A DNA stretch of 64,000 bases, taken from NCBI GenBank assembly GCA_964016885.1, contig OZ024752.1, positions 44,082,001 to 44,146,000 of the forward strand, written 5' to 3'. The notes beneath the pieces are model-generated. The model saw only the letters and a program-made list of their open reading frames with translations. It did not search any database and was not told the DNA's origin. The number at the start of each line of letters is the position of its first letter. Positions within the stretch are counted from its first letter, which is position 1. The stretch comes from Eledone cirrhosa (taxonomy: Eukaryota). A program made the translations under genes and the position numbers. Below, piece after piece: positions 1 to 64,000 of this stretch.

Positions 1-1004
1 CTAGCTCTTCACCTTGATTACAGGATGAGAGAAATGGAGCTTTTTACAGAAGTATCCACCACAACCGTCTCAGTAAATTAGACTTACTAACTGTGGAGCA
101 GGAGGAAGGGTTTGTCGAGTGTCTAGGGGGTCAGTGATGTCGCGTAATCAGAACAATGACTGGTTTAGGCCTCTTCCTCTTGTCACGTTGATCAGAGGAC
201 GAGATTGCCACATGAGTTCATGTCCTAGATTTCTGGTCAGAGGTTAGGAGTGTAGGGCTCGCGTGGATATCTGGACAAGATCAATGATAGGAGAGGAGCA
301 CCCACGAGGTAGGCAAGGCTACGCCCTTCCTTTACAACATCAATAAATTATTTATCTGATGATAACTTTCGTCGCATTTAAAAATGTCAACAAAATGTTG
401 ATAAATTAGAAGATGACTTCATACTAGCTGGCAATATATTTGCTGTTTGTTATTCTCTGAATTCAATAACACAATGGTAAAACATTGAAATGTTCTAGAT
501 GAGTCAAAACACCAAAGACTGTTGATGCAATGCCCCAGCATGGACCCAGCTTGTCGGCTGGAACAAGTAATGGAGTAGATCTTGACTTAAGGGCTATTAC
601 TTTGAAAGCTCTGCTGTTCGATCATGCATGATAAGAATTACCTTTTTCATGCCAACACCTTTGCAGTTATATTCGACTAATCCAACAGGGATATCAATCA
701 AACGTAGCTCTCGGAAAAAATATTGGAAGCATCGAATTAGAAGCTTAAGTGGTTCTTGTTGTTTAGCTATATAATTAAATACATTCCAACTGTGACCATT
801 CTGCAATTTTAGTGAGAATATAGGACTAAATTATCTTGTGCCCATTCTTTTCTCAAGACGACAAAGTGTGATTTGAAGGTGATTTGGTATCTATTTCTAA
901 CACGTCCAGTGACAAACGAGAGGCTACAAAGTTGGCTCAAAAAAAGGAAAAAGAAAAGTGCACCATTGTAGAGGTAAACAGAACACTCACGATACCCATG
1001 GGTA

Positions 1005-2968
1005 CAGCAGTGGTACAATATTGTACAGTGGTACAGTGGTACTGTGGTATTGTGGTACAGTGGTACTGTGGTATTGTGGTACAGTGGTACAGTGGTACTA
1101 TGATACTGTGGTACAGTGGTACAGTGGTACAGTGGTACAGTGGTACTGTGGTACTGTGGTACTGTGGTATTGTGGTACAGTGGTTCTGTGGTACAGTGGT
1201 TCTGTGGTACTGTGGTACAGTGGTACTGTGGTACAGTGGTACTGTGGTACAGTGGTACTGTGGTACTGTGGTACTGTGGTACTGCGGTACTGTGGTACAG
1301 TGGTACAGTGGTACAGTGGTACAGTGGTACAGTGGTCCAGTGGTACAGTGGTACTGTGGTACAGTGGTATTGTGGTACAGTGGTTCTGTGGTACTGTGGT
1401 ACAGTGGTACTGTGGTACAGTGGTACTGTGGTACTGTGGTACTGTGGTACAGTGGTACTGTGGTACAGTGGTACTGTGGTACAGTGGTACTGTGGTACAG
1501 TGGTACAGTAGTACAGTGGTACAGTGGTACTGTGGTACTGTGGTATTGTGGTACAGTGGTACAGTGGTACAGTGGTACTGTAGTACAGTGGTACTGTGGT
1601 ACTGTGGTACAGTGGTACAGTGGTACTGTGGTATTGTGGTACAGTGGTACAGTGGTACTGTGGTACTGTGGTACAGTGGTACAGTGGTACAGTGGTACAG
1701 TGGTACTGTGGTATTGTGGTACAGTGGTACAGTGGTACAGTGGTACTGTGGTACAGTGGTACTGTGGTACAGTGGTACTGTGGTACAGTGGTACAGTGGT
1801 ACTGTGGTACAGTGGTACAGTGGTACAGTGGTACTGTAGTAGTGGTACTGTGGTACAGTGGTACAGTAGTACAGTGGTAGTGGTACTGTGGTATTGTGGT
1901 ATTGTGGTACAGTGGTACTGTGGTACTGTGGTACTGTGGTACAGTGGTAGTGGTACTGTGGTATTGTGGTACAGTAGTACAGTGGTAGTGGTACTGTGGT
2001 ATTGTGGTATTGTGGTATTGTGGTACAGTGGTACAGTGGTACAGTGGTACAGTGGTACTGTGGTACAGTGGTACAGAGGTACAGTGGTACTGTGGTATTG
2101 TGGTACAGTGGTACTGTGGTACAGTGGTACTGTGGTACAGTGGTACAGTGGTACTGTGGTACAGTGGTACAGTAGTACAGTGGTACTGTAGTACAGTGGT
2201 ACAGTGGTACTGTAGTACAGTGGTACTGTGGTACAGTGGTACTGTGGTACAGTGGTACTGTGGTATTGTGGTACAGTGGTATTGTGGTACAGTGGTACTG
2301 TGGTACTGTAGTAGTGGTACTGTAGTACTGTGGTACTGTGGTACTGTGGTACAGTGGTACAGTGGTACAGTGGTACTGTGGTACAGTGGTACTGTGGTAC
2401 TGTGGTACAGTGGTACTGTGGTACTGTGGTACTGTGGTACTGTGGTACAGTGGTACAGTGGTACTGTGGTACAGTGGTACTGTGGTACTGTGGTACAGTG
2501 GTACAGTGGTACAGTGGTACTGTGGTACAGTGGTACAGTGGTACAGTGGTACTGTGGTACTGTGGTACAGTGGTACAGTGGTACTGTGGTACAGTGGTAC
2601 AGTGGTACAGTGGTACTGTGGTACAGTGGTACAGTGGTACAGTGGTACAGTGGTACTGTGGTACAGTGGTACAGTGGTACTGTGGTACAGTGGTACAGTG
2701 GTACTGTGGTACTGTGGTACAGTGGTACAGTGGTACAGTGGTACAGTGGTACTGTGGTACTGTGGTACAGTGGTACAGTGGTACAGTAGTACAGTGGTAC
2801 AGTGGTACTGTGGTACAGTGGTACTGTAGTACTGTGGTACTGTAGTACTGTGGTACAGTGGTACAGTGGTACAGTGGTACAGTGGTACTGTGGTACAGTG
2901 GTACTGTAGTACTGTGGTACTGTGGTACTGTGGTACAGTGGTACAGTGGTACTGTGGTACAGTGGTAC
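1005..2968. repeat. 8-bp satellite (GTGGTACA/GTGGTACT)n, about 2 kb
   Basis: Directly visible tandem 8-mers. It explains all the HCTTVP/VVQWY ORFs in the track. Confidence 0.97.
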
Positions 2969-3244
2969 AATACCCAAGGGTACGGCCATGATACAATGGC
3001 TACAGTTTTTCCTATGTTTATGTTTCCTAAATATTTAATACTTTCAAGCAGGAGTGACACTGCACACATTGACAAGTTCTCAGACGCTCCACTGAATATC
3101 CTAATTGTATGTTTTCATAAGGTAGTCACTTGATGAATGTTTCAAACAGACAGGTACACACAAACAGACAGGTACACACTTGCATATCTGATATAAGCTA
3201 ATTGATTACAAACAAACTCACAGATGCACACTCTCAGAAACATA

Positions 3245-3307
3245 CTCACACACACACACATGTGTGTGTGTACATATATATGTATGTAAATATATATTTA
3301 TATGTAA

Positions 3308-3395
<88 letters not shown>

Positions 3396-3450
3396 GTATG
3401 TATGTATGCATGTGTATATATATATATATATATATATACAGAGAGAGAGA
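3245..3450. repeat. (CA)n/(TA)n/(GA)n compound microsatellite
   Basis: Seen in sequence. Confidence 0.95.
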
Positions 3451-3599
3451 GGGAGTAGGTGGGGAAAAAATGCAACGAGACAGATTTGTATGCATAGATA
3501 TGATTACACACACGCACACACATATAGAGTTACATACATACATATCTTTTCTTTGTCTATGACCTGAAATTGTGTGGGCCAAATATCAACCCCATAAAA

Positions 3600-4050
3600 A
3601 ACAATTGGACCATATTACCCAATTTTCTACAGACATTGAAATGGAACTTGGTGGGTTCAAATGTGTATTTTTTTACAATAAAATGTGGAAAAATTGTGTC
3701 CTGCTCTGAGAACCTAAAAATGAACGGCTTAACGATACAACCTCTACAGCCAGGTGATAACTATAGGCATCTTGGACAGGATGAGAATGTTAGATATGAT
3801 GGACCCATAATGAGAAGACCACAGGGGTAGAGAGAATGTGGTCATCAGAACTATCAGCATCCAACAAGTATAATACTTTTGATGTGACCATCCGAACACC
3901 AACATTTGGCAGCTGAACTGGTCATTGCAAGAACTAAGATGGATGTAAGGACCCACAAGTTGTTCAGTGTTACTGGAAATTTTATCAATGGTGATGTGGA
4001 TAGGCTTTAGCTCTCATGTAAGGAGGGTGGCCGGGGGCTTAAAATCTACA
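3600..4050 (+). mobile_element. Decayed non-LTR retrotransposon remnant (RT C-terminal region)
   Basis: Translations IQPLQPGDNYRHLGQDE (resembles the RT YKYLG motif) and HVRRVAGGLKS (resembles the LYxxRxxGGRGL motif), in different frames with stops. Confidence 0.4.
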
Positions 4051-4097
4051 TCATACGAGACCCGGGTAACAACTGTGAAACGTGTGTGTATACAAGA

Positions 4098-4288
4098 GGG
4101 CGGTGGAGTGGCAGTATCGGTAGAGGGTCGGACGCAATGCTTTGCAGCATGGAGTTACTGTCCTTTACGATCTGAGTTCAAATCCCGCCGAGGTTAACAT
4201 TGCCTTTCATCCTTACGGGGTCGATAAAATAAAGTACCAGTAATGCACTGGGTAATTGCTGGCCTTGTGCCAAAACTAGAAACAATTA
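4098..4288 (+). mobile_element. tRNA-derived SINE, family 1
   Basis: A-box-like TGGCAGTATCGG, B-box GAGTTCAAATC and core GCCTTTCATCCTTACGGGGTCGATAAAATAAAGTACCAG (resembles the Meta/Sauria-SINE central domain). More than 10 copies in the window. Confidence 0.85.
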
Positions 4289-5489
4289 TATACATATGTG
4301 CAAATGTTTATTGTACTACATATACACACACATGCGTATACAAACACACTGACATAAACACACACACACTGACATAAACACACACACACTGACGTACACA
4401 CACACACACACTGACATACAGACACATACTGACTTATACACAGACACAGTTGTTCCTTGATAAACATATTAGCAAATCAATGTATGTTGTTGCTGATAAC
4501 TGGTGTGTGGAGAGATTGCCTGACGTATCTACCATAACATCGTTACTCTGGTTCCTTGGATACTTAACCAGGTGTGAGAAGACAGATAGAAGTGGACAGG
4601 TAAACGTGTATAATAAATACATTCGCTGCTCAGCCAACCGACTACATTGCTATTTATAAGAGTTAAAAGAAGGAAAAGTGAGTGCTTATTATATTAAACT
4701 AACGACATTGCGGGCTGCTGGACAACTTAAACTGTTTCTATTGGTAATAATAACAATACTTTCTGGCCTACAAGACAACACGTTCTGTGAGAGACTAAAG
4801 TTAAGTGGTAATCTTTGTATTACTGCTTGTTGTTGTTGTTGTGGTGGTGGTTGTTTTATCGAGCCCCGGTGTAGGATAAAACAAAGACAATCTCGATGGG
4901 ATTTTAAACTCAAAACTTTTTATAATATTTTTATCGACTTTCTATCGATTCTGTCATTCAGCACCAGTCAATAATATCAATAATAATTTTGTAAAAAGTG
5001 GACAGTAATATTACAGTTCAGTACTAATACAATAGTATACTGTGAAGTTGAACATAATAAAAGGTTTTGGTGAAAATATAGGAAGAATTTAAAAGATTTA
5101 ACGCATGATTTACAAATGTAGAATATAATATAATAATAATAATAATTATTATTATTTTTTATTGGCCAGGAAGTCCAACATTTAGGGGACAATAAGGCAA
5201 GAACGGTGGGAGACAATAAGACAGGAACGGTGGGAGTTTACAACAACAAACGAGTAAAATTACATACAATAACAATAATTGTTACTAATTGAGGAAGAAG
5301 GCCAACAATTTCGGCGTGAGGGGGAAGTCAATTAAATCACCTCAACACAGGTGTTGAACGAAAAGAACAGAAGGAAATAGTTTTGCGTGGAGTTGTGTAA
5401 AACCAAAACAAATTTGAGGAATAAAAGAGAGAATGACTTCAGATAAAGAAATATAGAATATTTGAAGTGTGAACAGAGGAAGAGAAAGA

Positions 5490-18399
<12,910 letters not shown>

Positions 18400-18403
<4 letters not shown>

Positions 18404-18793
18404 CTCTTTCCTGACCGTATTTCTAATGAAATTCACTACATTTCAATTAATTAATTAATGAAGAATTTTGAGGGATTTACTAAAATTATTAATTATTTCA
18501 TTACTAAGGATTCCTGGCGTTCACCCAGGTTCGATTCCCGGCATGGGAACATTAATTACAGCAACCAAAACAAATATGAAGTACACCAAATCCAATGCTC
18601 CTAGGGGTGGCCGTGGTTCTTCTTATTTGCGAGTGTAAACTCAGCCAGATTAGATTAGATCATTACTAAGATAGTAACTTTATATAAAATTATGTTGGAA
18701 GATTTTAATTTAAATTGGAAACCTTTAAAATGGGTGGTTTTATTTCATAGAACCAGGACTGGTTTTAGCCGGGTTAGTAACTAAAGAGTTTAA
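18400..18793 (+). mobile_element. TTAA-flanked (piggyBac-like) MITE, family 2, with a nested insert
   Basis: TTAA-CTCTTT...AAAGAG-TTTAA ends. Homologous to copies at 26173-26412 (-), about 61280-61447 and 63434-63813. Confidence 0.7.
18507..18549 (+). pseudogene. Truncated tRNA-Glu(TTC)-derived sequence (head of an inserted element at 18509-18660)
   Basis: AGGATTCCTGGCGTTCACCCAGG-TTCGATTCCCGGCATGGGAA resembles the 3' two-thirds of metazoan tRNA-Glu(TTC) with a short internal deletion. The 5' acceptor strand and D arm are missing. Confidence 0.72.
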
Positions 18794-19135
18794 TAAGTAA
18801 AGATAGGATTAATAAAAATGTCTAATATTGGGTCAAGTATGAAATTTGTAGAAATTTATTTTTTTTCTACAAATTTCAGACTTGACAACCCAATAATTTC
18901 CTTCAAAATTCTTTGGCTAGTTACAGGTAATTCAGCTGATTACAGGTAATTCAGTTGATTACAAAACACAGAAAACTCATTGTTAAAATGGTCAGAATTA
19001 TTTCTCTTTTAAACTAAATCCCTTGATCACCATAGCAGGATCAACTTAATTAAAAGTAAAAACAGAATTTTGATGACATTTAATCCCACTAAAGACTAAA
19101 CCACAGACTTTCTTTATATTATTTCTTACACAGCA

Positions 19136-19330
19136 GGGATGGTGGATTGTCAGTATCAGTAGAGGGCCGGATGCCATGCTTTGCAGCATAGAGTTACGGC
19201 CCTTGCCATTCTGAGTTCAAATCCCGCCGAGGTTAACTTTGCCTTTCATCCTTACGGGGTCAATAAAATAAAGTACCAGTAATGTACTGGGGTAATTGCT
19301 GGCCTTGTGCCAAAAGTAGAAACAATTATT
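19136..19330 (+). mobile_element. SINE family 1
   Basis: Matches the family-1 consensus. Confidence 0.87.
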
Positions 19331-19756
19331 TCTTACACAGCTATTGTTGTTGTTATTGTTGTTTTCTTTTGGAAACATTATTATTAAATATAAAAGAAAA
19401 CATTATTGTTGTTGTTCCTAATCAGAAATACCGAGGGATTAAAACATAAGACAAAATACCTTGCAGTATTTGTTTCCATTTTCTTTGCTCTCAGTTCAAA
19501 GCTACAGTCAATGTGGCTTTTCATCTTTTCAGGATTGTATAAAGTAGAAGTCGATGGTGGTAGGTTGGTTAAAGTGTTGGACTAAATACCTTGCAGTATT
19601 TAATATGGCTCATTACATTGTGTTCAAATCCCACCATGGCTGTTGTTGTTATTGTTGCTGTTGCTGTTATTACTGCTGTTGGGTTGCCCTGGTATGGTCA
19701 GTTTGAAACAAAAATTGTAATAGGGAGGTAGCCAACAAAACAAGAAATTCAATTTG

Positions 19757-20250
19757 TATATCTAAGTTGTGTCCAATTTATATCTAAGCCTTGTCCAGCT
19801 TATATCTAAGTTGTGTCCAATTTATATCTAGCTGTGTCCAATTATATCTAAGCCTTGTCCAGCTTATATCTAGCTGTGTCCAATTTATATCTAGCTGTGT
19901 CCAATTTATATCTGTGTCCAGCTTATATCTAAGTTGTGTCCAATTTATATCTAGCTGTGTCCAATTATATCTAAGCCTTGTCCAGCTTATATCTAGCTGT
20001 GTCCAATTTATATCTAGCTGTGTCCAATTTATATCTAACTGTGTCCAGCTTATATCTAAGTTGTGTCCAATTTATATCTAAGTTGTGTCCAATTTATATC
20101 TAGCTGTGTCCAATTATATCTAAGCCTTGTCCAGCTTATATCTAGCTGTGTCCAATTTATATCTAAGCCTTGTCCAGCTTATATCTAACTGTGTCCAATT
20201 TATATCTAAGCCTTGTCCAGCTTATATCTAAGCCGTTTCCAGCTTATGTC
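19757..20250. repeat. Minisatellite, about 21-22 bp (TATATCTAAGTTGTGTCCAATT)
   Basis: Seen in sequence. Confidence 0.92.
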
Positions 20251-22022
20251 TATGATTGAGCAAGACATTCAAATACATTTTTTTTAAATATGGCCTTAAT
20301 TTTAAGGACAAAGGTCAATTTAAAATGATGTAGCTGCATAACAGAATGAGTTAAGCAGTTTACTGACCCTTAATAATGAGAATATCAGCCACAGGAATAA
20401 TATTGATAGTGATGCTGCTAATGATGATGATGACGATGGTTGTTGTAGTTTATTTCCGTTAATGGCATCACAAACTCTTGGCTTTAACCAGATGTTCTAT
20501 AAAGTATTAAAGGATCATGATCATGAAGTCTTTTCTCCATTAATTATTTTATAGAAGACAAGTTGAAACCTGTTCTCCCAACACAATAGGTAAGATCTTC
20601 TTCCACGATGTTAACAGAATTAAAGCTTTAAGTAATCACGTTGACAACAAGAAAATTGTCATCGACTTCAGGTTGTATGTTTGGAAATTAAAGCATCAAA
20701 GATAACAGACAGCTTTATGAAAATGACAATACATGGCTATACTGCCCTTCCAATGTTTTTGACATCACCACCATCACCATCATCATCATGATCATGATCA
20801 CCATCACCACCATCACCACTACCATCATCATGATCATCCTCATCATTTTTCCCATACTAGCATATCACTTGACCAAGGGTCAGCCCATTGAAATGGAACC
20901 TAAAACCATGTGATTGCCAAGAAAGAAACAAATGACAATATTAATTAAAACATTGTTTAGTTATTTTTATTTTTATCAAATTGCAGTTACATAAAACATG
21001 AATATAAGATTAATTTCTCTAAAAATTATTTTTCTTCTTCAAACAAATAAAAAGAAAAACAATTTTTTAAAAAAGCAGCATTGATTAAAATAGAAATTTT
21101 GAAATTCTTAAAAAAGAAATTACCAATTGACAAAGATAGTTTTTATATTAAAATAACTTTCTTAATAAAAAATACTAATCTCTATTGCTGGTACTACAAT
21201 TAGTCAAACAAAATCAATCATACTTAATATTTTTGAAATCAACCCATCCCAAACCAGCTCTGGTCCTAGGAAACAAAATCTCCCATTTTAAAGGGTTTCT
21301 ATTTAAATTAAAATCTTACATGATTTTATATAAGAACCTTACATTAACTATCTTAGTTACCAACCTGGCCAAAACTGGCTCTAGTTCTATGAAATAAACT
21401 CACCCATATCCAACCAGAATTCTCTCCCCTTTTCCTGTTCAAGCCGGCTGTAACTGGCCGCTCATACTTATGTTAAGTTATTGTACTCAAAATAAATATC
21501 ACAATCTTATAGATTTGATATTATGTGAGGTAAAGCCTTTACCGTGAAAATATAATAGTATATATAGAGTAATGTCTATTTAAATTAAAATCTTACAACA
21601 TGATTTTATATGAGGACCATATTAAGTTACTATCTTAGTAACGAATGAATTAATAATTGTAGCAAATCCCGCCAAATCCTCCATTAAGTGAAATAGTGTA
21701 TTTCAAGAGAAATAGAGTGACGAAAGGGTTAAGGCTGAATTGTATTAGTTCTTAGAAATATAAGACTTAACTGAAAAGACATTTGTTACAAGTGTTAGAA
21801 ACAACAAATGTGTGGCTGAATTTACATATATTCACAAGTAAACTATAACATTTTATTGTTCACTGTTAGATTTATTTACAAACATATTTTTACATACTCA
21901 CATGAACAAATGTGTTTACAAAACGCAAACATAAACCACATTTGCATATGTGCTATATATATATATATTGATATATATATACACAAATATATACATATAT
22001 ATATTGATATATATACACATAA

Positions 22023-22053
<31 letters not shown>

Positions 22054-22062
22054 TATATATAT

Positions 22063-22093
<31 letters not shown>

Positions 22094-23194
22094 GGAAGGG
22101 CATCCAGCTGTAGAAATTAAGCCAGAATCGGTTCCCATATGAGCAAGACAAGGTCAGCCAACCAGACACTGCTCACAACAGGACAACCCGTCTAACCCAT
22201 GCTAGCATGGAAGAACGGACGTAAAACGATGATGATGATGATGATGATAGATATGTATATGTGTGTGTGTGTACAGTAATAGCCCAATATTGTTAGGATT
22301 CATGAATGTTGACTAATAAAAAAAAGAAATTGTAGTGAGTTAAAAACAACAGAAAAAAAATGTGTGAAGATGGATTCTCAACACACACACAGACACACAC
22401 ACGTATATAGCAATATTAACATGAGACCATTCAAATGTAACTCAACAAAGCTGGAATTATTGGTTATTCCAATATCCTAGTCTAAATAATTAAATAAAAC
22501 AAAATATTATGGATTTCGAAAGAACATTGTTGAGAAAAGATTTTAGCAGCTCTTAAAGTTTCCTATTTTAACTGTTAACCCTTTAATATTACTGGCTGTA
22601 ACTGGCCGCTCATACTGATGTTAAGGTATCGTTCTCAACATAAATAATATTAAAATCTCATAGATTCGATATTATGTGAGGTAAAACCTTTACTGTGAAA
22701 ATACAACAGTAAATATAAAATAATGTAAATGGTAAAGGGTCAAGCTGATTGTCAGCATTCACTGAAAGGATTCAAATGACATTTAATTCAGTCTAATGAA
22801 TACTGGACAGAATTTATAAGGAAATACTGAAAGACTAGAAAGTATTTTCAGAACACCAGAGCAAAAGCAATCACACAATATTCCCAATAAATATATATTG
22901 CACAGTTAGGCAAGAATGAGCTGGGGACTTGGAGAAAGAACTTTAATTATATAAAATATGCATTACATATTTTTAACAATTGAAATTTTTATATAAAAAG
23001 AAGACTGCTAAAGTTTTAAATGTCACCAAGAAGCTGAAGAGGATCTTAAGAAACAAGGCTTAACTTTGACTGCTTTAGATTGCTTTAGATAAATTTATTG
23101 GTGAACTGGATTTAATTTATTCCAAGTATTCTCAGCTCCGGTATCTATTCCCAGTTGATAGGTGAAGTATCGTCATATTGAAGGCCCACTTCGG

Positions 23195-23530
23195 TCACAA
23201 ATGACCACACGAATGACCATGGGATTTGCACCTAGAAAGTTTCCCATCCGAGGCACAAGCCTGGGCAAGGTGTTTGTGGAAGACCAGCAGTCCCACATGT
23301 ATACCAGTCTCCCTTCTCCACATCACTGATGTTGTCCAAGGGAAAGGCAATGGCCGATACAGCTTGTCACCAGTGATGTCGTAACTCATTTCTACAGCTG
23401 AATAAACTGGAACAACATGAAATAAAATGTTTTACTCAAGAACACAACACACTACTCGGTCTTGGATTCAAACTCACAACCTTCATGATTGTGAACTCAA
23501 CACTCTAACCACTAAGCCACATACCTCCAC
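23195..23530 (-). mobile_element. SINE related to family 2 (same tRNA head, different 3' half)
   Basis: Shares CTCATTTCTACAGCTGA.TAAACTGGA...CTCTAACCACTAAGCCAC with family 2. Confidence 0.7.
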
Positions 23531-24422
23531 TAGGTGAAGTAAGATATACAGAGTTTAAGTCTACTACCCAAATATAGAACATGTCTGCAGTAGATTTATA
23601 TTTAAGACATTTGATTAATTAGTTCACTTCCAGATGTATTTGGCCGGGACATAGATTTAAGTGATTATAAGTCAAGCATTACTAAAGGAAAATAAATTTC
23701 GAAAATGATGAAGAATAAAGACTTATTAGTTGTGGGGTTTGTTTTAAATATGAGTAGCACCTGGAATTAGAAAACATTTACAAAAAAGATGGAAATATGT
23801 ATTTTTAAATAGAATATTACTTTCTTTCCACAAAATCGAATCAAAAGCTTATATAATATATGTTATAGCTATGTCATAATATAAGTTATATATACTATGT
23901 CATAATATATATTATATATACTTATGTTATATATAGGTTATATATATGTCATAATATAAGTTATATATATGTTATATATATGTTATATACATGTTATATA
24001 TAAGTTATATACATGTATATGTTATATATATGCTATATATATATATACTTATGTGATAATATATGCTATAGTATTTATAGCTGGCACAATAACAAAGACA
24101 GGTTTTAAACTGTGAAATGTTTGATGAAATAGGAACAAAGATCCAAAAGTCACAAACAAATTATGACTTTTACTAAATAAGAACAAAAAATGTATTAAAT
24201 TAAAATTCCTATCAGTCCTTCATTAATATTTCTACTCCAGAATAAACACTCTTCAAAGTCCCTAATAAGGGGAAGCCCCCAAAGCTGTTAATAAGACACT
24301 GAAAGATACTCTTTTAGCAACAGGCAATACATTTCAAATTTCAAAGAAGTGTAAATATTTTTTGTAACAGCAAGAGTCACCGATATTAGTTAAATACCTG
24401 TTAGAATGAAACGGAATACAAT

Positions 24423-35481
<11,059 letters not shown>

Positions 35482-37488
35482 ATGAAAACTAAAAGATCAA
35501 AAGAATAAGAAAGGTATGTATATAATATACAAACAGAAGAATACAGAGATGTGTGTATGTTTTAACATTATGTCAGACAGTATGAGAGGTTGAGGAATCA
35601 ATATCTGTGATTTAGTTGTATAAGTCTAGATGATTGATAAATCCCACTGCTGAGTGATGGATGAGTGATTTGTAATAAGAAAATCTATCATCTGTAAAAA
35701 ATATTTATCCAAATTATTGGATCTATTGTGGAATATCAGAACAAAATAATGAAATCTTTTAGGATTGTACATTGTAAGTCTTTCACTGTCTCACTAATTA
35801 ATTCAAATGGTGACCAAGTACATAAACATATCTTATTTGATGTGGAACGACATTTTCATTGTTAAAAATATAAAAATAAAGCAACAGCATTCCACATTTT
35901 ACAGAAACGTTCTTTAAGAATTTCTTACCATTCTTCTAAGAATGTTTTCTCGAAGTATTCAATTCAAATGATGACCAGATACATAGATATAAATATATCA
36001 ATATATTTCGTCAGCATTGGAAATATATCGATATATTTCGTTAATACTTGTAATTACATGTTCATCTTTAAGAATTAGAAACAACAGTAGTTCGATATAA
36101 GTCAGAATTGATACATTGAATACACATCACTTACATTATTTTACTTCGGTGTTCTACAATGGAGTTTAAATATCTTATATATTTCCACATCTATATTATC
36201 ATTATGTTCCAAGCCTGAACATGTCCTCTCTATTAAGACACATTGATTATAAAGCTACACATTACTCAATAAGGTGCGGCTTAAGTGAAGCCTATATTGT
36301 ATTCCTAAACAAGTTTTCGGACCACGTAGACTTTCTCTAACTGGTTCGTGTGTTAGATTTTTGGTTTTTAGCGAAAAGTAGTTTAGTTAACACGAGCGCT
36401 GTCACCTGTTAAATGAAGAAATGAGGAGGAGATCAGTGCCGAAACGTATTTGATAATAAGGGCTAACCTGTTGGAGTTTCTTTAGATATATGAAAGCTAT
36501 TTTACGTATGATCTTCTTGAGAAACTTTCACAAAGGATCCCCAATAAAGACAACTTTGAGGAGGATTTCGCTTCCAAACAAGATCTTCCGTGGATCTTCC
36601 CTTAAAAAACATACGGTCAACAAATGTGTGTTTTCATATTTCGGGATTTAATGGACAAAAGTAATTGGAAATGATCCATGTTGTGCCAAGAAAGATATAT
36701 ATTAGGAGGAAATGGTAACGGCAAAGCTGATATTTGTCAGAAAACATATCTGCATTACATAGAACCACATACCAAAACTATATCCACAAATATATAAATC
36801 CTAATGTTGACAGATTGCAAATTTAAAATAGAGAAAGATATCTAAAGTAGAAATAAGAAACTTTGAAATAAAACTGAATTTCTATGAATGTAGATAAATA
36901 GGATAAATTAGACAAGTTGAAGAAGCACTCTTTATATTTTATTAAAGTTGTGTGGTTTCTACAGAATCCAAGGATGGACTAGAGACAAAACAACGATGAG
37001 ATGCTAATTGACAGAGAAGACTAAGGTGTTAAAATACAACACGTCCTGATATCCATATCTTCAATAAAGATATATCGAACCTATTACAGCTGGCTTCTTT
37101 ATGATGGGATGGCTATAAATTATCTAAAAATATATAAAAGTATATGTCTTTTTGTTTATTTCTGTGCTAACTTGGTTTAAAGAAAGATTTTATCACATAT
37201 CTTTCAAAAGCTCATAGAGATTGTTTTTTAAGAGATACCTTGTGACAGCGAAACGACAGATAAACAGCTCCAAACTTTGGTAAACATTCGTTTACCGACA
37301 AATTTACTGCTGAATGATTATCCTTCATACAAAATTGAGAGTAATATTTTCAGAAATATTATTAAAATGCATCATATTTTACTACTACAAAATAAAATAA
37401 TATTAGTGTATTAAAATAATTATTTATAAAAATGAAATTTAAAAAAAAAATGTAGTGTCAACTTCGCTGCGGAGATTAGGTCTCTAAA

Positions 37489-37497
37489 TCCTTTTCC
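37489..37497 (+). promoter_or_regulatory. TCT/5'TOP initiator of RPS24
   Basis: Pyrimidine tract TCCTTTTCC about 25-30 nt upstream of the ATG, typical of ribosomal-protein genes. Confidence 0.7.
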
Positions 37498-37521
37498 GGA
37501 ACCTGTACAAGTCCGTCAATC

Positions 37522-40500
37522 ATGGTAAGCTTGCTTTTCTTTTTGAATCTGTGGCGATCGTAGTTTTTTAAAGTATTTTTTTTGTCTATTTATGTTAGGT
37601 TTAATTAATTAACAGTTTAACTTTTCAATAATCGAGATTTTACATTAAAAGGATGATAATTAGCTATACCTTTTACGTTTATTTCTCATTTTTGTACCAC
37701 TCGTCGCCATTTTAGTGTTATGCATGTGTTGTATATGTTTAAATATTCTTCATAATTGTACACAGTCTTTGATAAAGTCGGTGAAAAGCGACATAATTAA
37801 GATATTAAATGATCTAGTTGTGTTTACTATACAGTGGAAACATCTGCCAACTTAAATTAGAAAGTATGGAAGCGGCTTTTTAAATTATTTAAACTTGTTT
37901 CGAAATAAGTAAAAATAATTTTAAAAGCACGTGTTAGATCGTCAAAATTAATAGTTTATTGTAAGTTTATTATTCTACAAGACCTGGCTATACAGTATAT
38001 AAAATCAGTTTATTATCAGATCATCTTTGGTGGTACTCCAAGATTTGGCAGTGATCAGCTTTTATTTTCTGGTGTTTTACAGTAAATAATTTGTTAGGGT
38101 TAAATAAATCTGGAATATCACAGATATAGAACTTCTCTACTGATTTCACTATTACACCGATCGAAACATTTCTAAACTACACAACAAATAGTGGGATCTT
38201 TATTATACGAATAGGTTACAGAGCATAGACTGGGAGTCTATTTTACAGGGACCGGCTACATAGCCTCTTCCTTTATTATAATGAATGCTTTTCTCCCATT
38301 GTAGAATTTTCTGTGAAACATTTTCTAGCTCCTGACTTTTCAACTTTTACATTTTAAAACTTCCTTATTTGAGGGTATATACACTCAAGTAAGTGTGTAT
38401 AATGTATATACACACTTTGATTACCTGTACAGGTAAATATATTAGAATGCTGTTGAGGTGTGGATACATTTTTGGGAACTGTGTGTATATATATATGTAC
38501 ATTATAATATTGGAAGTTCGATTTGCAGCCTTTTAAAATGTGTTTCTATATCGATCAGGCGATCGGATCCGGACTCTTAATCGACAATTGTAAAAAGGTG
38601 TCGGGATCCGATCACTTAATCAAACCAGAGCTGATCGATATAGAAACAGTTGTAATATCGCCATAAAAGAGATGTTACGTGTTATTGGCTTCATTTGATC
38701 TTTTTTCCATCTAAGTTGTCTACTTAAAACGAAAGAAGGCCATTTTATGAACCTTTCAAAAGATGATGTCCATATTTGGGGGGAGTTTAATATAAGATGT
38801 AAACCTTAACTAATTTCGGGGTCTTTCTATCCCTTCAACTCCTCCATTTCAGGCTGAGAGTGCAGCTACTATCCGCACCAGGAAATTCTTAACAAACCGT
38901 TTATTGTGCAGAAAACAGATGGTGAGTAGAATTATTTCACTTTGGTGGATTGGCAGAATCGGTAGAGCGTCGAACATATAGAGTTACGGCCCTTTGCGTT
39001 CTGAATTCAAATTCCGCCGAGGTTTTAAAGTACCTGTAATGCATTGGTGTCGATTAAGTCGACTTCCCCTCCCTTGTGTCTATATAAGAAATCGTCATTA
39101 CAAACCGAGTCGGTAGAGCGTCGGACGTTTTACACAGTTACTGCCCTTGTTCTGAGTTCGATTCCCACCGATTGACGTCCAGTTTCCCTCACTGTCGTAG
39201 GTCTATACTACATGAGCTGGATGATGAATTAATACAGATACTTCCTACATGATTCCCATGTGGCAATACATTGAGTCACTCCAGGTACAGCTGATACTAT
39301 GGGCATGTGGTTCTTCTGGAAACAAGGGGGCCTCAGGAATAAGTGGGTGAAGAAGTAATACATTGTTGACTTAAGGGTCCGCTGTCTTGGTTGTATTGTA
39401 CATTTGGGAATTCTTTCCAATCAATTTCTCGAGTGTTTATTTAACATTGGATGTTCTCCTTCACATCTCTCACCTGTAAGATGCTATATTTACACCACAG
39501 TATGTCTTCGTGACATACTGTGGTATTAATATTACAATAGCTACATTAAACTACTTCATCTAATCGAACCCCTTGGAATATTTGTCCTAGTGGTTTCGCA
39601 ACTGTTGTGACATTATTACTAATATATATATATATATATGTGTGTGTATATATATATATATATAGGGTTGTTGGCTTTGTAATAGCTGTGTTTTAGTTAC
39701 TTTGGTGGCACTACAACGGAATTGGCTGTCAGAAGTGAAAGTAGAAGAATGTGACGTCAATCGTCAACCTTCGTTTATTTCCGTATCACCACCACCACCA
39801 CCATGTGTAAATAAATAGTTTAGCGTAATCGATTTGTTTCCATTCCGAAGCAGTAACGCTTCGAATATTTCAATAAATATTAACGAGTTACTTATGAATT
39901 TCTAAGAGATACACTTATTAAAAATACTTTCATTGCATAGTTCCGTTCGTAAAGGCTTTAATTTACTGTACTACTTGGGAACCTTTTAATAACATACAGG
40001 ATTAAGAAAATAAATTCAACATCTCTAGTTTAATAATTATAACTGCTTCTCGTATTGATGTCCAATGAGTACCAAATAACCACGTAATTTTTCAGAGTTA
40101 TGGATGGTACAATTAAAACAAAACGATAATATACAATCTTATTTAACATGTGAATTAAAAACCACACTATCTGTTACAATTGTAATTAACGTGTAAGCAA
40201 AAGCTTAGATATTAACTTACCCAAGGAAATAACAATAAAGCATATCGATGTAAGTGGAGTTAACTTTCGCCAATCTGCTACAGCTACATTCACGATACGA
40301 GATTTCTGTGAAATCCCCATGGCTAAATCTTCTTTTGCCCCAAAATACAATATGTCAATTATTTGTTCACACTTCAATTTACTATTTTCTAGAAATGTGC
40401 CTTTTCTAACACATAGTAGCGGTAGGGCTGGAAATATCACGATGATTAATTCCATTTACGCTGGAGTGTAATGTATGTTTCCTCTGGAAACAAGGAGCCT

Positions 40501-43500
40501 CTCAGGAATAAGTGGGTGAAGAAGTAATACATTGTTGACTTAAGGGTCCGCTGTCTTAGTTGTATTGTACATTTGGGAAATATTGGTCCTCTTCTTTCCA
40601 ATCAATTTCTCGAGTGTTTAACATTGAATGTTCTCCTTCACATCTCTCACCTGTAAGATGCTATATTTACACCACAGTATGTCTTAGTGACATACTGTGG
40701 TATTAATATTACAATAGCTACATTAAACTACTTCATCTAATCGAACCCCTTGGAATATTTGTCCTAGTGGTTTCGCAACTGTTGTGACATTATTACTAAT
40801 ATATATGTGTGTGTGTGTATATATATTGGGTTGTTGGCTTTGTAATAGCTGTGTTTTAGTTACTTTGGTAATGGAAGGGTTGACTTAACAGCAGAAAAAT
40901 ATCTAGAAAGGGACTTAAGTCAAATGTTTACAGTATTGTTAGTATTAGGCCATTGTAAAACTTTAAAGTTTTAAGGGCTAATATTAAACGTGATACAGGC
41001 ATTGTGCTGTTTTGATGTAGCTTCATATTGTATTCATTCATTTCATTTTATGTCCACTTTCCCTGCTTGCAAGGGTGGGACAGGAACTGATTCTGGCTTG
41101 ATTTCTACAGCTGGATGCCCTTCCTAACATCAACCTCATTTACAATGAGTGCTGGGTGCTTTTTTCCGTGGCACCTCCACGACCACTTTGCAGTGGAATG
41201 ATAGGGACCTCATTCCCTATCATCTCATTTCTACAGCTGAGTAAACTGGAGCAATGTGAAATAAAGTGTCTTGCTCAAGGAAACAACACATCACCCGGTC
41301 TGAGAATTGAACTCACAACCTTTCGATTGCAAGGCCAATGCTCTAACCACTAACCCATGTGCCTCCATATATAGCACTTAATGTATTGCTTGTAGTACTC
41401 AATATAACTTTGTGGAGAAATAAGTTTAATTCTACTGTTAGAACAGTAGACTTCTCTTTCTAGCAAGTTTAGAAGCTATCTCCATGGCTTTTTTCCTGTT
41501 TAGCCTCTTCCCTTGTCTTCTCAATTATTGAAGGCACTCATATACTATTGTAGTACTCTCACTTTATAAAATCATATGCTTTGTGTGTTTGGAATTCTTA
41601 AACAATGCTATTTCACCCCACATTGCCTTCCTATCGGATATAATGTGGACTTATATCTAAAATAGCTACATTAATTACTTCAAAAATCGAGCTACTTTTG
41701 ATATATTCTTGAGTGGTTCCGAGAATGTTGTGACAGCTTAAGTGTGTTCACTTGGTTTTTATCGATGTTTCTTAACTCTTTTAGTTATCACAAGGATTGT
41801 TTAGTTGTAGTTCTCATGTTTAATATATACCTGTACATGTCTGAGGAAAGTTTCACACTTTTAGGAATTTATCTCTCTACACCGTCATTTATATAAAATA
41901 ATTGGTCAGTGTTCTCCCTGTTCTATGTATGGTCTGCTGGTGTCCTTGTTCCCTTTCAATATCAAATTGCTTGGGTTTATACAGTACTAAGTTGATATCT
42001 AAATTATCAGATTTAATACTAATGAGGTTTGGGGAGGGTTCTTTTTCAATTTACCCAATTTTATGGGACTTCATAGTACACTAGTATGTATTAGTACAAA
42101 TTAGTAGTGAAGAAATCTGACACTATCATAACTGGTGGTTGTAATAGTTACATTGCATGGTTATTTGTGAATCCCTTTTATTTCCAGTCAATTTCTTCTT
42201 TTTATTTGTAACTTGGGAAGGTGACTTTCTTTTATCTGACTTTTTCAAATTTAATGAGTTCTAGCTTTGGAAAACAATTTGAATACCTTGAAACCAACTT
42301 GGCCCTCACCTGTAAGATGCTATATTTACACCACGGTATGTCTTCGTGACATACTGTGGCATTAATATTACAATAGCTACATTAAACTACTTCATCTAAT
42401 CGAACCACTTGGAATATTTGTCCTAGTGGTTTCGCAACTGTTGTGACATTATTACTAATATATATATATATATATATCAAATTGTGTTGTTGGCTTTGTA
42501 ACGGTCTGTGATGATTGAGTTGAAAATATCAATCGGTTTGCTGTTTCGTACTTTGCAACACTCTTGTTAACGCAGTTTCATGTTGTGTAGAAATTTGAGC
42601 TTATGTACTACATTACCTGTTTGCTGGTACGATTCAATAGTTGTGGGGACATAAGTTATACTAACGCAAGATCAAATGTGTCATTTTTACAACAGTGCTG
42701 TCTTATGGCTTCTATCAAATTTAGTGACATCACTGTCAGTGGCTTGTTCCTACTAAACTGATTAGCTTCTTGTATGTGTGTTTGGAATTATTCTTATACA
42801 TCTGTTGATGCTATTTCACCCCACATTGCCTTCCTATCGGATATAATGTGGACTTATATCTAAAATAGCTACATTAATTACTTCAAAAATCGAGCTACTT
42901 TTGATATATTCTTGAGTGGTTCCGAGAATGTTGTGACAGCTTAAGTGTGTTCACTTGGTTTTTATCGATGTTTCTTAACTCTTTTAGTTATCACAAGGAT
43001 TGTTTAGTTGTAGTTCTCATGTTTAATATATACCTGTACATGTCTGAGGAAAGTTTCACACTTTTAGGAATTTATATCTCTCTACACCGTCATTTATATA
43101 AAATAATTGGTCAGTGTTCTCCTTGTTCTATGTATGGTCTGCTGGTGTCCTTGTTCCCTTTCAATATCAAATTGCTTGGGTTTATACAGTACTAAGTTGA
43201 TATCTAATGAGGTTTGGGGAGGGTTTTTTTTTTTCAATTTACCCAATTTTATGGGACTTCATAGTACACTAGTATGTATTAGTACAAATTAGTAGTGAAG
43301 AAATCTGACACTATCATAACTGGTGGTTGTAATAGTTACATTGCATGGTTATTTGTGAATCCCTTTTATTTCCAGTCAATTCCTTCTTTTTATTTGTAAC
43401 TTGGGAAGGTGACTTTCTTTTATCTGACTTTTTCAAATTTAATGAGTTCTAGCTTTGGAAAGCAATTTGAATACCTTGAAACCAACTTGGCCCTCACCTG

Positions 43501-46500
43501 TAAGATGCTATATTTACACCACAGTATGTCTTCGTGACATACTGTGGCATTAATATTACAATAGCTACATTAAACTACTTCATCTAATCGAACCACTTGG
43601 AATATTTGTCCTAGTGGTTTCGCAACTGTTGTGACATTATTACTAATATATATATATATATATCAAATTGTGTTGTTGGCTTTGTAACTGTCTGTGATGA
43701 TTGAGTTGAAAATATCAATCGGTTTGCTGTTTCGTACTTTGCAACACTCTTGTTAACGCAGTTTCATGTTGTGTAGAAATTTGAGCTTATGTACTACATT
43801 ACCTGTTTGCTGGTACGATTCAATAGTTGTGGGGACATAAGTTATACTAACGCAAGATCAAATGTGTCATTTTTACAACAGTGCTGTCTTATGGCTTCTA
43901 TCAAATTTAGTGACATCACTGTCAGTGGCTTGTTCCTACTAAACTGATTAGCTTCTTGTATGTGTGTTTGGAATTATTCTTATACATCTGTTGATGCTAT
44001 TTCACCCCACATTGCCTTCCTATAGGATATAATGTGGACTTATATCTAAATAGCTACATTAATTACTTCAAAAATCGAGCTACTTTTGATATATTCTTGA
44101 GTGGTTCCGAGAATGTTGTGACAGCTTAGGTGTGTTCACTTGGTTTTTATCGATGTTTCTTAACTCTTTTAGTTATCACAAGGATTGTTTAGTTGTAGTT
44201 CTCATGTTTAATATATACCTGTACATGTCTGAAGAAAGTTTCACACTTTTAGGAATTTATATCTCTCTACACCGTCATTTATATAAAATAATTGGTCAGT
44301 GTTCTCCCTGTTCTATGTATGGCCTGCTGGTGTCCTTGTTCCCTTTCAATATCAAATTGCTTGGGTTTATACAGTACTAAGTTGATATCTAAATTATCAG
44401 ATTTAATACTAATGAGGTTTGGGGAGGGTTCTTTTTCAATTTACCCAATTTTATGGGACTTCATAGTACACTAGTATGTATTAGTACAAATTAGTAGTGA
44501 AGAAATCTGACACTATCATAACTGGTGGTTGTAATAGTTACATTGCATGGTTATTTGTGAATCCCTTTTATTTCCAGTCAATTCCTTCTTTTTATTTGTA
44601 ACTTGGGAAGGTGACTTTCTTTTATCTGACTTTTTCAAATTTAATGAGTTCTAGCTTTGGAAAGCAATTTGAATACCTTGAAACCAACTTGGCCCTCACC
44701 TGTAAGATGCTATATTTACACCACGGTATGTCTTCGTGACATACTGTGGCATTAATATTACAATAGCTACATTAAACTACTTCATCTAATCGAACCACTT
44801 GGAATATTTGTCCTAGTGGTTTCGCAACTGTTGTGACATTATTACTAATATATATATATATATATATCAAATTGCGTTGTTGGCTTTGTAACGGTCTGTG
44901 ATGATTGAGTTGAAAATATCAATCGGTTTGCTGTTTCGTACTTTGCAACACTCTTGTTAACGCAGTTTCATGTTGTGTAGAAATTTGAGCTTATGTACTA
45001 CATTACCTGTTTGCTGGTACGATTCAATAGTTGTGGGGACATAAGTTATACTAACGCAAGATCAAATGTGTCATTTTTACAACAGTGCTGTCTTATGGCT
45101 TCTATCAAATTTAGTGACATCACTGTCAGTGGCTTGTTCCTACTAAACTGATTAGCTTCTTGTATGTGTGTTTGGAATTATTCTTATACATCTGTTGATG
45201 CTATTTCACCCCACATTGCCTTCCTATAGGATATAATGTGGACTTATATCTAAAATAGCTACATTAATTACTTCAAAAATCGAGCTACTTTTGATATATT
45301 CTTGAGTGGTTCCGAGAATGTTGTGACAACTTTAGGTGTGTCCACTTTTAGTTATGACAAGGATTTGTCATCATTTCACGTCCATTTTTTTCAGCGTTTG
45401 CATGGGTTGGATGGCATTGTTTTTACAAATGACTTGACCTAAATCCATGGCAAACTCTGCTAAAGATGTGTTTCAAAGATGGTTTCTATCTAGCGAATTC
45501 CAGTTATAGCACTTTGGTTGACCCAGGACTGCTATAGATTAATACTTCACTTTGATATTAAATCCAAAACCAAACAGGTTTGTGTATAATTGTGGTCATT
45601 CCAGTTTGTCAAATATTTATTTATAAACCAGAAAATCGAAATTTCGTTGATCCCCTGTTCTGACAGATGCTATGTTTACACCACAGTATGTCTTAATGAC
45701 ATACTGTGGTATTAATATTACAATAGCTACATTAAACTACTTCATCTAATCGAACCCCTTGGAATATTTGTCCTAGTGGTTTCGCAACTGTTGTGACATT
45801 ATTGTTGTTTTACATCTCCTTTCCCACTAATTCTTAATGTCTTCTTCTACATAAAACATTGAAAATTTGTTTACAATTAAATATATTATAAACATTTGAA
45901 TTAACAATCAAACCATCTCTGATAGTTAATGAAAATATCTGGCAAAGTAGGACTTGAGCTAGTCACTTGTTTAGTCCCCAGGTAATTGAAGATGGTGTCA
46001 TACCCAGTGATTGGTGTAACATTGGCATTAAACTGGTGCATCAAGTTATCAGCATAACTGATTAGGAATAAAAATTATATTAGAAAAAATGCAGTTTGTG
46101 GCAGCATGTACCTGTGGTACCTGTCTCTTAGTGAGATAACTGCAGAAGTCTGTAAGAACAAGCCACTATATCTGTTAAGAAATCTAGATGTTTTGGGAGC
46201 AAGTTGGTGTCCACCACTCTTATTGTAGAAATATAAAGTTGTATGGAGAGAAACAAATCAGGCATTGTTTGTTGGACGTAACATTGATGTATATAAACCA
46301 GTTGAGATAAAAGCAATGAGATGTGCCGAGAGCTGCACTGGTACAGACATGTAATGGTCTGTGGATAATGATTGGTAAAATAGACAGAGAATGGTATTGG
46401 TTTTAACTATGACTGGTCTAACAGGATTTGGTTGGTTATAAGTCGTTTTATTCTAGTCTGCATTATTTTTTATTGATACCATCTTGAGATGCTAATGAAT

Positions 46501-48833
46501 GACATTTTCTTTTAGGTTGTAGATGTCATACATCCTGGACGAGCTACTGTTCCTAAGACAGAGATACGTGAAAAATTAGCATCTAAGTACAAAACTACCC
46601 CAGATCTGATTTTCTGCTTTGGATTCCGAACACAATTTGGTGGTGGAAGAAGTACGGGATTTGCTATGATATACGACACATTAGATTTTGCAAAGAAATT
46701 TGAGCCTAAACACAGATTAGCAAGGGTAAGTGGGTATTTTGTTTTTCTCTAAATTTTAAATACTTCATTATATATGTATTATTTTCATTTAAGATAACTT
46801 TTCAAGTATAGTTATTGGCAGTTTACTCAATACTGGATTATATTAAAAAAACACATTGTTATGAAAATATTTAATGAACAACATGGTCTTTTCTTTTAGC
46901 ATGGTCTCTATGAGAAGGGAAAGATAAGCAGAAAACAGCGTAAAGAAAGAAAGAATAGACAAAAGAAAGTACGAGGTGTGGCTAAGACCAAAATTGGTGC
47001 TGGCAAGAAGGTGAGTTTTACCAAGATATTGTTTCTGTTATGTAACTTAATGATCATCAATACTTTTTCTATTTAGTGTTGTACATAATACTGTATTTTG
47101 GTCATTTTACTTCATGAAATATTTTGTTTCATTTTTAGAAAAAATAAGATTCTACTATTTCTATATCTGGTAAGATGGTTATATCTTTGTTTGGTGACCA
47201 CCAGTGTTTCTTTGATGTTGTCTTTCACTTTTCAATGTTTTCACATCTAAATTACTCATAAATAACCTCCCAGCACCAGGCTACTTTTCTAGCATAGATT
47301 TTTTTTTTCTTTTACAAATTAAACCTTTTCATGTCTGTTCAGTTTATATCCTACACTAATGAAGAATTGCATCGACAATATGCTGTCTATATTGTTAGAT
47401 CAATTCTTTTTGCAGCTTTGTTGGAAACTCTTTTTATTGCTAAACCCTTTGGCCATAAATTGGAAGGGCTTGGGTTGAAGCACCCTTGCCCAGAGACACA
47501 AGCATTGGCTGTATGTGATGGGGTTCATGACTAGTCAGTGCTCCTACACCTGTATCTTTGAGATCCATGAGTACACTATCAGAGGTTCATGAATTGTATA
47601 AAACTGATTTATAGTCTTCAGAGATTTCTTTGTTTATTTTTCTACAGGCATGAAAAGGTTTGACTTGTTGTATGTTTCTCTTTCTGCGTGTTACATGCAG
47701 AATATGGCTGTTGCACTTTTTGTCATTAGACCTTGATGTTCTTCATAAACAGTTCTTGTTATGAAGAGCTGAGGTTTGATGAGTCTAAGGTGATCTAAAC
47801 CAGACCAAATAATGTTTTGTGTATGTGAATATATATATATATATATATACACACACTATATATCATGATTTGTTTGAATACTTCAGTAAAAGGTGTATTT
47901 AATGGTCAATGTCCAAATGCCATATTCTGTATGTAGCTCAACATTTAACTCACAGAGAGTATGTGACAGATATTGTAGACTATAGAAATGGCTCTACTTT
48001 ATGATCACCTGCTCTCATATATATTGTTTTTGTTTGGAGTGATAACTAATCTGTTGTTTGTTTACACAATTTTATCATAGAATATTTATATTTTGTGATA
48101 AAACCAAAATTCTGTTTGGGTGTTTTTTAAACTTTAATATACTCAGCCTATAATTAATTAATGTGGAGATGGGGGCTGGTATTCCTTAATGTTAAAACTG
48201 TTGGCTCACATTTAACCCTTCCCCTATCTCACATTTGAGATGGTGGAGGGGTTAAATTATCTGCTATTTAACAGCAAACTAAACTAACATGACGTTTAGG
48301 GGTTCTTATCAGAATACAATATTTTAAGTGTGTTGATAATTTAACTCTTCACATCCTGGCACTAAATGAGCAAATAAGTTTTTAATACTACAAATTTTCA
48401 AAACAATCTGTCCACTAATAAAAAAAATAAGCATTTGAATTAATAACCTAGTTTTAAATATTTTTTGCTAAATCATTAAAGGATGTTAAAAATACATCAA
48501 TAATTTTATAATTTTATGGCGTTACAGTATTGTTCTCCAACTAAATAATATCAACATCTTGTTGATTTGATATTATGTGAGATAAAGCCTTCATTGTGAA
48601 ATGTAAATGCTAAAGAGTTAAAGATATTAATTGTAATATTTTCATTAGTATAGCATGCTATTGGTTGGTGTTTTGAAAGTGTGTCTTTTATATATTTATA
48701 ACATTTTACTACTGAGATCATTACTGATTATATCTTTATTTCCTAATCAGTGCTACTTTTAACTGACACTATTTTATTGTTTAAACTATATTGTTCCTAC
48801 TTAAGATTTGTTTTCTTTTTTTCTTTCTAGTGA
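37522..48833 (+). CDS. RPS24: 40S ribosomal protein S24 (eS24), 131-133 aa depending on 3' splicing
   Basis: Exons 37522-37524 (ATG only), 38853-38921 ([23 protein letters not shown]), 46516-46725 ([14 protein letters not shown]...[35 protein letters not shown]), 46900-47010 (HGLYEK...[13 protein letters not shown]...GAGKK). These are followed by cassette 47139-47169 (KK-stop) and/or a terminal exon starting with TGA at 48831. AATAAA at 48879. Confidence 0.97.
38541..38648. repeat. 108-bp fold-back (MITE-like) element in RPS24 intron 1
   Basis: Perfect 18-bp terminal inverted repeat TGTTTCTATATCGATCAG/CTGATCGATATAGAAACA, plus inner GATCGGATCC/GGATCCGATC. Confidence 0.8.
39481..39615 (+). ncRNA. 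Candidate box H/ACA snoRNA, type A copy 1
   Basis: Hairpin (GCTAT/ATAGC base; ACCACAGTATGTC/GACATACTGTGGT upper stem), H box ACATTA, second hairpin, then ACA+3 nt. About 135 nt, sense in a ribosomal-protein intron. Confidence 0.78.
40658..40792 (+). ncRNA. Candidate H/ACA snoRNA, type A copy 2
   Basis: As copy 1; differs in the hairpin-1 loop (TTAGT). Confidence 0.78.
41031..41366 (-). mobile_element. SINE family 2
   Basis: Near-identical to 30440-30782. Confidence 0.87.
41605..41738 (+). ncRNA. Candidate H/ACA snoRNA, type B copy 1
   Basis: GCTATTT/AAATAGC base, CCACATT/AATGTGG upper stem, H box ACATTA, second hairpin GAGCTACT/AGTGGTTC, ACA+3. Confidence 0.75.
42317..42451 (+). ncRNA. Candidate H/ACA snoRNA, type A copy 3
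   Basis: An A>G change in the hairpin-1 stem keeps pairing as G-U; a C>A change perfects the hairpin-2 upper stem. Confidence 0.78.
42808..42941 (+). ncRNA. Candidate H/ACA snoRNA, type B copy 2
   Basis: Matches B1. Confidence 0.75.
43505..43639 (+). ncRNA. Candidate H/ACA snoRNA, type A copy 4
   Basis: As the other A copies. Confidence 0.78.
43994..44126 (+). ncRNA. Candidate H/ACA snoRNA, type B copy 3
   Basis: As B1, with a loop change and a 1-nt deletion in an A run. Confidence 0.73.
44707..44841 (+). ncRNA. Candidate H/ACA snoRNA, type A copy 5
   Basis: As A3. Confidence 0.78.
45198..45331 (+). ncRNA. Candidate H/ACA snoRNA, type B copy 4
   Basis: As B1. Similarity to the other units falls off just after the ACA. 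Confidence 0.75.
45667..45801 (+). ncRNA. Candidate H/ACA snoRNA, type A copy 6
   Basis: Near-identical to A1 but in unrelated flanks, which defines the conserved RNA boundaries. Confidence 0.8.
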
Positions 48834-49399
48834 GGAGAAGAATGATCCCAACCATCTGTTTATCTAGTTTTACTTTGGAATAAAATTGTTCCTGGTATCT
48901 GCATTTTTTCTCAATTTATTCCATTATTAGTATTTATCGTTTTTCTATTTCCATTAATGGACTAAGATTAACTGAATTGTTTACAATAGCACTGTTATCA
49001 AAGTTAGGGTTGACAGTGAGGTATTTAATGTATAGGCACTTAGTGGAATGTGAAATCTAGTGAGGCAGAGATCCCTGGCTTATTTGGGTGGTCAGTGGCT
49101 ATGTAGGTACAACAGAACATACTACCAAACGTGTATCACAAAAGTGATTCTGTTTAGTGTGAAAATAATATCGGATAAAAATAAGGTGTTATAGGATATT
49201 GACTGGAAAAGAGGCTAAAAGGCGATTTCATGGTTCAAAGGCAAATATTTAGTTAAAAACAAAATTAGCTGCAATGTCAATAGTGTCAAGCTGTATCGAC
49301 CTTTCTCTCTCCCTTGGACAACATCGGTGGTGTGCATGTTTATGAAGATGTGGCAAGCTGCATATATTCTAGCCATTAGGAAAAGCGAAATGAATGCTT

Positions 49400-49960
49400 C
49401 ACCTTTGAAAGAGGGATAACAGAAGATAAGACATTGAAGATACTGAAGTGGAAATTGTTATATAAGCATGAAAGATGTTTGTGACAATATGGATTATCAT
49501 CTATGACTCCTTTGGCAGCTAGATTTGTGGAAAATAGATATGGAATATACTTGTCTACTTTATTCAAGCAAGATTGTAAGAAATATTCATTTGAATGTAT
49601 TGATCTTAGCCCATATCACAGTTTCCTGACAAGATTCTCAACCGAGCTTATGTTGTTACCATCTTACTCATGGTCTAGTGCTAGGACTCCTGATTATTAG
49701 CTTTGTCTGTAAAATGTCCAATTCTAACTACACCTCCATAGTATTGAAGCCAGGTCTTCTGTATTACTGTGTAACACCAGAGATCTCAGTCCTGTGTCAG
49801 CTTTTATCACCTCATCCAAGGCTCTTCATGAAGATTATAATCAAGAGAGGTAACAATACCCACCCTTGACAGCACCATTTATCTGAACAGAAATACTAGG
49901 ATTTCAAAGGTAACAACTTGTTCATCAATCTCATACACTCCTATGACCCAGGGTGAAAAC
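49400..49960 (-). mobile_element. Highly decayed LINE (RTE-like) RT remnant
   Basis: The minus strand near 49870-49820 reads CQGWVLLPLLIIIFMKSL, resembling the RT motif GxRQGCxLSPLLFxIFM. Many stops; boundaries approximate. Confidence 0.35.
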
Positions 49961-52220
49961 TAAACTTCAGCTAGTCTGGACTCAGTAATATCCCTACATC
50001 TCTGACTAGTAAGCTGGGTTATATCCACTTAATTTTGATGAGAAATAAAGGCATCTATTGAGTAAAAATAGATTTGTCATTTAACTAAAAAGAATTCTAA
50101 GTCAATTTAAGAAATCACAAGATATTTATTACAAAAATATGAATGGGAAAATGAAAAGGGACGGAATAAAATGTTTGAATTGTGTTAAGTACTGAACAGG
50201 CTAAAGAGAGCAGTGACATGCTTCTTTCTCTGGCCTAGGTGTGCTTCAATGAGAATGAAGATAGTATTTGTCACAGGTTTGTGCAATAACAAAACATGAT
50301 TGTTCTACAAGATATCAGGTGTTCCTAATATAAGGTATTACTCTTGGGTCACAAATAATCGTCTCCCTGCTTATTTTTATTTTGTTTTTCTTTATATATT
50401 AAAAAAAAGTACATTACTAGAAATTCCATAGATTACAAAATAGGATGGGTTGGTGTGTAAAATAAACGACTAATTCTGGGGGGGGGGGGGGGTATCAACT
50501 GAGACAACCTAGAAAAATTACCCATTTTCCACCACCCTCCCTGATTATTTGGGACCCAAGAATAGGTGTTTTATAGCTGGATTCTTCCTAGTATAAACAA
50601 AATGCTCATTATTAAATTGGTACATTTAAACTATAAAAATAAGAGTATAATTCAATGCTGAGAAAAATCACTTCTGGCAACTCAACCCTTTAGCATTTAC
50701 ATTATCAGCAGCCAGTTTAAATGTTAAAGTAATCTTAGGAAATTCAACAACAGTTACTGCTAATTGTTTTGGGGGGGGATCTTATGATCAGTGAAAAATC
50801 TGTTAGCATTTTGGCAGTGAGAGGAGAATGACTGGAATTTTCAACAGGAATTCCATGAAGAATTAAGTCAATCTTTTGATTAAAACAAATTGAAAAACTA
50901 AAGTCAACCTTGTACAAATATAGGCTAAAAACAAAAACCTAATAAGCATTAAACATTTTGAAATTTAATAAAAACAAATACCACTTCCTTAGTAATATTT
51001 GTTAGCAATCTTATATACTGCCTTCAGCATCTCTGAATGTCACAAAAACTCATTCACACTTGATGTTTGAATGACAAATTTAATTTCTCAACAGCAACCA
51101 GGATATCTTATTACACTAACAAGTCTCAAGATTTTACTTTATAAATTTTCTCAAATAAAGTAACATGATACCAACTACATATATAATTAGAGATGTTCAT
51201 TAATTCTAAAAAGTTTAAATCTGTAAATACTGTGTCAGTACAACAGATATAAATATGCTTAGGTCATAGTTTCAACAGAAACTGAAGATAATCTTTCCAG
51301 GGACAAGCCAACTCCAAAATCTGTATAAAGGCTTGTAAGAACAACTACCAAAACACAAAGTCAGCTCACTTTGAAAGATTGAATGTATTGATTTTGAAAA
51401 GAAGCTTTCCAACATGACTGCTGATAAACTGGCTTTGGGAGAGAAACATTTAAATGAATTGGGAAATACTCAGTAAGCTTTGTTGCAGAAGAACATTATT
51501 CAAGCGACTAAAGGCAATATTTCAACAGGAAATATTGAGATACCAGCTTCTTGAATCAGAAAATATAAACAGTAAATCTAATAAATTAGTAACAAATGTT
51601 ATAGTTAATCAAATGAAGTTTGCAATAAGAATCGCAGGGTCAATTTGAAATCTAAATCTGTAAATACTGTATCAGTTTAACAGACGATATGTTTAGGTCA
51701 GAGTTTCCAAAGTTTCAGCTAATTCTAAACATTAAAAGTGTAATGAAATCGCAGCATTTCCATAAACCATTGTCTTTCCAAATACATTGTTTAAAAGACG
51801 ACATTCTATAAAACACTTCATTCAAAGATGCTTTCAAATTCTCTTGATTTCCTTTTATTACCCAATGACAATAAAATAAATTTTTATCTTAAAATTAAAT
51901 TCTTAAATTTAAAAGAAAAAGGAGAGAAAACAAGGAATTCTATTAATAACAATATCAAGGCTCTTCACAACTTATTTTATGAATTTTACCAACTAAAACC
52001 ATTTTTGTAAATAAAGACCCTCAACACACAACAGTAAGATGCTAAAGTGGCCAAAAATGATATTTTTTCAGTCCTTAAAATTCATATAATAATATTTCAG
52101 TCTTCCACTGCAAATATATACTTATTACATGTATTACATTAATTCGATGTTTCTTTATTATCTGAAATATTTCTTTCATGAGAGGGGGGGGGGGGGGTAG
52201 GTTTGGTGTGTAAAGAAATA

Positions 52221-53957
52221 TTATGAACAATACTCTGTTGCTTCTTCGGCTAGTTCAAAACCTTCTTCAATAAAATCAACAAAACTTTGACAGGGACTGG
52301 TTGGTTCAATCACAGATATAGGGCTGATCTCTAAGATTACTCCTGGTTCAATACCAAGTACAATATCTGTTGAGTTGACCTCACTGACATTCATTACTAC
52401 TTCTGGTTCCCTGGCAGGTCTTATATCTGTGGAGTCTGTTGGGTTGACCTCAGCAGATACCATTTCTGTAGCGTATGTTGATTCTGAATCTAAATATGAC
52501 TGAGATTCTATCACAGAGCAGAACAAATCCGACTTTAAAGTCATTTTATCTGTATGATTTTGTACCTGAAAAGTAGAATTTAAGTTAGTTTCATCTAATA
52601 TATTGACGTTAAAAGTGTTTGAGGTTGAATCCGTATTAATAGCAGAATTGTTTCCAAGTCCATTTTCAGAAGAACCAGCCCCAAATTTTATTTCGTGTTC
52701 TATATGATAATAACCGGAGATAGTTTTTGATTTTAACATTGAACAGAGTTGTATGCTTTCTACTGTCTGACAGCCAAAGTAAATATCAAGGTAATCCTCA
52801 TAGACATCGGGATAAATCTTTTTCAATCCCGTCTTTTTAGTTAATTTCTTTCCAACCCTTGATAACTTCATCAGTGTAACGTGGGGTGTGAATTTTGATT
52901 GCTTCTCAACTAACTTCTCGGCATAGAACTGTGTATGAACTTCTTCGGCAATTTCTTCTAATTTTGCAACATGCTCTCCAGGTTGGACTTTGGCAAAAAC
53001 CACTGAATTATTAAAGTTTCCCAGTCCTTGTAAAGGAAGTGTTAACAACACATCTTGATATTTCGGTATCAGTTTAACTCCACAACGATTTAACACTGCT
53101 TTAGCTCGTTCTATATCATCGTCACCCCTTAAATTCATCACAGCAAGTGTCATGTGAAGACTATGAAGAGGTACAACTGCCAATGAATAATTCCCATTTT
53201 TTTTCATTACAGATTTTTGAACATCTTTAAAATTTGTATAAATTTCTTTATCAGAAAACTGAATTGAAATAAAATAGTTAGGTACTTGTCTAGACGGAGT
53301 TTTGCTTTTCTTTTTAGTTCTTGTTTCCTCATCACTGAAAACGGTTAAAATAGAATCATCGCCCGAATCGTTAATAGACGATAACGGGTCATTTCTGTTG
53401 GTAATTATCTGCTGTGTTACATTGTTGTTGCATATTGGAGACACCAACACCTCGCCCTCGGGAATAAACATGTTTTCTACACGTTCTTTATTAATAGCAG
53501 CTTTAGGGCAAAATGCAACTGATTCAGTTTCGTCTGCGGGAGAAATTATATTGAAAGAGTCATATTTAATGTCTGCTACACAAGTGTTTTTATCGGCATT
53601 GAACTGGCTATTAATGAAGTCAGTTTGAGGAACAACCCCGTCACGAATTTTCTCTGTTACTGAGTCTAACAGAGATTTAGGAAGGATACGCGACTTAACT
53701 TTTGAATTTGTCTTTTGTGTTAATACTGAATGAGAAATATCAGTTTTGAGAAGAGGGTCCGAATCGCTAGCAGAGTTTTCTGAGGACAGTGAAGGAGACA
53801 TAGTAAGACATTCGTCACGGGACGAAGGATTGTTGGTTGAAGAAGTATCTGTATCACTATAACCCCAGTCCATGTTTAGAATAAGCTTCGGAAAGTTGGA
53901 CAGTCGTGATAATGTGCGACTAATAACACGATGGAAGTTAAACAATTTGAGTGTCAT
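52221..53957 (-). CDS. AKAP7-like 2H (LigT-fold) 2',5'-phosphodiesterase domain protein, intronless, 550-578 aa
   Basis: Single 578-codon ORF with PNYFISIQF, two HxT motifs (LHMTLAVM; FTPHVTLMKL) and FGCQTVESIQLCSM...GYY, characteristic of the AKAP7 phosphoesterase domain. Long acidic Ser-rich flanks. An alternative start at 53873 (MDWG) has a better Kozak context. Confidence 0.88.
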   Translation of the reverse strand: MTLKLFNFHRVISRTLSRLSNFPKLILNMDWGYSDTDTSSTNNPSSRDECLTMSPSLSSENSASDSDPLLKTDISHSVLTQKTNSKVKSRILPKSLLDSVTEKIRDGVVPQTDFINSQFNADKNTCVADIKYDSFNIISPADETESVAFCPKAAINKERVENMFIPEGEVLVSPICNNNVTQQIITNRNDPLSSINDSGDDSILTVFSDEETRTKKKSKTPSRQVPNYFISIQFSDKEIYTNFKDVQKSVMKKNGNYSLAVVPLHSLHMTLAVMNLRGDDDIERAKAVLNRCGVKLIPKYQDVLLTLPLQGLGNFNNSVVFAKVQPGEHVAKLEEIAEEVHTQFYAEKLVEKQSKFTPHVTLMKLSRVGKKLTKKTGLKKIYPDVYEDYLDIYFGCQTVESIQLCSMLKSKTISGYYHIEHEIKFGAGSSENGLGNNSAINTDSTSNTFNVNILDETNLNSTFQVQNHTDKMTLKSDLFCSVIESQSYLDSESTYATEMVSAEVNPTDSTDIRPAREPEVVMNVSEVNSTDIVLGIEPGVILEISPISVIEPTSPCQSFVDFIEEGFELAEEATEYCS

Positions 53958-54893
53958 TTTAAATGAATTAAGTACGCATGCGTCTAAATATTGTCTTGTC
54001 GTTGAGAGGGAACGGTGTCAGGCAACACCGGGTTCCAAACTGAATATATCATAGTATCAAAGTTGATACATAAAGGCAGCAGTAAAATTTGAGTCTGTCA
54101 GATCTGTGCTAAATATTGAAATAAATGTATGATTAACTCTGGTGTGTTTATAAAATTTCATCAAAAATGTACTCTAGCTCCTTAAATGATAATTTCCTTT
54201 TAATAATAAATAAAAACTACTGTAGATGGCACTTCTAAACTTTCTCAACGAGTTGGGTGATATAGGTAGTTCATATTTATAATGGTTAGTAGTGGAACAT
54301 GCGGTCAGGATGTACGTTAAAGAGGAAAGCAGTTCTAAACAGGAAAAATAGCTTTTTATTTCTTTTAGATTGGAAAAAAAAGGGGAGGGTAGTGGCCAGG
54401 ATCTTCCAGATTTTTCTTTTATTGGTTTGGTCTAGAGCAGACGTTCGCAAATTTTTTGAGCCATCGCCCGACCCCCCTATGGCCACGTAATAAAACTCCG
54501 TGCCCCCGCCCCCTCATTTCCAGAGAGACCTACCTATACGCAAATTGTAAATAATATATAATCGTTAATTTATATATAATGTATACTATGAATAAATAAA
54601 TATGTATTTTTTTATTTTATTATATTTATATATATGTATTATTTGATATTCAATATAGTATATCATCTCTAGCGCCCCCCGCCCCCCCCCCCCCCCTGGA
54701 TCTTCTCAATGCACCTCTCTCCCGTCATCAACACCACCATTCATAAACTGGAAGATTTATTTGTCATTCTTGCATATCTCTTTGACAAAAGCCCCTCTTG
54801 CAGTTAATTACTGCCTAACAATAAATTACCTCCTTAACAAAGGAGATCGGATATGAGTCCTTGAAAAGATAAGACTTTCACATTTTATTTTAT

Positions 54894-54955
<62 letters not shown>

Positions 54956-55240
54956 AACATCTGCGTGAGGAGCAACAATGACGTAAAACAAGTGACTTCT
55001 ATCGAGATTCGAACCAGAATAACGAGACAAATAATAACAACAAACACAACAAAGCAATCACATGCTGAGTTACGTCCCTTAACATAGTTATATGGTGGTG
55101 GGGGGAAACTGACCAATCAGCTCGCAAGATTAGCGTACGAAATTCAAACGGTTAAGTTTCCTCACTTTATAAATACTTTACTGTTCGTGTCTAACATTTC
55201 ATATATTTATATTTACCATTAAATCCGTCGTATTTCAGAC

Positions 55241-55457
55241 ATGGCCACCCGCAAAGTGAAAAGAGATATAGTTCCTCCACCCAAAAAACCTTCTCTTCGA
55301 TCCAAAAAAGAATCTATAAAGGTAAATTTATATATATACCTAAATGTGTGTGTATACATATATATATATACCTAAATGTGTGTGTATACATATATATATA
55401 GCTAAATGTGTGTATATATATATATAGCTAAATGTGTGTATATATATATATAGCTAA

Positions 55458-55490
<33 letters not shown>

Positions 55491-55564
55491 GCTAAATGTG
55501 TGTGTATATATATATATATATATATAGCTAAATGTGTGTGTTTATATATGCATATATAGCTAAA

Positions 55565-55598
<34 letters not shown>

Positions 55599-55639
55599 GC
55601 TAAATGGGTGTGTTTATATATGCATATATAGCTAAATGC

Positions 55640-55684
<45 letters not shown>

Positions 55685-55740
55685 TATATAGCTAAATGCG
55701 TGTGTATATATATATATATACACACGCATTTAGCTATATA

Positions 55741-55782
<42 letters not shown>

Positions 55783-56686
55783 CATTTAGCTAAATGCGTG
55801 TGTATATATATATATATATATGCATATATAGCTAAATGCGTGTGTATATATATATATGCATATATAGCTAAATGCGTGTGTATATATATATATATGCATA
55901 TATAGCTAAATGCGTGTGTATATATATATATATGCATATATAGCTAAATGCGTGTGTATATATATATATATATGCATATATAGCTAAATGCGTGTGTATA
56001 TATATATATATATGCATATATAGCTAAATGCGTGTGTATATATATATATATATGCATATATAGCTAAATGCGTGTGTATATATATATATATATGCATATA
56101 TAGCTAAATGCGTGTGTATATATATATATATATGCATATATAGCTAAATGCGTGTGTATATATATATATGCATATATAGCTAAATGCGTGTGTATATATA
56201 TATATATATATGCATATATAGCTAAATGCGTGTGTATATATATATATATATGCATATATAGCTAAATGCGTGTGTATATATATATATATATATGCATATA
56301 TAGCTAAATGCGTGTGTATATATATATATATATGCATATATAGCTAAATGCGTGTGTATATATATATATATATGCATATATAGCTAAATGCGTGTGTATA
56401 TATATATATATATGCATATATAGCTAAATGCGTGTGTGTATATATATATATATATATGCATATATAGCTAAATGCGTGTGTGTATATATATATATATATG
56501 CATATATAGCTAAATGCGTGTGTATATATATATATATAGCTAAATGCGTGTGTATATATACATATATAGCTAAATGTGTGTGTGTATATATATATATACA
56601 TATATAGCTAAATGTGTGTGTATATATATATATATATATATAGCTAAATGTGTGTGTGTATATATATACATATTTAGCTAAATGTG

Positions 56687-56718
<32 letters not shown>

Positions 56719-56729
56719 GCAAAATGTGA

Positions 56730-56781
<52 letters not shown>

Positions 56782-59700
56782 GTCTGTCTGTATATATAAC
56801 TAAATGTGTAACAACAGTCGTTCGACAATGAGTTGGGTGGATGTTTCCATTGGTCTTTCCAATTTCGGTCGCAAATCCAGGCGGAAGAAGCAACGTGAAA
56901 TAAAGTGTCTTGTTGAAGGACATAACGTATCCGGGAATCGAACTCACCGCGTCACGATTGCGAATCCCATTCTCTAACCACTGAACCACGAGCCTTCTCT
57001 CGCGCACACACAGATATATATATACATACACACATATATGTATATCTACACAGACACGCATATAATATGTATGTGTTCGTTGTACAATATTTATTTTCAA
57101 CCCATAACTACACATTTTAACCGTTACACTTTCATTATCTTACACTGAAAAAATATATTGAAATGCCAATACATTTAAGAAGTGTAGGATCCGTCTCGTC
57201 GTATAAACTGCTGTGTGTATTATTACATGTAATCAAACCCTGTGGTAAACAGGCGAAACTCCAGAGTAACAAGACTCACTTTTTAGCCTTAATTATTTAT
57301 ATATAGTTAGCTAATTAAAATCTGTTCTAAGCCGAAAGCTCACCAGGCCGGTGCTTATACCTGGTTTCGTTGGCGTTAAGCGACTGAGAGTACAAGTACT
57401 CTCCCTGAATAGGACGCCGACCCAGTGTTAACTTCACACTCTCAGCTGGGTGTACTGGAGCAATGGGAAAGAACACAACACAGCAACCTGTCCAGGAATT
57501 GAACCGATGAGGTTACGATTGCACGGGAACTCGTATATATTTGTATAAATATATATATATATATATATACATATATTCATTAGTTAAGCAAAACAAGAGC
57601 ACACATTTCACAAGGAAGACATTAAAAGATTGTCAACATAGTTTTAGTTTAATTTAAGGAATGTAGAGAATAATAATTGTTTCTACTTTAGGCACAAGGC
57701 CGGCAATGTCACCAGTGCATTACTTTATTTTATCGACCCCGTAAGGATGAAAGGCAAAGTCAAACTCGGCGGGATTTGAACTCAGATCGTAAAGGGACGT
57801 AACTATGCTGGAAAGCATGGCGTCCGACCCTCTACCGATACTGCCAATCCACCGCAATAATAATACTAATTGTTTCTACTTTTTGGCACAAGGCCAGCAA
57901 TTACCCAGTACATTACTGGTACTTTATTGTATCGACCCCGTAAGGATGAAAGGCAAAGCTAACCTCAGCGGGATTTGAACTCAGATCGTTAAGGGACGTA
58001 ACTATGCTGGAAAGCATGGTGTCTGACCCTCTGCCGATCCACCTTACATTTGTAAACAGACATTATTAGTATTATTATATATAGGGTGGTAGATTGGCAG
58101 TATCGGTAGAGGGTCGGACGCCATGCTTTGACGCATAGTTACGGCCCTTGCTATTCTGAGTTCAAATCCCGCCGAGGTTAACTTTGCCTTTCATCCTTAC
58201 GGGGTCGATAAAATAAAGTACCAGTCATGCACTGGAGTAATTGCTGGCCTTGTGCCAAATAGAAACAATTAGTATTATTATTATCATTCTCTACATTCCT
58301 TACATTAAACTAAAATATGTTGACAATCTTTTAATGTGGTCCTGTTTTGCTTAACTAATGAATATCTCCAGCTCTGTGCACCTAACCTCTGCATGAACCC
58401 AGCCACCTAGCTGCCTTCCACTGCATATTGCACATTGAGCCTTTATGCTTTGGCTTGTAACTAATTCACCAATCTCTCTTCTTTCCTATCTCCATCTCTC
58501 TCTTTAAGATTGGTTACTCTTGAACTGTGTATGTGTATATATATATATATAATGTATAAATTTAATTTAAAATTTTTCCACTGAATTTTGTCTCATTTCA
58601 AATGTTGACATTCTAAATCTGTGTTTGAGACTGTCACTTGTGAATTTGTTCCTGTGACAAATGTATACATTTTGTGTGTGTGTGTGTGTCCTTCCACGCG
58701 CGCGCGCATGGCTGAAATATTTTATGATAGCAGTTAAATATTTTCGCCTACATCTGAAAAGTTCTTAATTTTCTTAAAACATTTTCATTTCAGATTCATT
58801 GTGTTGTTGATAACTTAGGTCCCTTAAAACGTACTCGTTCTACAACTGAAGTAGCCAAACAACCAGAAGAGAAACGAAGAGCAGTATTTGGCGATATTAC
58901 CAATGTAAGTGACAAAAAATTTTTTTTTTTTTTCTTACTTCAACTTTGTGGGTCCTCATCGAAAACGTCACCGAATCCTACACTCAAAACTGTGGCCAAA
59001 AGCCCCAGGTTTTACACAAGCTCACAGACTAACTACAAATATCACCACAATGTGACTGTTGCCTCTGATTTTAAAGATCGCTTCGTACACCCTCATTCCA
59101 TGTACAGTCTGTCACCCTCTTGGATAGATGTCGCTCCCTCTGTGACCATCGCATGGTTGGAGTGTTGCTTGTATTTTCTCAGTTATCCTCTACACTGACC
59201 CCTGTGTACATGTCAAGGATGCGACACCTCATTTCATCTATGGCTGTTAGTGTTTCTCTCCGCCACTGAGATATACTTTATGGGAATGTATATCTCAGTG
59301 GGCCATTGCTCCTCAGTCAACCAATAAGAGAGACATTCTCTGCTGGTTGTGTGTCACATCTACTGCCAATCTTCACCGTTTCATGCACACTTTTTGAATG
59401 CTCTTAAATCCTTACAAGGAGAGAGGCCCTGTCAGGTTTTGTTTTTTGTTGTCCTGCTAACATGACATCCCTCCTTCCTCCTATATTTAACAGGTCACTC
59501 ACAACCCCCTCCTTCCTCCTATATTTAACAGGTCACTCACAACCCCCTCCTTCCTCCTATATTTAGCAGGTCACTCACAACCCTCCCCCTCCTTCCTCCT
59601 ATATTTAGCAGGTCACTCACAACCCCCTCCTTCCTCATAATTCCATTTATTTTATTTCTACAGAAAAAGAAAACTACGAGAGAATCTAGCAAGAGTAAGC

Positions 59701-62700
59701 TGCCACTTAAAACCCAAACTACGACCAAAGTAACAAGATCTACAAATGTTTCCAAACCAAAAAGTAACCAAAAAGCAGAAGAGCCCCCCCTTGTTGAAGA
59801 ACTTACTAAGGCATTGCAACCAATTGACTTGACTTGCGATAATACAGAATCTTCTTCAGTTGTAATGTAAGGAATATTTCACTGTTAGACATATCTATTT
59901 CAGCAGACAGCTATTCAAATGTCTTGTTTCCCTCAATTATCCTTTTATTGAACAAATAATAATAATCTGATGCTGTTGAGCCGCAGATCCACCTAAGTTG
60001 AGCCGCAGATCCACCTAAGTTGCGCAGACGTAGAATTATTGGCAGTTTCAACCATAACTCGTTTTCTTTATATATCTAGTGCTACATTGACCAATGTATG
60101 TGTCCCTTCCATTCTAAGCTGGGGGGTTTGATTTGAGGAATTGTTCCTTCTATGTCTAATAAGTTGAGGGAAATCCCAGACTTACATGACCTTGATACCT
60201 TTGGAATTTTCTGCAGATATGCTTCTGTTTCATCATCATCATCATCATCAGACTTTTACTGTTTCTATTTTCCAACAATTTTCCTCAATTTCTTATCAAC
60301 CTGTCAAATTAGAAATTCTTTTTCTGAGGATATATAGTATGACCCATGCTAGCGTGAGAGGTGGACGTTAAAAGGTGATGATGATGATATTGTCAAGAAT
60401 TTGATTTTATGTGAAATTTATGAAATGTGTAGAGAACAAATTTACAGTTGTGACCCAGTCGTTAAGTGAGGTGTAGATGAACTTCTAATTGTAATTACCT
60501 TTAATTAGATATTTTATTAATTTCTAAATTATATTTTATTCTAGAATTGAGCTGGTGTCATCTCCAGTCAAAGAACCAGAAGTACCTGAGGTAAGGTTTA
60601 GATCATCTTACCATTTTCTTTCCCCACCCCAGTTTTGATGAGTCTGCCATAAAACACACTTTTATTCATAACACATTATATGGCTGTACGGCAGCTTCTT
60701 AATCTACCTTCACAACTCCTCTCTATTTCTATCTTCCTCTATATATTGTACGGCAGCTTCAAAATCTAAGCCTTTACCACTAAAATACAATAGTATATAT
60801 AGAGTAATGTAAATGTTATGAGATATTGTGAGGTAAAGCCTTTACTGTGAAAATACAATAGTATATATAATGTCAATGTTATGTGAGATATTATGTGAGG
60901 TAAAGCCTTTACTGTGAAAATACAATAGTATATATAGAGTAATGTGAATGTTATGAGCTATTATGTGAGGTAAAGCCTTTACTGTGAAAATACAATAGTA
61001 TATATAGAGTAATGTAAAGTTAGCAATGCTGACCTAACATTTACACATTTCTATGGAACTTTTCCTACATCTTAACATTCTTTCCTATGGTAGTACACAT
61101 TGGTTTTTATTTTAATAGGTTGATTATGATATTTTTGATAACGGACATATGAAAGATCCATTCTGGGAGGCTATATACGCTAAAGATATTTTTGATTATT
61201 ATAAGGAACAAGAGGTAAGAATCATTTCCTTTGTCTAATTAAACCAGTTTTTGCAAATACTTTGACAGTTTTCTACAGATCTTGAAAATTAATGAATTAT
61301 TTCATTACTAAGATAGTAACTTAATGTAAGGTTCTTAAATAAAATTATGCTGGAAGATTTTAATTTAAATTGAGGACCTTTAAAATGGGTGGTTTTATTT
61401 CATAGAACCAGAGCTGGCTTTGGCCAGGTTAGTAACTAAAGGATTAAACTTGTACTTTAAAGTTTTAACTGAATATAACAATCTACTTCAAGTCGTGTTT
61501 CTAGCGAAAAACTTTCTAGTATAAAGTTTTAATAACTAAAAGAAATTTTATTTGGATCACATTACCCTTTTCATAACTTTTCCTTAACCCTTAACCCTTT
61601 AGCATTTAAACTGGCCATATTCAGCCAGAATTCTCTATCCTCTTTCTGTTCAAACCAGCTGTAACCAGCCACACATATTGATGTTAAGGTATTGTTCTCA
61701 ACATATCAAAATCTGATAGATTCGATATTATGATGTACACCCTTTACCATGGAAATATAGTAAATATAGAGTAATGTAAATGGTAAAGGGTTAAATGGTA
61801 GATTTTACTGGAGGCTAAATGTTTGTATTAAATATAGAGCTATATAATTGTCCTTGCATATCCAGCAATTCTGTTCCAGTCTTTAACAATTTTTAAATGA
61901 TGCTCAACTTATATTTTTTGTAGTGCAAATTTGCAGTACCAGATTATATGTCCAGTAAACAGTTTGATGTTACAAGTGAAATGAGAGCCATTCTTATTGA
62001 CTGGTTGGTTGAGGTTCAGATGAATTTAGAATTGCATCATGAAACGCTCTATCTTGCCGTCAAGCTTGTTGATATGTATCTGTCTAAAGTTACAATCAAA
62101 CGTTCATACCTTCAACTTGTGGGGACTACTGCCATCTTCATTGCTTGTAAATATGATGTAAGTCTATAAATATTTGAATGTTTTTCTTACAATCTACTCT
62201 CACTTCCTGTGATTTTTAGCTTATTACTGTTAGGTCACTTAACACTCTCATCAAATAGTTGCTGCTGACTTGCTAGAAATAACAGCTAGATTGCCCTCAA
62301 ACAAACCCTACTGTCTTAAAAACGAACACATTGGATAAGATATTCCTAAATATGCCTGCATAGTCCTGTAACAACTGAAGTCGTAGAGGTGCCATATTGA
62401 CATAACAGTAGATCTCAGTTTGACAATCGCCACAGACAGACGAATGCAAGAAAGTTCTCCAACCCAAGTTAACCAGGAATCTCTAAAATTCTTCCCACTG
62501 AAGTTAACAAAGAACTTACTGGATCTACCAGCTCATAATATAATATAAAATTAAATCAAAAATTTTTTAACACTACAAGTGAAGTCATTCTTTTACTTTT
62601 TTTCAAATATCTCTATATATATATATATATACATACATACAGGAAGAATTGAGCCCAGTACTTGACTGGTAGTTTTTTGGGGGGTTTTTGTGGTGTACTG

Positions 62701-63988
62701 TAGAAAAGGTTGGAGTTTCTGATAGATGTGGTATCAGCAACATTGTATAGAGTTTGATTGATTGTAATGGAAAGGTGGAATTTACAGCTAACACTTGTAT
62801 TAGCTGGGTACCTGTGAGGTATCTCACATGTTTAGCTGGGCATCTGTGAGGTGGTCCTCAGACCCTGTACAGTGAATTTCTCTTTTGTGGAAATACTACT
62901 TTCTCTGCTGGAGTAAGGTTGTGTTGTCTGTAGAGTATATTTTCAGTTCAATTATATCCAACTTAACTCGTCCAATGATCAACAACTGCCTTTTCTTTTT
63001 CTAAACAATAGGAACGCATTCTTCCACAGTGTCAGGATTTCTTGCATATGAGTGACAATGCTTTTTCAATGGAGAAACTATTTGAAATGGAAATGAAAAT
63101 GTTTGTTACTGTAGACTATCACCTGGGTTTCCCACTTTCTTATAGATTTCTTCGGCGCTATTGTAAGGTAATGAGAGATTCCTTTTTTCTTTTTTTTTTT
63201 GTCTTTTGATCCAATCAGTTTTTTTTTGTTTTTTTTGTATTATTGTCTTATGTTTTTTACAATCTATTCTAGGTTGCTAATTTTGAAACGAAAACTCTGA
63301 CACTCGCCCGCTACATCCTTGAATTATCACTTCTTGACTACAGTTTTGCTTATGAAAAAGAGTCTTTGAAGGCAGCTGGTTGTTTATGGTTGGCTTTAAA
63401 GATGGAGGATCTCAAATGGGTTGGTTTCTTTCTTTAACCCTTTAATGACTATATTTCTAATGAAATACTCCGTTTCAGTTAATTAATGAATAAATTTGAG
63501 AGATTTACTAAAATTACTGTATTTCCCAGCATCGAAGACGCTGCTTTTTTCCTAAAATAAGTCTAAAAAATCTACCATGCGTCCTGGAGGCCGAAGGTTG
63601 TTTATTTTTCAAATTTTTGGTTGTCAAAATTAGGGTGCATCCTGGAGGACGAAACCTCTTCAGCACCAGGAAATACGGTATTTCAGCACTAAAATAGTAA
63701 CTTAATATAAGGTTCTTATATAGAATTATGTTGGAAGATGTTAATTTAAATTGGCTGCTTTATTTCATAGGACCAGAACCAGGTTTGGCAGGGGTTGGTA
63801 ACAAAATAGTTAAACATAATTTTACTTAATTTTTTCTAAATTTTATCCAAATTTCAGAATGATATGCTAACTCACCACTCGGGTTACTCCGAAGAAGAAG
63901 CAAAGGAAATGTCGAAGAAACTTAATCACATGTTGCTAAAACCCACATTCAATCAAGTCAATGAAGTTTATAATAAATATTCAAATCA
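55241..63988 (+). CDS. CCNB3: G2/mitotic cyclin B3 (3' end lies beyond the window)
   Basis: In-frame exons 55241-55321, 58794-58904, 59664-59866, 60545-60590, 61119-61214, 61924-62157, 63012-63167, 63273-63419, 63858-63988. B3-type D-box RAVFGDITN; cyclin box [31 protein letters not shown]; [10 protein letters not shown]; [13 protein letters not shown]. Confidence 0.93.
55328..56780. repeat. TA-rich minisatellite (GCTAAATGCGTGTG(TA)nTGCATATATA) with a locally inverted segment at about 55715-55790
   Basis: Seen in sequence. Confidence 0.93.
57573..58365. repeat. Large inverted repeat (arms about 280 bp) containing three family-1 SINEs
   Basis: SINEs at 57674-57855 (-), 57868-58043 (-) and 58084-58270 (+). 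The non-SINE flanks 57573-57675 and 58272-58365 are also reverse complements. Confidence 0.88.
59470..59636. repeat. About 39-bp tandem repeat (about 4 copies) just upstream of CCNB3 exon 3
   Basis: CCCTCCTTCCTCCTATATTTA(A/G)CAGGTCACTCACAACC. Confidence 0.85.
60769..61020. repeat. MITE-derived minisatellite, opposite orientation to 10703/12274
   Basis: GTGAGGTAAAGCCTTTACTGTGAAAATACAATAGTATATATAGAGTAATG, about 4 copies. Confidence 0.85.
61591..61794 (+). mobile_element. TTAA-flanked piggyBac-like MITE, family 1
   Basis: TTAA-CCCTTT.AGCATTTA ... TAAATGGTAAAGGG-TTAA. Other pieces at 22575-22743, 32774-32930, 21420-21575 and 48500-48621. Confidence 0.75.
63434..63813 (+). mobile_element. TTAA-MITE family 2 with a nested Tc1/mariner-type MITE (63517-63678)
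   Basis: The inner element TA-CTGTATTTCC...GGAAATACGG-TA has terminal inverted repeats and a TA target duplication. Confidence 0.72.
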
Positions 63989-64000
63989 GTAAGTTCTATT

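Follow-up and report, generated by a model that had tools for sequence, protein, structure and literature searches.

Intron 2 of RPS24 in Eledone cirrhosa carries ten related elements, six of type A and four of type B, which resemble box H/ACA snoRNAs. What are these elements, and in what form would they leave the intron? We addressed these questions in the 64-kb window, the whole stretch of DNA analyzed here, and in sequencing runs of this and a second species.

The RPS24 host gene and the ten elements

RPS24 exons 1–3 gave an in-frame translation (Table 1). The pyrimidine tract of exon 1 is probably the 5'TOP transcription start. In one contig of run X4, exon 2 was spliced straight to exon 3, indicating that X4 is an RNA run. 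An earlier note on this DNA had placed ten elements on the sense strand of intron 2, and all ten were recovered where it had put them. Given this orientation within the intron, they are copied with the RPS24 pre-mRNA.

Table 1. Features of the RPS24 locus and its intronic array (window positions)
Feature	Position	Strand	Remark
RPS24 exon 1	37490..37524	+	Pyrimidine tract and ATG at 37522-37524; GT after ATG, in frame with exon 2
RPS24 exon 2	38853..38921	+	AG/GT ends and translation; its end coincides with the loose end of the X4 spliced contig
RPS24 intron 2	38922..46515	+	7,594 nt, GT..AG; hosts the array
A1, H/ACA-like element	39480..39615	+	In RPS24 intron 2
H box ACATTA (A1 example)	39543..39548	+	Same in 10/10 copies
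ACA box (A1 example)	39610..39612	+	Directly 3' of invariant lower stem UACUUCA/UGUUGUG
A2	40657..40792	+	A1 duplicate within 400-nt block (39308-39706 vs 40476-40869, 90%)
Tandem repeat	41582..45347	+	1.19-kb unit of B, spacer, A, and spacer in three copies, then a final B; units 99.2-99.4% identical in aligned columns
B1	41604..41738	+	Opens tandem repeat
A3	42316..42451	+	
B2	42807..42941	+	
A4	43504..43639	+	
B3	43993..44126	+	5' pocket shorter by one base
A5	44706..44841	+	Identical to A3
B4	45197..45331	+	Closes tandem repeat; conserved in second species
A6	45666..45801	+	Unique flanks; 3' splice site 714 nt away
RPS24 exon 3	46516..46725	+	Pfam PF01282 (Ribosomal_S24e), E 2.1e-30

The order hairpin, H box, hairpin, ACA that the note had read in the elements was confirmed. 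ACATTA lies one base past hairpin 1 and ACA abuts hairpin 2 in 10/10 copies, and the chance of both boxes falling in their slots was roughly estimated at 0.003. H/ACA snoRNAs are typically about 120–160 nt long. The elements measure 134–136 nt, and their size, their sense orientation, and their intronic location within a gene of the translation machinery are all those of H/ACA snoRNAs. RNAalifold analysis, a check the note had proposed, returned the hairpin–hinge–hairpin–tail layout unprompted (8/10 copies). In the 33-pair structure, 94% of cells were paired, versus 29–44% in slid controls. Two pairs had changed on both sides and six on one side; the double-change count was no better than that of shuffles (337/500 reached it), and the covariation amounts to a single A/B split. 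Folding z-scores were −3.2 to −5.8 for the five sense copies folded and −4.0 and −6.4 for the two antisense strands folded. As the antisense folded as well as the sense, folding energy leaves the strand unfixed. For free type A RNA, an alternative fold with the ACA box buried was about 2.6 kcal/mol more stable. The 5' pocket is lopsided (7 vs 13 nt).

Types A and B had been regarded as two paralogous families. They are 71–75% identical and are therefore better described as two subtypes of one family. All lower-stem columns are invariant (10/10 and 14/14, together 24/24). The hinge including the H box is identical at 8/10 columns, ACA at 3/3, the upper stems at 17/24 and 12/16, the pockets at 10/20 and 7/13, the loops at 1/7 and 6/15, and the 3-nt tail past ACA at 0/3. 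Identity begins 3 nt upstream of the first stem and stops at ACA, a box that H/ACA snoRNAs carry three bases from their 3' end. This distribution, together with the low divergence between species described below, indicates that the boxes and stems are under selection, as those of H/ACA snoRNAs are.

The A1/A6 alignment extends 1 nt before and 2 nt past the predicted RNA ends, and flank identity beyond it (0.56 and 0.47) is at background level (0.55 ± 0.03), in agreement with the proposal that conservation stops near the ends. The proposal that variants lie in loops or preserve pairing stood in part: two of six variable A columns are in a loop and one keeps its pair (A-U to G-U), but one sets a pair against a mismatch and two are in the 5' pocket. 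The further idea that a C>A change perfected a stem is probably to be reversed. At 45757, runs X1, X4, and X5 all carry the paired A, which makes a derived mismatch the likelier origin of the C.

The Rfam scan gave no match at gathering threshold in the 64-kb window, consistent with the note's view that the array is unannotated; the best weak match of the array was mir-552, which scored 23.9 bits where the threshold is 100. The array does not match U17/SNORA73 (RF00045, about 220 nt), whose copies in this genome lie elsewhere. The CAB box of scaRNAs is ugAG in the terminal loop. A CAB-like AG was in the right place of loop 1 in A2 only and was absent from loop 2, which does not fit a scaRNA. 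Among the papers listed on octopus, cephalopod, and mollusc snoRNAs and on RPS24 as a host, none reported the locus, although genome-paper supplements could list such RNAs.

Copy number and conservation

The three tandem units differ by 7–9 substitutions over about 1,190 nt, spacers included, and the repeat holds 7/10 copies (B1 to B4 and A3–A5), which bears out the note's claim of recent amplification. Its emphasis on ten copies was overstated. Ten are present, but they are largely one 1.19-kb tandem triplication. Being in a 99%-identical repeat, the seven copies are not independent evidence, and with the duplicated A1/A2 block the array offers few independent contexts. Spacers between modules are 334–1,041 nt. 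In DNA run X1, which may be the sample behind the assembly, contig depth was 42.3 for A and 28.2 for B against 6.6–8 for single-copy intron, fitting six and four copies.

In the 3.0-Gb genome, matches numbered at least seven for A and at least four for B, all in RPS24 intron 2 except one half copy; these counts are lower bounds, and distant paralogues may be missed. No A tail followed any copy. The transposon-like dispersal that the note had asked about was not seen, and the confinement of the family to the ten sense copies of the array, plus one half copy elsewhere, indicates that it is not a transposon. Five outside matches to the 3'-hairpin pattern were rejected as paralogues (model scores ≤11.6 bits), and a 13-mer hinge search (161 matches vs 123 for the control) was too loose for use.

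In the RNA run X4, one 180-nt contig covered A at depth 2.78 and none covered B; a plain intron piece had depth 2.04 and the exons 971. As contigs cannot show RNA ends or levels, this contig counts neither way.

Conservation of boxes and stems in related species was another check proposed in the note, and both A and B are kept in the second species. Neither of these two refuting conditions of the note, dispersal and lack of conservation, held. Contigs of run X5 cover B4 and A6, whereas depth was nil or low in 5/6 neighboring repeat-free spacer bins. A piece of B and a piece of A together showed 5 differences in 193 nt; the intron sequence of the exon 3 contig showed 32 in 332 nt (Fisher p 0.002). 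Exon 3 showed 5 differences in 209 nt, and the divergence of the elements is as low. One A copy shares a contig with exon 3 (X5 record 17). The second species has A and B in several copies, and joints put A beside B with different spacers. Run X6 (RAD-seq) gave no useful cover.

No homologues beyond the two species were found in the metagenome contigs and RPS24 loci searched. The exact hinge and tail pattern had no match in the contigs. An nhmmer and covariance-model search of the best 80 of 129 metagenome RPS24 loci, none identified as mollusc, gave nothing under E 0.3; Rfam had no match in 20 of these 80, and BLAST among 24 introns of such loci found no sense-strand island in common. A hinge-like word in locus L028 was dismissed as chance, being positioned past the gene's stop and lacking hairpins.

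Candidate RNA targets

The target uridine is expected 15 ± 1 nt from the box (PMC8522698). The 3' pocket of subtype A can form 8+6 pairs (11 Watson–Crick, 3 G-U) around 28S U1117, 15 nt from ACA. This match was equalled by 3/200 local shuffles, about 0.06 over four pockets, and the site is the same in 3/3 rDNA copies. The pairing leaves 2–3 bases unpaired below the upper stem and is broken in B. The fly uridine that corresponds to 28S U1117 was absent from the calls found in a fly Psi-seq table. From the modeled pairing, the 3' pocket of subtype A is tentatively predicted to direct pseudouridylation at 28S U1117, a site just past the D2 region, although this is less likely than not.

Best matches of the other three pockets were equalled by 27, 120, and 177 of 200 shuffles, and in joint A+B tests 36–200 of 200 shuffles were as good. 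About half of the pocket bases are changed in subtype B, which for now appears to be an orphan. Two candidates, 18S U573 (3+5 pairs) and 28S U2112 (joint A+B), failed the shuffle test. Perfect 10-nt antisense matches to 18S 570 and 28S 3790 were discarded; they fall within the upper stem, and chance alone would give about one. U1, U5, U6, U11, and U12 offered nothing better than the U2 U40 match considered below. The search took in 18S, 28S, U1, U2, U5, U6, U11, and U12.

Alternative readings and release from the intron

The elements could be neutral remains of a small transposon or satellite that seem conserved through recent duplication and gene conversion. Seven copies do sit within the 99%-identical repeat, the word TGTTGTGACA recurs in local repeats, one of them a 61-bp satellite, and U1, U2, U5, and U6 form long tandem arrays in this genome. 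However, the rest of the 3.0 Gb holds a single half copy, all ten copies share one orientation, and the genome pattern search gave 5 outside matches against 4 for its control. Between-species divergence of the elements is four times below that of the intron, a contrast that appears to have largely refuted this reading already; we regard it as very improbable. Somewhat less improbable, though still unlikely, is that the elements work within the RPS24 pre-mRNA as cis-acting structures for protein binding or splicing control and never become small RNAs, the boxes being coincidental. The lack of an Rfam match, the lack of a target for 3/4 pockets, and the confinement of the family to one gene would fit such a role. 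Yet the bounds of A/B identity are the expected ends of a trimmed H/ACA RNA, their size fits the class, and both boxes would be in place by chance at only about 0.003.

If the elements are guides, the family might modify an snRNA, with the 5' pocket of A directing pseudouridylation of U2 U40. U2 U40 is the top match of this pocket (7+3 pairs), position 40 is guided in fly U2 (PMC3884663), and one A contig of the second species lacks 6 nt at 45710, which would give a symmetric pocket with canonical spacing. The likeness is to the fly scaRNA pugU2-38/40/42 (PMC3884663), from which the array differs in that its match is not significant (27/200 shuffles as good for A1, 40/200 for A6), it has no consistent CAB box, A2 alone having a CAB-like AG, and U2 position 42 is no fit for its 3' pocket. 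In Eledone cirrhosa, six extra bases separate stem and guide, and B cannot pair. We consider a U2 guide improbable, slightly more so than a role in cis. A little more credible, at a low level, is that the H/ACA RNPs stay joined in some or all cases: trimming of the debranched intron would stop at the outermost RNPs and leave long snoRNA-ended RNAs, reaching 6.3 kb and carrying as many as ten modules, SLERT-like but multi-module. More than one snoRNA per intron is the condition that produces sno-lncRNAs, including H/ACA-ended SLERT, and two per intron yield them in mammals (PMC11028025). In intron 2, no internal exon candidate passed the splice-site thresholds (6 donors, 1 acceptor), no strong recursive splice site was found, and the array showed neither a helix common to the flanks of the copies nor a common cleavage signal, which leaves room for long snoRNA-ended RNAs. 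U17 occurs one per intron in this genome, and clusters may therefore not be the rule there. On the other side, the splice sites were scored by a crude method, one that would overlook a real RPS24 acceptor (0.56). Spacer sequence is not conserved from one species to the other and spacer lengths differ, which argues against a conserved linker function. Known sno-lncRNAs carry a functional stretch between two terminal snoRNAs (PMC11028025), whereas the array has ten modules and unconserved spacers, and flies do cluster H/ACA genes in single introns (PMC3089462).

We therefore return to the reading that we favor. The ten copies probably encode a new guide snoRNA family of the box H/ACA class in an intronic cluster of the Drosophila type, likely cut to separate 135-nt RNAs. 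As in the fly clusters, several H/ACA-like modules share one intron; no exon lies between copies. Intronic clusters of box H/ACA snoRNAs in Drosophila were reportedly described by Huang et al. in 2004 (cited in PMC2246290). Intronic H/ACA clusters of flies yield monomers. Dyskerin, NOP10, and NHP2 would load on each module and protect it, as known H/ACA biology suggests. After splicing and debranching, unprotected spacers may be cut without a conserved signal, and exonucleases would trim to each RNP. As no cleavage signal was found, monomer release is proposed by analogy with flies. The repeat is visible in the sequence, and tandem duplication of a B+A unit would have raised the copy number, while selection may hold the modules and spacers turn over. 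In an unlikely extension of the multi-module alternative, up to ten H/ACA particles would sit on one 6-kb snoRNA-ended RNA whose length shifts between species by tandem duplication, and the A guide would fit a stretch of 28S peculiar to the lineage, the 28S of cephalopods being highly diverged.

The arrangement had been presented as a cluster of H/ACA RNAs. A cluster of H/ACA-like elements is confirmed, but the layout is not new, since protein-coding hosts in Drosophila are known to carry several H/ACA genes within a single intron, with paralogous isoforms arising by local duplication (PMC3089462). The array differs from the fly clusters in its mollusc host, its long spacers, its kilobase units that are still 99% identical, and its lack of an Rfam match. 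Within the same genome, U17/SNORA73 in RPLP0 also has a ribosomal protein host, sense orientation, two hairpins, and H and ACA boxes. It differs from the array in its length of 232 nt, its Rfam match, and the placement of its two copies in two successive introns, whereas the RPS24 family has ten copies in one intron.

The RPS24 array would thus add a snoRNA family absent from Rfam, and it suggests that the clustered H/ACA layout of flies also arose in a cephalopod. Its long spacers and copy-specific variants make it a clean locus for testing monomer release against sno-lncRNA formation. With near-identical units, diverged subtype pockets, and another layout in the second species, the array appears to be caught in the middle of birth-and-death evolution.

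The RPS24 host intron and its array

RPS24 was the host gene. Exons 1–3 had GT/AG ends and an in-frame translation, exon 3 matched Ribosomal_S24e (Pfam), and a spliced contig of run X4, which shows this run as RNA, linked exons 2 and 3 directly and continued from exon 3 into exons 4 and 5. The six A and four B elements that the earlier note had put on the sense strand of intron 2 were all located there. Each was 134–136 nt long; along the intron they read A A B A B A B A B A, separated by 334–1,041 nt of spacer. Directly past A6, a very-high-copy repeat piece was present at window positions 45860–45910 (depth in thousands, three runs). Further repeat-like pieces lay at 38956–39171 and about 41040–41360.

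Positions of the features (window positions unless an extracted locus, L, is named)
Feature	Position	Remark
RPS24 intron 2	38922–46515	
Tandem repeat	41582–45347	three 1.19-kb units and a last B
33-nt stop-containing exon candidate	42188–42220, 43376–43408, 44578–44610	one per tandem unit
Half copy	L007:1501–1620 (genome G000, contig C8)	3' half of an A3–5-type copy and about 40 nt of downstream intron flank
Two U17/SNORA73, weak SNORD22 match and U11 gene nearby	L117:1501–1732; L119:945–1176, 1859–1980, 7606–7739	

A and B aligned over their full length at 71–75% identity. Judged by this alignment they are one family, not the two paralogous families proposed before. The tandem units were 7, 8 and 9 substitutions apart per about 1,190 nt, spacers included, and A1 and A2 shared a 400-nt block at 90% identity. 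Because these copies sit in duplicated blocks, their likeness is uninformative on selection, which has to be judged from the differences between A and B, between A6 and the remaining A copies, and between the two species. A6 was 96–99% identical to the other A copies inside the element and at background identity outside. The alignment extended past the predicted RNA ends by 1 nt on the 5' side and 2 nt on the 3' side, which agrees with the conservation described in the earlier note as stopping almost exactly there. In DNA run X1, contig depth was 42.3 for A, 28.2 for B, 25.7 for the unit spacer and 6.6–8 for single-copy intron. These depths fit the assembled copy numbers; X1 is possibly the assembly's own sample.

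Genome-wide dispersal, which a transposon would leave, was looked for. DNA search of the 3.0-Gb genome found A at 7 locations and B at 4 (lower bounds; distant paralogues could escape the searches). All were in RPS24 intron 2 except one half copy, and the transposon reading was rejected on this confinement. The half copy sits immediately behind a (GAT)n repeat tail. Since it includes intron flank, its source was DNA or pre-mRNA, not mature snoRNA. A 17-base 3'-hairpin pattern matched the ten elements, the half copy and 5 other places (control, 4; lower bounds), and these 5 reached at most 11.6 bits with the covariance model of the elements. A 61-bp satellite was seen in L100 and L101 (G000 contig C1, 59.01 Mb). 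The repeated unit, a hairpin with TGTTGTGACA as its last bases, matches the 3' hairpin of A in length and ends; this likeness is probably chance (model 10.4 bits, E 1.7).

U17/SNORA73, a known H/ACA snoRNA, served as control. Its two copies lie in two successive introns of a gene that we take to be RPLP0, judging by its first coding exon. With one copy per intron in this one control, clustering would be specific to the RPS24 locus and not a feature of every H/ACA gene in this genome.

Structure, conservation and predicted targets

The RNAalifold consensus of 8 of the 10 copies recovered the two hairpins, the H box and the ACA that the earlier note had read from the sequence. Its 5' half has a 5-bp lower stem, a pocket and an upper stem, followed by the hinge bearing ACATTA. 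In the 3' half a pocket and an upper stem sit on a second lower stem, UACUUCA/UGUUGUG, which contains two U-U mismatches, and ACA follows. Between A and B, both lower stems were unchanged (24/24 columns) and ACA was retained, whereas the next three bases were not (0/3); about half of the pocket bases (17/33 retained) and most loop bases (7/22 retained) had changed. In the 33-pair structure 94% of cells were paired, against 29–44% in slid controls; both bases had changed in 2 pairs and one base in 6. The double-changed count failed to beat shuffles (337/500). As A and B represent a single evolutionary split, these changes indicate consistency, not proven covariation. The 5 sense copies folded had z values of −3.2 to −5.8, and the 2 antisense strands folded were equally good. 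The best fold of B alone is the H/ACA fold. A alone prefers, by about 2.6 kcal/mol, a fold in which ACA is buried, and would therefore depend on its proteins for correct folding. The elements have the sequence features of the H/ACA class; a consistent CAB box was absent from them. U17 identity was rejected, as was any described Rfam family, since Rfam gave no match at threshold and weak matches at chance level only.

Run X5, from a second species, was compared over 44872–47200 at 80% likeness, which covers that part of the array only. Depth rose over B4 and A6 and was zero in 45028–45183 and 45418–45573. The 3' half of an A element, intron sequence that aligned in part, and exon 3 all lay on one contig, which places the elements in the same host intron in both species. 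The B piece had 2 differences in 115 nt and the A piece 3 in 78 (two overlapping A pieces, 3/75 and 5/88, excluded). Together these 5/193 compared with 32/332 plus many gaps in the intron of the exon-3 contig (p 0.002) and with 5/209 in exon 3 (p 1.0), which bears out the expected conservation in a related species. Summed depth was about 112 over each element and 15–21 over single-copy intron, suggesting that A and B are both multi-copy there. At the joints A and B adjoined with different spacers, one of about 50 nt or less. Divergence, depths and joints therefore indicate that, by sequence comparison, the modules are under selection, that the multi-copy state is common to both species, and that spacers turn over.

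Every U in 18S, 5.8S, 28S, U1, U2, U5, U6, U11 and U12 of the genome that carries the array was scored against each pocket. A single fit stood out: the A 3' pocket formed 8+6 pairs at U1117 of 28S (numbering of the L008 match), 15 nt from ACA, a spacing that is canonical (PMC8522698). This fit was reached by 3/200 locally shuffled target sets (about 0.06 over four pockets), and the pairing is broken in B. In the accessible part of the PMC9997552 table, no call was found for the equivalent uridine of the fly. U1117 is a tentative, rather doubtful target. The A 5' pocket pairs with U2 at U40, a position that is guided in flies (PMC3884663), but 27/200 shuffles equalled this fit. B pockets and all joint A+B tests against this set were at chance level; B is treated as an orphan.

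Window positions 45710–45715 were missing from one A contig of X5 (depth 23 of 216). With this 6-nt loss the lopsided A 5' pocket would become symmetric (7+7) and fit U2 U40; slippage at a short repeat is another possible cause of the gap. In the genome that carries the array, 18S rRNA is 2,876 nt, large-subunit matches measure either 5,114 or about 6,340 nt (L008–L012), U2, U6, U5 and U1 genes form long tandem arrays on contigs C3, C19, C9 and C2, and U12 has a single match.

Proposed release from the intron and overall reading

In animals an intron as a rule carries a single snoRNA, which splicing, debranching and trimming set free (PMC11028025). Flies are known to depart from this rule, and their H/ACA genes generally sit together in intronic clusters (PMC3089462). 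The RPS24 array, known here from its sequence, would work like such a Drosophila cluster. Crude tests with simple splice-site thresholds revealed no internal exon and no strong recursive splice site in intron 2, and no common helix flanking the copies was found. The 33-nt candidate, bounded by a pyrimidine-rich CAG and a donor-like GTGACT and with a stop in frame, fell just below thresholds; its donor scored 6.5, similar to the real intron 2 donor. If used, it would split the tandem repeat into sub-introns. Since the spacers lack conservation, cutting that needs no signal offers the simplest model: unprotected spacers would be cut and trimming would give separate RNAs. A less likely alternative is that the intron yields long snoRNA-ended products instead of separated modules; an intron with two snoRNAs can give rise to a sno-lncRNA, as with SLERT (PMC11028025).

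A search of the best 80 of 129 metagenomic RPS24 loci revealed no homologues, and among the papers listed on octopus, cephalopod and mollusc snoRNAs and on RPS24 as host, none reported this locus. For the giant squid, 41 H/ACA loci were counted, a figure based solely on homology to known families (PMC6962438). The A and B elements are real and under selection, and they probably form an unannotated H/ACA family. Of the earlier note's recently amplified, unannotated array, amplification stood on the 1.19-kb units and novelty on the lack of an Rfam match, but independent copies are few. The type of arrangement is already known, and its copy number is, on these repeats, inflated by recent tandem duplication. 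The significance would be much greater if multi-module long RNAs came from the intron, or if guide and cephalopod 28S proved to co-vary.

Follow-up and report, generated by a model that had tools for sequence, protein, structure and literature searches.

Box H/ACA guides are expected to form at least 8 pairs with their target, at least 3 of them on each side of a uridine, from a pocket lying 14-16 nt from the box (PMC6800473), and the same distance is given as usual elsewhere (PMC5778458; bioRxiv 2021.07.15.452550). In vertebrates, pockets have been gained and lost after duplication through point changes in either the guide or the rRNA, with the hairpins evolving independently, and several pairs of paralogues have switched targets, among them SNORA10/SNORA64, SNORA2/SNORA34 and Xenopus SNORA58/pug18S-324 (PMC6984369). 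Clusters are also known: in Drosophila, several H/ACA genes can share an intron of a host gene related to translation (PMC3089462; PMC11028025). Neither the clustering of H/ACA genes in introns nor the divergence of pockets in duplicated guides is therefore new.

The locus reported here combines features of both systems. As in the Drosophila clusters, a single intron of a host gene with a role in translation carries multiple H/ACA genes, but there are ten copies, arising from a recent 1.2-kb tandem unit. Like the switched-target paralogues it points to duplication followed by independent change of one pocket, including by way of a change in the rRNA; those examples, however, are vertebrate and experimentally mapped, whereas here the targets are predicted, the two types alternate within a single intron and the rRNA is shifted towards C. 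A literature search covering journals open without subscription found no description of this family and no snoRNA study for this lineage, and neither the search nor PMC6984369 yielded an RPS24-hosted snoRNA.

The window, a stretch of 64,000 nucleotides (contig C12, 44082001-44146000, part of a 3.0-Gb genome), contains a 133-135 nt unit ten times over, always on the + strand; six of these copies belong to type A and four to type B. The size of the genome, its microsatellites and its long GC-rich 18S suggest an octopus-like cephalopod. All lie in the sense orientation within an intron of the expressed host gene RPS24. Removal of this intron is seen in a contig from run X4 which connects 38920 to 46515 across GT..AG, and the 5' loose end of this spliced contig at 38852 matches the letters of RPS24 exon 1. 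On the minus strand, downstream of RPS24, a long open-looking coding stretch occupies approximately 52150-53960.

37490..37525, + strand: RPS24 exon 1, pyrimidine-tract start and ATG; putative exon start, placed from the sequence
38853..38921, + strand: RPS24 exon 2, open 23-aa frame, splice joint in run X4
38922..46515, + strand: RPS24 intron 2, 7594 nt, GT..AG, housing all ten copies
46516..46725, + strand: RPS24 exon 3, Pfam PF01282 Ribosomal_S24e, E 2.1e-30
39481..39615, + strand: type A copy A1
40658..40792, + strand: type A copy A2
41582..45347, + strand: recent tandem array, 1.19-1.20 kb B+A unit three times plus one extra B
41605..41738, + strand: type B copy B1, box H 41668-41673, ACA 41733-41735
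42317..42451, + strand: type A copy A3, box H 42379-42384, ACA 42446-42448
42808..42941, + strand: type B copy B2
43505..43639, + strand: type A copy A4
43994..44126, + strand: type B copy B3, hairpin 1 with a 1-nt deletion
44707..44841, + strand: type A copy A5
45198..45331, + strand: type B copy B4
45667..45801, + strand: type A copy A6, flanks unrelated

The tandem B+A units are 96.8-98.1% alike by self-BLAST, and the depth of the array contig is about three times that of single-copy DNA (runs X1-X3, from one DNA sample). Outside the array, the bodies of A1 and A6 are 98% alike whilst their flanks, at 47-55%, do not rise above the background of the aligner, which suggests selection or conversion on the unit itself. 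The two types are themselves related: A3 and B1 share 74% identity, with a global score of 132 against 38.7 ± 7.2 (maximum 65) in 1000 dinucleotide shuffles, and the motifs of the common scaffold proposed in the initial annotation are present in both B1 (41605-41738) and A3 (42317-42451). Elsewhere in the genome, the sole paralogue found is the 3' half of a type A unit on contig C8 (L021 1501-1578 = G000:C8:16006736-16006813), which carries downstream intron flank and sits directly behind an ATG microsatellite, suggesting a DNA-level or intron-derived insertion. Screening of 19 of 27 two-mismatch pattern matches with model R1 gave no further paralogue, all scoring at most 19.1 bits, and none of the four matches in a metagenome scan had the scaffold of types A and B.

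All ten copies have box H (ACAUUA, of the ANANNA type) in the hinge, with ACA at the base of hairpin 2, and sequence conservation stops about 3 nt past ACA. Both types are more stable than expected (folding z-scores of -3.46 for B and -5.59 for A; 0 of 200 shuffles equally stable), and 96% of cells in a structure alignment of the copies are paired. Type B folds as a whole into the hairpin-hinge-hairpin-tail form. The halves of type A do so only partly, and its whole-molecule minimum-energy fold is an alternative to the two-hairpin form. The earlier proposal that pairing is kept while the sequences differ holds, though mostly by wobble: across the structure both sides have changed in only 2 of 31 pairs and pairing is maintained mainly through G-U changes. 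In the upper stem of hairpin 2, on which that proposal had drawn, three of eight pairs vary on one side and none on both, and one pair is broken in three A copies. The ten copies are very probably box H/ACA snoRNAs, and types A and B are most likely ordinary rRNA pseudouridylation guides amplified in one RPS24 intron.

Neither type can be filed in a described family. Rfam returned no match in the window at gathering score, and scans by E-value gave weak matches only; mir-552 and similar models were rejected, as they reflect a 13-bp stem only. SNORA72 (U72, RF00139; the 5.8S Psi55 guide) aligns weakly over its full length (19.7 bits, E 0.43), but it remains below its cut-off of 43, has no genome match and is not accompanied by any 5.8S site among the top target matches. 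The 5.8S of the species itself (L022 3985-4143) presumably has C at the human Psi55 position, judging from an alignment by eye. The SNORA4, SNORA72 and SNORA52 models found no match in the genome among the approximately 50 candidates scored for each, a number which makes these negatives weak. As they do not match the SNORA52 and SNORA4/snR83 models, the units are not assigned to those families despite the predicted similarity of their pockets.

Pairing scans were purpose-written and covered the 18S, 5.8S, 28S, U1, U2, U4, U5 and U6 of the species' own genome. The snRNA genes form long tandem arrays: U1 on C1128, U2 at C3:307349256-307453739, U4 at C1:136381483-136489833, U5 at C9:32792224-32823858 and U6 at C19:31780605-31840331. 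The 18S (L022 575-3450) is 2876 nt long with 60% G+C and the 28S (L159) 5115 nt. For comparison, four of 47 eukaryote rDNA contigs (L049, L057, L075 and L079) were picked for their long 18S/28S stretches. At 65 of the 461 uridine columns common to these four sets the rRNA of this species has C, so that the loss may extend to further conserved pseudouridine sites.

All but one of the 27 assembled 28S copies are interrupted at the R2 site; the intact unit and the copy used at first are 99.7-99.9% alike, and target scans give the same results with both. The insertion that was read (L022/L023, 28S 3701-4939; L134-L158) is 1239 nt long with no stop-free stretch above 137 aa. Comparison of 25 copies shows several distinct 3' ends. 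The insertions are probably non-autonomous R2-type elements of several families, and the main rDNA array is likely to be collapsed in the assembly.

Hairpin 1 of the two types presents different pockets with a common predicted target in 18S.

41611..41651, + strand: B1 hairpin-1 pocket, 5' guide 41611-41617, 3' guide 41649-41651; predicted target 18S U2038; 19 nt from box H
42325..42365, + strand: A3 hairpin-1 pocket, 5' guide 42325-42329, 3' guide 42361-42365; predicted target 18S U2038; 18 nt from box H

Scored jointly for A and B, 18S U2038 takes first place among the 1937 own uridines; ranked by energy, it leads when the values of the two types are added and comes third when the weaker of the two partners decides. 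Type A pairs 5+5 and type B 3+6 (9-10 pairs), although the pockets differ at several bases. By itself this joint score is not significant, as 10 of 60 shuffled-target runs were equally high. The position corresponds to human Psi1347, which has been mapped in human and Xenopus and is guided by SNORA4 and also by Xenopus SNORA67 (PMC6984369), and a further guide, snR83, directs yeast Psi1290 (PMC9045821). Hairpin 1 of both types is thus predicted to pair with the 18S site of SNORA4, of the second pocket of Xenopus SNORA67 and of snR83. We take yeast Psi1290 to be the equivalent of human Psi1347, and the 3' hairpin of snR83 to be the one guiding it. That same snR83 hairpin gives the lowest Rfam E-value for type A (E 0.026), a weak resemblance at 17.7 bits against a cut-off of 75 which uses the same sequence information as the U2038 pairing. 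Human rRNA carries at least 104 pseudouridines (PMC9198423), from which we estimate the chance of landing on a known one at roughly 1 in 20.

The distance of the hairpin-1 pockets from box H, given in the initial annotation as a non-canonical 18-19 nt, was confirmed for both types and applies to the common target, outside the 14-16 nt range and unlike SNORA4 and snR83. Human SNORA22 nevertheless works with a pocket at 18 nt (PMC6984369), and the surplus 3' strand of hairpin 1 could loop out to meet the distance ruler. Another candidate, 28S U1831, fits both types 4+4 and was set aside, being unmodified in human and Xenopus. In hairpin 1 of type B (window 41617-41660), the pocket strands are by eye complementary to two abutting 18S stretches, UUAGA and GGUGAAAU, together 13 nt, with no uridine between them. 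Judged from their sequences, the two types seem redundant where hairpin 1 is concerned, and at hairpin 2 they seem to have diverged. Convergence of both families on the same rRNA uridine had been set against diversification from the outset; a common uridine is predicted at hairpin 1 and not at hairpin 2.

For hairpin 2, the register first proposed, with the pocket about 14 nt from ACA, leaves 13 nt; opening two weak pairs brings the distance to 15 nt, and this register yields better targets. The targets predicted at first, GUUGCG-Psi-N-GAUUAGA for A and UUCUCG-Psi-N-GAUUUU for B, have no match in the 18S, 5.8S, 28S, U1, U2, U4, U5 or U6 of the species.

41683..41725, + strand: B1 hairpin-2 pocket, 41683-41690 with 41718-41725
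42395..42438, + strand: A3 hairpin-2 pocket, 42395-42401 with 42431-42438; 15 nt from ACA; prediction only

With a shift of two bases, the type A guides UUCGC and UCUAAUC form 12 of 12 Watson-Crick pairs with GCGAA-U-GAUUAGA. In human 28S this is the Psi1731 site, for which SNORA52 is the guide (PMC6984369). The pocket of A is therefore an exact complement of the site of SNORA52 (ACA52), but A has no match to the Rfam model (RF00419), the 28S of this species has C at the target and type B lacks the complementarity. In yeast, the equivalent 25S Psi1004 is guided by snR5. The site has U in nine of nine other eukaryote contigs, with the exact sequence in six of nine. In this genome the equivalent base is C in all 23 of the 28S matches, and no site of the conventional type with U was found, so the A pocket would be unable to make that pseudouridine. 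It is nonetheless unchanged in all six copies.

Under the 14-16 nt rule the Psi1731 site is the top match of A in three of the four comparison sets, where 3, 4 and 5 of 100 shuffles did as well, figures to be read with the facts that the rule was applied to this hairpin after the match was known, that four pockets were tested and that the three sets share one site. Under loose geometry the match is at chance level, 62 of 150 shuffles scoring equally, and the site is lost when all four sets are required, since one of them, L079, carries a variant base. With its register kept, the A pocket also forms 14 bp (8+6, 11 of them Watson-Crick) with own 28S U1118 (U1112 in the copy first used), and the next-best own site falls far below it. 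This score was reached by 5 of 300 shuffles with the geometry chosen afterwards and by 2 of 120 under loose geometry, which, given that four pockets were tested, makes U1118 a suggestive rather than a strong candidate on sequence grounds. Its equivalent is not a pseudouridine in human or Xenopus (PMC6984369). In both pairings of A, with the Psi1731 site and with U1118, 2-3 bases beneath the upper stem stay unpaired. A different candidate for A, 18S U2627 (human U1672), was rejected: its 5+5 pairing on a conventional 18S shrinks to 3+3 in this species, and the position is modified in neither human nor Xenopus. Window positions 42396-42407 of type A are identical over 12 nt to a sense stretch of human 28S lying about 100 nt upstream of Psi1731. 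That stretch natively pairs with the flank of the target, which would account for about half of the identity.

Type B breaks both A pairings, with the Psi1731 site and with U1118, adjacent to the target. It has no target above chance in own rRNA and snRNA (174 of 300 shuffles as good, and 21 of 120 under loose geometry). Its best raw matches, to the U5 Sm region and to U-rich expansion segments, were dismissed as low-complexity and within chance (21 of 120); a 6+4 pairing with own 18S U838 is likewise within chance. When A and B are scored jointly at hairpin 2, the best value, 8.0, is equalled or exceeded in all 60 shuffled-target runs (mean 9.2). The lack of a good joint site supports divergence of the pockets after duplication, and guide diversification as the initial annotation described it is thus borne out at hairpin 2, where A and B have no good common site in own RNAs. 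Its further suggestion, that one family may be an orphan guide re-targeted to a divergent rRNA variant or a non-rRNA, survives in part: B looks like an orphan at hairpin 2, and no second rRNA variant was found. The 18S segment offered there for B as the region of human Psi863/866 is by alignment human U892, about 27 nt away (PMC6984369). In this species it reads CAUCCG-UC-GGUCUC and B pairs with it only 2+3, below the minimum of 3 per side and 8 in all.

A model that accommodates these observations would have the units trimmed from the excised RPS24 intron and, as class knowledge suggests, loaded with dyskerin, Nop10, Nhp2 and Gar1. Hairpin 1 of A and B is predicted to guide own 18S U2038 (human Psi1347, yeast Psi1290) with the extra 3' strand looped out. 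Hairpin 2 of A would derive from a guide that once served the conserved 28S site (human Psi1731), leaving own 28S U1118 as its best remaining target, whilst hairpin 2 of B would be an orphan whose pocket has drifted and which persists thanks to hairpin 1. This set of targets, with 18S U2038 common to both types, A a former Psi1731 guide now facing U1118 and B an orphan at hairpin 2, is held with moderate confidence as a whole. It is a further and doubtful step to suppose that A has been re-aimed: U-to-C drift would have erased the Psi1731 site, A would now write a lineage-specific pseudouridine at 28S U1118 with its old guide bases and a matching outer extension, and the B pocket would have moved to a non-rRNA target. 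Similarly improbable is that both types are plain redundant guides with one common site per hairpin, their pocket differences representing neutral drift. In that case own 18S U573 (human U422) or U2058 (human Psi1367) would be the uridine addressed by the invariant AAUCGA and U-Y-C. Both types do pair 3+6 with U573 at exactly 15 nt and with no unpaired bases, and this site, conserved in the four eukaryote sets, would account for the invariance of AAUCGA; human U422, however, is unmodified in human and Xenopus (PMC6984369). U2058 is a human pseudouridine (PMC6984369) with which both types pair 4+2 or 4+3, yet this falls below 8 contiguous pairs, and the joint hairpin-2 score, no higher than in any shuffled run, argues against a common site in general.

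Equally unlikely, in our estimation, both hairpin-2 pockets may be relics which modify nothing, that of A from 28S Psi1731 and that of B from 18S U892, with the U1118 match due to chance and the RNAs preserved for the sake of hairpin 1 or made uniform by gene conversion. By eye, B pairs 5+6 (three G-U) with the vertebrate U892 segment. U892 is modified in amphibians and zebrafish (PMC6984369) and is the top match of B in L075, but not in L049 or L057, and the match is at chance level. The replacement of conserved uridines by C at 65 of 461 columns would suit such a loss of targets, but a perfect match should decay in a pocket that has no target, and that of A has not changed in any of six copies. 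Far less probable is a scaRNA-like role, in which type A would guide U2 Psi39 and B would have lost that function. Human U2-U39 is a guided site (PMC6984369), and hairpin 1 of A pairs 7+3 with own U2 position 40, its equivalent, at 13 nt from box H; against this, the pairing is possible only with 6 nt bulged out beneath the upper stem, and its score is within chance (28 of 120 shuffles reach the best match of A hairpin 1). The loops of type A read UUCG, UUAG or UUAA, and by eye contain no CAB box, of which UGAG is the consensus. The least probable of the explanations considered, and one to which we give very little credence, is that the assembly lacks an additional rDNA type of the conventional kind, whose Psi1731 site is served by type A. 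The pocket of A is perfect for a conventional site, and an assembly probably without its main array, with a single 28S copy of 27 uninterrupted at the R2 site, might have missed such a type, but no match of the conventional type exists in the genome and the uninterrupted unit, almost identical to the others, also has C.

As the process is known from vertebrates, the locus taken alone changes little. Its main interest lies, with hairpin 2 of type A read as a descendant of a Psi1731 guide, in a guide pocket which still matches a uridine that its own genome has lost. Three questions follow from it: whether a pocket at 18-19 nt from box H functions, whether A has been re-aimed to 28S U1118, and whether hairpin 2 of B has any target. 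With so many conserved uridine columns now C, the question of lost targets extends to many other guides. If re-aiming proved true, the shift across the rRNA would make this lineage a natural experiment in which a guide set either tracks or fails its substrate.
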